Assembly: GCA_048772705.1 (NCBI GenBank)
Contig: JBLWGC010000092.1
Span: 124,001 to 188,000, forward strand
Source: Leidyana gryllorum EB-2025a
Taxonomy: Eukaryota; Protista; Apicomplexa
Direction of reading: 5' to 3'
DNA: 64,000 nt
The translations under genes and the position numbers were made by a program. Positions 1-64,000 of the stretch are shown here, in pieces; within the stretch, counting starts at the first letter, position 1, and every line of letters begins with the position of its first letter. Below the pieces are notes generated by a model that was given only the letters and a program-made list of their open reading frames with translations, was not told where the DNA came from and did not search any database.

Positions 1-1374
1 CCGTCGTCTCCTGGAGCAGAACGGGCGGCAAATGCCGTTCGGTGCGGCGTGTGTGGGCACATCATTCCGTAATGAGATTGCCCCAAGGAATGGTCTGTTG
101 CGTGTGAGAGAATTCCCGATGGCCGAGATTGAGTATTTCTGCGATCCAACCAAGAAGGCAAAGTTTCCCAAGTATGAAAGTATCAAGGACGTGCGGGCGC
201 CCTTTTATCCGAGGGATCGTCAGATGAAGAACTTGGGTCCAGTTTTCATGACTGTAGGGGAGGCAGTGGATAGCGGAGTGATCGATAATGAGACTTTGGC
301 TTACTTTATCGGGCGAGCATACTTATTCCTGACTGCCATCGGTATCAATCCGAGCGGTTTGCGATTCCGTCAGCACCTCGACACGGAGATGGCTCACTAC
401 GCATCGGATTGTTGGGACGCTGAGATATTGACGAGTTACAAGTGGGTTGAGTGCGTGGGTATAGCAGATAGATCCGCCTACGACCTGACTCAACACACAC
501 GAGCGACGAAAGTGGACCTGCAAGCCCCGCGACCCTTGGCAGAGCCGAGGATCGAAGATCGTTTGGTGGCGAAGCCGAATCGGAAGGCTATGGGTCCAAC
601 TTTCAAGAAAGATTTGCAGGAAGTATTGAATATCATCGACACGTTGTCAATGGAGGAAATGCAGAAAGCGGAGGCAGAGGTAAGTAACTACATTCTTCTC
701 TGAATTGGCAAATGATTGCTGGATTTCAGCTCGCCGCTGAGGGCAAGTGTGTTTTGGGCAAGGACGAGAGACAATTCGTATTGACCAAAGATCTCCTTGC
801 ATTTGAATGGATCAAAGTCAAAGGTGCGTTTCGTCACCTTTTGGCTCACTTTCATTGTGTATCTGCAGTCACTGAGGAGCTTTATACTCCGAATGTTATC
901 GAGCCTTCGTTCGGCATTGGTCGTATAATATACGCCGTTCTTGAACACGCGTTCCGACGTCGGGGCATCGAAGATCAAGAAGATCGCAACTATCTGGCGC
1001 TTTCACCGCTGATAGCCCCCTACAAGTGTTCAATTCTTCCGATCTCAAACCAGCCACAATTCGAGCCCATTATCAGGAGTCTTCAAGAACATCTCCGGAA
1101 AAAGGATTTGAGCTGCAAACTGGACTCAAGCACAGCAAGCATCGGGAAACGATATGCCAGAACCGACGAAATCGGTATTCCTTTCGGCATCACGGTTGAT
1201 TTCCAAACTGTCGAGGATCATACAGTCACTCTGCGTGAGATTGTCAGCATGACGCAAGTGCGTCTACCGCTCGCTGATGTTCCCGAGGTTCTGAGGAAGC
1301 TGGTGCGAGTCGAAGAGACATGGGACAATGTAAAAAAGCGCTATCCAGCATTCACTCAGCAACAAGTTAACTGA
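1..1374 (+). CDS. GARS: Glycyl-tRNA synthetase (eukaryotic alpha2 type), 5' truncated by window edge; introns 680-729 and 824-868
   Basis: Motifs FRNEIAPRNGLLRVREF, EMAHYASDCWDAE, VIEPSFGIGRI, SIGKRYARTDEIGIPF; GTAAGT..TTTCAG intron joins the two ORFs in frame. Confidence 0.97.
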
Positions 1375-2398
1375 GTATGAGTTCCTCCAAGTACGGCACA
1401 GCTTCACGGACGAGATCGTCGATGGATGGCAGTTTTCGCTCCCCTTCTTCATCAATAATGAGTGGCTCTCGACTGACTGAATGAACGATGAATCAAATAA
1501 TAATATCCCTCGATGAATTAATGATTCAGTGTGTGTGAAGGGGGGGGGTGTGTGTGGCAGTGTAAAAGAGTGTGTGTGGCAGTGTAAAAGAGTGTGTGTG
1601 GCAGTGTAAAAGAGTGTGTGTGGCAGTGTAAAAGATGTGTGTGAGTGAGTGAAAGGGAGGAACGTACGAGCGACATATTTCCTTTTCAATTCGGAGAGGG
1701 CATTTATCTTCTGCTTAGACAACGGCTGGGGGTTGGCAGCAATGATGTTTCCAATTGCTTTGCGCAGGGCAAATTCTATCTGCTGCTGACGCTGTGAAGC
1801 ACCTTGCGGCGCGGGCCTCGGCGAAGGCCACTTATATAGGGGAAGAGCCTGGATTTTAGGCCAGATTTCAGCAACTACCATAGCTGCATGGTTATTCGCC
1901 ACCTCGAATACTCTGCCCCGCTCAAATGGACGTAGCGTTTCCGAGCGAGCGAGATTTTGAGCTAGCAACAACGCCTGTCGACGGATGACTATGGGCGGTA
2001 TAGGGCAGACTCGGTCACGTTGACGGCTAATACACATCTCGAGTTCCGAGTTGACAAAGAGCACAGCGTATATGGCATTATCTGATCGGTGCGTGTGTGT
2101 GTTGATTGTTTGGACTGGTCCACCTACGTGTGGAAGCAACGCGAGCGTAAATGTTGCGATGAACGCGGTGCTGGAAGTTGTCTTCGACGAAGACAACGTT
2201 GTGGGTTAGCAGAAGGTGCGGAAGGCGTTCCTGCGCCTTGAGGTGGGCGGCATGGTACGCGTCAGGCGAGAATTGGCCGAGTGGGAGGAAGGAGTCAATG
2301 GCAAGGGAACAGGACGACGGAATATGGCAGATGAGCTGGCGAGTTAGAGTCGTTTTGCCCGAACCGGCCAATCCAGCAACCAGTACCACGAATCCCAT
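1367..2398 (-). CDS. PSTK: O-phosphoseryl-tRNA(Sec) kinase-like P-loop kinase; introns 2127-2082 and 1667-1477
   Basis: Walker A GLAGSGKTT; VEDNFQHRVHRNIYARVA resembles PSTK LDDNFYYxSMRYExYQLA; LFVNSELEMCISRQRDR; C-terminal IEFALRKAIG..LSELKRK; the spliced last exon reads LSREPLIIDEEG..EELILS*. Confidence 0.75.
1548..1635. repeat. Minisatellite, 4 perfect copies of 22-nt GTGTGTGTGGCAGTGTAAAAGA, inside predicted PSTK intron 2
   Basis: Read directly from sequence. Confidence 0.95.
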
Positions 2399-2773
2399 TT
2401 ATGTATCAAATTTTGTGGCACTAACTATCATCGATCGCTCGCTCGCTCGCTCTGAAAGAGTAGAGTGTATGTGTTCGACATAGTCTCAGACTCGCCTTTT
2501 TGTCTCATGTTGTCAGGGCCCAGTGGCGCACCTGAGGAGTGGATTTGAATGACACAGCGGGCGCCTCGGTGGGAGTGTGAGGAAGGCAGCAGTTCATATC
2601 AAAAACAATCATCAGGCGGGGGCGCGCTGAGCTCCTGTCGAACAGGACCTCACCGACCTGCACCGAACAAGCGGTGAGGTAGTCATCATTGACTATTGCA
2701 AATATTCATCATGCTCATAAATCAATTGGCAGAGACACTCATATCGAAAAAGAAATGGAGAGACGAAAAAAGC

Positions 2774-4330
2774 TCAGCCTGCGACAGCCGAAATCTCCTT
2801 GGGATCAAGACCCTGCAAGACGTCCGTCTCCATGACACTTGGTCCGTTCGCACTTTGTAGACTGGTTCCGCCAGAAGGTCTCATGTTGGGTTTTGACCCG
2901 GCAGCAGGTGCTCCCTGAGCAGCTGCTGCAGTTGTTTTGGTACTTGTTGTGTTGTCAGCGTCCGCCACTCCCTGTATGTCAGGTGAGGGTGGCGGTGCAG
3001 AGCCCGAGTCGGGCTCAGCTGTGCTCTTAGAATCAGAAGGGGGGCTCGGTGTGGTTGTCGGCGGAGCGGGAGCGGGCGATGCAGGGCTGGGATCTGCACC
3101 CGCTCGCGTCTCGTCGTCTTCCGACAAGTCCCCCTCGACGAGTTTCCCGTTGTATTTCTCCAAAAGCAGTTTCATCGCCGCTTTCATATCCGCATCTTTC
3201 TTTCCCAGTGGCACTCTGATCAATGCTGATTTGTCAACAGGAGGAGGGGGTGGAGGGGGTGGACCTCCGCCTCCTCCCGCCGATTGAAGTCCTCCATTCC
3301 ATTTCCACTCGCCGTATGGACCCCTCTGTTGTTGTTGTTGTGAGGGCCAATTAAGATTCCCGCTCATAGAGTATTGTCCGTTTGCGCCGGATCCGGGGCC
3401 CTGCACTCCAGGACCCCAATTAACGCTTCCACCTCCTCGCCATGGCCCTCCTTGCCATACCGCTCCTCCCGGACCCGGCCACTGCCCGTTCACTCCCACG
3501 CCTGCAAGTCCGGGTCCGGCTCCGCCTCCCACGCCTGCAAGCCCGGTTCCGACGCCGCTGCCGCCGTTCAACGTCCAACTGCCCTGACCGGGTCCACCAC
3601 TCATCGAATCTCCACTTCCGCCCCGTCCTGCCCATTGAGCGGCACCTCCAATACCAACACCTTGCGATGGAGTACCGTGCGATCCTTCCCAGGGATCAGT
3701 GGCTGATGCCAGACCCACGGAATGGGACAATCCTGGTGCCTGCATAACACCTGATACCGACGAAGTCATTCTCGTGTTGGACGTCTGCGAAGTGGGCTTC
3801 ACAGACTGGATGGACGGAGGCGTCGGCTCTCCCTTGACGAGCACCGACGGCCTTCCGTCCGGACGAGGGACTCCTGCCGTCGCACGGGCAAGCCGCTCTG
3901 CGAATCTAATATGTGACGGGTCCAAGTCGGCCGACCAGCGAACCGAAGGGGCACTAAGGATGGCCGGCGTCCGGCCTTTCACTCCGACGGAACCGCTTCC
4001 GCCCCCGCTCACCGATGCCGACAGCACCGACGGACCCCCGCCGACACCTCCTCCTACTCCTCCTCCTCCTCCGGATACAGACATCACCGAAGGACCCGAC
4101 ATGCCGCTGTGACCGAACGATGAGAGAAATTGCAGCAAAGGATGTTGAGCCGAACCAGATGCCGAGGCAACTTGAGGACCCGAACTTGCTGCGCCGAGCG
4201 ACTGCTTGGCCGCTGTCGATAACGCATCGATCCAGCTTGTGAGCAGAGTCGTGAATGCTTCATGTTTTCGTCGCCATATGTCGTCCGTCGCCAACACCAA
4301 TGGGAACAGTAATAAGTACAGCACGCGCAT
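2774..4330 (-). CDS. Intronless Gly/Ser/Pro-rich low-complexity protein with predicted signal peptide
   Basis: Long ORF; first ATG gives MRVLYLLLFPLVLA; Gly-Trp rich segment and poly-Pro run. Confidence 0.75.
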   Translation of the reverse strand: MRVLYLLLFPLVLATDDIWRRKHEAFTTLLTSWIDALSTAAKQSLGAASSGPQVASASGSAQHPLLQFLSSFGHSGMSGPSVMSVSGGGGGVGGGVGGGPSVLSASVSGGGSGSVGVKGRTPAILSAPSVRWSADLDPSHIRFAERLARATAGVPRPDGRPSVLVKGEPTPPSIQSVKPTSQTSNTRMTSSVSGVMQAPGLSHSVGLASATDPWEGSHGTPSQGVGIGGAAQWAGRGGSGDSMSGGPGQGSWTLNGGSGVGTGLAGVGGGAGPGLAGVGVNGQWPGPGGAVWQGGPWRGGGSVNWGPGVQGPGSGANGQYSMSGNLNWPSQQQQQRGPYGEWKWNGGLQSAGGGGGPPPPPPPPVDKSALIRVPLGKKDADMKAAMKLLLEKYNGKLVEGDLSEDDETRAGADPSPASPAPAPPTTTPSPPSDSKSTAEPDSGSAPPPSPDIQGVADADNTTSTKTTAAAAQGAPAAGSKPNMRPSGGTSLQSANGPSVMETDVLQGLDPKEISAVAG

Positions 4331-4842
4331 CACGTCAAGCCAGGCAGCTGGTGGTTGGTGTGGGACCAGAGGGAAAAGGGCAAGCACTTTGGCCAAGGAA
4401 AGGTTCGTTTCTCAAAGAATTAAGGTAATGCTCAGTATCACACGACTTGGACACCCATACCTAACGGAAGGCGCGGGCCAGATTAGGCCTCAAACCAGCC
4501 TTGAATCTCGGCCGCGTAACAGGTGCCGTAATCGATGAAAACGAGCGGACCGGTGGCCGTCCCAAGTGAGAGGCCGGACGACCCTCTGCACGCCTCTTTG
4601 ACTTAATGTACCTCAACACTCACCGGATTTGCTCTTCTTAGCCATTACGAAGAGCAGTGCGCCAAAGAATGGAAAGTTTGTCATATCAAGCTCGAACGTA
4701 GATTGTGTGTGTATAGCTTGTCAACGTCCCGTCCGGGACCCCTTCGCAGCCATACTGGGAATCAATTCCACTAGATCTGCCCCTTACACTTCACACTCTC
4801 CACTCATGCCATACCAAACGAAAAAATACCCCAAACCACATA

Positions 4843-5361
4843 ATGCTCTCCCTACCGAGATCGCCACCCAAGTTTCGCCACTACTCCTCAGAGGGAGGAT
4901 CCATCCCCCAACGCCCTGCCGGTGGCTACAGAGGCCCTCCGGAGGACCTCCTGGAAGTGGAACAACCCGAACCACTCATCCAAGATCGGGTGGCATCCGT
5001 TGAGAATCTTACCGCCCAAACACCACCCGACTCGGGCCGCCCCGCACCACCCGCTGCCCACCCTCCTCTCGACGATGACAAATCTGTCGATCGTCAAACC
5101 GTGTATCACAAAGAGGATGAGCCCATGCCTCGTGGTGACAAACCGCAAGGTATTGTTGAGAATTTGTTGTTCGCTTGTTGCGGTAAGTCACTTGCCCCCC
5201 CCGCTTTCCTCACCCAATCTCCGCTCTCCTGAACTCGGCAAATTGGTGGAATCCGACACACACCGTGTGCGAAAACCCCCAACGCGCGCATTGATCACAA
5301 GACTGCAAACTGAGGGCAAATCCGCCTGTTGAACGCTCCCCTTGGCCGCGCCCGACGATGA
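4843..5361 (+). CDS. Small hypothetical protein (Pro-rich, Cys-Cys near C-terminus); probable intron from 5183, 3' end uncertain
   Basis: ATG ORF with GTAAGT donor after ..LFACC; acceptor choice is a guess. Confidence 0.4.
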
Positions 5362-5370
5362 TCCTTCTCA

Positions 5371-6748
5371 ATGCCCACCCCCCGACGACTGTCTTTGGCG
5401 ACTTCTTGCCACAGCGGCTCGCGTAACCTGGTAATGATTGTGTTTGTTCGTGTAGGAGTCCGACCTGCTTTGTCGGTATTGGTGGCAATGGATTCGTTCA
5501 AGGGCAGTTTGACCAGTCGTGAAGCCGCAACAGTCGTCGAGTCCGCTCTGCACGCTTCGCGGATCAGCCGAGTATATACATTGCCTCTTTCTGACGGAGG
5601 CGAAGGATATTTGGACGCATTCAAGGCCATCTACAGTGATACTTTTCAGATCCTGCGCGTTGGAGGTGTTCAGGGACCCATGGGAGAGGTTCTCACGCAT
5701 GAACAGCCTGTAATGTACGACTTCACAAACAATCTTGCAGCCGTGGAGTCTGCTCATGCGTGTGGGTTCACGTTGGTGGAGCCTTCCAAGCTGGACCCCT
5801 ACAAGGGGAGCAGCTATGGAGTCGGTCAAATGATTATGCAAGCGGTCCAGGCTGGCGCTCGCACAGTGTATGTGGGCGTGGGCGGTACTGCGACAGTGGA
5901 TGGGGGCGCCGGTATGGCGCTTGCCATGGGGTTCCGATTAATAGACGATGCGGGTAATGAATTACTGGCCAATGAAGGAAATCTGATGCCTCGGGTGGCT
6001 GAGGTCAGAGCTGAATACGTGGATCCCCTCGTTAAGGACGTGAGATTCATTGTGGGATCAGACGTCCAGAATGCATTGCTTGGCCCTGAGGGTGCTGTGG
6101 CTATTTACGGGCCCCAGAAGGGAGTCAAAGAAAGTGACATTCCTCAACTCGATCACCAAATGCAGGTGAGATTACCGGATCATCAGGTGATCACGGCTGG
6201 GACTTTTTCTATCTGCAGAAATACGCGGCATTGCTTGAGAAAGTTGATGGCAAAACAGGACTTTCCCGTCTTCCGGGATCAGGTGCGGGAGGCGGAATCG
6301 CCTTCGCGCTCGCTGCCCTGCTGAATGCCGAGATAGTCAGCGGTTTTTCGACGATCGCAGATCGGGCTGAACTATCTAATAGAGTCAAGAAGGCTGACCT
6401 TGTTATTACTGGAGAGGGCACCTTCGATGCCTCGAGTTTGTACGGGAAGTTGCCTATTGAAGTTGGACGCTTGTGCAAGGCAGCGGGAACAAAGTGTTTC
6501 CTATACACAGGCAGAAGTAGCCAAGGTGAGTGTGCGGGCGCAAAGCAGACCTTTAGCACAACCCGCTGTTACTCGCAGATGTACTGGAGAGGCCCGAAGA
6601 TGGTATCTCTTGTATAATTCCTCTGGTTGACAGTCGAGCAAGTCCAGAGGAGGTGGAGAAAGCAAAGAAGAATGCCAAGGAATTGTTATATAATTCGGTC
6701 ATCAGGAGTCTGAAACTGCTCCGATTGGGGCAAGAAGTGAAGATTTAG
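5371..6748 (+). CDS. glxK: Glycerate kinase, bacterial GlxK/GarK family; introns 6166-6218 and 6526-6578; exact start uncertain
   Basis: Motifs DSFKGSL, PLSDGGEG, GVGGTATVDGGAG, LLGPEGAVAIYGPQKG, GSGAGGG, DLVITGEGTFDASSLYGK. Confidence 0.92.
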
Positions 6749-6957
6749 ACCGCATTCGCAGGCAATTCGAAGATCTTTTGGTCAGATCTCTGCCTTCAGT
6801 GCTCTTGGAGCTTGAACGAACGCTCTTTTCTACACCCTGGCTGGCGGACAGACGGGCAAAAATCTATCACTAGCTGTTGTCTTTGTGTTCCTGTGTATAT
6901 TTCAGAGTCTATGTTTCGCTATTTCATGGGGGGGGGAAGTTCCTCCCTCAAATTAGC

Positions 6958-7501
6958 ATGGCAGAGGTGCATCACGCGAGTGAAGAGGTAGGAGTCGTCA
7001 CAGAATGTGGCTGTCTAATTCTTCTCAAGCCGTCGAATGGCGGCCCAAGACTCGAAGACAGCGTCGTTGTAGGATCACTCAATTTGCACTCCGCTCACTC
7101 CGAAAGAACGGGTACAACTCAAAAGGATCCGTCACGCTCACTTCACGTAACACGCGTGTGCGTACACCCAAATCATGCAGCTTCAACTCAGAAGTGTGGC
7201 CATACTGGGCGATCAACAGGAAGTTCATTCAGCTTCCATCGCTGAGCGAATCTTGATGACCAATCAAAATCACCTGGTTCTTCTTACGAAGACACCCGAC
7301 GAGTCAGACCCTTTTGTAATGGCTCAATCAGTATCCCAGGATATCTGGCCGCCGCACCGATTAGATGGAACGAATGTGGCGGAATTCCGTGCCTGGAGAG
7401 TCATCGTAGTCGACAGCTGGCAGATGCTCTCATGCCATTGCTACATTGCGCTGGATGAGAATTTCCCGACAAAAAATATATCACAATCGTTGTGTCTTTA
7501 A
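6958..7501 (+). CDS. Hypothetical protein, probably with two short introns
   Basis: ORFs 6877-7245 and 7175-7501 can be joined by a GT-AG intron near 7147-7180; no recognisable motif. Confidence 0.3.
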
Positions 7502-7522
7502 TCAAAATTACCTATGTTCTCA

Positions 7523-8781
7523 TCACTTTTCTTTAGCTTGGAGACTAATGATGATGTTTGTGAATAATGCATTCGACTCAGCTAAGCGTTGCGCAACTTC
7601 TAACAGAGATCGATCAAAGCTCTCTATTCGTTGACCCAGTTCTTCCATCCGCTTCTCAGCAGCTTCTATGCGTTGCCTCAGTTCTGCAAAGACCAAATCA
7701 GTCAGTCAATCAGTCAGCATTTGTACACCCACCTGTTCTAGATGACGTTGTCGGAGCCAGATGCTGAACAGTGACCGCGGTCATTTCCTCAATCTGCCTG
7801 CAACCTTCTGCCATTGCACGCAACCGACCTTCGTTCTCCAACACATAAGTCTTCTTCGCTTCAGTATCAAGTAATCGCGACAAAACTCCAACCGTTCCCG
7901 CAGGGGCCTCCAACACTCCTTTCAGTGAACGTGCTGCAATGGCTAATGTATCGGAACACCACAATACAGATACTCACTCAGGCCTTCAAGGCGCTCGATC
8001 GTGCGATTAGGCAACTTGCGAATGTGTCGTCCCAACCAGATTAGCTGTTCCATTCTGTTCTTTTGCTGGCTCAAAGATGCCACCAGCGTATCCACCCAGT
8101 TGGGATCGAGCTCAGGTCGATTCTTCTTTATACGAGCTGCGATCTCGTGGTACTCTTTAGCTTCTCGGAGAGGCTCTCCAGGTTTGGGTACTGTAAGCAA
8201 ATCCTCGATATCAGGATTCTGCACGCTCGAACGATCCGGGAGCCAGAATGGGGTGAGGGCAGGTTTACTCGGATCCGGAAATACATATCGCTCCAACCGA
8301 TCCATCCTGTCCTTCAGATCGTCAACCATTTCGGCGCGAATGAAACCCTCCAGTTTGCTCAAATGGCCCGCAGGGGCACGTGCTTGGGGTGATGGCATCA
8401 ACGTAGACTCAATTGCATCCAGCCGCCCGAGCGCATTCCCCAACTTGTCGTAGCCTGATCCACTTCGATTCAGTTGCCCCCGTGCCGACGGCGGGGGGCC
8501 CACTCGTCGAGCTGTGATCGACGCTCTCTCTGTCGTCAAGATCCCACCTGCGAGTGGTCCTTCAACCCAAAAACTGCCTCTCTCTCACCCGGTTGACTCG
8601 GTATCCCGGCCATCTTGGGAGCTGCCTTCGCCGAGGCTGCAGCGGGTGACGGTGACACCGAAGACGACACATCTTCCGAAGATTGCTCCAATGAACTACT
8701 CGATACCTTCCCTCGAATGGGCCCGCGAGGCGTGCCCTGGATGTGTGGGCGTTCTGGACTACTGGATGAGCTACTTTTCAT
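7523..8781 (-). CDS. Coiled-coil protein, dynactin subunit 3 (p22/p24)-like; about 3 introns
   Basis: Spliced ORFs; LKDRMDRLERYVF and DTEAKKTYVLENEGRLRAMAEGCRQIEEM resemble DCTN3 segments; final coiled-coil exon ends ..QAKEK*. Confidence 0.5.
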
Positions 8782-8817
8782 TTCCGCCCCGCCAGCAAAA
8801 ATTGCTGACTTGTACCG

Positions 8818-9949
8818 ATGCGGAGTGTCCTCTCCTGGGTATTGACCCTGGTCATACTCGCCGCGGTATCCATCATCGTATACCAGGTGGTCGCGGACCT
8901 CAAGACAGCTAAGGCACCTCCACCACCGCCGCAAGTCATTATCAAACAAAATCCCACCCCGCCCTCCGGCATATCCAAAACTGCGAAGAAGAATGCACGC
9001 AGGAAGGCTAAGGAGCAAGCGCAGGCTCAGAAGGAAGGCACTGCCACCGATCTCCAAGCTGGCACTAAAGGGATTACTGATGCCCAACGCAAGGCGTCAG
9101 TAGTTAGCTCCATAGACGTCGAGTCCACCCAAGAAGCTCAGGTGCAACGCCCCGAACTCACCAAGTCTCAGTTGCAGAAGGTTAAGGAAAACAATAGAAG
9201 ACTTCTTGACTCCTATCGAGCTCACCTCTCTGATCTGCAGGAGCTTCGCGAGGAAAAGAACCGCAAAACCCTCTCGGGCAATCGATTCGCCACCACAAAG
9301 GATGTTGTAGACGAAGAGGATCTCGAAGGATACCTGTCCGATGATGAAGTAGCTCGAATTCACGTACAGGATCTGGCTGATGTCTTAAAAGCTAAGATTC
9401 AGGAAGTCACACATGCTATCAGGCTGGAACGCGAAGGCTCAGGCTCCAAAGCGCCAAAACTGCCCAAAGCCTCGGCCGACGTGACTCCGGCATCTTCGAA
9501 TCAACCCAAGAAGACCAGGAGGGGAGGGAACAAACCGGCTTCTCCACAACAAGAGGCCAGCATAGAACAAGGATGGCAAATGGTACGATTGTTTCAGCGA
9601 GTCTCCGACGACATGTGCCTTCAGGTCCCCAACACCAAGAAAGCTCCGAAGCATAACCCTAGTACAACCTACTTTGCTAGTGCGAAGGTCGATCCTGATC
9701 AATTCGAATAGTAAGTTATCTATCTATTCAATCAAAATATCGTTCGTCGTTAGTGCCCCCACTGCGTCTACTCTTGCCGCCCAGGAAGCATCGAGATCTC
9801 ATGCATTGCCAGTGGGACTGACTCCCGAAGACGCTTATTTGTGGAAGGACGATTCAACATCAGCAATCAAGACTGGAAGTGGTGCGAAAAAGTCGAACAG
9901 GAGGAGGGCGAAGAAGCCTCAGCAATATATCCCGGGCTTGAGCGTTTGA
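8818..9949 (+). CDS. Hypothetical protein with N-terminal signal anchor and basic coiled-coil region; about 2 introns
   Basis: MRSVLSWVLTLVILAAVSIIVY hydrophobic start; 297-aa ORF plus downstream exon. Confidence 0.7.
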
Positions 9950-10049
9950 TCATAATAACGATAGAAGATGTTCTTATCCTGAATTGCGCCTGTCTAGTGT
10001 CGATGGTCAAGTCAAACTAACCTTAGTCTTAAATAAATGGGTCACCGCA

Positions 10050-11988
10050 TCAGACGACGCTGTACAGATCGTGGCTCGGCAATCCGTGACACGTTTCGTT
10101 CACGTAATGCATCATCAAATTGCCGAGCGGCTCGTATGGACTGAAGGCATATTTCTGAATCAAATATGGATTGATGGGGCGTTTGATAATCACTACTCGT
10201 ACCTGCTTCCTAGAACATGCGTCGTCAGTGAACTCCCTGAAGGCGTGGTAGCATGGTCCCTCTTGCCCTTGGAAGCACGGGAAAACAGGAGTCAAGAACT
10301 TGGGGAACTGGCCGGGTATGATCTCAATATTGGTAGGCTCAATCGCCTCGTTCGGGTTAACAAAAGCCCCTTTGGTCGGCGACTGGTACATGAGGTCTTC
10401 TTGGCAATCTTGAAGTCGGAAGAAATAGTAAATGGGCCCCGCTTTCTCCAAGATTGTCTCGACTTGACCGATGGTCGGCTTGTTTATGTTCCAGATGCAA
10501 GCTTCGCGACCTATCCACTCCAATAGGATGCCATCGAATATGGGATGGTTCATAATCACTTGAGTAATCAGAGACCAATTCGGGTTGTCGTAAGCTATCC
10601 CGTAAATCTTGTATCGCTCGCCATTCTTGCGATACGTCTTTCGCAGGGTCAGTATGGCTTCATAGTACGCCGCTTCTCGCTCAGTTTGCATTTCCGTGGT
10701 CATGGGAATGTAGATGCCAGTTGCGCGCATCGCCTCCGCACCATACAGACACTTCTCAACCACTTCTGCATTGGTGAATGGGTAACAGTACATCACAATC
10801 TCATCCGGCCATGTACGGTATGGACTTGGGGGTAGTGGTGGCGTGGCCAGAATCTCCTCGTCGGTGATATTGACTGGGGTATATTGGTGACGGTTCTTCA
10901 CCATTGAAACCATTCCTGTCAAAGGCGGTGGTGGCTCATCGAAATATGCTGCTGGCAAAACTCCAGCGTAACTCCGCGGAGGAGTGCCGCCCTCGCTGGA
11001 CTGGGCTGCTTGTATCCGCTTCAACCTGGCTTCAATGTCTTCTTGCATCTGCGCTTGATAATCTTGCCAAACACCCCAACGAGCAAGATTGACTGAGTCA
11101 TCTGCCTCCCCGTAATATACAGCTTCTTCCATGCCATCTTGCAGCAGAGCAGCAAGAGGATCAAGCACCGGTTTGGGGTACCCGATGTTATGCTCAATGG
11201 TAGCATTTGTGTGTTCCTTGCCAGCCGAAGCTGTAGTCTTGATATTGCTCACTTTGGAGGTGGTGTGTGGGGCCGATGAAACTGCAGTGGTGGAAGCGGT
11301 CGTGGTCGTGACTTTGGGTACCGACGAAGTTGACGACATTGCTAGTGGTGTTGCAGCTCTACTTTGTGAGACCACCAGAGCCGTGGAGGTGGAGACCGTC
11401 GATGTACTACTACTGGAACTATCACTATCCTCAGGAGCTGGCTGGACTTGGGGAACTGATTGAGTTGATGATGCCAACGGTGGTGGAGGTGTATAGTGCT
11501 CGGCGGGGGGTGGGAGAGGTTGAGCAAATGTGGTCGTGGTGTAGCCAGGGACGGATGGCGCTGGTTGGGCGATTGGGTTTTGGAGTATCGGTTGAGACGG
11601 AGCCACCAGCGGAACAAGAAGCTCTGGTTGTGTCGGCAAAGGGTAAACGAGAGGTGCCGATAATTGCGGAGTCGGCTGCGGTACCACACGCTGTTCGATC
11701 GGGCGTTGAGTGAGAACAGGGTGTTGAATGGGTGCTGACACGCGTTGTTGAGCCACCGGCTGAGAATATGAGGCGCTCATCTGCGAGGAGGGCGCTAAGT
11801 ACTGCGGAGAGTTGGGAAGACCGTTTGCAGGCTGCTGAGATATGAAACAAAGAAAATGACGGACTGGATACCTGGCTGTTTGCCTGTGGGGCTAAGGGGC
11901 CTCCCATGTACACATACGAAACCGTTCCAGGCGAAGGGTCAGCCGAGGCGTGCTGCCAGAGGGCTATCCATATGCCGGAGCGCCACAT
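10050..11988 (-). CDS. Hypothetical, possibly secreted protein: Pro/Gln/Thr-rich N-half plus aromatic/Cys-containing C-terminal domain; one intron near 11871-11835
   Basis: 576-aa ORF; upstream exon MWRSGIWIALWQHASA joins in frame via CAG|GTATCC..CTCAG. Confidence 0.75.
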
Positions 11989-12015
11989 GTCTCCCACCTA
12001 CACACGCGTGTGTTA

Positions 12016-14465
12016 TCACTCTTGATGTTCGTGATCATCAGGGAGCGCTCCCGGTGCGACTTTCCGTCTTGGCCAAACTAGAACTGCAGCTACCATTGTG
12101 AGCGGGAGGGCCGTCTGGGTTCGAATGTATCTGGAACGAGGTTTTGTGTGCTTACCGCCAAGAGAGGGTGGCCAGCCCACCAGTATTGCAACGCTTCTTT
12201 ATGAGACAGTTTCCAACGGGGCGCACATGGGTAATGGCTTCCGAAGTTTCGCACCACCCAGCTTTGAGCTATCGGTTTGCCCACGACAGTAGCGCATTGG
12301 AAGGGTAATGGGTACCACTGGGAATGTCGTATTGGTTGCCACATTCAAATCCTACCTCCTTGTCAGCCTCTGAGTTGTATGAGGCGCTCCCGAGGTCCAG
12401 ATGCAGCTTGGTCTTTCCACCTTGCACAAGGCGAGTGAAAGCACTGCCTAGGGCTCCGAGGGGTTGAGTGTGCAACCTGAGGTGCTGCACAAGGCGTGTG
12501 GAGTGTTCTTCCATGGGGGGAGTATCATCAGTTTCATACTCGTCGGCTTCCGCTAAATCTTCATTATCTCCTAATTGATCCGGCAGTGTAACTGCGGCAG
12601 GTGCTGTGGGCATTTCACTGTAAGAGTGCGTACCTGAATTGAGGTAATCCTCTGTCCCTCGGATGTCAGCTTTGCTCAAGCTTTTGATTGGATCTACTCT
12701 AAGAGAGCACAGGATGCTGCAGTGTACCCGAAAGATTGCATCTCAACGATGTGACAGGGTGTTGGGGCTTACCGAACATTCTCTTCTTTGCTCTTGCAGA
12801 GGAAAGGGAGATTCTCCTCGAAAACGGGCAATTCATTGTTGCGGACAATATTGACCAGTGCTTCAGCCAGTTCGCGGTGCGCGACTGCAGCTGGGGTTTC
12901 CAACAGGTCCTCTGGTTCTTCGGACACTCGAAGGTCGATCTTATCCAATTGCCAGTGGCTGGAGGGGAGTTGTACGATTGAAAGAGTGTTGTTGCCCGCT
13001 GCGTCAGGGGCCAGGATTAAGCCTTTGGTAGCCTTGGGGAGGTCGCCCAAATAGTCGCTGAGCGTTTCGACGAGATCTGGTGTATCGATATAGATCCAAT
13101 CGAATAGAGAGGCAGTTCGCAGTGCCATGGCCTTATGGAGGGTGGAGGGAGCGCGTCCACTAGTGAGGACGACGTAAAGGCGTCCATCTGGGGCATTAGG
13201 AGTGTTCAAAAGCAACGACTTGAGGTCATGAGCAGAGCCGGTCCATTTTCTGAGTACATCTGGCACTCCCTCTTGCAGCCAAGAGACGAGATGGCGTGGT
13301 TGAAAGTGTAGCATCTTATCATAGACATTGGGAACTCCGCCGGGGGTTAAGGTCATAATCGCAGGAGTGATTCGCAATTTAACGGGCAGCAGTTTGTCAG
13401 CCAGCGGATCAGTGGCATCAACTCGCATGAAGGAGATTCTGCCGTAGAAGCGAGCTGCTAACTCAGTCCAGAGCGGTATCAGATTTTCCGTCCACTCGGA
13501 TCTCGGATCTGCTATGAGGAAAGTCCAGACTCCAGATATGTCGGGAGGTGTCCAGAGCTGACGGTGGTCGAGAGAGGGAGCCACAATGCTCTCCCAGGCA
13601 GGCCGAGTCAGCAGATACTCAGTGGCTTGGAGGTTGCTGAAAAAGGCATGGGAGGACCCACTGGTGACCTTTTGGGTTTGGTCATACAGGCTTCGCCGCT
13701 TGTCATCGGCCAGTAGCTTATAAGCCTCATTGATGTGCTGAAGTGTCGTGGATGGCAAACAAGCTGATTGTTATTCAGACACTCACCCTGAACTTTTGAT
13801 GACACTCTTCGTCACAGCCTTGTTCCCTCTTGTCGGGATGCCATTCCAGACTCAGTTTGCGATGAGCGCGTCGTATATCAGCTCGTGTGGCTGTCCGAGG
13901 CACATCCAACAGCTCATACGGGTCCACTTCGAGCGTGTGTGTGGAGGTGATCATCGAATGGTACTGGTCTTCGCCGGATTTCAAAGCAAAAAGGACAACG
14001 ATCAACAGCACAATCGCCAGGATTCGGAAGGGAGCCTTCCTCATTGTGTTGAGAAGAGCTTTGGTGAATACCATTTTCTCTTCGGCTCCCACATCTGTTT
14101 GAGTGCTGCTGCGGAAGGAGTTGAGAATCTGGTCAATATCCTCGTCTTGATGACGTCGCTGTTGAGCTGGTTGCTTCTTGGTTTGTTTAGGCGAAGCGAC
14201 TTTGGCCCCTTTGGGAGGCGGCTGAGAGGAAGCTTTGGAACCCGCGCCAAAAGAGCGGTCAGCAGCTACCTTCAGGGCCTCTTTGAATGCCTGTAACACA
14301 TAAGTTTGAGGGTGGAGGATCAACCATCACCTGGTCACTGGCCCGAGTGGGTTCAGTTCCAGCATTCTCTGGCACTATTGCGGCCTTAACATCGTCCAGG
14401 TTAGAGAATGCCTTCTCTTTCCCATCGAAAGACCCGTGTTTCGCCGCGCCACGTTTGCGGGGCAT
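12016..14465 (-). CDS. ER-type DnaJ protein (TM, J domain, thioredoxin-like folds, C-terminal TM; DNAJC16-like), multi-exon
   Basis: DPYELLDV..LSLEWHPDK..INEAYKLLADDKRRSLYD; W..LIPLWTELAARFYGRISFMRVD thioredoxin-like segment; downstream exons join in frame to ..DDHEHQE*. Confidence 0.8.
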
Positions 14466-14495
14466 GAAGACTATGTAAAATTAGTGCTATGGTTT

Positions 14496-16241
14496 CTAAG
14501 CAAGTAGCGTTTCTACAGCATCTTTGGGCTACAATCGTTCGAAGACACAGAGTCAATGCTCGCGGGGCGACGCCACTTACCTCCAACACTCTCAAATCTT
14601 CGTAGGTCTGGCCAGTGCCAACGAAAAATATGGGTCGTTCACTCTGATATGCCAGTGAAATGGCTGCTCCGATCTGTTATATGGAGTCTTACATCCGAAG
14701 CGAACCCGGGACGTTGGTCCTACCTTGTCATCCACACAGTCAAATTTGCTCAGAATAATACCGTCAACTCCCCGTAGTCTGCCTCGCCCAGCTGTACCCA
14801 CACGCACTGCTTGGTCGAACTTTTGCAGCTGATCCAAGCCATCATTCCCGACCAATGCCTCTCCGACGAAAAGTAAAAGGTCGGGGCTGCAGAGTGCCAC
14901 GAGTTTGCCCAAAGCATCCATCAAAGGGGCGTTGTCCTGTGGCAGCGTGCTCGTTACTGGGAAGCTACGTGGGCAGGTGGGAACTAACCTGCATCCGTCC
15001 CGCTGTGTCTATGAGCACCACATCGATGCCGTCCTCTTTGGCTTGCCTCAACGCGCCTTGGGCTACAATATGCGGCTCCAAGCCATACCCTCGGTCGTAA
15101 AGAGTCATGCCAAGATTGGCCGAATGTCGCCGTAGTTGCTCGACGGCACCCGAACGGAAAGTATCGCAGGCTGCGATCATTACCGAACACTTCATCGAAC
15201 GTCGCATAAAGTGAGCGAGTTTCGCAAGGGTCGTAGACTTTCCTACACCGTTTACCCCCTGACAAGGTTTGCTTTCGAGTTTGTCAGTGACCCACCATAA
15301 CGACAATACTGAACACCCTATCAGCGGTCTTGGCGGCTGCAATCTCAGACATTAGATTTCGAACCCTGTGTGTGTTTCATTTCGGAATTCCCAGACATCC
15401 AGTGTGAGAAAGAGAGCGTCATACCGTTCAGGCGTTAAGATTCTTTGAAGGACCTTTTCGAATCCTCGGTAAACAACCCGCTTGCTGAGTTGCTGATCTG
15501 TAGGGATATCTTTGCAGACAGCGTCAGCAATGGCACGAGCCGCGCCCACGGCAACGTTCTTAGCTTCGAGCTTCCAGACAATCTCGGCAATCATCTCATT
15601 ATAACTTGAGTACAAGGCACTGTCTGGGTCAGGCCATAGGTTGCGGTTTAGCCATTTGAACAATCGGAATATGAAGGAAGCTACGATCAGTCGCGCGTTA
15701 AAGGTGTCCATCCACCCAAACTTACGCGGCGGATCGGGTTTCTTGCGAGCTTTATCTATTGCTTCCTGCTTCAGCCGTTGCTTGCACTCCCGCTCATGCT
15801 GCATTTTGGATTTCCTGAGTGGGGTCCGTTCGGACGGGTCCAAAACTTACCCGCTGGAAGGCAAGAATCCAGTCGGGGGAGAGCTCGAAGGGTGATAGGG
15901 GGTCCCGGACGGTGTACTGGTGCAGCAACCACGTGAGCACAGCCAGAACCTGTGTGGCATCCACCATGGCCACAGCATTCGGTTTGATGGCCGCCATGCC
16001 AACGAGCCCTCCTTCTTTGACAAAGTACACTCCAGGAGCTTCCTCATGAAGACCCTGGGTTGCAGGAAAGGGATGACGAGGGGGGAGGGGGGTGCTGACG
16101 CCTTACTGCAGTTAGGGTTCCGCCTCTATCGAGAGCGGGACTCCAGTAGTCGTAGATATCGTCTTGAGGCTCATACTGCCATAAAACTACGCCTCCGCTG
16201 GTGGCGATTAGGAAGGACTTGAAGGCATCGGCGATGGTCAT
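14496..16241 (-). CDS. SRPRA: Signal recognition particle receptor alpha subunit, multi-exon
   Basis: Longin-like start (FLIATSGGVVLW), GVNGVGKSTTLAK, IAACDTFRSGAVEQL, DTAGRMQ, FVGEALVGND, LSKFDCVDDK, GTGQTYEDL. Confidence 0.93.
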
Positions 16242-17248
16242 AACATTTTCGGGGCGTTTTCGCCTGATTGCGAAGTGTCTTCATTCTCGAAAGGTAGTAG
16301 GGATGACATCTTCTCCAAGAAGGCCAAATCGTGGATCGAGAGACGGCGATTGCTGGGCTCGTCAAGGAGCATTCGCCGGGTGTCACGAGTCTTGGACATG
16401 ACAGACACCTGAATTCGGTATTGGAGGTAGAAGCTTGTCAGAAGCTTAGCAGCACTCATTTGGTGCTTGCGTGCCAAGAGATCGAGGCATTCGCCAATCA
16501 AACTGTCTTCGAGACGTGTGGCTACGTCCACATCGATGCACGTCTGAATTTGGATGCGCATATTGCGACAAAAGGTCGCTAAGCGTCTCTCGTATGACAG
16601 CGGGTCAACTTTGGTCAGAAGTACCTACAGGGGGGAGCAGAGATCAATGTTCCGACTGGGGACTATCTCACAAGAGGCATCATGGTGAAACTCGAAGAGT
16701 TCTGATAGAGGCTCTCTATGCTGCTGAAGGGCCAGTAGGCCAGGCCAATGGCTTTAAGCACACATCGGGGTCTTTTGGGAGCGTTGTACAACCGAGTCGT
16801 TGCGTGCCAGACTTCCAGCTGGCGACCTGTTGTGAGCGGAGGACGCACTACGAGAATGATATGTGCTACGATGCTGGGACGGTCATATACTCCCATGAAC
16901 TGGAGAGCCCTTTCATATAGTGGAGCCACATCACGACCCGTCTCAGGCTTTATGATCAGGGTGATGCAGATGTGAGTCTCCGGCTGGCGACGCAGGTCCG
17001 CAGCCTCGGACAGCGCGAGCAGTACGTCCCTATGGGTCTGTTCGACGACATTTTTCTACCACACAATAGCAACTTCTACGCAGTACCTCTTCAACGACGA
17101 AGTGTACATATCCATCTTTCCATGCCTCCAGTATGAGCGCCCGGCAATCAGATCCGCACTGCGAGGTGAGGTCTAAACCAATCCATGGCACAGCTGCTCC
17201 ATTGGCCAGCTGATAGGCCGGTACAGCACCCACTATGGTGCTGGGCAT
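16238..17248 (-). CDS. Degenerate aldo-keto reductase-fold protein (probable pseudoenzyme); about 2 introns
   Basis: VPAYQLANGAAVPWIGL..GYVHF, LKAIGLAYW, RLATFCRNMRIQI, LARKHQMSAAKLL, LSIHDLAFLEKM follow the AKR motif order. Confidence 0.7.
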
Positions 17249-17301
17249 TCTTTGTATGTCCCACGTACCTCGAGGTCCCGGCAACTTTTTTTTGGGCCTG
17301 A

Positions 17302-20300
17302 ATGACCAGTTTGATAGAGCTAGTGGCTGTATACTGGGAATACTATAGAAATTCAGGGGAGGTGGCAATAAAGCGTACTGAAGCGGTCTCGGGCGTCCTC
17401 AATGTATTGACAGAACAGTCTCCATCAGACGCCCTCCCACTCCTCGTAGAAGGGATACTCAAGACCTCCTTCCAAGCTCCAGCCGCACTGCAGAGAAGGG
17501 GAACCACGGAATTCCTTCTAGATCTCTTTAAGACCACCGAGAAAGGTTTTTTCAGCCAACTCATCTATGCCAATCCCACAGCTTTCATTGACTTGGTGCA
17601 GATCATCGCCAAGCAAACCAGCGATTGGCACTGTGTCGCCACCACCCTGCTGCCTCTAATTACCTTATTGCTGGAGTTATTACCCGACGCTCTAACATCT
17701 CATACCGTCACCCCGCCGGAATATCTCCTCGATCCAAATGGCCAGTCATTATCCTATCGCACACGCCCTGTCGGTGCCACTCAAGAGGAACCCGAGATGA
17801 TCGATTTCTCTGCGGACGCTGCGGTGTTGTCCAAGAACACTACCACGGCCTCGCCTCACCACAAACCGGAAGCTTTTGTGCTGAACGACCCGCCCACCGT
17901 TCCTCTGGCTATCCTCCTGATATCGGCGCCCCTCATATATGTATTCGGTCCCAACTTTGCCGACTCTGTCAGGACCTCACTCTACGACTTTCTACAAGTC
18001 GCCATCAATAATTACCCAGATGGTAAGCTACCATTCGCAACATAGGGGGTGTCGTATGTGTGTGCGTGCGTTCGTTCGTTCAATCATCACCGACATACTG
18101 TGGTGACATGGAGATAAGCAGGCTGCACAGCAAGTCGCCGACAACCAGTAGCTGGCAGCTAGGTTCCCGGCTCCGGTAGAACCTTCGTTCACGTTCATCG
18201 CATATATGTATTTGCACACACGCGAGTATACACGCACATTCATTCTTTTCGATTGCAGCGATACGGGATGTCATTGGCCCTCGGTTTGTATCGGAGGCTC
18301 TCTACCAGATGGTAGACGAGCAGCGGCCGGTAGAATTGTTGCAATGTTTCAAGTTGATAGTGACTATTCGTAAGAGCATTCCATCGTGCTTCATTGAGGA
18401 GTCTCCGGAGGCGGCATTCCCCAAGATTCCTCTGACGAGAGACTCGTCCGCCAGCAGAAGTAGTGATAAGAGCAAGAATGACAAAGAGCAGGAGAACACT
18501 GCTCCCGAACTGCAACTGGTCGAGTGGCACCACCGCGACCTATATTCTGCTTTCCTGACGGCCTATATTGGCATTCTGGATCGCATATTGAATCAAGCAG
18601 GGCCTGATTGTCAGCTAAAGACCCATTTGATATTGGGACTCGGGGACGCAGCCCTTTCCTGGGAAACGCGGTTGCTCCCAGCCTTCTTTGAGAAGTGTTT
18701 GGACGAGATCGTGAATGAGAAGATCTCGACGGATTTGATTGTTCGGTTGCTGTTGTACACTGTCAGCAGAGCGAGTCCTCTGGCACTGCGATATTTGCTG
18801 ATTCCGGTGATAGAATTGGCCAAAATCGTCATGTGGACCAATCAGCGCGCCGATGGGTTGGAGGAGTGTCTACAAGTCCTGTTGGTGGCAGTGATTGGGC
18901 GGTCGTTGGAGGATTCCAATAAGGTGTGGCGGAACGCAGTGGGAGAGTTTGACGGACTCGACCAATTGAGTACATTGGACTTCCACCAGGAATTGCCTTC
19001 AAGCGAGCAAGGGGCCTTTGATGATTTGATAGCTGCAATTGTTAATCTTTTGACCCTTCTGATCCCACCCAAGGCTTCCCGTACGACAACGCTGCCCCAT
19101 CACAACAGCACTCCTTTCATCGCGAGCTCTTGGCTGTTACGGACAGTAGCCATGTCGTCATTGGCGGGAGCTGCGATAGCCTGGAGTGTGTTTATCGGCC
19201 CGTTGGCGACGGTGTTGGATAAGGATATGGGTAATCTCCAGGCCGGGCCGGCTGCTGCGGCTGTTCGGGCGAATCTGATGAAGGATATTCTCAGATACTT
19301 TTGTCTGTATGTATGCCGTTGGCTGCCGAAAGTGAAGGATGAGCAACACTTCCGGCATTGGATCACGACAGTAATCCGTGAAGAGCAACTGAGTCCCATT
19401 CTGAGCAGGCTGGAGGACGAGTCGGCAGACATGGGGGCTGTGGGAGAGGAGCGATTGAGAAACACTTTACAACAGATCAAAGCTCTCTGTAATGTGATAC
19501 ATTGTCTGGGAGAGTCGGCCAACCTGCAAGCCACAGTGGTCCACACGCAGTTTGATCTCAACTTGACGTGTGCTGTTGTCAGTACCTACGATTCCGACAC
19601 CGTTCACAACTGGATTGAGGGTTTTTTGGTCGGAGGGTGTGTGAGTGAAGCTGAGAAGCGGGCCATTCTGAGCTGTCCGGAGTTACTTGAGCCTTTACTG
19701 AACTCCGTTCTGAAGAACTGGGAGCAGGGCGCTGAAGTATTTTTGTCAACGGGAGATCAGAGTCCCGTTCTGAATGTGGCCTTCGATGCTGCAATCTTAG
19801 CATCCGAGTTGCGCAAGGTTCCTGACGACTTCCCTTCCATGGACGCCCTCACTATGCCTCTGCAACCGTGGTTCCGTCAGTGCGCGCAGCTGTACAAAAG
19901 GAGTGTCGAGGGGGACAGTGAGGAGTCTTTCATCCGTCAATACATCCCCCGTTTGGCAAAACGCCTGGCCGCTACTCATGACGAGAAGGCGCTCGCTCCT
20001 TTGATGACCAGACTGAGCCGTGTTGAGCCGGAGATATGTTTGGAACTGGCCGAGGCGACACTATTGGAATCGAAATGTGTCAAATCCCTCGATCTGCTCC
20101 CCACCAATGTGATCACCAAAGTCCTCGAGAATCCTGAGATTGCGGAAATGTTGTTACACAAAGAGTCGTTGCGTGGACTCATGTCCCAAGGGCCATCGTT
20201 ATCCCCCACAGTGTTTCTCGGTTTGCTAAGACCTCGAAGGGAAGAGATATCTCACTTTGCTACTCACTACGTACAACAAGCGCCGGATTACCTCAAATCC

Positions 20301-21135
20301 AACATTAGAGACCATCAGTTCATTCGGCTTCTGGCTCTGCTGACCTTGTGGGCTGAAGACAACTTGAAAGAAGCCACGACCGCGTGCCAGTCCCTCGACA
20401 CCGGAATCAAGTGTCGGTTGCTGTCTTTGGCAGCTGTCGGGTCGTACACCTTCACTGTTGCTGGTAACAACTTGAAGTTGATGGCTGACGACGAGGCTCG
20501 CGTTGTAGTGGAGCTGCAGCCTGGACTGGATAAGCTGCCCCAAGCCTTGGGTATGAAGGCAGATGGTACGGGACTCGCTGAGGGGGAATCAGTGGAGTGG
20601 CTGCAATCCTTGTGGATTCTGGGAAAGGAAGAGAAACAATTGACAGAAGATTTTGTGCATGAAGGCAGTGACTCGTGTTTGCGCATCTGTGTGTACGCGG
20701 AGACACTGAAGAGACAGAAGGACTGCCACGTGATTCTGCATTTGTTGTGTCAGATCGCCGAGTGGATCAGTGGTACGGTGTTGACAGAGTACCAACTGCT
20801 GATAATGGTCCATTTGATGTGTGAGGGTTTGAATATGGCTTCAAAAGCTGAGAGAAGTGAGGGTGACGAAGAATGTGCGCGACAAAGTCATCTTCAAAGC
20901 ATACTACTGCCAGCTGTGTCAAAGGTGAGGAAGTGTCTGTTTTTCTCTCGTTCTCTTTCCAACCAGCTTTTCTTTTCTGTAGTTATGTTACGCAAGCAAA
21001 TTGTTCGTTGAAGCGAACTCGCGTGCCGTACGGGCCTTGGGATCTCTATATTCCGTGGCCTGCCATACCTTGGATGCGGAGCTGAAAAGCGAGCTGCAGA
21101 ATATGTTGCGCAGGACCACAGCTTACGTCGAATGA
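17302..21135 (+). CDS. MMS19: MMS19/MET18-like HEAT-repeat cytosolic Fe-S targeting factor; introns from 18022 and at about 20924-20981
   Basis: LIELVAVYWEY..RTEAVSGVLNVL, SDWHCV, GPRFVSEALYQMVDEQRPVELLQCFKLI (cf. GxDFxFGFIQxMDGEKDPRNLLVAF), LLPAFFEKCLDE. Confidence 0.65.
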
Positions 21136-21142
21136 ATAAAAG

Positions 21143-21649
21143 TTAGGCAACCGAAGGTCTTTTTGGTCTTTGCACGAACCGATAGGCAGCGGCCACGAAA
21201 GCTTGATTGATTTCGGGAGTATCGAAGCAGAAAACGATGCAGCTAGAATCCGCGGCCGAATACAAGGCAGAGCAACAAGCGTCCAGCTTAGCCTCAGTCT
21301 TGATCTTTGTCAGCTCTTCCGGCTGACTCAGCACACGATCGATTGCACTGAACGGTATCTCCTTCACCAGATCGAACTTGGACAGCTTGACCACCTTCGC
21401 CTCCACATCAACACGCAAGTCGCATTGAATTCCTAGGCCATTTGCCAGTAATATAAGTACTTCGAACCCTTCCTGGGCGCGCCGCATGAACTGTCCGACA
21501 GCGGCTTCACTTAATGGTTGTTGATCACCCCGGCGAGAGGATCCACGACTCGATTGCACGCGCCCATGAGGTGGCAAGGGTTGAATTGATATTGTTGCCA
21601 GCTCAGTATGGGCGTCATTGCTCTCGTGTGTTGAGCAGCACCCCCCCAT
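21143..21649 (-). CDS. IMC sub-compartment protein (ISP family), PH-like fold, N-terminal myristoylation/palmitoylation signal
   Basis: MGGCC start; EGFEVLILLANG..C, IPFSAIDRVL..ELTKIKTEAKL..CSAL..CIVFCF match the ISP pattern. Confidence 0.85.
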   Translation of the reverse strand: MGGCCSTHESNDAHTELATISIQPLPPHGRVQSSRGSSRRGDQQPLSEAAVGQFMRRAQEGFEVLILLANGLGIQCDLRVDVEAKVVKLSKFDLVKEIPFSAIDRVLSQPEELTKIKTEAKLDACCSALYSAADSSCIVFCFDTPEINQAFVAAAYRFVQRPKRPSVA

Positions 21650-21677
21650 CACGCCTAACGAAAAAACTCCACCAAAA

Positions 21678-22713
21678 ATGGCCCATAGACTGCTCAAGGA
21701 ATATACAGCGTTGCTCCGCTCACATCCGCCCCCTCACGGTATCAAATGTGCACCAGACCCGAACTCCAGCCTAAAATGGCATTTTGTCTTGTACGCAAAC
21801 ACCACGCGCGGAACACACTCACTACTGTAGCGACGATTTTCCTCCCGAGTCACCCTATCATGAAGGAGTCTACCACGGCATATTGGTTAGTGCGTGCCTA
21901 GTCTGTCTATTTGATAATCCGTCTCTCTCCAATATATATCTGGCTGGCCATTATCGCCCATTGAATTGCTGCAGACGTACCCATCTGATTATCCCTTCAA
22001 GCCTCCCAACATCAAGATGTTCACACCCAGTGGGCGCTTCGCCATCAACACCTCTCTCTGCTTCTCAATGAGCGATTTCCACCCCGAGACGTGGCAGCCA
22101 GCTTGGCGTCTCGAAACGATACTCATTGCGCTTTACTCCTTCTTCAGAGGTACACTCAGGAGACATCGGCTGCTGATCATCACTTCTCGCAGATGAAGCG
22201 GATCCAGCGACAGCTGGTTCCATCAAGACTCCCGTTTCCGAGCGGAGATTATTGGCACGCGCGTGAGGCTCTCCCCCGATCACCCACACATCAGCTAGCG
22301 AACTCCTTCCCCTTCAGATCCTTGGGCCACAACTGGCAGTCTCCCGTCTTCCGTCAGCTCTTTCCGGATTTTGACCCGGCGAAACGGTCAGGCAAAGTGG
22401 CCGCTCCCAGTGCTCCACCACCCTCTCAAGAGACCAGTGCCGCCCAATCTTCTGCTCCCAGTCGGCCAGCGGTCTCATTAGGTCAGTGATACCATGTCGA
22501 TGCAGCTCTTTCTTCCAGTTAGGGGGTGGGTAACAATATCATCGGGGCTATGGGCCATGGTGGCGATTTTTCTCTGTCTATGGTCCTCCCGGCTCTTCTC
22601 AGGGGGGTTGGGGAGCTGACACCACCAGTCTCTGCTTCCATACAGAAGCTCCGTCCCTGGCTGGAAGCCCTCAGCTCACCCAATGTAAAAAGACTCGTAC
22701 GTACAGTGCGTGA
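21678..22713 (+). CDS. UBE2J2: Ubiquitin-conjugating enzyme E2 J2/Ubc6 with C-terminal TM, multi-exon
   Basis: HRLLKEY, WHFVL, SPYHEGVYHG, YPFKPPNIKMFTPSGRF..LCFSMSDFHPETWQPAW; TM WAMVAIFLCLW. Confidence 0.9.
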
Positions 22714-22840
22714 GGAAGGAACTGGACGACTGTGTGAACAACCCACCGGCTTCCTGGAGCTCGAGGGTAAACTAATCTCACCGCCTCCGACGCGCCCCGC
22801 TACAAAGAACACCATATACACCTTCTGGTCTCATCTCAAA

Positions 22841-23681
22841 ATGCCAGCTGATAGCGCCTTCCTCCTCTCGGACCTCACCATACTCGCTGAATAGTAAGAC
22901 TGTGATGATGGATGGGGGAGAGAGAGTCAACGGCCCGCTTCAGTGCGATCCTAAGCGACTGGTTAGTCGACCACGTTGTGGTCCTCCCTACAGACTCGCA
23001 TGAAGGTACGTCTGTCTTATTTCCCCCGACCCATAGCGACCTGTAACAGATTGGGTGGGATTGGTGCTGCCGACAGAAGGCCGATTTGTCGGAAGGGCGC
23101 TCCGATTCACCGTCAACTTCCCCCCGAACTATCCCAATTCGTCTCCCGCGGTATATTTTGAACCACCCATTGAGCACCCGCTGGTAAAGTCTGAGGATGG
23201 AGAGCTGAACCTAAGTGTAAGCGACACTGTCACCCAAAGTTGTTATTAATTGAACACACTGATCTGATGACAGGGCCACATTGCCAAATGGGATCCCCAG
23301 AAACACTGTATAGTTCAGGTGCTATCCTTCCTGCGCCGTATATTCTTTGACTCTTCACTGATTCCGCCTGGCCATCCAGGCTTTGATCTGCACAAAGTCC
23401 CCTCCGGTGACGACGGGGGTGTGGGAAAAGGGGCTGATGATGACGACCTCATCATTCCGGCGGACCCGATGCAACTCGAGGCGCCCCCGGCTTGGATAGA
23501 AGAAGCCGTCCAACAAGCTCAACTCGATGTCAAGGAGAAGGGGGGAGAGACTGGACGGGCTCTGTGGTGTCGGAGTGCCGGCTACCGCAGCCTCGAAGCC
23601 GCTGGCATGGAAGAAGCGGTTGACGATCTATTCACAAAGTTCAGTCAGTACTATACTCCACGTCCCGAGGGTAGTGGGTAA
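22841..23681 (+). CDS. AKTIP/FTS-like ubiquitin E2 variant lacking the catalytic Cys; 3 introns
   Basis: ILAEY, WVGLVL..GRF..RFTVNFPPNYP, HPLVKSEDGELNL, KWDPQKHCIVQVLSFLRRIF. Confidence 0.75.
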
Positions 23682-23962
23682 CAGACGAAAGTATCTGTCA
23701 GTAAATAATGAAATCCTGAGCAAGTCAACCTCTCAATCTATTAGGAAAGTCCGTTGAATTGGGTTTTAGTGCCGCCGCTCTCTTGTCGGTCAGACGCTGA
23801 AAATTGTTCAATCCCCTTCTGTAGTGGAGCTACGCACGGCCGGCTGTGTCGTCGTCGTCGTCGTCTCGAGCTCGAACTCGAGCCAGTCACCTCCGCCAGT
23901 TGCAATACACAAAGTCTGCTCGCCCAATGCCTTACTTTACTGTCGGTTTGTCCTCTCGCCGG

Positions 23963-26900
23963 TTAGGTCGCTGTGCAGGCGCATCGAGTCCCAGCGTCCT
24001 GTTGTCGAACAATGTCCATCAACTTGGTTGTGAGTGACGTACCACTGCTCGGAGGCCTGTCGTCCTCTTTGGCCCGCCCCACCGGCTTCTGTTTGGGCGG
24101 CTGTGGCGTAACATCATTGTAACCTCGACTGGGAGAGGTGGCTCCTGTTGCCCTCGTGTACGTGTGCCGAGTCAGGCGAGGCCGCGTCATCTGTGGAGGG
24201 GGAACTACATTGGGAGAGAGCGAACGCGTTCGGTTGGTTGCGGGGGTCTGAGCCTCTGAGTAGCCCGAGAGGCGACTCGTGGGGTCCAAGCTGCGTTCGG
24301 AGGTGTCCCCGTTTGACCTGAAGGCGGCAGACGACCCCAAGCGCGGAATCGCGCCGGCTGATGGGGCATCTTCCAGGGTGGGAGATAACCCGCGGGCGGC
24401 GAGGTTCTCGTGATTGGCGGCGGCTCTGCTCCGGAGGCTCTCGGAGCACATCGTTGCATTGGTTTGCTGAGAAAGGCATAGTCAGGGATGGCACTGATTT
24501 CGGATGAGGGACACGCAACATCTGATGATGATCCACACAAAGTGTCGGCGCCGCGTGACCATTCTCGCCACAACGTGAACTGACTGACTGATCAAACCGC
24601 CTCGCGAGGAGTCTCCTCGCAGTCTGTGTTGGCTGTGTAAAGTCAGCTCCTTCTCATCAAATGCGTTGTATTACGTGTGTGTGTGTGTGTGTGTGTGTGT
24701 GTCTAGTCTGGAGGACCCGGAGAATAAATAGGCTGAGGCTCTCGCGGGGGGGAGCGAGCATCAGTCAGAGTCGCCAGCCAGGGCTTCTGCCCACTCAGTC
24801 AGTCGTTCAGTGAATTAATTTCAATGTTCAGTGACAATGTGTTCGTATATATATAGAGACAGACGTGGTATGTATATGCGTATGTATATACGTAAGCGAG
24901 CGAGCGAGCGTATAGGTCAACGGGTGCCCGCCATGAGATGCTCAAGAAGATCGAAGGATTCGGATGAGGAGAGGGGAAAGAGGGGTGGCAGCGTTTCGGC
25001 ACTTACGGGGAAGCTTGGAGAGTCGGAGTATCTTTGGACAAGAGAGGTGCGGGCGATCTGTGGCCGTCTGGTGTTGAGCGTTTCGGCGGTGGCTGTGGTT
25101 GAGTATTTGAGGTAACTGTTCGCGCGGAGGAGGCGACAGGGCCCGAGGGAGAGGCGGATTGAGTTGTTCTCCGTGTCCGATCGGTAAAACGGCTGGAGGG
25201 TACGTCGTTCCGGGGTCGTAGCGTGGGGCGACTGGGCGGTGCGGGTGTGTGATTTCGCTCGGAGGTGCGTGGAAATCTGCGCTGGAGTGCATTGGGCTTA
25301 AAACAGGGCGTACATACCGATTGGTCTCCAGACTGAGATCCTTGGGCCACGAAGGGGGGTGGCGGTAGCGGGACCGACATCTGCTGGAGGGGTCCGGATA
25401 AGAGGAGAGACTCTTCGAGACTGCTGGCGGACTCCATGAGACTGTTACCAAACTGAGCGCTACGATTGGCGAAATCAAACGGCCGATCGCTCTGCGTGGG
25501 GTCCATGTGTGGCGGCGTGAAAGTCGGAGACATCACCACACGGTGGCTTAATCTCTCAATACTTGATCGCGAGGGCGTGGCAATTTTGGGTGTAGCAATA
25601 CCGTACGCAGGATACTCGTCATTGCGTTTACCCATTCCCATCATAGCGGGGGCAGCGAGTGTCAATGTGTCAGGAGTACTGGGAGGAGCGGGTGGAAGGA
25701 GACCGGAAGAAGTGAGGGAAACCTTCTGATTAGAGGACCCTTTGACCTTCTTGGGACTTGACCTTGATCGGCTGAGCTGTTCTAAGGCGGCAATCATATT
25801 TCTCTCAATTTGCAGACGTTGCAATTCACGTTCCTAAAGGTGGAAGTGTGGAGGGGTCGAAGTGTGGAGGGGTCGAAGGGTGGAACGGTGCAAGGCGGCG
25901 GCAATTGGCATCGAAACCGATTAGCTCAAAACTGCCGGAGACCTACTTTGGTTGCTTCACGGAAGTTAATGCGCTCTGCCGTCGAAGGGATGAGCTTAAC
26001 GGCTCGAGTTCGTTCATTCTTGTCGCCACTCATATAGACGTGTACTTCCCTCTGCTGTTGTAACACTGTTTCGGTCTCGGGTTCTCCGGGAGTGGTCGTC
26101 CGCTCGGTTTCAAGTGTCTCTTGTTCTTCGACCATTAGCATCTTCATATTGGCAGACTGATCACTCCCTGCAGACCTTCGCCGAGTTGTCTTGATAACGC
26201 GTGTTGTGACCACTGCTCGCTTTCGGCGAGTAACTGTGTATCCTCCTTCAATGAGTGAATTGGTTCTGTCGGGTGATTTGGAATCTGCTCGGACGAGTCT
26301 CCGCGACTCTCTTTTCCGAGCAGGCGGAGCCGCTTCACCAGCTCCGATGGCATGACACAACGGTTTGCCCAGACTATACCTTCGCCAGTAATCGTGAAGA
26401 TGCCGATACTGCGGAAACGAGTCTTCGTCAAACTCCTCCAATACTTCCCGAAACCCATTCCGTACGAGCGGTAAGGCCAGTATCTGAGATACTGAGGGTC
26501 GATTCTGAGGATTCACAGACAACATAAGGCACGTCAGATCCAGAAAGACCAGCGCTTTCGACTCGACACCATGACTGCTGGAGTTGACGGAGTGACTCGG
26601 TACTCTGAACATCTTCCGCCACCGCGACTTGTATCGCTCGCGATCATTGTCATACGCCATAATGGACTCGTGAATGCGCTCCAAGTTGTCCTCGTGGAAA
26701 GCATGTTCTAACGTATAGATCTGAAATAGTACACATCCCAATGACCAAATATCAGACTTTTCGTCGTATGGCAAATGCCGATGAATCTCTGGAGCCCTAT
26801 ATTCAGTGAGATTGAGATCAATACCAACTCGCAACGTACATAAAATACGGCGAGCCCACCAAAGTCTTGGCCATCTCGTCCGTTAGTTGCTTGGCAATGC

Positions 26901-27867
26901 CAAAGTCACCCAACTTAACCACACCTTTTGCAGTCAGAAATATGTTGCGGCTTTTGATGTCGCGATGCAGAATACGCTGACCGTGCACATATTTCAGCGC
27001 CAACAGCATCTGTATGAAGATCAGCCAACAATCAATATCAGCAAAGTGTCCTGATCGACTCTTAAAGACGTCCGCCGCAAATCGAGGTGTGTCTCGGAGG
27101 GGTTCGTTGCTTCGCGCATTGTGCGGACTGTCCACTTGACCGTCTCGTAGCTGCGGAGTCTAAAGCAATGATCAACAAGATTAATCACAGTGTCTCGCAA
27201 ACGATCAAAACGCGCGCGGACACACACACGCACTTACAGTCCGGTTGGCTAATCGCGGGTGTCTTCTGTGTATTTCTGAGTTCAAATCCCCCCCTTCGGC
27301 GTACTCCATGACAATGTGAACGACCGTTTCCGTGAAGAATGCCCGGGTGGTCCCGGGAGAGTTGTGAGCACCAATGTGAGTAGTATTACGTCGCTCTGTA
27401 ACATAGTGGTCGTAGTATTTGACGATGTTGGGATGATCGACATCTTGGAGGAAGCGACACTCGTTGAAGGCTGACCTTTAAAGATGTGAAAGAGCACAAG
27501 TTCAACTTGAGCAGCTCTCACCGCATCTTGGGAGTCATAACATCCTCAACTCTTCCGCGATCCTTTGCAGCTGGAATCGAAAGGGCAAAGATGCGATAGC
27601 TTACGGCTGCTTACCACCGCGCGATTGAGATGTCGTTTGCACCTGTTTGATAACAACCAAACCGCCGAGTTTCAAGTCCTCAGCCAAGTAGCAGACCCCG
27701 CATGACCCCCGGCCTATTTGTTGCCCGAGACGATATCGTTTGCTCTCTTGTTCGATATCTTCTGGGAGATCTGTAGACGTCACCCATCGATCCTTCTTTG
27801 AGAGTTCTGTCCCTCCCCCGCCGCCAGGCGAGCTTCGGAGGGGAGTTGCGTTTCCTGGGACTAACAT
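23963..27867 (-). CDS. NIMA-related (NEK) kinase with long low-complexity C-terminal tail; attachment of exons below 25003 is uncertain
   Basis: [62 protein letters not shown]. Confidence 0.88.
24676..24702. repeat. (GT)n microsatellite in a non-coding stretch
   Basis: Read directly from sequence. Confidence 0.9.
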
Positions 27868-27940
27868 TTATCTCTATTGTTCGTCTCTGCTCTCTTTAAA
27901 GCATGATAGTTGGGCAAAATTCATTCTCAAGTGTATAAAA

Positions 27941-30900
27941 CTAAGACTGTCTTTCACGGGGCAAAGGGACTGCGCCAGCTAAGGGGCGAACACCTTCGGG
28001 CCCTTTCAATGTGGGATTTCGGAAGAACAGCTTGGAATCTTGTGACCTGAAGGTCGACAACTGCGGAGGCACGGGAAGTGCTGGCGAGGTCGGGGGCTTA
28101 GCAGTGGTCGTGCCGTCATCGGTGCTGCTCGGGAAGCCGAAGAGGGGATTCAATGGCACGAAAGACAGGTCGTGCGATTGGGCATACAAATCACCAAGCG
28201 CTTCGGCAACCTCCATCCCCGCCAAACCCAGCAATCTGTCAATGAACTGCTGGTGGATGAGAATGAGGGGCAAATCGTTCCGCTTCCGGCCGAAAGGTTG
28301 CTGCATCGCTATCACCGCCAGAAAGATTCCGTGAAACAGTCCAGCTGTAACTCCTGTAAGCACCAGGGCAAATGACAAACTCGGGGCAAAAGCAGCAATG
28401 CATATTGGGGAGATGACCAGAACGATCAAATCCGACCATCCCAGACTCTGTTGGAGACTGATTGGCAGTCGATTCTCCGCGCATCGCCGAGCCCCAGCAT
28501 AGTTCAAAAGGGCTAAATTCATTTGAGCCCAAATTTGAGCCGCAATAGGAGGAGCAGCACGAATACCGCCATTCAGATGGCGATTCGAAATGGCCACATT
28601 CATCCAATGAAACACGGTGTTCGGCTGGTCATGAGATTGTGCTAACGCCGAGCTCTCTTCCTTAGTCAACCCTCCTGAATAGATCTCTGTTGCTCAAGAC
28701 AGACTCATGATACACCTACCCAGAACCTCTAGAGGAACAGAAGGGGCTCGATCCACCGTGAGGAGATTCTGAATTGCAACTGCGTGGAAGATCGACATCA
28801 CGTGAAGGACTTGAGCGTGAAATGTTGATGATGTTACTCCCTCTTGTACGGAGTCTTGGTCAAAGGACATTATCATTGATGCAACGTGCAACAGGTACTG
28901 CGACATATCAGTGAGCTTGGTTATGCTCTCCCAAAAGCGCGTGTATGCCATGTTGACGGCGAAAGCTAAAATCAGACCGGCAGTCTGCAGCAACAAAAGT
29001 CATTGGAAAATCGACAGGGCAATACACGCGTGTGTCACACAACAATATAACGCGCACACGCCGTATGGACACCACATAGGTCACTATCGCCATTCAGACA
29101 CCGACAGAACGAAGATTGTTACAAGCAATCGCGTTTTACGATATCATGCATCGCCGATTGGCGAGAATTATGTACAGACGATCCGTCCGAGCGCGTTAAC
29201 GAGCTATCACCAGTCAAAGCATTGGGATTTTTCGATGACTTGGTCGCCGTGGCCGTGGAATTGGAAATCCCAAACATGTCTCACGCCTTCGGAAACAGAA
29301 GTATAGCTGGCGGTAGTTTTCGGTCAAGATCTCTTCTTGATATATGGGGCGGTGACTCTTCCGCCTACATGATAGGTGTCTCTGACGGAAAGCGTGTCGA
29401 CGCTAGTAACATGTGTTGGGCCCCCAACACACGTCAGGGTACAAATAACGTCATTGAAGTGTTTGAAGACGAGCGCTACTACTCCAAATGCCCAAAGGAC
29501 AATACGTTTCCAATCTCCACCTCACCTCCTCGACCACGGGCGTGCCAACCAGCACACCGACCAACCACTCGTCGGCCCTCCGTCCCATCACCACGCAGGA
29601 ATCCACGACCGCCACTGAATGTCGCAGCGGGGACGAACAGGAAGGCGATGGACTCGACCCTCAAACGAAGACACATCAGTATGGCTTCCAAATCGCGATA
29701 TATTTCTCGCGATCTGGAGAGCCCGAGAAGATATCCTCTGAAGATGCCCGATTTGCCACCAGAGATAGCTGGACCGTGGTACGCAGCAGTACACAGCAAG
29801 TCATCTTCGAACAACATGACAGGATGGGAACACACAGCGATGGAGATTCCACCCAAGCGCAGGCGTGCTTGCTTTGAGCGACCACCGGCTGCTCCAGAGA
29901 GGGCGAAGGCCTCCGCAGGAGCCGTCAGAACAACGCCGACCGGCCCGACGACCGCCAGCGACAAGCCGCACAGCGGTTTTGCCAACTTGTCGACTTCCGG
30001 TCGGCTGACGGGTGTCCCGCCAGCATCCCCCAAGCCGGAACCCAAGAAGGAGGAGACCAAGAAGGAGCCGGAGTCCGAGATACCGGGGCCCAAGAAAGCG
30101 GAGGCCAGGAGAGCCGAGCCCCAGAGACCCGACCCCAAGGCACCAGAAGCCAAGAAGGAAGAGGTTAAGAAGGATGAGGTCAAGAGGGACCTAAGTCCTA
30201 CTCCCATGGTTTATCGAGCGGTATGGAGCCGGAGTCCCGCGAGGCACGCTGTCGAAACTCCGATTATCTCTCCCACATCCTCAAGGGAGGAGGGAGAAAT
30301 GACAGACTCCGCCAAGTTCCACAATACAAGTACACCTGCCGTTTCGCAATCTCCGGGGGTCGGGTTGAGCGGTCCGCCATCTTCAGGATCTCCGGGGGTC
30401 GGGTTTAGCGGTCCGCCATCTTCGGGATCTCCGGGGGTCGGGTTTGGCGGTCCGCCATCTTCGGGATCTCCGGGGGTCGGGTTTGGCGGTCCGCCAAGTC
30501 TGGATCTGGCTTTGCCCGGGTTAGCCGTATCCCCGCCGAGGCGCCTTCTTCAACCTCAACTGCGAACGCTGAGCTCAATCATTCGTGAGACTCAGCCCGC
30601 TGCGCCGAAACCGCGGGCGCATGCTGCTGCAGGAAGGGCTGCCCCCGTTTCCTCTGTTCGCGAAGTTCGTATCGAGTCGCCCAAACCGGTAAGAACGGTC
30701 ACAAGACGGCCTGGAGACGGAGAGCCACCTATTCCCCGAGATCTCGGGAACTTGTCGTGGGACGCAGCTCGCAAATCAAATCACCGATTCAAACATAGCA
30801 TAGGTCCAATTCTCGTGCGAGCTCCAGTGGTGGGCCAATCCGCACCGGATGCCTTATCGACATCTCCGGGGACCCATAATGAAATATGGCTACTGAGCTC

Positions 30901-31596
30901 CGAAGAGGAGGATGAGCCCCAAGAGTCTGACGGCTCCCATTCAGAAGAGTTTGAGTACATTCCGACTACTGCTGGTTTGGCAGGCTTGAAGCATACATCC
31001 GATTTTGTAGTCATGACTCCCCCCAAGGTGAAGATTCCGAAACGGAGACAACGGTGAGGTCAGCGACTCGCGCATCCGTTGTCACACCGTGGATTCGGGG
31101 ATGTCTCTCATATATTGCACAACAGCCAGCCAGAGAGCGACAGAAGTTGTCGTTTGATCGTCATCAACCACCACGTATACATACATTGACTGGTACACAT
31201 TAGGATAGAACGACGGGGTTCCCACTCGTCATATTGCAGTCGAGTAACGAACGAACGAACGAAGTCACAATCGTAAGCGCAGTAAGGTAAGTTTGGGGAA
31301 GGAGACACACACAGGCACATTATGTGGGGAGAGCAGTGCTGTTCGGATTGTCCACCTACCTGTAGGAAGAAACTGTAGATGGTGGGGTTGAGGATCATAA
31401 ATGTGGGTCTCGCATACTCTATGTACACCCAACAGAGGAACACCGAGGCTGCGATACCCAGGAATGCTCTTGGGTAGATGGTCCCTTGACCACGGAAGAG
31501 CAGGATCCATTGGTCATACCATTTCCGTAAGCGATACTGACTGGAAACTGGTTCATTGATGGTGTCCATAGCTTTTCTCTTAGTATGGTGCTTCAT
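27941..31596 (-). CDS. Bestrophin-like (UPF0187/RFP-TM) anion channel; exon 1 31596-31360, intron 31359-28985, short intron near 28718-28676
   Basis: LLFRGQGTIYPR (exon 1), LILAFAVNMAYTRFWE, MQQPFGRKRNDLPL; phase-0 CAG|GTAGGT donor and CTGCAG|ACT acceptor. Confidence 0.82.
29276..31057 (+). CDS. Intronless Pro/Ser/Lys-rich disordered protein nested antisense in the bestrophin intron
   Basis: About 593-codon ORF from first ATG; coding-like KKEE repeats and in-frame 39-nt repeats. Confidence 0.75.
   Translation: MSHAFGNRSIAGGSFRSRSLLDIWGGDSSAYMIGVSDGKRVDASNMCWAPNTRQGTNNVIEVFEDERYYSKCPKDNTFPISTSPPRPRACQPAHRPTTRRPSVPSPRRNPRPPLNVAAGTNRKAMDSTLKRRHISMASKSRYISRDLESPRRYPLKMPDLPPEIAGPWYAAVHSKSSSNNMTGWEHTAMEIPPKRRRACFERPPAAPERAKASAGAVRTTPTGPTTASDKPHSGFANLSTSGRLTGVPPASPKPEPKKEETKKEPESEIPGPKKAEARRAEPQRPDPKAPEAKKEEVKKDEVKRDLSPTPMVYRAVWSRSPARHAVETPIISPTSSREEGEMTDSAKFHNTSTPAVSQSPGVGLSGPPSSGSPGVGFSGPPSSGSPGVGFGGPPSSGSPGVGFGGPPSLDLALPGLAVSPPRRLLQPQLRTLSSIIRETQPAAPKPRAHAAAGRAAPVSSVREVRIESPKPVRTVTRRPGDGEPPIPRDLGNLSWDAARKSNHRFKHSIGPILVRAPVVGQSAPDALSTSPGTHNEIWLLSSEEEDEPQESDGSHSEEFEYIPTTAGLAGLKHTSDFVVMTPPKVKIPKRRQR
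30349..30496 (+). repeat. In-frame 39-nt tandem repeat (about 3.8 copies) encoding SPGVG(L/F)(S/G)GPPSSG
   Basis: Read directly from sequence. Confidence 0.95.
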
Positions 31597-31925
31597 CTGA
31601 TCAGTTAGTTGATGAGTTTAGAAAAACAGAGGAGCAATTCGTTTCCTCTTACACCACGCTTCGATTAGATTCACAAACGAGTGCGGCTTCGCCGCCAGCC
31701 CCGAGGCGGCCCTCGCGGCAGCCGCCTTTGGGTAGGAAGACGAGTGTCATTCGAAACCCAAACCCGTTGGGTGATGGCACACCGCTCGCGTCAAGCCGTG
31801 CGTCCCCGCAGACGGCTCGATCGGTGAGTCGAGCGGCCTGGCGCGATGTTTCTCCCCCTCGATCGGATCGCCGATCGGTAGGAGGAATACCCACGACTTT
31901 GACCGACCCCCACAGACGATGGGAG

Positions 31926-33068
31926 ATGGGTCGGCCGGTTACGGTGACGGTGTGGTCCGAATTGGTATTGGCAACGGGCCGGGTTCGGCAAGGCTCGCTA
32001 GGCGGGCGTACTAACCGGCTGGGATCGGTTTCTACAGAGCCGGGAGCGACGTTTCAAAATGCCTCGCCTCGACCTCCACGGGGGGAAGGTAGTTCTATTG
32101 GTCTGTCTACGCCCGAGGTACTGGTTCGTGGGGTCGAGATATCGATGCAGGAAGGTGCTGGGAGGTTCGTTGGCTTCATATTGAAGAGGAAGCCGCGCGG
32201 CAATGCAATGCTACCACAGATCCGTGTTGGAATCCCCGAAAGTTGCTCGGATTTGGCAGTGAGTGAGAGAGCGTGGGCTTATCTGGTCGCCTCTCGAGAC
32301 CGTCAACTGCACGTTGGAGCCATTAATTTGCGTTCGTTGTTCTCGCGGGTGTCCAACTACACTGCTGAGAACATCAAGCGAGTACGACACGAGGCGAAAG
32401 TTCAAGGTTACTGGCCGCGTTGTCGAATTGAAGCGGAAACACACAACGAGTCGGATGTTATCTGGCTTTGTCATTATGAGAAGAGCGCCTCCAAGTCTGA
32501 GACGGGATTGGATGGGCCACGGCGTGGACGCATCCGTCGTGATCTGTGCGTTTCATCTGGCGGTCTGAATTCTCCGCACTTGTGGCGATTCTTCTCGGAG
32601 ACTACGGGGTACAAACACCTCTACTGGTCAATTCGTCGATTTACGCGTCAACTGCAGAAACATTACTTCCATCACGCACCGAGCGAGATGACTCCGCCAC
32701 AGATGATGGTCCACCAGTGTATTGGAGTGGTGGGACCTGAGGCCGACTGGCGAGCCAAACTCGCTCCCCGCAATTTCGAGAAGGCCGCCTTGAGAGCTTC
32801 AATGTCCCTCCAGCACGATCACGATTCTACTCCGAGTCCGGCGTCCACTGCTGCGAGTTCTCCTGCCGCTTTGTCACCAATGGGTCAGCCTCTTCCACCT
32901 TGCTGGACCGATGAAGGTCCCACTTTCGAAAACCCCCCTCCGGCTATAATGTTAAGACGAGCCAAAGAGACTGACAGGGTATATCAAGGAGTTTGGAGTC
33001 CCATTGAGGAAGTATTTGGCACTGACACTAAACTCTCAAAGTCTAACTCGAGTCTCACTACACAGTAG
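31926..33068 (+). CDS. Hypothetical protein (frame open from 31728; first ATG 31926)
   Basis: 446-codon open frame; no motif recognised. Confidence 0.6.
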   Translation: MGRPVTVTVWSELVLATGRVRQGSLGGRTNRLGSVSTEPGATFQNASPRPPRGEGSSIGLSTPEVLVRGVEISMQEGAGRFVGFILKRKPRGNAMLPQIRVGIPESCSDLAVSERAWAYLVASRDRQLHVGAINLRSLFSRVSNYTAENIKRVRHEAKVQGYWPRCRIEAETHNESDVIWLCHYEKSASKSETGLDGPRRGRIRRDLCVSSGGLNSPHLWRFFSETTGYKHLYWSIRRFTRQLQKHYFHHAPSEMTPPQMMVHQCIGVVGPEADWRAKLAPRNFEKAALRASMSLQHDHDSTPSPASTAASSPAALSPMGQPLPPCWTDEGPTFENPPPAIMLRRAKETDRVYQGVWSPIEEVFGTDTKLSKSNSSLTTQ

Positions 33069-33086
33069 ATAAAAATCATTTTGGTC

Positions 33087-34675
33087 ATGACTTGTACGTA
33101 TTTCAATCAACAGAAACTTCTCGCTGCCTATTATGGTGACCTTAGAATGATGTACACTGTACTCAGTACCCCCACCGGCAGGTCAATTGTTCCCCTATGA
33201 TCTCGTCTTTTCATGGCTGAATCCGGGAGGGGCTCAAGCTGCCCCGCCCACCCATCGGGAGATCGGTATCTTTATGCAGAAGGAGGACAAGAAGGACATT
33301 ATTCGACGATGGCTGAGCTTCGCAGACCCACAGGCGTTGCGGACGATCCTTATGGATCACAAACCGATGCCTCACAAGTTTGACATTGGCGCTGTCTACA
33401 CCAAAGCAATAAGCGACCGCGACAATATCATGTTGGCCGACAGACCCTTCTTCCCACTATCTCGGGAGTTCGTTCTCGATATCGATATGGACGATTACGA
33501 CGAGATCCGGACCTGCTGTGAAGGCAAAAAGGTCTGCATAAAGTGCTGGCAGTATTTGGCAGCAGCGGCCCAGCTGTTAGACCGAACACTGAGGGAAGGT
33601 AAGATTGGATCAATCAATCCAGTTGCCACGTCTATTAACTATCACATCATTCTTCTGGTTCAAAGATGCCGGCTTCTCGGAGATCCTGTGGGTGTTCTCG
33701 GGCCGTCGCGGTATTCATTGTTGGGTAACTAATCAATTGGCCAAGAAAATGAACGCTGAGACACGCATTGGACTGGCACAGTATCTCGTCCTCATTCCGG
33801 TATCTGTTCAGCCTCACCGTCTGGCCGTAACACTTGGCGCAGAACACCAATCGGATGGCTGGATTCAAAATTAATGGACGCTATGAGCGGTGAGTGATAC
33901 TCACACTCCGAGGGAGCAAAATATTCCCTCTCTCTTTCTCCGTTATACAGCCGGGCGCTGGAAGTCCTCAAGCCGTATTGGCCCAAAATCCTTCGGGAAC
34001 AGAATTTGTTCTTCCATGAAGGCAAAGGCGACAAGATTCGAACGCGGATTTATGATCAACTCGCGCAACTCTGCACCGGCGTCGACAGTGAGCGACTTGA
34101 CTTGGTGACTCCTCCATTCGCCTCACCTCCCCCCCCCCCCGCAGTCCCGGCGATGCTCAAAGAGTTCCGCACTGGAGGATCGTGCTGGGGTGACAGCGAA
34201 GCGCTGTGGGCTGAGGTGGGAGTCGAATGAGTTTGTGTGTCTCCACCTTGTGCCCCCCCTGTGCGCAGACTGAAAAGTTCCTCAAGTCAAAGAGCACTCC
34301 CCAGAGATCATATGAAGACGCCTGTAGCTTTGTGATGCTGACCTGTTTGCAGCCGAGGTTAGATATAGGAGTATCGAAGGTACGTCTGGATGTCTCGATT
34401 TTGGGTGTGTGAGGTTGGCTGCACTGCAGGAAATGTCCCATCTGCTCAAGTCTCCCTTCTGTGTCCATCTGGCCACACTGAAGATCTGCTGCCCACTTCA
34501 GATAGACCAGATCGATCGATTTGATCCCAACTCAGTCCCCACACTCACACTGCAGCTTGTCGGCGATCAGAGAGAGCAGGCGCTGGAAGAGTTGCGGAGG
34601 CTCATGGATCCCTACAAGCAGATTATTCTTAGCGTCATAGACCAGCAGAGGAAGAATAGGAATTCTACAGCTTAG
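33087..34675 (+). CDS. PRIM1: DNA primase small (catalytic) subunit, multi-exon
   Basis: YYGQLFPY, KFDIGAVY, EFVLDIDMDDYDEIRTCC, WVFSGRRGIHCWV, PRLDIGVS, HLLKSPFCVH. Confidence 0.95.
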
Positions 34676-34692
34676 GTATTTTCAAGTCGACA

Positions 34693-36665
34693 ATGTCTAA
34701 CGCCCCTATTGAACTCGAAGTACTGCTAGAACTCCCCCAGTATCGTCACCATCACGTACCATGCTATCCTGGCAACCTGTGGGTCATCGATATGCTGATC
34801 AAAGAGAAGATGCGAGCCGTCATGATCGGCGACCATGAGTACGCGCGTGCCCTCGAAGAGGTGAGCTGAGACCGCTCCCACTTATTGCCACCTACCTACC
34901 TACCTACCTGCAGACCAAACTCTCAATATGTCGATATCCCTTCAAGATTCGTAACTTTGCGAGACTGCCGTTGATGGGAATGACAAAGCGCGTACGCGAC
35001 TATCTGATGAAGTGAGCGCACTCACAGAGATTCTGGACCAATTCAATCCCCCACTCAGACAGCCAAACTATGGCGATCGTGTCCACGTGTCTGAACGTCT
35101 CTGGAGTCGGTGGTTTACAAAACGGGCTGAAATGGCGGCCACAGCGGTGGTAAGAAGTCCCTTTGAGTGTCACAATTCTTGTGACTAATCTGCTTCAGCG
35201 CGATCTGATTCGTGTCAGTGATCTCAAGAGCATACCGATCGCCAATCCAGAAAGCCCCAATATGGCGTGGCCAAAGATTCTTATGTATCGAGCCCAAGTG
35301 GGCGAACTGGACAAAGCGGACAAAGCGGCCAAAGTGGGGAGTGTTAAGGTGAGTTGGCGAGACAAAAAGGAGAATAGGCACTGCTCTGCTTCGCAGCAAA
35401 CGGACAACAAAGCCAATCCTCCTCCTCAACAACGAAAGAGTTTCCAGCGACTGTCCAGTAATGGATTGGAGGTCGACATTCAGGAGTCGGAACCCGCACC
35501 CCCCCTGATGATCCCCGCCCCATTGAGCACCTCAAAACGTGTCAAGAATGCCGCCTCCAGTGGGGCAGTAACACCTCCAACCACCACCAAAGCGGCGACG
35601 AAAGGCTCTGGCAGCAACAGGGCCGAAAGTCAAAAGAAAAAGTCGGCTCAGGACAGCAGTGCTGCGGCTAAGAGTGGAAAGGAGGAAGTCGAGTCGAACA
35701 ACAGACGGTCCAAGAGAGAGACCCCAGCAGCTGCTGCGACCCAACCTGTTGCGGTGCCCGCCAAGGAGACGGCCGGCAGCAAAAAGAAGATTAATCGGGC
35801 CAACACTCAGACGTTGGCACCCACAACTTCGTCTCAGAGGACGGGGCTGAGGAAAGGTCGAAGCGATGTCACTGAGTTGTCGTCGCTTACACGCGGCAAC
35901 GCGGAGACTTCTGGTGTGGAGGAGAGTATCGATGAGGAGTCGACATCGCTACAGAGCGGCACTGAGACGAAGAGCGCCACCAAGGCCAAAGCGACAGCCA
36001 AGTCGAAGGTCAAAGCAAAGGCAAAGCCAAAGCAAATGACACTGAAGACTCGAACGCGTGTGATCCACGCTGTCTATGATCCCGAGGAATATGAGGCTAT
36101 GCAAAATGCCAGTGACTCTGTTTCTGATGAATCATTTCAGCTGGACCCCGATGGCACCAGTGGTAGCGATAGTGGAAGTGAGGTGGGCGGCCGAGACTCG
36201 ATTCTCAGCAATATGGGGCCACACACTGAAGAAGAGTCGGAGAGCATCGCGGAGAGCGGCAGTGTGAGTCTGCCGCTGCCAACCCCTCCGCCGACTTCGG
36301 CCGCGCCCAAGTCGAGGGGACGACCAAAGGCCCCGGCAGCGACCGCAAAGGCGACGAAGGGTACTGGGGCGACCCCGACAGACCGCGGTACTGCCGCCAA
36401 GGGCCGCCAGCAGGAGAGTGATGACGGGATGGAGGAGGAGGTGGCTGCTCCTGCGTCGCCGCCCAAGAAGAAGAAGACGACGACACGCAAGGCGGAGAAG
36501 GAGGCCGTGGAGGTGAGGAAGAAACAGACTAAGACGGGAGGTGATGGAAGTCGTCGGAGTGTGGAGGGGTCAATGTACCAAACAAAGTTGAGTATCGACT
36601 CAACTGGGCACAAAGGAGGTCCAGCAACCCGATCCACAGCAGCTAAGGGGAAGAAGAGAGGTTAA
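34693..36665 (+). CDS. MUS81 N-terminal-like helical domain followed by a long basic/acidic disordered region with an AT-hook; 3 introns
   Basis: NLWVIDML..LSICRYPFKIRN resembles the MUS81 N-terminal domain (NPLF..SLRRYPLPL); PKSRGRPK at 36306-36329. Confidence 0.6.
34890..34909. repeat. (ACCT)n microsatellite abutting an intron acceptor
   Basis: Read directly from sequence. Confidence 0.85.
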
Positions 36666-36711
36666 GATTTTGAACGAAATATAAGAACATTTAGCTATTT
36701 AGATCGTCGAA

Positions 36712-38755
36712 ATGGACGAAGCAGCAGTACCTATCATCGCATCGAGTATCGCAGGCAGCAGTGGGATGGTCCCCGAGGTGAGAAAGGAGAAGATATCCGT
36801 TCCGAAACGACGGAAACGAGTCAATGACGACGGAGTCGCAATCTGTTCAACGACAGACAACAAAAAGTCTGTGCGAACTGCTATCAGTTCCCGTACACAA
36901 CGCAAGAAGGCAAAAGCCCCTTGCGCCCCACCCCCCCTCGAGGACTTGACCACTGCGTCACCGCCCGACAAATGCACCACGACGACCAATCAGTGCACTG
37001 ACGATTTCTTCGAAGACTTGGAGGACGATCCCGCCCTGTCAACGGATGTGGGCGACATTGCTCCCAAGGCAAAGGCCGCACGGAAGAAGACGACAACGAT
37101 AGTACGAAAGCGCAAGAAGAAGGGAACAAATACTGAAATTGTTGTTGTGGAGTATCGAGATCCAATGTTAGTACTTCTGATCGATCGGCGAGAGATCGGA
37201 GGCTGCCGAAAACAGGCAGGAGATCTCGAAGCCTGCATTCGCAAGTATTCGCCTTCCATGCCCTACGACGTTCGGACACTCGCACTCGGAGACTTTGTGT
37301 GGATCTGTCGTGTGACGGAGTACTATCGGGAAGAGGTGGTGGGAGGCGGACAGGAGGACGACAACAATATGGAAGAACCCAATTTATTGAGCCGAGATCG
37401 CGAGTTTGTGTTGCCCTGGATTATTGAACGCAAAACGCTTCAGGATCTATTGGGTAGTGTGCACGGAACGCGCTATCGAGATCAGAAGTCTCGACTGCTT
37501 CGATTCCTGAAAGATCCTTCCGTAAACGATGTTGGCCCCAGAGAACTCGGTGACGAGGGTCCGCTCGCGAGTGTTACTCAATCCATCGAACCTATGGGGA
37601 TACTTCTGGTAGAGGCGTCCCACGATGTGGGACTCAACCAACCCATCTTTCACCAGCAATACTATGATCTGCCGAACGACAGAAATGTGCGGAACACAGT
37701 GGTAGGAGCGCAGATCAACAGCCAAGCACGAGACAATCTGCAACTGTTACAAACTGCCAATCTTGATCACACGTAAGACGACATATCGATTGGTGGGTGT
37801 CTATTTTTACAGGGCTTCGATGCTGGTGAAGCTTCACGCATCACTGGAACATAAGTTTAATCAATTGATTCCGCACTATCTGCAAGTCGTAGCGGACGGC
37901 ACAGGTGGGAAGTCGAGAAGGTTAAGTTTCCTCAGCTACGGGGCTCGCTACAAACCAGGAGCCACGGACACTGTCCAGAGTCTCCTGGAGCAACAGCTGC
38001 GGCTGGTAAGCCCACAACACCAGCGCCCAGAGACTTGATCCCTGGTCTGCAGGTGCCGGGCGTGACCCCCGTAGTGGCGCAAACGCTGAGTCAAGCGTAT
38101 CAGACGCCTGTCGAGCTGATAAGAGCCATCAAAGGCTTCGACAAAATGTCACAACAAGAGTGAGTCTGAGGGTCTCAAACAAATGCTCCACTCTTCTCTG
38201 CCCTGCAGACGGCGAGTCTTGAGCGGCGTCGGTCAGAGAGCTTTGGAGAGCCTCTACCAACACCTCACAGGGAAGTCACTCAAGTGGTCTCAATCGGAGA
38301 CGATAGCGGCCGCGGCGGTTCCGGCGGAGAACGGAGTCGCAGTTGCGGAGAAGAGAGATGGAAATCGGTTGGGACGGCCGAGTATCAGGATACCGCTGGA
38401 TGACGAGGAGACAGTGATCAACAACATCACCGGACCGCTGTTGGACGAGACTCATTCAATTCAATCGGGAGCCGAAGCTGCACGACTGATCGACCGTATT
38501 CGGGAGCGAGAGGCAGTTGAAGAAGCTCGCACGATGGTAGATTTGAGCAGCGAGGCTGCACCTCGCAAGGATGTGTGGAAGGTGTCGCCAGATCGGTCTA
38601 ATTTACCTAACATCGCCATACGCCCCCTCAATTTCGATGAGAACATGGAGCCTCCCAAAGCTCCGCCGAGACGTAGTATAATCTCTCCATCGTTCGATGT
38701 GGAGCCAACAAAAGAGAAGAAAGGGCGAAGTAGAGTCAGTGTAATAGAGTTTTGA
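36712..38755 (+). CDS. MUS81: MUS81 crossover-junction endonuclease: ERCC4 nuclease domain plus C-terminal HhH2, multi-exon
   Basis: LLIDRRE, LALGDFVWI, IIERKTLQDLLGSVHGTRYRDQKSRL, QLRLVPGV, SGVGQRALESL. Confidence 0.88.
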
Positions 38756-39278
38756 CTTATAGATATTAGTGTCACAATAGTATTATGGCGGGCGGCGCAA
38801 ATCAACAACTCCTCTCTGCTGAGGAGGAAGGAGCACACGCAACAGGGGTTGAGTTAATGAACTGAAATCAATCGAATCGAGGCGAAGAGGCAGTCGGTGA
38901 AACTAAGTCTGCTCATTATGATTATGATGTGAGGGAGGGTTCAAGGGAAAGAATCAAGGGACATTTGCGCCTGGTCATCCATCCTGTTGCGTTCAAGTGT
39001 AGAGCTGCTCGAGAGATATAGGACAACAAGTAGCAGCATCAGTAGTCGTACTTTACAGAACTCCCCAGCTGTCTTTCCCATCATGTGTGCGTGTTTCTCT
39101 GTATCTTGTGAGTGAGTGAGTGCGTTTGAGAACTATTTTATCATCGCGGTCGTGATTCATATGCCTCTTTGCAATATAGAAAGTGATGAAAGTAATTCGC
39201 CGACAAAAGGTAAAACTTCCCCATATACCTTCGTTAAGTTACATGTTCTGTGTGATGAGAACGTTGTCAAGGTCGTCT

Positions 39279-40415
39279 CTAATTTGCGGTCATGGACGAC
39301 AAGCTCGAGCCCGCTGTAGTGGAACGGTCACTACTTGGTGAGGTATCCATATGCGCTGTGGGGTCAAAGCATAGGTTTGTGGGTGTCGGGATATGAAGTC
39401 GGCAAGCAGGGCTCGCCAAACCGGTTTTCTCGTTGATTTCCATTGATATAATGCTGTCACTATTCGTGGCGCAAATCAACAGGTAGGACTTCAGAGGATG
39501 ATTCGTGACACAAATCGCGTTTGGGCCTTCGCCTCCTACATCAAAGAAACCCGAAAGATGTAGATATCCATTCAAGATGGCAAAACAAGCCCCCTGATCA
39601 ATTCCGGCGTTCACAACATAAAGAAAACTCTCCTTATCGTCCACACACATGTCGCGGGCCCTCACAAAAGTATCCTCGTCATAAACGGTCTTAAATGGGA
39701 CTGTGGAAACAATCTGACGTTGCCGCACACTTTGCACAGACGAATCATAAGCATACACGAAGACTCGATTGCTCAGAGCGGCCAGAATGTACAAATTCTC
39801 GCGACCGAAAACCACTTTGCAAGGGCCCTGACCAGGTGGAAGATTAATCACATTTCGACACTTCAGTGAAAAGTCACCCATATTGTACTCGTATAGATAA
39901 ACCAAGTCCGACCCGAATTCAGATACTGCGGCAAGCCTTCCAGAACGATCTAAAGTAACGCTCTTCGGTCGTACAATCCACTGCGACTCGTGGACGGGCA
40001 CGCCTCCGAGCGGTATGAAACGCTCCATGCTCGCAATACCCCCTGGACTTCGATCACCTCGTAAATAGACGGATAAGATATCGCCAGAATCTCCGTTCGC
40101 ACAGAGAAGGCCCCGATCATCATGGGCGCACACCACACATCGAGTTCCAGCACTGTCGGGGAAGCAACACTGCCCTTTAAATTCCAAGCAACCTGGGCCT
40201 AGAATTTCGAAGCAGCTCACTCGCCCCTCAGAAGGCCAACGGTCGGCAGTGTACAGAAACCTCCCGTCATGGCTCATGCATAAACTCACAGGGTGTCGCC
40301 GGTGCTCAGTTGTGCCAATCATATGTAGTCCTCCTGTCAGCGTATTCAAAGTACACGTATAAATCCCAGCACTTGTCGTCGCTGTCCATGTTCCAACATG
40401 AAAGACTTGTTCCAT
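39279..40415 (-). CDS. Bacterial-type 7-bladed beta-propeller lactonase (6-phosphogluconolactonase Pgl/YbhE family), intronless
   Basis: FHVGTWT..GIY, DGRFLY, LDRSGR..EFGSDLV, LPPGQGP, FLYVVN, VGGEGP, SDSIISMEINEKTG. Confidence 0.85.
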   Translation of the reverse strand: MEQVFHVGTWTATTSAGIYTCTLNTLTGGLHMIGTTEHRRHPVSLCMSHDGRFLYTADRWPSEGRVSCFEILGPGCLEFKGQCCFPDSAGTRCVVCAHDDRGLLCANGDSGDILSVYLRGDRSPGGIASMERFIPLGGVPVHESQWIVRPKSVTLDRSGRLAAVSEFGSDLVYLYEYNMGDFSLKCRNVINLPPGQGPCKVVFGRENLYILAALSNRVFVYAYDSSVQSVRQRQIVSTVPFKTVYDEDTFVRARDMCVDDKESFLYVVNAGIDQGACFAILNGYLHLSGFFDVGGEGPNAICVTNHPLKSYLLICATNSDSIISMEINEKTGLASPACRLHIPTPTNLCFDPTAHMDTSPSSDRSTTAGSSLSSMTAN

Positions 40416-40549
40416 GTTATATGCTTTATATTCCCTTGCAGAAATTCTAATACGCGCAACTCATTCTTTGTCCCAATATCCTCTATGACGGCATCACTAG
40501 TGCCATCCCACCCGCAACCTCACAAAGCACACGTGTGTGTTACCCCTAG

Positions 40550-42727
40550 ATGGATCGTAAAGCAGCATGCTTTCTGCAGAGTGCGGATCCTATTGTACAA
40601 CGAAAAGGCTTAGAGACAACGATAGAGGTAGGAGACAGCTCTGGAACCACTCGTCAAACTGCATGATTAGCTCGATAGCGAAGGCCATGATGTCCGACAC
40701 ATCCTGCCTCACCTGATCAAATTGTGCGGATCCAATGACATAGGAGTCTTCACCATTGTATGCCGATTCATTGCCGAGTTGGATAGACGGGGTGCTGGGG
40801 ATCTACGGGTTTTGGCGCAGAATTCGCTCGACAAAGTGAGCTCCTATTGGGAAATACGACCACCAGCGTTCACCTAGGCAATTACACATCCGGACCCGTC
40901 TTTTCGCTTCGTCGCCGCTCGCACATTGGTGAGTAGGTGCAACTTGCGGCTTGAGAAGCTTTTGATGCCAGTGGTATGGAATGGACTCGTGGAATGGATG
41001 GGAAGCATCGGTCAACGACGCGGTCGTTGTCATGCGATGGTTGGCAGCTAGCCGATTGGGCGCTGCTATACATCGTGCAAGTGAGGAGAAAGATTGGAAC
41101 GAGGTGAAGGGTGTGATAGCAAGACTCTTGAGGGACTGTGAGGTAGGATCAAACAGGTCCTTTCGATGATCCACTTTATCCAGCTCGTCGTGGCTGCCAC
41201 GGCTTTTTGTCAAGTGTTAACAGCTCTCGCCAGGATTTCTGATGATGAAGCTGCTTGTATGGTTCCGTGGCTCCGACGGGCTTTCATCAGAGTTGCTCAG
41301 GAAGGCCATTTGCTTCCCGACGAGAGCTTGGGCCCTGTGCTTCGCGTCATCCCAGCACTCATAACCAGTCTCGAGAACGACCCCCCCGTCATCAATCTGA
41401 TCCATAGTTTCCTGCGACAATCATCACGCCGGCACAGCTTCGTCTTGCGGTGCCACAGCCTGTCTGGAACAATCAGCTTGCGCAAAGCTGGGCGGGTAGA
41501 CGCCGAAGATGAAGGGTGGATGCTTAGTCTTTGTAGATGTTTGATGGTGCGGGCTGTCGGTTGCTCACAGAAAAGGATGGCGATCAACCGCTGCGCCGAG
41601 CTCTTGTCACAGATATCTCCCAGTCCGGAAACCTTGCGTGGTCTGCTGCATACAGCATTATTCACATCCGATCCCACGACCGAGATTATTGAGAGCCAAA
41701 TCCGGCTCTTGATGGTCACCGAGCCTTACATCAAAGAGTATCAGCAAATCTGCGACTTAGCTGTGTCTTATCTCCAGCGTGTGATTGAAGGTTTCCAAAC
41801 CTCAGCTCCTCATCGGCAACTCGCCTGGGAGCATTTACTAAGAATTATACCAGAACAGTCGGTGCTACTCTGCACGGAATACTTGGTGGAACTACACGCT
41901 GCAGACGAGGAGATGATGCCCTTAGAGCGTAAGTCCGCAGTCTGCGATGTTCTGATATGTTTTTCAGCGATTGTGAGACTGGTGCAGCGAATAGGGCCCG
42001 AAGTGACTACAACAAGCCTCCTAGCGATTCTGCAAGGATTACCTCCCACAGCTAAACCGATGGTGCTGGCAGCGGCTTTGAAGAACCCTCATCACCAAGA
42101 GCAGATCACGAGTATCCTGGCCACCTGGTTCAGAGAAGGCTCGACTGAAGGCGGCATCAGATCGTGTACAGGGGCTTGGAAGCAGGCCCAAGTGCTCGCT
42201 GCTGTCACCTTGATCGCTAATGAATTGAATGAAGAGCGTCAAACAGCGCTCAGCCAACTCTTTCAAGTTGTCCGAGAGTCAACAGACTGCACCCGCGCAC
42301 TCGCCTTCGTGGATCTGTGTCAGTTGTGTTACAACCTTCCCGTGTCTGCCTCAGATTCTGAAAAGGGAGAGAATAATACAGGAGGCGCAGCGCAGGTACT
42401 TAGCAGTGAAGATGAGCCTATTCAATTCGGTGGATTATTATACAACAAGAGCTTGTGGATTGACGACGGCAGAGACGACAACGACACTGAAACGGCATCT
42501 CTGAGTACCCAGAACAACACTATGACGAAGAGGGGGGTGAGCGAGAGAGCGAGTGGAACAGCTCCTCTATGCTCTAGTCGACACAGTTTGGAAGACATGC
42601 GCAAAGAGCTCGATTGCTTTCTCAGTGATGCTTTTCGGTGAGTTACACTGTGCAGTAGTATACACAGGATGATTTGTTGATGAACAGCAGCACTTCCATA
42701 GTTCAAGAAAATCAAAGTCGAATCTGA
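40550..42727 (+). CDS. Divergent beta-adaptin (Adaptin_N; most like AP-3 beta), multi-exon; both ends approximate
   Basis: Spliced N-terminus GHDVRHILPHLIKLCGSND..LAQNSLDKAITHPDPSFRFVAARTL, IARLLRDCELVVAATAF. Confidence 0.6.
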
Positions 42728-42884
42728 CGATGCTTGCTATGGTGTACAGTGCTTGATGCCACCGAGCTTCAGGTCCTGTGTGGCCATGGAATGGTATTTG
42801 CTTAAGAAAAAAAATCTCGGCGTCCTCCCGAGTCACATGAAGCTTGAAAATCAAACTTCCGTCTTCCTATCCAACGATAGCATA

Positions 42885-44483
42885 TCATACTTGCAGAGCG
42901 TTCTTGTTGGTTCTCTTGATATAGGGGGTATCGCCGAGTTCGCGACCTCGGGTCTCCCTGATACCGAAGATGATCAGTACCAATGCCAAGACGAGCATAA
43001 CACTGAAGACCAGATATGCGATCTTATTGGGCATGTAAGAGGTGACGAAGACCATTAAGATACCCGCCACCCAGTTTGCGGCCGTGGCCAAACCACCAGC
43101 GGCTCCTTTGATTTCAGGAGGGTAGATTTCGAACAGCCAGACCCATAGAATTGGTCCATATCCAATGCCGAAGAAAATGATAGTTCCAATGGCGGCAACA
43201 ATTGCGAACCAAGTCACAACAAGGGAATCCTCGTCGTCTATCAGCCAATACAAGAAGGTAGCTGGCAGCACACAGCAGGCCTGGGCTACAGTTCCCCATA
43301 AAAATAGATTCTTGCGACCGACTTTCTCGATCAACCAGATGGCTGGGAAGGTGACGAGGAAACCAAAGAGCCCTTGAACGACAGAGGCCGTGGTTGCGTA
43401 TTCGCCTGGAAGTCCGGCATCGATGTAGAGTGCATTTGAGTTGGCAACAAAAACATTAACTCCACTGAGTTGTTGGAACGCCGATACGATGCATCCGAGA
43501 ATGATGACATATCTGAAATTGAGGTGTTGATATGTGTACGGCGTATGCGACGCTTACCGGTATTCCTTGTCTTTCCAAGCTGCGCCGAGACTCATCCCCT
43601 CTTCTTTGGCTTTCTCAGCTTCAGCAATTCGGAGTTTGATCTCTTCGAGTTCAGTTTCGACATCTTCTTTGCAGTAGAGACGTTTCAGTAGGCTACGAGC
43701 ATCATTTACGTGCCCATTTTCCACGTAATGGTGGGGGGTCTCGAATGTGAAAACCCGACCATAGAGGTATGCGGATAACATGACGGGGAAGATACCCAGT
43801 CCGAGCATAACTCTCCACCACACCTTGGCGAAGATTCCGATATTTTCCAGACCGGGTCCCTCGCCTTCTGGGATTTTAGCCGTGAAGGCTATTGGGAGGC
43901 CCAGTACAGTTCCCATGAAGACTCCAATGCCAATCAATAGTTGGTGATAGACACCATATTGGCCTCTCTTCGCTGTGGGAGCCACTTCGGAAATGTATGT
44001 TGGGGTGCAGAAGGACACCAAACCAACAGCAACTCCGACGACGAGACGAGCGAACAAAAGGAAAGGAAAGGAGTTGGCGCATACCGACGCGATAATACCC
44101 AGTGTGAAGACAGTATTGGATATGAGGATCATTCCTCGACGACCGTAAGACAAAAATGCTCCACCTCCCATTGAACCGACAGCCGCTCCGATGAAGACAG
44201 CCGTCATAATAAAGGCAGAGTAGGTGGTGTGTCTTGTGCAGCCAGTAACCTCGTCGGTCCCATCCTTCCAGTCACACCATTCAAACTCCCAACTAATGTG
44301 ATTGAGAGAGGTGTTTAAAAGACTGAGGTTGACGCCGAATAAAAATGAGCCCATCGTCGCGGTCCATACGATCTGGTGGACGAATGACATTATTCCACAG
44401 CAGCATTGCATTCGCTTGCTCCAGTTGAAAGTTGTCTCCTCCTCATTGGACTCGCGAGACGGCAATCGCTCGACTGCAGCCAT
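42885..44483 (-). CDS. Hexose transporter (sugar porter family, HT1/GT1-like); one intron near 43557-43513
   Basis: YGRRG, PTYISEVAP..RG, WWRVMLG, FETP, QQLSGVN, IEKVGRK, EIYPPEIK, RETRG. Confidence 0.93.
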
Positions 44484-44935
44484 CGAATAGCTCGCAGATT
44501 AGGCCCAAACCCAACAAAAAGTAATTCTGAATAGATTAAAAGTTCCTTTCCTCAGGGAACGACGATGTCCCAATCGTCTGGGATCTCAGGTGTATACCTA
44601 AATTACAGATTGTCCATTTCCCAAATGCCGTTTAAAGATTCTCAAACTGCCTCTGTGGCCGTGTTGTAGGTGGTGGTGGCTGTGTAGGGGGGATGTGTAG
44701 CACTTCGCGTGAGAGAGTGCGTACCTCTTAGCTTTGTGGAAAACCGAGAAGAGTGGAGTTTGTGTCATTCACACACAATTTATCCGAGCAGCGAGTCAGT
44801 AGGATGGTAGATGGAACGATTTGTACCCGTCGGGCACTTTATGACACAGGGCGGAGCTGTGTGGTGCTCGCGCATAGGATGAGGGAGTGCTGCAAGCCCT
44901 AGTTTTCGGTGCAGGTCTGATTTTTGTTGGTGTGA

Positions 44936-46159
44936 ATGAGTACTAATGGGCCGTGTAAGGCCAGTCTTGAGGCAATAATATGCACTTCGGACACCATCCG
45001 TGACCAAAAAGCCTTGGAGAAGGATTGTGCCGCTTTGGCGGACAATAGTTCTCGTCGCAGGCGCTTATTACGTGATGCACACATCAACTTCCTCAGGAAG
45101 CCAGGAGCCGAGGTGCTCGGAGACAGTTTCATCTCCCTGACGGCTGCTGAGCCGTGGATTATCTACTGGAGTCTGCACGGGTTGGATCTGCTCGGTGAGG
45201 CGGACAACTATCTTTCGGACGAGACGGAGGTAACCCGGTAAGGGGGGTGGCCGCGGGGGGAGCTGGCTGGCTACATGGCTGGTGCTTGCAGGGTTAAGGA
45301 GCATCTGAGGAGGTGCCAAGGGGAGACCGGAGGGTTTGGAGGCGGGCCGAATCAAAATGGGCATTTGTCAACTACATATGCTGCAATCGCGGCATTGGCA
45401 ATAATCGGGCCGGAAGCTATTGATGAAGTAGTGGACAAGAGAAAGTTGGTAGAGTTCTTGTCAGCAATGAGAATACCCGATGGGGGTTTCTATACAACAG
45501 AGGGAGGAGAAGAGGATATGCGAGCTGCGTATTGCGCTGTCGCCTCTGCTGTACTTTGTGGTATCGAATTAGAAGGTGTTGAATCCCTGACCCGATACAT
45601 CTGCTCCTGCCAGAGATACGATGGAGGTATTAGTGGACTCCCCGGAGCCGAGTCACACGCAGGCTACACCTATTGTGGCTTGGCAGCACTCGTGCTTCTC
45701 AATCAAAGTAACCGCTTGCGTCTCGCAGACTTGATGGTGAGTAATGAGTGGCGGCCGGTCCACTGGAATGACCACACGTTTGATGTACCCTACTGTTGGT
45801 AGGCTTGGACACTCGCTCGCCAAGATGAGGTTGTGGGCGGGTTCAATGGGCGTCCGCATAAATTGGCCGACGCCTGCTATACTTTTTGGGTGGCAGCCAC
45901 TCTGAAGATGCTGGAGGACTGTATGGGGCTGCGATGCGCCCGTAAATGGATATCAGTCGCCAAAGTGCACGAGTATCTCCTGCAGTGCTGCCAAGTGGAC
46001 AAGGGAGGAATGCGTGATAAACCAGGAAAGAAACCTGACTGGTATCACACCTGCTATGCTCTAAGTGGTATGAGTATTTTGGGTCTTGAGAGACTAGGGA
46101 GAGTTGTCGCTCCCTTGAACTTAAAGCTTGATAGATGCACAAAAAACCTTACACTATGA
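44936..46159 (+). CDS. FNTB: Protein farnesyltransferase beta subunit; introns 45238-45291 and 45737-45802
   Basis: PWIIYWSLHGLDLL, GGFGGGPNQNGHLSTTYAA, ESHAGYTYCGLA, GFNGRPHKLADACYTFW, DKPGKKPDWYHTCYALSG. Confidence 0.93.
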
Positions 46160-47531
46160 AACACGGAGAGAACAGAGGAGACTGGTCTGACAGTCCTTCC
46201 ATACGCTATTTATCAACAGCCTCCACGAGGGGAGTCTCAATACCAGTGGGGGTCCCCTTGAGCACCACAGCCAGCGGCTTGAGCCAAATGAACCCCGCAT
46301 TCGGCTCCACCCAGTGGGACGCCGACAATACCAATCGCAGCAAACAAGCTCCCCGCTATCAGGATACGCCACTTGCCGCTCATACCCAAGTTACGGCCTT
46401 CAGAGAGGCAACGGAGTACGTTCCAGCCCCAGTTGGCCATTCCCGCGGTGACACTCTACCCCTCCAAAATACTACGGGAAGTAGAGTCAACACCTCTTAT
46501 GAAGCCTCCACCCGCTCCATACCGGTTTCGCAGTTGCCCAACGTTGCCACACACAGCATACAACAACAGAGACCGGCTGGACGGATCATTGGAGAAGAGA
46601 TTGTTGAAACCGAAATCCGGGTCCCCAAAGTGGTACGTCATGAGGAGATTCGCGAGCGTCAAATCACCATTCCTGAACGCGTGGTTCGTGAAGAGCTGAT
46701 TGAAGAGAAGCAGCGAGTCCGGGAGCGTATAATACAGGTGGAAAAGATAGTCCCAGTCATTAAATATGTAAATGAGGAGGTTATCGAATATCAAGAACGT
46801 GTGGTGCCGAAACCTGAAGTACGGATAGAATACCATGAAGTCAAAGTGGACAAGCCTGTGATACAAGAAAAGATAGTCGAGAAGAAAGTGCCCATTGTGA
46901 CAGAGCGACGAGTCGAAGTGGAACAAATCGAGCACCGCGAAGTGCCAGTCTTGAAACAGATTGAGGTACCCGAAGTTAAAATTGTCACCAAAGACGTCCC
47001 TCGCCCGGTGGATCGATATGTCGACGTAAGTGGGCGGTGTTGGACAGCAAACACACACGTGTGTACGTTTCCTATGACAGGTGCCGGTGCCACAAGTTCG
47101 GGAGATTGAACGTTATAATGAAGTTTGCCGTCGAATCCCTGTAGCTGTGGAGCAAATCGAGAACGCTACCTACGTCTTGCCGCAATTGGAGGCTGAGTAC
47201 GAAGAAGTTCGGGTACCGATCTATGTGCCAACGTTCGTTCAAGTGCCGATTGCAGCCGACACGCTCACAGCCGAGGTGAGTGATTAGCTTGGCGCTCCTT
47301 TGATTGAATGGCTTATTCTGCTTTCAGGCTCGACTGGAATGTCAAAACCTAATGCGCCAAATATTCCATGTGGCTCAGCAGCAGATGCCAAGTTTGTGCG
47401 TTATTGAAGAACTTGGCGACAATGTCCGTAGATTCGTCCCCTCTTTCGAAACCGATCCAGAAGTGATCCAAGCGACAATGGCAGAGAAGATTCGGGCGTT
47501 GCATAAAGCAGGAGCTGCTGCATTTTCTTGA
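46135..47531 (+). CDS. Alveolin / IMC-family protein 1 (start at 46135 or 46156); introns 47026-47080 and about 47276-47327
   Basis: V/E/K/P-rich EKIVEKKVP, QIEVPEV repeats. Confidence 0.88.
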
Positions 47532-47585
47532 CTCTTTCATTGAAAAAGAAAATTGGACTGTTATCAGTGTAGCTGGGTAGCGACA

Positions 47586-48789
47586 ATGTATCAGCAGCAG
47601 GGTGGCGCTTCAAGTCAAACTCAAACTCAGACTCAGTCTGCGGTGCACACATTGGCGGACCTCCGTCAAGCGACTCAAGCTGTTCCCGAAAGTCGGCACT
47701 CTTCGTTTCAACCATTTGTCGCCGGGACGCAAGCTTATTCAACGGGTCTCGAGTATTCCAGTGGTGAAGCAACGCACAATGGGATGCGAATCATCGGAGA
47801 ACAAGTGAGTTGTGATTGTGTTGGACTGTTGAACATTATTGCTGCGTTGACAGACTATTGAACATGAGGTGACAGTGCCCAAGAAGATTATGGTAGAAGA
47901 GACTATTCACAAAACGATCGTCGTTCCTGAGACTATAGTGACTGAGAAGACGATCGAGGAGACCCATAAGGTACGAGAACGTATTGTCAAAGTGGCCAAG
48001 GAGGTCTATGTGGACAAAATTGTTGAGGAGCCGGTGATTGAGGTTGTCGAGAAGATCATTGAAAAGGAGGAAATTCAGATTGTCTATGAAGAGAAAGCGG
48101 TCGAGAAGGTTCAACTTCAAGAAGTGGTCGTAGAACGCCGAGTCCCGGTGGAAACTATCAAGCGAGTGGAATACGACAACCCTCAGTATGTACACGTGGA
48201 GCAGATCAGACAAGTCGAGGTGCCAGAGACCAAACTTGTGTATAAAGATGTCCCCGTGCCAGTGGATCAATATGTCACGGTAGGAGCTGACGACAATGCC
48301 GCCCAACCCCAATTGACTGATCCTGTTATAGGTGGACGTCCCGGTGGTCAAAGAGGTGGAGGTCTTCCAGGAGGTCCCTCGCATAGTTCCGACCGGCCTT
48401 GAACAAGTCATTCACCAGACTTACATCCTGCCTGAGCTGCAGAGTGAGGTTGAGGAGGTCCCGTACCCTGTCTTTGTGCCCAAGTTTACTGAGGTCCCTG
48501 TGCCCATAGATACATTGACCGAAGAGGTAGGCCGGCGGGACTTTGTGTTCTTATTCATAATGTACTAATAATGTCGCAGGGCAAGTTGCAAGCAGAGAAC
48601 CTCGCCAGACAAGTCATGATGGCCACTGCTCAACAAATGCCGAGTTTGTGTGTACTCGAAGATTTGGGCCACCAAGCCAAGAAAGTTATGCCACAGCGGG
48701 AGACCAATCCTCGCGTGCTCCAAGAACGTCACGCTGAGATGATTCGAAAAGTTCAGGCCGGCGACCAGGCACCTCAAGCATCCACTTAG
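47586..48789 (+). CDS. Alveolin / IMC-family protein 2 (tandem paralog); 3 introns
   Basis: DKIVEEPVIEVVEK, QVEVPE repeats; shares QQMPSLCV(I/L)E(E/D)LG with the upstream paralog. Confidence 0.88.
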
Positions 48790-51154
48790 ACGGACACCAC
48801 GCTATCTGTATGATGAAGTCTCCAGTGTGTGTGCACCCGCCGTTCTTTGATCTCGAAGAGGAACACGACCGCTACCAACAGAGTTATCCCCGCCATCATC
48901 GGCAACCGCACTGCATTAGACAATAGGACACGCGTTACACACACAAACTATCCAACTGACCTGACAATCCACACATTTCATTCCCACCCTCAGCGGTATG
49001 CCAAATTGCGACAATGGCCAGTCTAGCGATCAGAGGTGTGAACCAGAAAGCGAACAGCAGGTAGGACATGGCCAACCGGCTTTCATTCAAGGCGAAGGTC
49101 TGCAAGCCAAAGGAGACCGCTGAGGGGGAAAAGAGAACTTGGTGCAGAATGTTGAATATCAGTGAACCAATGATCCCCAACCAGCGACCGAACGAGTGCT
49201 GCGAGATTTCAGACAAACTGTGCGGCGGCAATGACTAAATGAACCTCACCTCCAGAATCTCTGTGCATCCTTCGCGGTAGAGGGTGACTGCTAACATTAT
49301 GCCAGGAACACCCAGGCACACTGTCTGAAGAAAGGCAACCACTGCGTGCATCGATGTGCGGTGCCAAAAGCGATTGAACAGATAACCGGGAACTACTCCA
49401 AATACCGCCAAGGCGGAAGTAGCGCATAAAAGGCCAGCGGCCCAACCATTAGAGGCATTCTTGCTGTAAAACAACAACTGGGCAGTCTCGGAATAAAAGA
49501 AGAAGCCCAGCGATAACCACGTGAAGAACAAAAGCGCATATAAGAAATCCCGACGGAAACCTGGACAATTCTTCAGGTGATAGCGGATAGATTTGATGTT
49601 ATCAGCGGCTCCTCGCGGTACTTCCGATATTGCAGCATGCACCCGTCGAGGTGGTAACCCACCATTGTACAATCTCAAACATAAAATTGCCTTTTTGTGT
49701 TCATGACGTCTCAAGTGGCCTGCCAGTCGCCGTTGTAAAGGGGGTCGCACAATTCATGCAACGCCTAATCACACTCACACTCGCGCACACACTCGCAACA
49801 CACATCCAAAGTCAGTGATTAACAGCACAGTGCCTCCTGTTCCACGACCGACCAGTCAGCTGATCGATCACTTTGGGGACAAACAGCACTTACCCGCCAC
49901 AGAGTCGTCGACCTTCATGAGATTTGACCGGAAAATGATATATACCACTCCGGCTAGTATCAGTCCCGCAATGGACTTGGCGGTGTAGGCGTTTTCAGTG
50001 GGTCGCGGAAACCATCCTGCCGACGTTGGCTCTGTCGTATACACCAAGACGATAGCGGACAGCATCGTATTGATGGTGAAGCCAATGCAGAAGGATCCAA
50101 CCACCATCGCCCCCGCCATGTCCATGAAATGACAAATAAGTGATTCATACAGAAACAAGGCAACTGCCCACATTGTGATCCCTGATGCGGCCCCATCTAG
50201 GATTCTATTGACCAGCAGACTCCAAATATTGGCATCGACAATAGCGACAGTGTTGCCAATTATATGCAGCCACATCGACAATCGGATGAGTCTGAGTCTC
50301 CGACAGTCCCGAAGCGGAGTATAATGAAGGATTAAAGCAACGAGGCCAGCAGCAGCAACAAAAGGTCCCTCAACGAAGAGCTGCCACCACAGTGTGGGCA
50401 ACTCATGGTGAATGGGGGAATCTGGCCGCGCACGATTGAAACCCACAATAACAAGGGGCGATACGGTTAACATCATACGCAGGATTTGAGCCGAGGGGTG
50501 TGTAGACACTCGATCCATCTTGGAAATGAGTACCGAAATGTTACTGGTAGTGTCTTCGCTCTGTTTGCGGCAACAGCACCCTCGAGTTTGTTCACTCGGA
50601 ATTACACTTCCGCCATCTATTTCTGGCTCTTGAACACTCACACTGTACTCTATTTCATTCCGTTCGTCGGGAGGAAGGCCAAAGTAGACGCGCTGAGTAT
50701 CATAGAACCGAGGATTGGCGCCCTCCTCTGCCAGCTTTATCGAGCTGGTGGACTCCATCTCTGCTCTCGGCGATTGAGGCGGTAACTCCATACCGAGGCT
50801 CGACCGTCGGGGTGAAGACCTTTGATACGAGGCTCCGCGGCTTCTGCTGTTTGTGCGGGAACGTCTCCGAGTGTCCGTAGAAGATCTTCTTCGCTCATGG
50901 CGATAAGGTCCACTCAAGCTGAAAGGTCCTGAACCCCCTCCACCAGCCGTCAAAGCGGCTGTCAGCCCAGCCGCACTGGTCTGCTTGAACTCCAATGGTG
51001 AATTCTCGAGGTCGTATATTGCTTCAGCCAAATGCACATCTCCAACGTAAATCGAACGGCTATCTGTAACCTCACCGGGTCCGCCCTCTCCTCCAATTTC
51101 TCCGAATTCCTCTGTTGAGGAGAACGGTGGGGCATAAAGGGGGCTCGGGCGCAT
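48786..51154 (-). CDS. Divergent MFS-like multi-pass transporter with long cytosolic N-terminus, multi-exon
   Basis: About 12 hydrophobic segments; LLVNRILDGAASG and LFLYES resemble MFS TM4/TM5 motifs. Confidence 0.7.
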
Positions 51155-51162
51155 TTTTGCTA

Positions 51163-52140
51163 TCAGGCAACTGTACTGGGGATGCCACTGGCGGCGCCCT
51201 GAGGTTCTCTATCTTTGGGGCTGCCTAACTGCTGGGCTTCAATGTCGCTGAGGGAGAGCTGGTCTTGGGGCAACCGAACTGCCTCGCGGTACGAGAACCG
51301 TTCGGCCACTCGCCGGACGCGTCGCCGATCATAAATTGCCTGAGCCGCTGGCTTCATCTCCAAGGGGAAATAGAAACTGCAACAGATCCAGGCCGTGACC
51401 ATGCCAATGATCGAACCTGCAACCACATCAGAAGGGTGATGTCGATAGTCGCTTGTTCGGGAAACAGCTACTGCTGTAGGGACTGACAAGATGCCAAAGG
51501 GGATCACCAAACGCCAGCTGCCTATGTTACGGAACAGGCACAACTTGGAGTAGGCCCACAGCGCTACAAAACCCATTTGCGCAAAACTCATCACAGAGTG
51601 TGCAGAAGGGAAAGACTGGCGACCATCCTCCAAAGCTGCTTCAGAAAGCTTCGTATGCCCTGTGCAGTCCGGTATCTCCGGAATATCTTCCCAAGAAGTC
51701 CATCCAAACGCCTTCATCCAGTCATGGTAATCGTTCATCCCGAAACACCGTGCAAGATAGTCAGGCCGGGGCCGTCCGTACATTCGCTTCACCAGTTCAC
51801 AGATCAGCCATCCAAATGCCGCAGACAGCGAGATGCCCAACATGTACGTCGTCACTTCTTCGGCTATCCCCGTCCAGTCCCAATGACCCATATAACGTAG
51901 CAGAAACACTCCTAACAAGAGAATGCTGATCGCCATGACAGCTAGTAAAACGGTAGCAGCTGCTTCGCTGAACATCTGTCGCTCTTCGTATGGATACGCA
52001 TATTTGCTCCAATCATTGCCTTGGACTCGTCGCACAAAAGGGTGGTATGTGGATCGAAATATGATAGTGGCTACGATTACTGCTAATCGTGCCGCAATTT
52101 CGAGGGTCAGATATGTCTTGTTCAAAAGGAAGGGGGGCAT
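51163..52140 (-). CDS. PAP2-family lipid phosphate phosphatase (DPP1/LPP-like), intronless
   Basis: KRMYGRPRPD, SFPSAHS, SRTSDYRHHPSDV. Confidence 0.93.
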   Translation of the reverse strand: MPPFLLNKTYLTLEIAARLAVIVATIIFRSTYHPFVRRVQGNDWSKYAYPYEERQMFSEAAATVLLAVMAISILLLGVFLLRYMGHWDWTGIAEEVTTYMLGISLSAAFGWLICELVKRMYGRPRPDYLARCFGMNDYHDWMKAFGWTSWEDIPEIPDCTGHTKLSEAALEDGRQSFPSAHSVMSFAQMGFVALWAYSKLCLFRNIGSWRLVIPFGILSVPTAVAVSRTSDYRHHPSDVVAGSIIGMVTAWICCSFYFPLEMKPAAQAIYDRRRVRRVAERFSYREAVRLPQDQLSLSDIEAQQLGSPKDREPQGAASGIPSTVA

Positions 52141-52178
52141 CTGCGCTTTATAAAAAGATTGCCAAAAGGATATTTTGT

Positions 52179-55100
52179 CTAAGCACTATCCCCAGTGCTC
52201 TGGGCGGACAAAGGGACCTCGGGTTCGCCTGCTGCTTTGACGAGCGACGAAAAAATCGAATCAGGGTTCTTCAGAAGCTCAGCCGGAGTTCCGTACTCAG
52301 CAATCGTTCCGCGATCCATCACCACAATCTGACATGGTGGTGATACACTGTCATCGTACAAACACACGCGTGCTCACCTTATCGTAGTCAAGAACTGTTG
52401 CGATGCGATGAGCAATGGTGACTATAGTACAGTTTGCAAAACACCGCCTGATCGTCTGCTGGATGGCGGCATCAGTCTGAGGATCCACAGCACTCGTGGC
52501 TTCGTCCAGTAACAGAATGCGACTGTCGCGTAGCAGCACTCTGGTTAAGCAGAACAGTTGACGTTGGCCAATGCTGAAGTTGGAGCCCTCCTCTCGCAAG
52601 GGCGTTTCGAGACCGTCTGGCAAGTCTCTGATGACCTGTGCCAGGCAGGCGTCGTCCAAAGCCTCCCAAATTTGAGAATCAGTACGGATTCCCATGGGAT
52701 CCAAACTATCGCGCACAGAACCAGTGAAAAGGACAGGATCCTGAGGGATGACCCCGAGTCGACTGCGCATTTCTTGAACATTAAGGGATTGCAGATCGAC
52801 TCCGTCGATCTCGATGCTGCCGATAGTGGGCTCGACCAGTCGAAGTAGAGTTGAAATGATGGATGACTTTCCAGCCCCTGTTCTCCCAACGATTCCGACC
52901 TGATGCGGAGTGATGTGTGTCAAAATCTCTGTAGGATTGAGAGTAAGTAGCTCACCCTTTCACCAGCGTTTATAGTGAGGTTGATATCTCGAAGAGCCCA
53001 AGGCAAATTGGGTCTATATTGTAAACTTAAATTCTCGATGTCGATCTGTCCTCGTGAGGGCCAGTCTTTGGGTAAAGTAGTGGTGACGGGGAATTTGCTT
53101 CCCTCCTGTGGCACACTTTCTTCGCTGCAGTACTCGCTGACTCTCTCCACGGACACTATGTTCGACTCCCGGACTCTGCAGTTGCATATTGATTGCTTTT
53201 GAAGAAAGAGAGCCCACCCTGAAACGCGGACAAGTTCGTTGAGCGCCGAGGTTACAGTGAGCGCATAAGTTATGGCGAGACCGGCGACACCACCAGTGAT
53301 GGTTCCAGCCCCAATGACAGAGCAGAAAGCAGCACAGGCAACAACAATGCTACCGGTGAGCTCAAGTCGTACCGAAAGCCATCGATTCGCCATTACGTTG
53401 AGGAGATTGGCCCCCATGGCTGCTTGTAGGTGGTTGTATCCCATTTCGGTGAACCACTTCATCTTGCCATAGGCCCTGATAGTCGGAAGGCCATCCAATG
53501 TTTCAGTAAAGTGAGTGACAATGGGCGATCGAAGTGTTGAGTCGATACGTTTGAGCTGTCGGGCAATGTTGATGAACTGTCGCTGGATAGCATTGTACAC
53601 AATGCCGAGGGGAGCGAGGACAATGATGGAGTAGGGTAGAGCGAGCACCACCACGCCCACAGAACACAACACCGTACATATCTGTCTCAGATAACTGTAG
53701 AGGTTATCTGGTATCGCATTATCAATAACAAACAGATCCTTGGAAAACCGGTTTAGGATACGTCCAACCGGAGTGGATTCAAAGAAAGTCATCGTGGCTC
53801 CGGTTATTTGTTTCAACATATTGTCGTGGAACCCTCGAGCAGCTCGTTGACTTCCACAAGCGAGCAGATAAGCTGAACACGACGCAGTGAAGACCGAACA
53901 CAGAGAGATGCACGAGTACAACAATATGCCTCGAAGTGCTGATACATATCGTGGATCGGAACCGTCCATTGTGTGATTCGTCCAGTAACTCAACCACACG
54001 GTCGAGCCTGCCTCCACCAGTTGTGCCAACACACATGTCACAATCAATGACAGCACCAGCAGTAACCCTCCAGCCATTATAATGTACTCTCTGTACACAC
54101 TCCAGGCAACAGCACCTGTTTCAACGTGTTCCTTCACTAACAACCCGGAATCTGCCGCCTTGGAAGATACTTCACCATCCTCACTCACGCCGGTATGTTC
54201 ATCATGAGGATTTCGGCGCGACCGAATACTCATCACACTGCGAGGCTCGTCCACACACGCTATCAGTTCATCTGTGCCCTGAGCTGTCTCCTCCGCAGGC
54301 TGAGAAATGTCCCCACAGGACTCCAACAGCGAGTTGGAAGAGATCAGTGAGCTTGTCAGTGACTGCATCATCCGGGCTCTCTGGTTTGCTGGAATCATCT
54401 GAAGGGTCTCTGCGGATAACGCCCGGAAACTCTCATCGTCCAGCGCTTGGCTCAGAGAGGAGAAGTGTTTGCCTTGGCCTCCGTCCAAGAAAATGATCTG
54501 ATCGGCCCGAGACAGAGTCTCCAAACGATGGGTCACAAATACGATGCACTTGTTCTTCAACATTCCTTCGAAAACGTGCTCAAAGATGTGCTCCGCAACG
54601 TGAGTGTCCACAGCACTCAATACATCGTCGAGTACATAGACATCCGCATTACGATACACCGCACGTGCCAGGGAAACCCGGTGTTTTTGACCACCCGAAA
54701 GATTGATCCCTCTCTCGCCGATTTCAGTCAGATCTCCGTGCACCAACATCTCTAAATCCGCCTCCAAAGCGCACGCCCGAATGACGTTCATGTACCTCTC
54801 TGATTCATACGGCAGACCAAACAAGATGTTCTCTCGCAAGGTGACCGAGCGTACCCATGGCAACTGATTTCAAGTAAACTTCGAGCCACTCAGACCCTTA
54901 CCTGTGTACAGTACGCCACTGTGCCATGCACAAAGGTGTCCCCAAACACTGGTTGAATCTCGCCTGTGATAGCACTCAAGAGAGTAGACTTCCCAACACC
55001 GGTACGCCCCACAATGGCAGTCAAGTGGCAGTTAGGCGCCACCGAGATGCTTATGCCATCAAGCACTGGCTTCTGGTCGGGATATTGAATCCGCAACGAC

Positions 55101-57202
55101 TCAACTTCGACCACGTTGGTATCAGGCAGGATCGGAATGTACTGTTGAGGGGGCACCTCCGGCAACTCCAAGAAAGTCTGGCGTGTTCCGCATAAGTGAT
55201 CTCATCTCTGCTAATAATGTAGCTCACCCGTAATCGTTTCGCAGTGATCTGAGCATCGAGTAGCTGATTGATCGTATTGGGCAGTTGGTTGAGTGGGCCC
55301 CGAAGCACATTGAACAAAGCAATGGAGGTGAAAACCACCGCAGGAGTCAGCGACTCCCCCAAGACCAGCGCGAAGTAGGAAAAGGCGCTGATCGTAGTGA
55401 GTGCGGGAACGAATGCCCACTGAACCTTCATCAGGAGTTGCAACATCTGCAACTTCCACTTCTGAGTCAACTCCCGCGACCGGACATTCATCACCCTGCT
55501 CATGAATTCCGGTTCCCAGGCGTAGAGTTTGACAGCTTTAATTCCGAACAGAAGCTCATTTGTTGCTGTCATGCGCTCATCTCGGATTCTCATCTGCACC
55601 CGTCGCGCTTTTCGTAAGCGCGTACGAACAATGTCTACAAAATATCACAAAATGGCACACACGTGTGTGCGCTTACTTGACAGAGGTATTGCGATGAGCA
55701 TCACCCCCAAAGCGACGAACGCGGCGCTCTGGATTTGTGTATATAGGAGATAGGTGGCCATGGTGAATTGATAGGGGAAAGAGCAGAACACATAGACACA
55801 TTGTATCATATCCGGTAGCCTTTCAACGTCAATGCTGATCAGGTTGACCACCTGGCCAGATGAAGGTCCAATTTGATCGTTTTCGCGATCTGGACGTCTC
55901 GGAATATCAATGGCATCTACGATTTGTACCAGCGTCTGAAAGTACACTGAATGTACCCACCTCGTTGTACAAGCAGGAATTTGTTGTAGACGGCGCTGCT
56001 CATTGCACTCTTGATCATCAATTGCAGACGCCATTGTCGGATCTGGTGTTGATTGAGCGTCAGAGCGCCAGCTAAAGACGCAGAGACCATCAAGATGACT
56101 TCAGCAATACCAAGAAAGACTGAAGGGCTGTGGTAATGAGCACGGAGATCAAGGGATAAGCTCGGATTGGTGGCGTACCTGTCTTCGTCACCGATAGCCT
56201 TGGCTGTGACATATTTGACGACCAAACTTAAGAACACCGGGGACATGAGATTCAGCGTGTCCGTCAAGAGTTTCCAGAATGTAGCAACAGCAAGATCCAG
56301 AGCGCAGAAGCGGAAGACTGCCAGTGAGAAGATCCAGTCAGATCGCCAGCGAGGGCGACGGGACCATATGGCATCCCACCGATCGAATAGCACTTCGGGC
56401 AATTCGTCGTCAACCAGATCATAGAGATCATCTGGCTCGAGAGGTCTCTCATTTGCGAGGTTGACCAATGGAGTGAGCCATTGCAAGATGACTAGATGCA
56501 GAAGAGACGCCTTCTGTTCAGGGGATTTGGGTCGGTTGAGACGAGGAGTCTCGCGACTTCTCTCAACGGTGGGACCACAGCGAGCCCACTTGCGGGGCAG
56601 ACTGAGGCCAAAGACAGCACCGATAGCGCAAAGAGTTCGCAAGACATGTACAGTGGCACTCAGCTTGCCCATGGGACCGCTCCGCCAATCGGCCAAGATG
56701 CGATATACTGTAGCACAAATGCTGATGATCCAACCGATACGGAGACCTCGAACGGTCTCGTCTGGCACATCTTCGAGAGTCTCGAGCTCTTCCTCATCTT
56801 CTTCGATATCCTGATACGAGGGAGGAGGGAACTCGGCACCTGTTCGGTTGCAGATGGACTCACATGTTGGCGAATGAAGGACGCGGCCCCAGCGCCCCAG
56901 GCAAATCCCGCAACGCTGAGGGTGATCTGAGAGACGAGAAGCTGAGAGCCGAGAGCAACTTTAGTTCCGATTGCGCAGATTCCCAGTAGGGCTGCGAGAT
57001 TGATGAGAGCGAACAGGATGGCGCATCCTTGGCGACACAAAATCCAGGTCACCCCCCAAAGTCTTCGTGGTCTGCTACCAGAGAGCAATCGTTCCCTCAA
57101 CTCAGATCTCTTTTGAGGACATCTTAGACGGTATATAGGGCGCAGAAGGGTCAGAAGGGGCAAGACCGCCACTAGGGTATCCCAAATCTGCCCAACCACC
57201 AT
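52179..57202 (-). CDS. ABCC/MRP-family ABC transporter, multi-exon
   Basis: Two NBDs ([14 protein letters not shown]; [22 protein letters not shown]), [14 protein letters not shown]-terminal extra TM region. Confidence 0.95.
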
Positions 57203-57882
57203 CGGCTTGTGTTTTTTTCGCTATGAGCATCAATCCTGAGCAGCTGGGCCAACGAGTTGATCCTAAGGTGAGTTGAGGGTTACCTGCGGTCACTACGTGT
57301 CGTGAATGCAGAAAGCTGCTGAAGCTCGCCAGAGGGAAGAGTGAGTCGGGCAACTAAGTACTGAGAGACCCATTCTACTCATCTATGCAGAGAATTGGCT
57401 GAGAGAAGGAGACTGGCGCTGCGAGCACTACTCGCACCTGAAGCCAGCGAGCGATGTGAGTGACTGACTGAGTGACTGAGTGATTGGCTGCGTGTGTATG
57501 GCTGTTTACTACTCCAGTCAAGGACTCGGTTATGTTGTTCTGCAGTGGCTAGGGTGGCTATGGTGAAGCCAGAGCGGGCTCAGGTGGTCGAGAATCATAT
57601 ACTACAGGTAGGACGAAGGCGATTGAGGGTGAAAACCCGTTCTGATTATTTCGGTTAGAACGGAGCCCGGCTGAGCGGAGGCGATAAGATAACGGAGGCT
57701 CAATTAGTTGCATTGCTGAGTCAGTTCGGAGAGGAAGCTCGGGGGCCAAAAGTGACTGTAAGTGCCATCGTAGACAATTAGGAGCGAACGAACCGGTCGG
57801 TATGTGCAGATCAATCGAAGGCGAGGCATTGATGACAGTGATAGTGATTCTTGGTAGAAAAAAAACCTTTCTGTAGCTTCGA

Positions 57883-60800
57883 ATGGCGAACCAACAACAA
57901 CGCGTGCGGCGCCCTGATAAGGAAGAAGGGCGACGGAGGCCCGTATCCTCCAGCCCGCAGGTATCTACTAATGCAAACTATCGTCGAAAGTCGTGCTTAT
58001 GGGAGGACGCGAAAGTACCAGAAGACATCAGGAGCGAATTGCTTCCAGAATTGAAGGCCATCGTAGAGGAGGTCGTCACGCCGAACTGCGTCAACCAGCT
58101 CCTCTCCGTTGTCGCTCTCTGGCATCCCAGGTTACCAGGCGAAGTGGTGTCTGATTATCAGAGCCTTCGACTACTCAAAAGGGGCTTTCTGCTTCCTGCT
58201 AATGACTTGGCTGAGATAGTATGGAAAATTGGAACACAACCCGAGCTCATACGCTTGCTCTCCGAACGAGGCCCTGACTTTGGCCTGTCCCTACTCCTGA
58301 TACTTGAGCTCTGTTTCCAAGTTGCCTTCTGTCTACGAAAACCAGCGCACGGCGTTCGTAGCGTGAATCACGAGTCAAAGAGGAACTATGCTGCCATCGT
58401 TACCAACTGTCCGAAGCTGATGGAGATATTGTCCCTGCATCTGGACTGTCCTCCTCTTAGACCTCGGTTTATCAGGAAATTCGCGCTCACTTGTTTGGGC
58501 TTCTTGTACCATCGCAAGTTCCCAAGCGCCTGTCTCACTCGCTTCTTTCAGCTACACTTCTTTGTCAATCCGGGCGCACGCAAGCACGTGTTCGAGAAAC
58601 ATCCCATCAAATTGGACCGCGCTCATTACCTGCCCAAGGCAGCGGCCGAAGCCGTCGAAGAATTCTTGTGGGCTAAAGCCAACCAACTCAGCCTCGGAGG
58701 CCCAGCCGAGATGTCCCGACCGATAAACGCAAAGGGTGAAATTGTTGTCGACTCTCAGCGTGCCGCCATGGCAGTGGTGTTTGAGAGGCTAAACCATGTC
58801 GCTCGCAGCCTGTTTGGGACAAGCCTGTGTCTCTACGGCTCGGCCGCCAGTGGTTTTGCCACCTGTCACTCAGACGTGGACGTAGTTCTGCAGCTCGGCC
58901 GGTCGGGTGTCGAAACGATGCTGGAGGATTTACGACGCGTGCGCGCCGAAGGTGGTTTGGATATCAACCCTTTCCCCGCGAGGAAGCAAAATGGCTTCAC
59001 GCGCGTGTGCGAAGACTGGACCTGGACGGCTGAACGCCCGCCCCCGATAGTCGCTACCATCTGGGCCGGACGTAAGCTTGCCTGGGCTTGCCATCGTTTG
59101 TACGGATGGGATGTCCGTTGTGTCCAGCACGCGTACGTACCAATCGTACGCATTATAGCGGCAGTGGACGACAACGGACGGCCACAGGCTGTCCCAGCCA
59201 TTTTCCGACCATTAGCTTCGCGCGAAGCGACATTCCGACTTTCGCTCGCCGACGCATTGCGCACAGAGAGCTGCAAGCACCTTCTAACGGCGCCTGGATG
59301 CTCTGAAGCGCTCATCACTCTGTGTAATTCTCCAGACGGCAGAAACAACGCCGTACTGCCGCTGCTCAAAGCAGTAGCGCATAATATCATCTGCGAAAAG
59401 CTCTACGCTTGTTGGGGACCTCCAGAGACGGATTCCCAGCTCACCGAGGCTGCATTGTGTTTTTACCATGCTCTGAAGGAGATGGAGGCCGAGAAGGTAA
59501 TGACACTCCCAGAGACCCAGAGTTTGCTAGAGTGTCTGAAAGTGTACGCGACCAATTGTGTCGACCCTTTCAATGACTTGACTCGAGGTCCAGGTTTGCC
59601 TGCGGGGTACCCCTGTGAGCTGGACGATGGTCGTCTCACGAAGGAATCCGATCTTCAATCTGAAGACCACCGTACGTTATGGTTGGTGGATGCGGACTGC
59701 AGCATGGATCGTTCTGTCGGTATCCACAATTCCCGTCTATTGAGGGCTTACGCGTCATGCGACCCTCGCGTGGTGGCTGTGACCCTTCTTATCAAACATT
59801 GGGCACGCAACCATGCAATCGGCGACGCTTACTCCGGCTATTTGTCAGGGTATCAGTGGACTTTGCTGGTCATTCATTACTTACAGCACTATTTGTGTGC
59901 CGCTCTTCCCCCCAAATTTGCGGATGATCCCGGCCTCAAGGAGCTGGAACTGTCTGGAAGACGTCCTAGTAATAAGAAGACTATGCTCCCCTTAGTTCCC
60001 AACCTACAACGAGATCCTCCGATACCAGGGTTCACCAAACCCACTGTGACCGTTCATGAGTTAGAAGGTGTCGCGGACGTCTTCTTCTACGAGCCGACAT
60101 TGGGAGCTAATCGCTCCCTCCCTCAAAACCTTCAGGAAGCTTGTCGTTCCGAGCCGACTCCAGAGGCTTCCCCTCCATCCTCCCCACGTCACTCATCCTT
60201 ATCCAAGCCCTGGCCGGAGGACAATTTGCTGCGGTCTGATCCTTTGGGTTACGCCTTCCAACTCTTAACGTGCCCTCATGAGATGAAGGCATCAGCTGCC
60301 AACCACACCAGTCCTGACGAACTTTGGCGGTGTCGGATTGCTAGTTGTCCGCGCCCGCCCCGAGGATCTCGACCAGGCAAACAAGCCTTCAATCAATGGG
60401 ACAAAGATCGCGCCGAAAATAAGGCTCAAATGATCAACAGTCACAACAACAAGCGCGGAAGCGTTTTATGCTCTGCATATCCAAGTTTGGATTTGCTGCG
60501 AGATGAGGTGTTCATCAATGACCACATCATGACGCGCAAGTCCCTTCAACTGCCGTTCCATAACGCTCTGACTCTCACAGAGCTCCTGTATGGATTCTTC
60601 GAATATTATGGCATGCGTTTCAACTTTGCAACTGACGTAAGTATCATGTGTGCTGTGAAGTGTGTGGGTATACATATGTGTGTCTCCTTGTAATATCACC
60701 GGCATCGCTCATTGGCATACTATTTTCACATGCCTCCACTTGCAGATGTCAGACATCGACCGAGTACCGCGGCTACCATCGTCAAAGAAGGAGTTCTTTG

Positions 60801-62632
60801 AGACTTCTATTTTTACACCTGAGCTCAAAGGTGGTCGCAACTTCCCTGGGACACCGAAAGAGGCCTCCAATGCTGTAACAGAATCGTCGCGCCCGAGTGT
60901 AGCTGGCTTAGAGCCTAATGGTTCAGAATGGCCAGAGCTTTCGAATACTGATGCTGGGTCCGTCGAGGTTTCGGAGGAGAAAGTTGAGGACGTGACCTTG
61001 GATGGAGAAACCGGTGTGGCTCCTAGTGACAGCGGTCCTGAGGAGCAGGCGGAACAGGAAGTTTTGCCGCACAAAGAGGTCACCGGAAGAGGAAAAGGCG
61101 CATTCCAATACCGAGGCCGTCACTTTATTTGCATTCGCGACCCCTTCGAGAAAGAGCGTACTATAGGGCCTCCCTTCTACTGTCAGTCTCACATCTCCAC
61201 TGAGATGCTGAGCGCCCTACAAATCTTCGGATGGGCGCGGTGCAAAGAAGAGGAAGAGCCTGGCTCGGCCGTGAATCTTATCAAGCAACTGTTTGAGCCG
61301 AGAGCTGGACATTCGTATGGTCATATTTACCATCCCTTCAGGGAAGCGCTCAAAGAAGTAATCAATGGTATTACCGAGGATGGCGAGTATCCGGATCAAA
61401 TGTATGCGACAATTGCTGAAATAGTCCGCTCTCACGGCAATTACAACGGTTTGTTTGATTCGCGACGACCTTTGCCTGTGGTCCAAAACGGCGAGCAACC
61501 TGAGCCTACAGGCCGTCAATTGGGACAGCAGTCCCAGTCTCAGCCACCTCCAAACCGGCGTCAATCTCAGGGAGGAGAGCGACCACCTCCCGGCTTCCAT
61601 CCGCAAGATTGTGTGGGAGTGTCTGGTTCACCGGCTCGTCAAGAGCCTAAGCATCTTGGTGGACGTTCCGCGCATGCCCCTATGGGTCCAGCGAAACGGA
61701 ACCCGTCTGTGGGGGTGAAGTCTCCATCGGGTCCGAGTGTGTATGATCGCAGTCGGAGTGGTCAGGGGAGTTCATTGCCTCCGATGAGCAGTCCGGTCGC
61801 TCCTGCTTCGGTTGACCAACTTGTGCATCAATGTCATCACTTCCAGATGAATTGGGGAGACGAGTCAACACTCGAATTTTTCCCGTCCACCGTCAAGCGT
61901 TTTAGGAGCAAAGATCACAGGAATGCCGCAGAATGGTTAAAGAGTCGCGTTATTTTGTGCGGATGTTCAGAGCAGCGAAGAAGGATTCCAGTGCAACAGA
62001 GGCTTCCCGGCGCTGAGATGGATAAGTACGCTGGGCTGGCTGCCTCCTGTGAAAAGAACATTGGGTATCCAATGAATGCATGGCCATCTAAGATGCCACC
62101 GGGACCTAACGTTACGCGGAAACCGGAGGAAATCAAACTCTTGAATCTCATTCAGGGTAAAACATGCGATGCAGACATGGGTGTAGGACTCAGACGCTGG
62201 AATATCGGACCACCAGCAGCAGGGGGAATCGGACTGGACGTTTATGGCTCCAAACCAGCATCTCAAGGCAGAGTGTCTTCAAGTTCTCGTCATTCTCCCA
62301 CCGGAGATAATGGACGCGGAGGCGGAGAGGTCCGGAGGTCTCGCGGCGGTCCATCAAAAGCTTTCGTTGGCACAGGTTCGCCACTGTCTTTCCTTGTGCG
62401 CCAACAGAAACGCTTTTTAGTAAACGACGTTGCGGAGTCGGTGATTCGCGACGAAATGGGTGGAGCCAGACGCTCGATACCCCGTCCCCAGCGACAGAGT
62501 GCTCCAGCTGGACACTGGCGTGACAGCGAGAACGATGACGAACGAGGGGTTGGCGCTCGGAGGCGGGAACAGCACCAGGCGACTCGAGGAAGTGGCAAGC
62601 GGGGAGGTAGAGGCCGCGGCGCACCTTCCTAA
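57883..62632 (+). CDS. Cid1/TUT/GLD-2-family non-canonical RNA nucleotidyltransferase; intron 60637-60745
   Basis: YGSAASGFATCHSDVDV, HNSRLLRAY..DPRV..LIKHWAR, GYLSGYQWTLLVIHYLQ, ELLYGFFEYY, ICIRDPF. Confidence 0.9.
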
Positions 62633-63528
62633 TCATTCGAGAGTATGCGACAAGGTACGGCCATGGGCGGGCTGCGATAGGGAGGCCAAGATTGTGTATT
62701 AACAAATGTATATGCCACTATGTTGGTCACAATGACTTCCATGAGCAGGTAGCCCAGAGCGCACTGTTGTATGTAATGGGACAACAGTGTGGACTTGCTG
62801 GAGCTGTGGTTGATTTCATCTGCAGATAGGACAAACTCAGCTTCAAATGGAATGGCAAAGTCGCGGGATTTCGCAGGCACGGACACGGCTCCTGGTAGTA
62901 AAGAGATTGAGGCTGGACCTAGAGCCACGTAGGCATCCGGGTCGATATCCGCGAAAGGTCGAAGCAGACATCGTACTTCTGTCGTACTATTCTTAATGCG
63001 AAGGGCGGAATCGAAGTTGAGTTGAGCAATTAATGATGAGGGGTTACTAACTATCAAGTCGAATTGCACTGTGCCGCGCAGGATCTGTCCCCGTTCATCG
63101 GCTGGAGAGCTAATGACCACGGCAGATGTAGAATTCGTCGTTCCACCAACAATTTGCAAGGCCGGCCGCCGGATCATCAGTAAGGTCGCTCCCCCAATCA
63201 CGAAGCACATCGTCAGCAGAGCCAGTAGACTCAGCACTTTGAATATCCAGTTGGCTGCAGCTGAACGTCGCCCCCCCCTTTTCTGTTTCCGATGAAACTC
63301 CCAAAGAACATCACCAACTCGCATACCACCATCTAGTCCTAGATCAGTGGCCACCACGGCCAATCTCAATCCTTCGCGCCCAAAACTGCCTGATCGCACA
63401 AGTCTCTTTTCGACCCTTCCCAGAACAGGCCCCGATGCCCACCACCACTTTCCACCTCCAATAGGCATCGTGGTGGTCGGGGGCGCCGTTTGCGGGGCGC
63501 TGACAGATGCATCGGGTTCAGTCGTCAT
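62629..63528 (-). CDS. Type II membrane protein with LEA_2/HIN1-like beta domain
   Basis: Single TM followed by RRPAL, FDLIVSNPS and VSVPAKS motifs. Confidence 0.6.
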   Translation of the reverse strand: MTTEPDASVSAPQTAPPTTTMPIGGGKWWWASGPVLGRVEKRLVRSGSFGREGLRLAVVATDLGLDGGMRVGDVLWEFHRKQKRGGRRSAAANWIFKVLSLLALLTMCFVIGGATLLMIRRPALQIVGGTTNSTSAVVISSPADERGQILRGTVQFDLIVSNPSSLIAQLNFDSALRIKNSTTEVRCLLRPFADIDPDAYVALGPASISLLPGAVSVPAKSRDFAIPFEAEFVLSADEINHSSSKSTLLSHYIQQCALGYLLMEVIVTNIVAYTFVNTQSWPPYRSPPMAVPCRILSND

Positions 63529-64000
63529 GCTGTTTCGCACACGTGTGTGTGTAGTACTAGCCAAAGCTGTCAGTCACGTACTCGGGAACCCCTTCAGTCG
63601 ACTGCGGAAAGGCAGCTGATGGGCAAGTTGCAAGAGTACTAGCAGGACGCACAGGACTTTGGTATTGTCGAACAATAGAGTTGCACAGTGATGCAGGTCA
63701 CACAATGTCGGCTAAATGGCGAAGCCCAGCTTGTGCGAGAGCCAGAAAACACACCTTTGAACATGGGAAGAAGGGTGTGGTGAGCTCGGGAACTTTTTCC
63801 TAAAGGTGGTTAAAAAGGTCACAAGCTTGTATTGGAGGTCGCACATTGGCATTTAGAGTGAAGGAACTTTTACTGGGGGTGGGAGTTACAGTGTGGTCGG
63901 CACAGAAAAGAAGTGAATTAATGTATGTATATATATATATAAGTATATGTTCAATGCATGGAGGGAGGACGATGGACCCTGCAGTTGGATGATCAATGAG

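What the first reader, a model, noticed from the sequence alone, without database searches (positions are those of the whole stretch)
10050..17248. Operon-like four-gene train (AKR-like > SRP receptor alpha > ER DnaJ > secreted protein) with -4, 30 and 27 nt spacers
Seen: four co-oriented intron-containing genes whose stop-to-start distances leave essentially no room for a 3'UTR, promoter and 5'UTR. Knowledge: SRPRA and ER DnaJ proteins both serve ER import/folding. Inference: either a polycistronic transcription unit with a secretory-pathway theme, or promoters and poly(A) sites buried in neighbouring CDSs. Polycistronic mRNAs are uncommon in eukaryotes without trans-splicing, so this may be an undescribed expression system for this lineage.
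Basis: partly seen in the sequence, partly recalled or inferred. Interest (0 to 1): 0.8.

Follow-up and report, generated by a model that had tools for sequence, protein, structure and literature searches.

The report
Tightly packed four-gene run in gregarine
Four separate intron-containing genes of a gregarine parasite really do sit almost end to start (4 letters of overlap, then gaps of 30 and 27 letters), but relatives suggest this is the lineage's usual extreme gene packing with overlapping transcription and not a conserved operon.

Summary
On the minus strand lie A (divergent AKR-like, 310 aa, 17248-16238), B (SRP receptor alpha, 463 aa, 16241-14496), C (DNAJC16-like ER J-protein, 741 aa, 14465-12016) and D (secreted protein, 633 aa, 11988-10050). 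Stop-to-start distances are -4 (ATGA), 30 and 27 nt, and 89.6% of the 7,199 nt is CDS. The starts and stops of B, C and D are supported by gregarine orthologues, two of them from transcripts.

The train is not a conserved unit. C-D is tandem in all four relatives examined. B is head-to-head with C in Gregarina niphandrodes (11 nt between the two ATGs) and in a Logan contig, and is absent from the locus in a third relative. A has no counterpart in the three relatives' contigs.

The C-D spacer carries a palindrome, ACACGCGTGT. It is conserved in G. niphandrodes, occurs four times more often than a control genome-wide, and is associated with gene starts. The B-C spacer carries an A/T element of a kind that clusters within 40 nt upstream of start codons.

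In Gregarina sp. Poly, the B, C and D orthologues sit on one 10.9-kb assembled transcript.

No RNA run was listed for this genome, so polycistronic and overlapping monocistronic transcripts cannot be separated. I favour dense packing with start-proximal promoters.

The scan has noted the same pattern on many other pieces of this genome.

The parts
16238..17248 (-). Gene A: divergent AKR-like protein, 310 aa. Exons 17248-17087, 17055-16672, 16624-16238; introns of 31 and 47 nt.
   Evidence: The frame closes and coding statistics are positive in the expected phase for all three exons. Exon 1 (E 0.85) and exon 3 (E 0.25) give weak, collinear hits to solved AKR chains. There is no Pfam hit, and the PF00248 scan of the genome does not find it. 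No homologue lies in L001-L003.
16238..16241 (-). ATGA overlap: the TGA of A and the ATG of B share 4 nt.
   Evidence: Read directly from the sequence. The coding frame switches from A's to B's at this point.
14496..16241 (-). Gene B: SRP receptor alpha, 463 aa, 8 exons, introns of 37-59 nt.
   Evidence: Pfam SRP54 GTPase domain, E 7.8e-29. Solved SRalpha chains match the C-terminal exon. The N-terminus (MTIADAFKSFLIATSGGVVLW) and the C-terminus after the last intron (PKDAVETLLA) match P0042 of Gregarina sp. Poly. Phases are given.
14466..14495 (-). B-C spacer, 30 nt and 33% G+C, with AATTTT at 14482-14477.
   Evidence: A/T elements of this kind are enriched upstream of start-like ATGs and cluster at -40..-1.
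12016..14465 (-). Gene C: DNAJC16-like ER J-protein, 741 aa. Exons 14465-14331, 14290-13787, 13737-12773, 12716-12356, 12317-12156, 12114-12016. Parts in order: basic N-terminus, TM segment, J domain with HPD, Trx-like region, C-terminal TM segment.
   Evidence: Pfam DnaJ, E 3.6e-11. Orthologues were found by the full HMMER search; a source names the Cryptosporidium ones 'DnaJ homolog subfamily C member 16'. tblastn of P0006 covers most of exon 2, exons 3 and 4 and part of exon 5, including the exon 3/4 junction; exon 1 is matched only by eye (MPPKKGKGAKG against MPRKRGAAKHG). Coding statistics cover 14465-14075.
11989..12015 (-). C-D spacer, 27 nt, containing the palindrome ACACGCGTGT at 12002-12011.
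   Evidence: The 22-nt C-D spacer of G. niphandrodes holds CACGCGTGTG. The 10-mer occurs 103 times in the genome against 25 for the control. A start-like ATG lies within 60 nt at 10 of 24 sites against 14.6% of random sites.
10050..11988 (-). Gene D: secreted protein, 633 aa. Exon 1 (11988-11872) encodes the signal peptide; a 37-nt intron follows; exon 2 is 11834-10050. It has a S/T/P-rich stalk and a conserved C-terminal domain.
   Evidence: Orthologues are 49-55% identical, and four of them start with signal peptides. The domain alignment has 34 invariant columns. The model core (residues 70-200, pLDDT 70-93) is of alternating beta/alpha type and weakly resembles TIM-barrel glycosidases, with best E 4e-3.
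17249..17301 (.). 53-nt divergent spacer between the ATG of A (17248, minus) and the ATG of an MMS19-like gene (17302, plus). It contains a T8 run.
   Evidence: The MMS19 link comes from tblastn to the L001 gene, which carries a weak MMS19_N hit.

Best explanation
These are four independent protein-coding genes in a hyper-compact gregarine genome, and almost no DNA is left between them.

Inferred mechanism: each gene is most likely transcribed from its own start. These starts would be set by very small start-proximal elements, namely A/T-rich boxes or a CGCG-core palindrome within about 40 nt of the ATG, or for B by sequence inside the last codons of A. The 5' and 3' ends of the mRNAs would therefore run into the neighbouring coding regions. 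Transcripts would overlap, and read-through molecules covering two or more genes probably exist as a by-product.

Shown: the run A-B-C-D arose by local rearrangement. The ancestral state was probably SRalpha head-to-head with the J-protein gene, followed by D.

Only the C-D pair is an old tandem. The ER and secretory flavour comes from an old neighbourhood of B, C and D, not from an operon.

Shown here are the gene models, the spacers, the synteny, the motif statistics and the co-assembly of B, C and D transcripts in a relative. Inferred are the positions of transcript starts and ends and the way the proteins are translated.
For: - Gene models and spacers.
- Density: 89.6% of the 7,199 nt is CDS and 57 nt are spacers.
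- The same tightness in other orientations, which cannot be a same-strand polycistron: 53 nt between the divergent ATGs of A and the MMS19-like gene; 11 nt between the divergent ATGs of SRalpha and C in G. niphandrodes; 14 nt between MMS19 and C in L001.
- The upstream neighbour of C differs in four genomes (tail of SRalpha here, head of SRalpha in L002 and L003, head of MMS19 in L001). So whatever starts transcription of C must lie in the tiny spacer or in the gene itself.
- The palindrome ACACGCGTGT in the C-D spacer is conserved in G. niphandrodes at the same junction. It occurs 103 times against 25 for the control genome-wide and is associated with start-like ATGs (10/24 against 14.6%, p about 0.001).
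- A/T elements are enriched upstream of start-like ATGs and cluster at -40..-1; one lies in the B-C spacer.
- The SRalpha, C and D orthologues of Gregarina sp. Poly sit on one transcript contig, NODE_237, 10,947 nt. This fits overlapping transcription.
Against: - There are no RNA data for this genome, so no transcript end is mapped.
- The co-assembled transcript in the relative fits a true polycistron equally well.
- No start-proximal element was recognised upstream of B.
- The set of 'start-like ATGs' used for the motif statistics is heuristic and contains some internal exons.
- In Cryptosporidium parvum, motifs also sit in the internal spacers of proven polycistronic transcripts, so a motif in a spacer does not rule one out.
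Confidence: 0.6

Rival explanations
1. This is a true cis-spliced polycistronic unit without trans-splicing, as reported for Cryptosporidium parvum. One capped, polyadenylated RNA would carry two to four of the ORFs. Downstream ORFs would be translated by termination-reinitiation (ATGA) or leaky scanning, or from co-existing internal monocistronic RNAs.
For: - The genes are co-oriented with -4, 30 and 27 nt between ORFs.
- C. parvum, of a lineage related to the gregarines, is reported to express about 10% of its genes on transcripts holding 2-4 genes, with internal monocistrons alongside.
- The SRalpha, C and D orthologues lie on one 10.9-kb assembled transcript in Gregarina sp. Poly.
- The tandem C-D pair is conserved in all four relatives.
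Against: - The B-to-C order is not conserved, since B is divergent or absent in relatives, and A is absent.
- Equally small gaps occur between divergent genes, which cannot share a same-strand RNA.
- D and C carry start-associated elements in their spacers.
- From established knowledge, reinitiation after ORFs of 310-741 codons is inefficient in eukaryotes.
- An unstranded de novo assembly also merges transcripts that merely overlap.
Confidence: 0.25
2. A is no longer a working gene. It would be a decaying AKR relic whose body now serves as the promoter and 5' leader of B, so the ATGA 'overlap' joins a gene and a pseudogene.
For: - No Pfam hit, and the genome-wide PF00248 scan finds other AKR genes but not A.
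- Only weak hits to solved AKR chains, and none for exon 2.
- The AKR catalytic motif is not recognisable in exon 1 (sequence; my reading).
- No homologue in the three relatives' loci and no paralogue of exon 3 in the genome.
Against: - The 310-codon frame is intact across two canonical, phase-preserving introns.
- Coding statistics in all three exons equal those of B, C and D, including the last 90 nt.
- Absence from three short contigs does not show absence from those genomes.
Confidence: 0.1
3. The small spacers are artefacts of wrong gene models, through wrong start codons or missed terminal exons.
For: For a while I thought so myself. An in-frame Met in C (14074) aligns with the start of the L001 orthologue. 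A GTAAGC donor sits on an apparent stop of C at 12772.
Against: - The transcript-derived orthologue P0006 has the same long basic N-terminus and the same exon junction, and continues into the later exons.
- P0042 confirms both ends of B.
- The orthologues of D have signal peptides like exon 1 of D.
- Every frame closes.
Confidence: 0.03

Closest known systems
Polycistronic transcripts of Cryptosporidium parvum (Xiao et al., bioRxiv 10.1101/2025.01.17.633476)
   Same: A related apicomplexan lineage with a compact genome and co-oriented runs of 2-4 ordinary cis-spliced protein genes. No trans-splicing was found there. Sequence motifs lie in the internal spacers, and internal monocistronic RNAs co-exist with the long ones.
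   Different: In C. parvum the long molecules were seen by long-read RNA sequencing and RT-PCR. Here no RNA data exist. The motif there is E2F-type, whereas here it is a CGCG-core palindrome and no E2F domain was detected in the genome (not conclusive). This genome also has far more introns per gene.
Overlapping gene expression and multigene transcripts in compacted eukaryotic genomes (microsporidia, nucleomorphs; Williams et al. 2005, as cited in PMC1523203)
   Same: Very short or absent intergenic regions, and overlapping genes, with transcripts expected to begin or end inside neighbours as a by-product of compaction.
   Different: It is a different lineage. Those genomes are intron-poor (my knowledge), while here genes keep 1-7 short introns. 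Transcript ends are not mapped here.
Gene-dense gregarine genomes (Porospora cf. gigantea, 84% coding; Gregarina niphandrodes; PMC9250747)
   Same: Eugregarines with small genomes, G+C of about 54% and tiny introns. The D orthologues place this genome among the terrestrial eugregarines.
   Different: That paper attributes the density mainly to short introns. It does not use the words intergenic or UTR, and uses 'overlap' only for sequence windows and assembly. Near-zero spacers, stop/start overlaps and start codons 11-14 nt apart are therefore not described there.
Bacterial ATGA translational coupling
   Same: The same four-letter stop/start overlap between consecutive ORFs.
   Different: Both genes here contain spliceosomal introns, and the organism is a eukaryote with cap-dependent scanning (established knowledge). 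Nothing shows that the ribosome passes from A to B.

Membership tests
Eukaryotic polycistronic transcription unit (C. parvum / green-alga type) | Two or more complete ORFs on one RNA molecule | not testable with these tools
   No RNA run was listed for this genome, so read laying could not be used. In a relative, three orthologues lie on one assembled transcript contig, but an assembly cannot tell one molecule from overlapping ones.
Eukaryotic polycistronic transcription unit (C. parvum / green-alga type) | Co-oriented neighbours with short internal spacers | tested here: met
   Distances of -4, 30 and 27 nt, all on the minus strand.
Eukaryotic polycistronic transcription unit (C. parvum / green-alga type) | Order and orientation of the unit kept among relatives | tested here: not met
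   C-D is kept in all four relatives. B is divergent from C in L002 and L003 and absent from L001, and A is absent from all three.
Eukaryotic polycistronic transcription unit (C. parvum / green-alga type) | One promoter at the 5' end and none inside | tested here: inconclusive
   Start-associated elements lie in the B-C and C-D spacers. Motifs also occur in the internal spacers of proven C. parvum polycistrons.
Overlapping expression in compacted eukaryotic genomes | Near-absence of intergenic DNA, in any gene orientation | tested here: met
   89.6% CDS and 0.8% spacer in the run. Divergent start codons are 53, 14 and 11 nt apart here, in L001 and in G. niphandrodes.
Overlapping expression in compacted eukaryotic genomes | Transcripts that start or end inside a neighbouring gene | not testable with these tools
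   No RNA data. For B it follows by logic, because the ATG of B lies inside the last codons of A.
SRP receptor alpha (gene B) | SRP54-type NG GTPase domain plus an N-terminal SRX-like segment and the SRalpha C-terminus | tested here: met
   PF00448, E 7.8e-29. Solved SRalpha chains match at E 5e-7. Both termini align with gregarine SRalpha proteins.
DNAJC16-like ER J-protein (gene C) | J domain with HPD, followed by a thioredoxin-like region and membrane segments | tested here: met
   PF00226, E 3.6e-11, with HPD present. The Trx-like exon matches orthologues, and a source names the Cryptosporidium ones DNAJC16. No Pfam thioredoxin hit was obtained, so the Trx-like label rests on those names.
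Aldo-keto reductase (gene A) | Match to the Aldo_ket_red profile and the catalytic Asp-Tyr-Lys-His tetrad | tested here: not met
   No Pfam hit exon by exon, and the PF00248 genome scan does not find it. Only weak, collinear hits to solved AKR chains. The joined protein was not searched or folded.

The most novel reading that the evidence does not exclude
Gregarines might routinely express neighbouring cis-spliced genes from shared, untrans-spliced polycistronic mRNAs. Downstream proteins would be made by termination-reinitiation at ATGA or across gaps of 20-30 nt. A-B-C-D, or at least the anciently linked C-D pair, would be one such unit, and the conserved palindrome in the C-D spacer would act at the RNA level or as an internal control point.
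Probability: 0.12. Interest if true: 0.8.

Novelty: new member of a known kind. Interest (0 to 1): 0.4.

Why it matters
Genes with start codons 11-53 nt apart, or with a stop overlapping the next start, leave no room for the textbook eukaryotic promoter, leader and tail.

The comparison across five gregarines is a natural experiment. The J-protein gene keeps working with three different upstream neighbours. Its start signal must therefore be tiny or lie inside the gene, or transcription must be pervasive.

This makes gregarines a good place to ask how small a eukaryotic promoter can be. It also lets one ask whether the polycistronic transcripts reported for Cryptosporidium are older than that genus.

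A practical point follows as well. Such packing misleads gene predictors: the public G. niphandrodes model XP_011133306.1 fuses two genes, and the neighbouring SRalpha model lacks its first exon.

Tried and rejected
1. RNA evidence. The look-up of sequencing runs listed no run, so read laying was never usable.
2. There is indeed an intron there (12772-12717).
3. I considered Met 14074 as the true start of C, because it aligns with the short L001 orthologue. I rejected this because P0006 and P0009 have the long basic N-terminus and the region scores as coding.
4. My 3-periodic Markov model called 12290-11800 non-coding. Homology shows three short exons there, so the model misses short, oddly composed exons.
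5. Exon 3 of A hit solved SRP19 chains at E 0.03, which would have been a striking SRP19-SRalpha pair. I judged it chance. There is no Pfam SRP19 hit, and by eye the exon lines up better with the C-terminal part of AKRs. The other AKR hit is to exon 1.
6. The exact hexamer AAATTT is rare in this window and not start-linked here. Only the broader A/T class is.
7. A crude genome sample of 'stop of a long ORF to the next ATG' distances is contaminated by exon pairs of single genes, as checked. I draw no genome-wide spacer statistic from it.
8. An E2F domain scan of the genome found nothing, and the controls did not ring, so it is uninformative.
9. The word search with exon 3 of C found nothing, because the orthologues are longer than its length window. 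The full HMMER search found them.
All searches were exon by exon by reference, and scripts only computed phases and translated exons separately.
Full report
**What is there.** Genome G000 has 15.5 Mb in 237 contigs, and the window is C92:124001-188000. It encodes AP2 domains. Protein D of the finding is 49-55% identical to proteins of Gregarina sp. Poly and Blabericola migrator. The organism is therefore a terrestrial eugregarine. It is not G. niphandrodes itself, whose C orthologue is only 31% identical.

**Gene models.** I rebuilt the four minus-strand models exon by exon.
- A: 3 exons, 310 aa, 17248-16238.
- B: 8 exons, 463 aa, 16241-14496.
- C: 6 exons, 741 aa, 14465-12016.
- D: 2 exons, 633 aa, 11988-10050.

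All 15 introns are GT..AG and 31-59 nt long, and every frame closes. Of the 7,199 nt, 89.6% is CDS and only 57 nt are spacers.

**Are the boundaries right?** B has the SRP54-type GTPase domain, and its last exons match solved SRalpha chains. The transcript-derived SRalpha of Gregarina sp. Poly (P0042) starts and ends at the homologous residues, including the C-terminus that lies after the last 52-nt intron.

C has a J domain. The full HMMER search found its orthologues, and a source names the Cryptosporidium ones DNAJC16. P0006, from the Gregarina sp. Poly transcriptome, supports C in three ways:
- It has the same long basic N-terminus.
- It has the same junction between exons 3 and 4.
- It continues into exon 5.

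Exon 6, the C-terminal membrane segment, I matched by eye to the G. niphandrodes protein.

The orthologues of D begin with signal peptides. D has a matching 39-codon first exon 27 nt after the stop of C.

A is supported only by its intact spliced frame and coding statistics, and by two weak, collinear hits to solved AKR chains. It fails the Pfam AKR profile. I call it AKR-like, not an AKR.

Two of my own doubts, a later start for C and an intron in place of the 27-nt spacer, were refuted by these orthologues.

**Relatives.** Three genomic contigs and one transcriptome bear on the locus.
- G. niphandrodes (L002): SRalpha lies head-to-head with C, with 11 nt between the two ATGs. D follows C after 22 nt. 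The public model XP_011133306.1 wrongly joins C and D.
- L003 (Logan SRR18067488): the order is MMS19(-), SRalpha(-), C(+), D(+), with spacers of about 360 and 210 nt.
- L001 (Logan SRR31860986): MMS19(-) faces C(+) with 14 nt between the ATGs. D follows, and there is no SRalpha.
- A has no homologue on any of these contigs.
- Gregarina sp. Poly: SRalpha is named as ORF p4 and D as ORF p1 of transcript contig NODE_237, 10,947 nt. C carries the next EukProt number.

So C-D is an old tandem and B is an old neighbour of C. The co-oriented order B-to-C, and the presence of A, are particular to this genome.

**Signals in the spacers.** The C-D spacer contains the palindrome ACACGCGTGT, and the G. 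niphandrodes C-D spacer contains CACGCGTGTG. L001 has ACACGCG about 45 nt before the D start.

The 10-mer occurs 103 times in the genome against 25 for the reversed control. A start-like ATG lies within 60 nt at 10 of 24 sites examined, against 14.6% of random sites (p about 0.001). Two of the sites are copies of one repeat.

Upstream of 71 heuristic start codons, A/T words (A6/T6, AATTT, TAAAT and the like) are enriched 6-11 fold. They pile up at -40..-1. The B-C spacer has AATTTT 12-17 nt before the ATG. The A/MMS19 spacer has a T8 run, and the G. niphandrodes and L001 spacers before C are also A/T-rich. I recognised no such element before B, whose upstream sequence is the coding tail of A.

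**Reading.** Equally tiny gaps occur between divergent genes, where a shared same-strand RNA is impossible. C also works with three different upstream neighbours. The simplest account is therefore extreme packing, with very small start-proximal promoter elements and mRNAs that run into their neighbours, as described for other compact eukaryotic genomes.

Read-through RNAs covering several genes probably exist, and the co-assembled transcript of the relative fits that. Whether they are translated beyond the first ORF is unknown.

A true polycistronic system like that reported for C. parvum remains possible; I give it about one chance in four. No RNA run was listed for this genome, so the decisive test could not be made.

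**Novelty.** The paper library holds no report of nuclear polycistronic or overlapping transcription in gregarines. The Porospora genome paper discusses density only through short introns. The kind of thing is nevertheless known.

Earlier notes of this scan report the same ATGA overlaps and 'operon-like' runs on many other pieces of this genome. One follow-up reached the same conclusion. I treat these as leads only.

Joined spliced proteins were neither searched nor folded. A was therefore tested only exon by exon, and only the single-exon C-terminal domain of D was folded.

Noticed in passing
L002 (G. niphandrodes KK211506.1) 12300-12470: The public protein XP_011133306.1 ('putative DnaJ', 1061 aa) fuses two genes. 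The DNA has a TAA stop after the C-terminal membrane segment, then 22 nt, then an ATG with a signal peptide. The annotated 139-nt 'intron' hides all of this.
   Followed up: yes
L002 9894-9989 (minus strand): The public G. niphandrodes SRalpha model (P0033, 498 aa, named SRP54) lacks the N-terminal exon, which lies at 9989-9894, 11 nt from the start of the J-protein gene. Its C-terminus also reads on instead of ending like other SRalpha proteins.
   Followed up: partly
window 12002-12011, 7150-7159, 29024-29033; 103 sites in G000: The palindrome ACACGCGTGT is four times more frequent than its reversed control and tends to lie 13-57 nt upstream of start codons. One downstream gene (L041) and D both begin with signal peptides. 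It is a candidate binding site for an unknown factor.
   Followed up: partly
264 kb sample of G000 (window plus L005-L024): TGCATG/GCATGT-type words, which resemble apicomplexan AP2 sites, are also about fourfold enriched in the 100 nt before start-like ATGs.
   Followed up: no
L003 (Logan SRR18067488_386610), whole 13.7 kb: The SRalpha, C and D orthologues are uninterrupted ORFs here, although they have 1-7 introns in this genome and interrupted models in L001 and L002. Either that organism is intron-poor or the contig was assembled from RNA. I could not look up the library type.
   Followed up: no
window 10053-11012 (minus strand): The C-terminal domain of D (34 invariant columns among 7 gregarine sequences, with motifs such as YCYPF and AYDNPNW) has no Pfam hit. 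Its model has a beta/alpha core that only weakly resembles TIM-barrel glycosidases (GH98, GH18, GH10; best E 4e-3). It seems restricted to gregarines.
   Followed up: partly
window 16241-16624 (minus strand): Exon 3 of A gives a weak match over about 100 residues to solved SRP19 chains (E 0.03), next door to the SRP receptor gene. I judged it chance, but it was the best-scoring hit for that exon.
   Followed up: partly
window 51166-52185 and 49871-51154 (minus strand); L020 4309-5259: Two further candidate tight tandems. A PAP2-family ORF is followed after 8 nt by a 428-codon ORF. A GST gene has its ATG directly after the stop of an upstream 109-codon ORF. The unnamed partners were not verified as genes.
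   Followed up: partly
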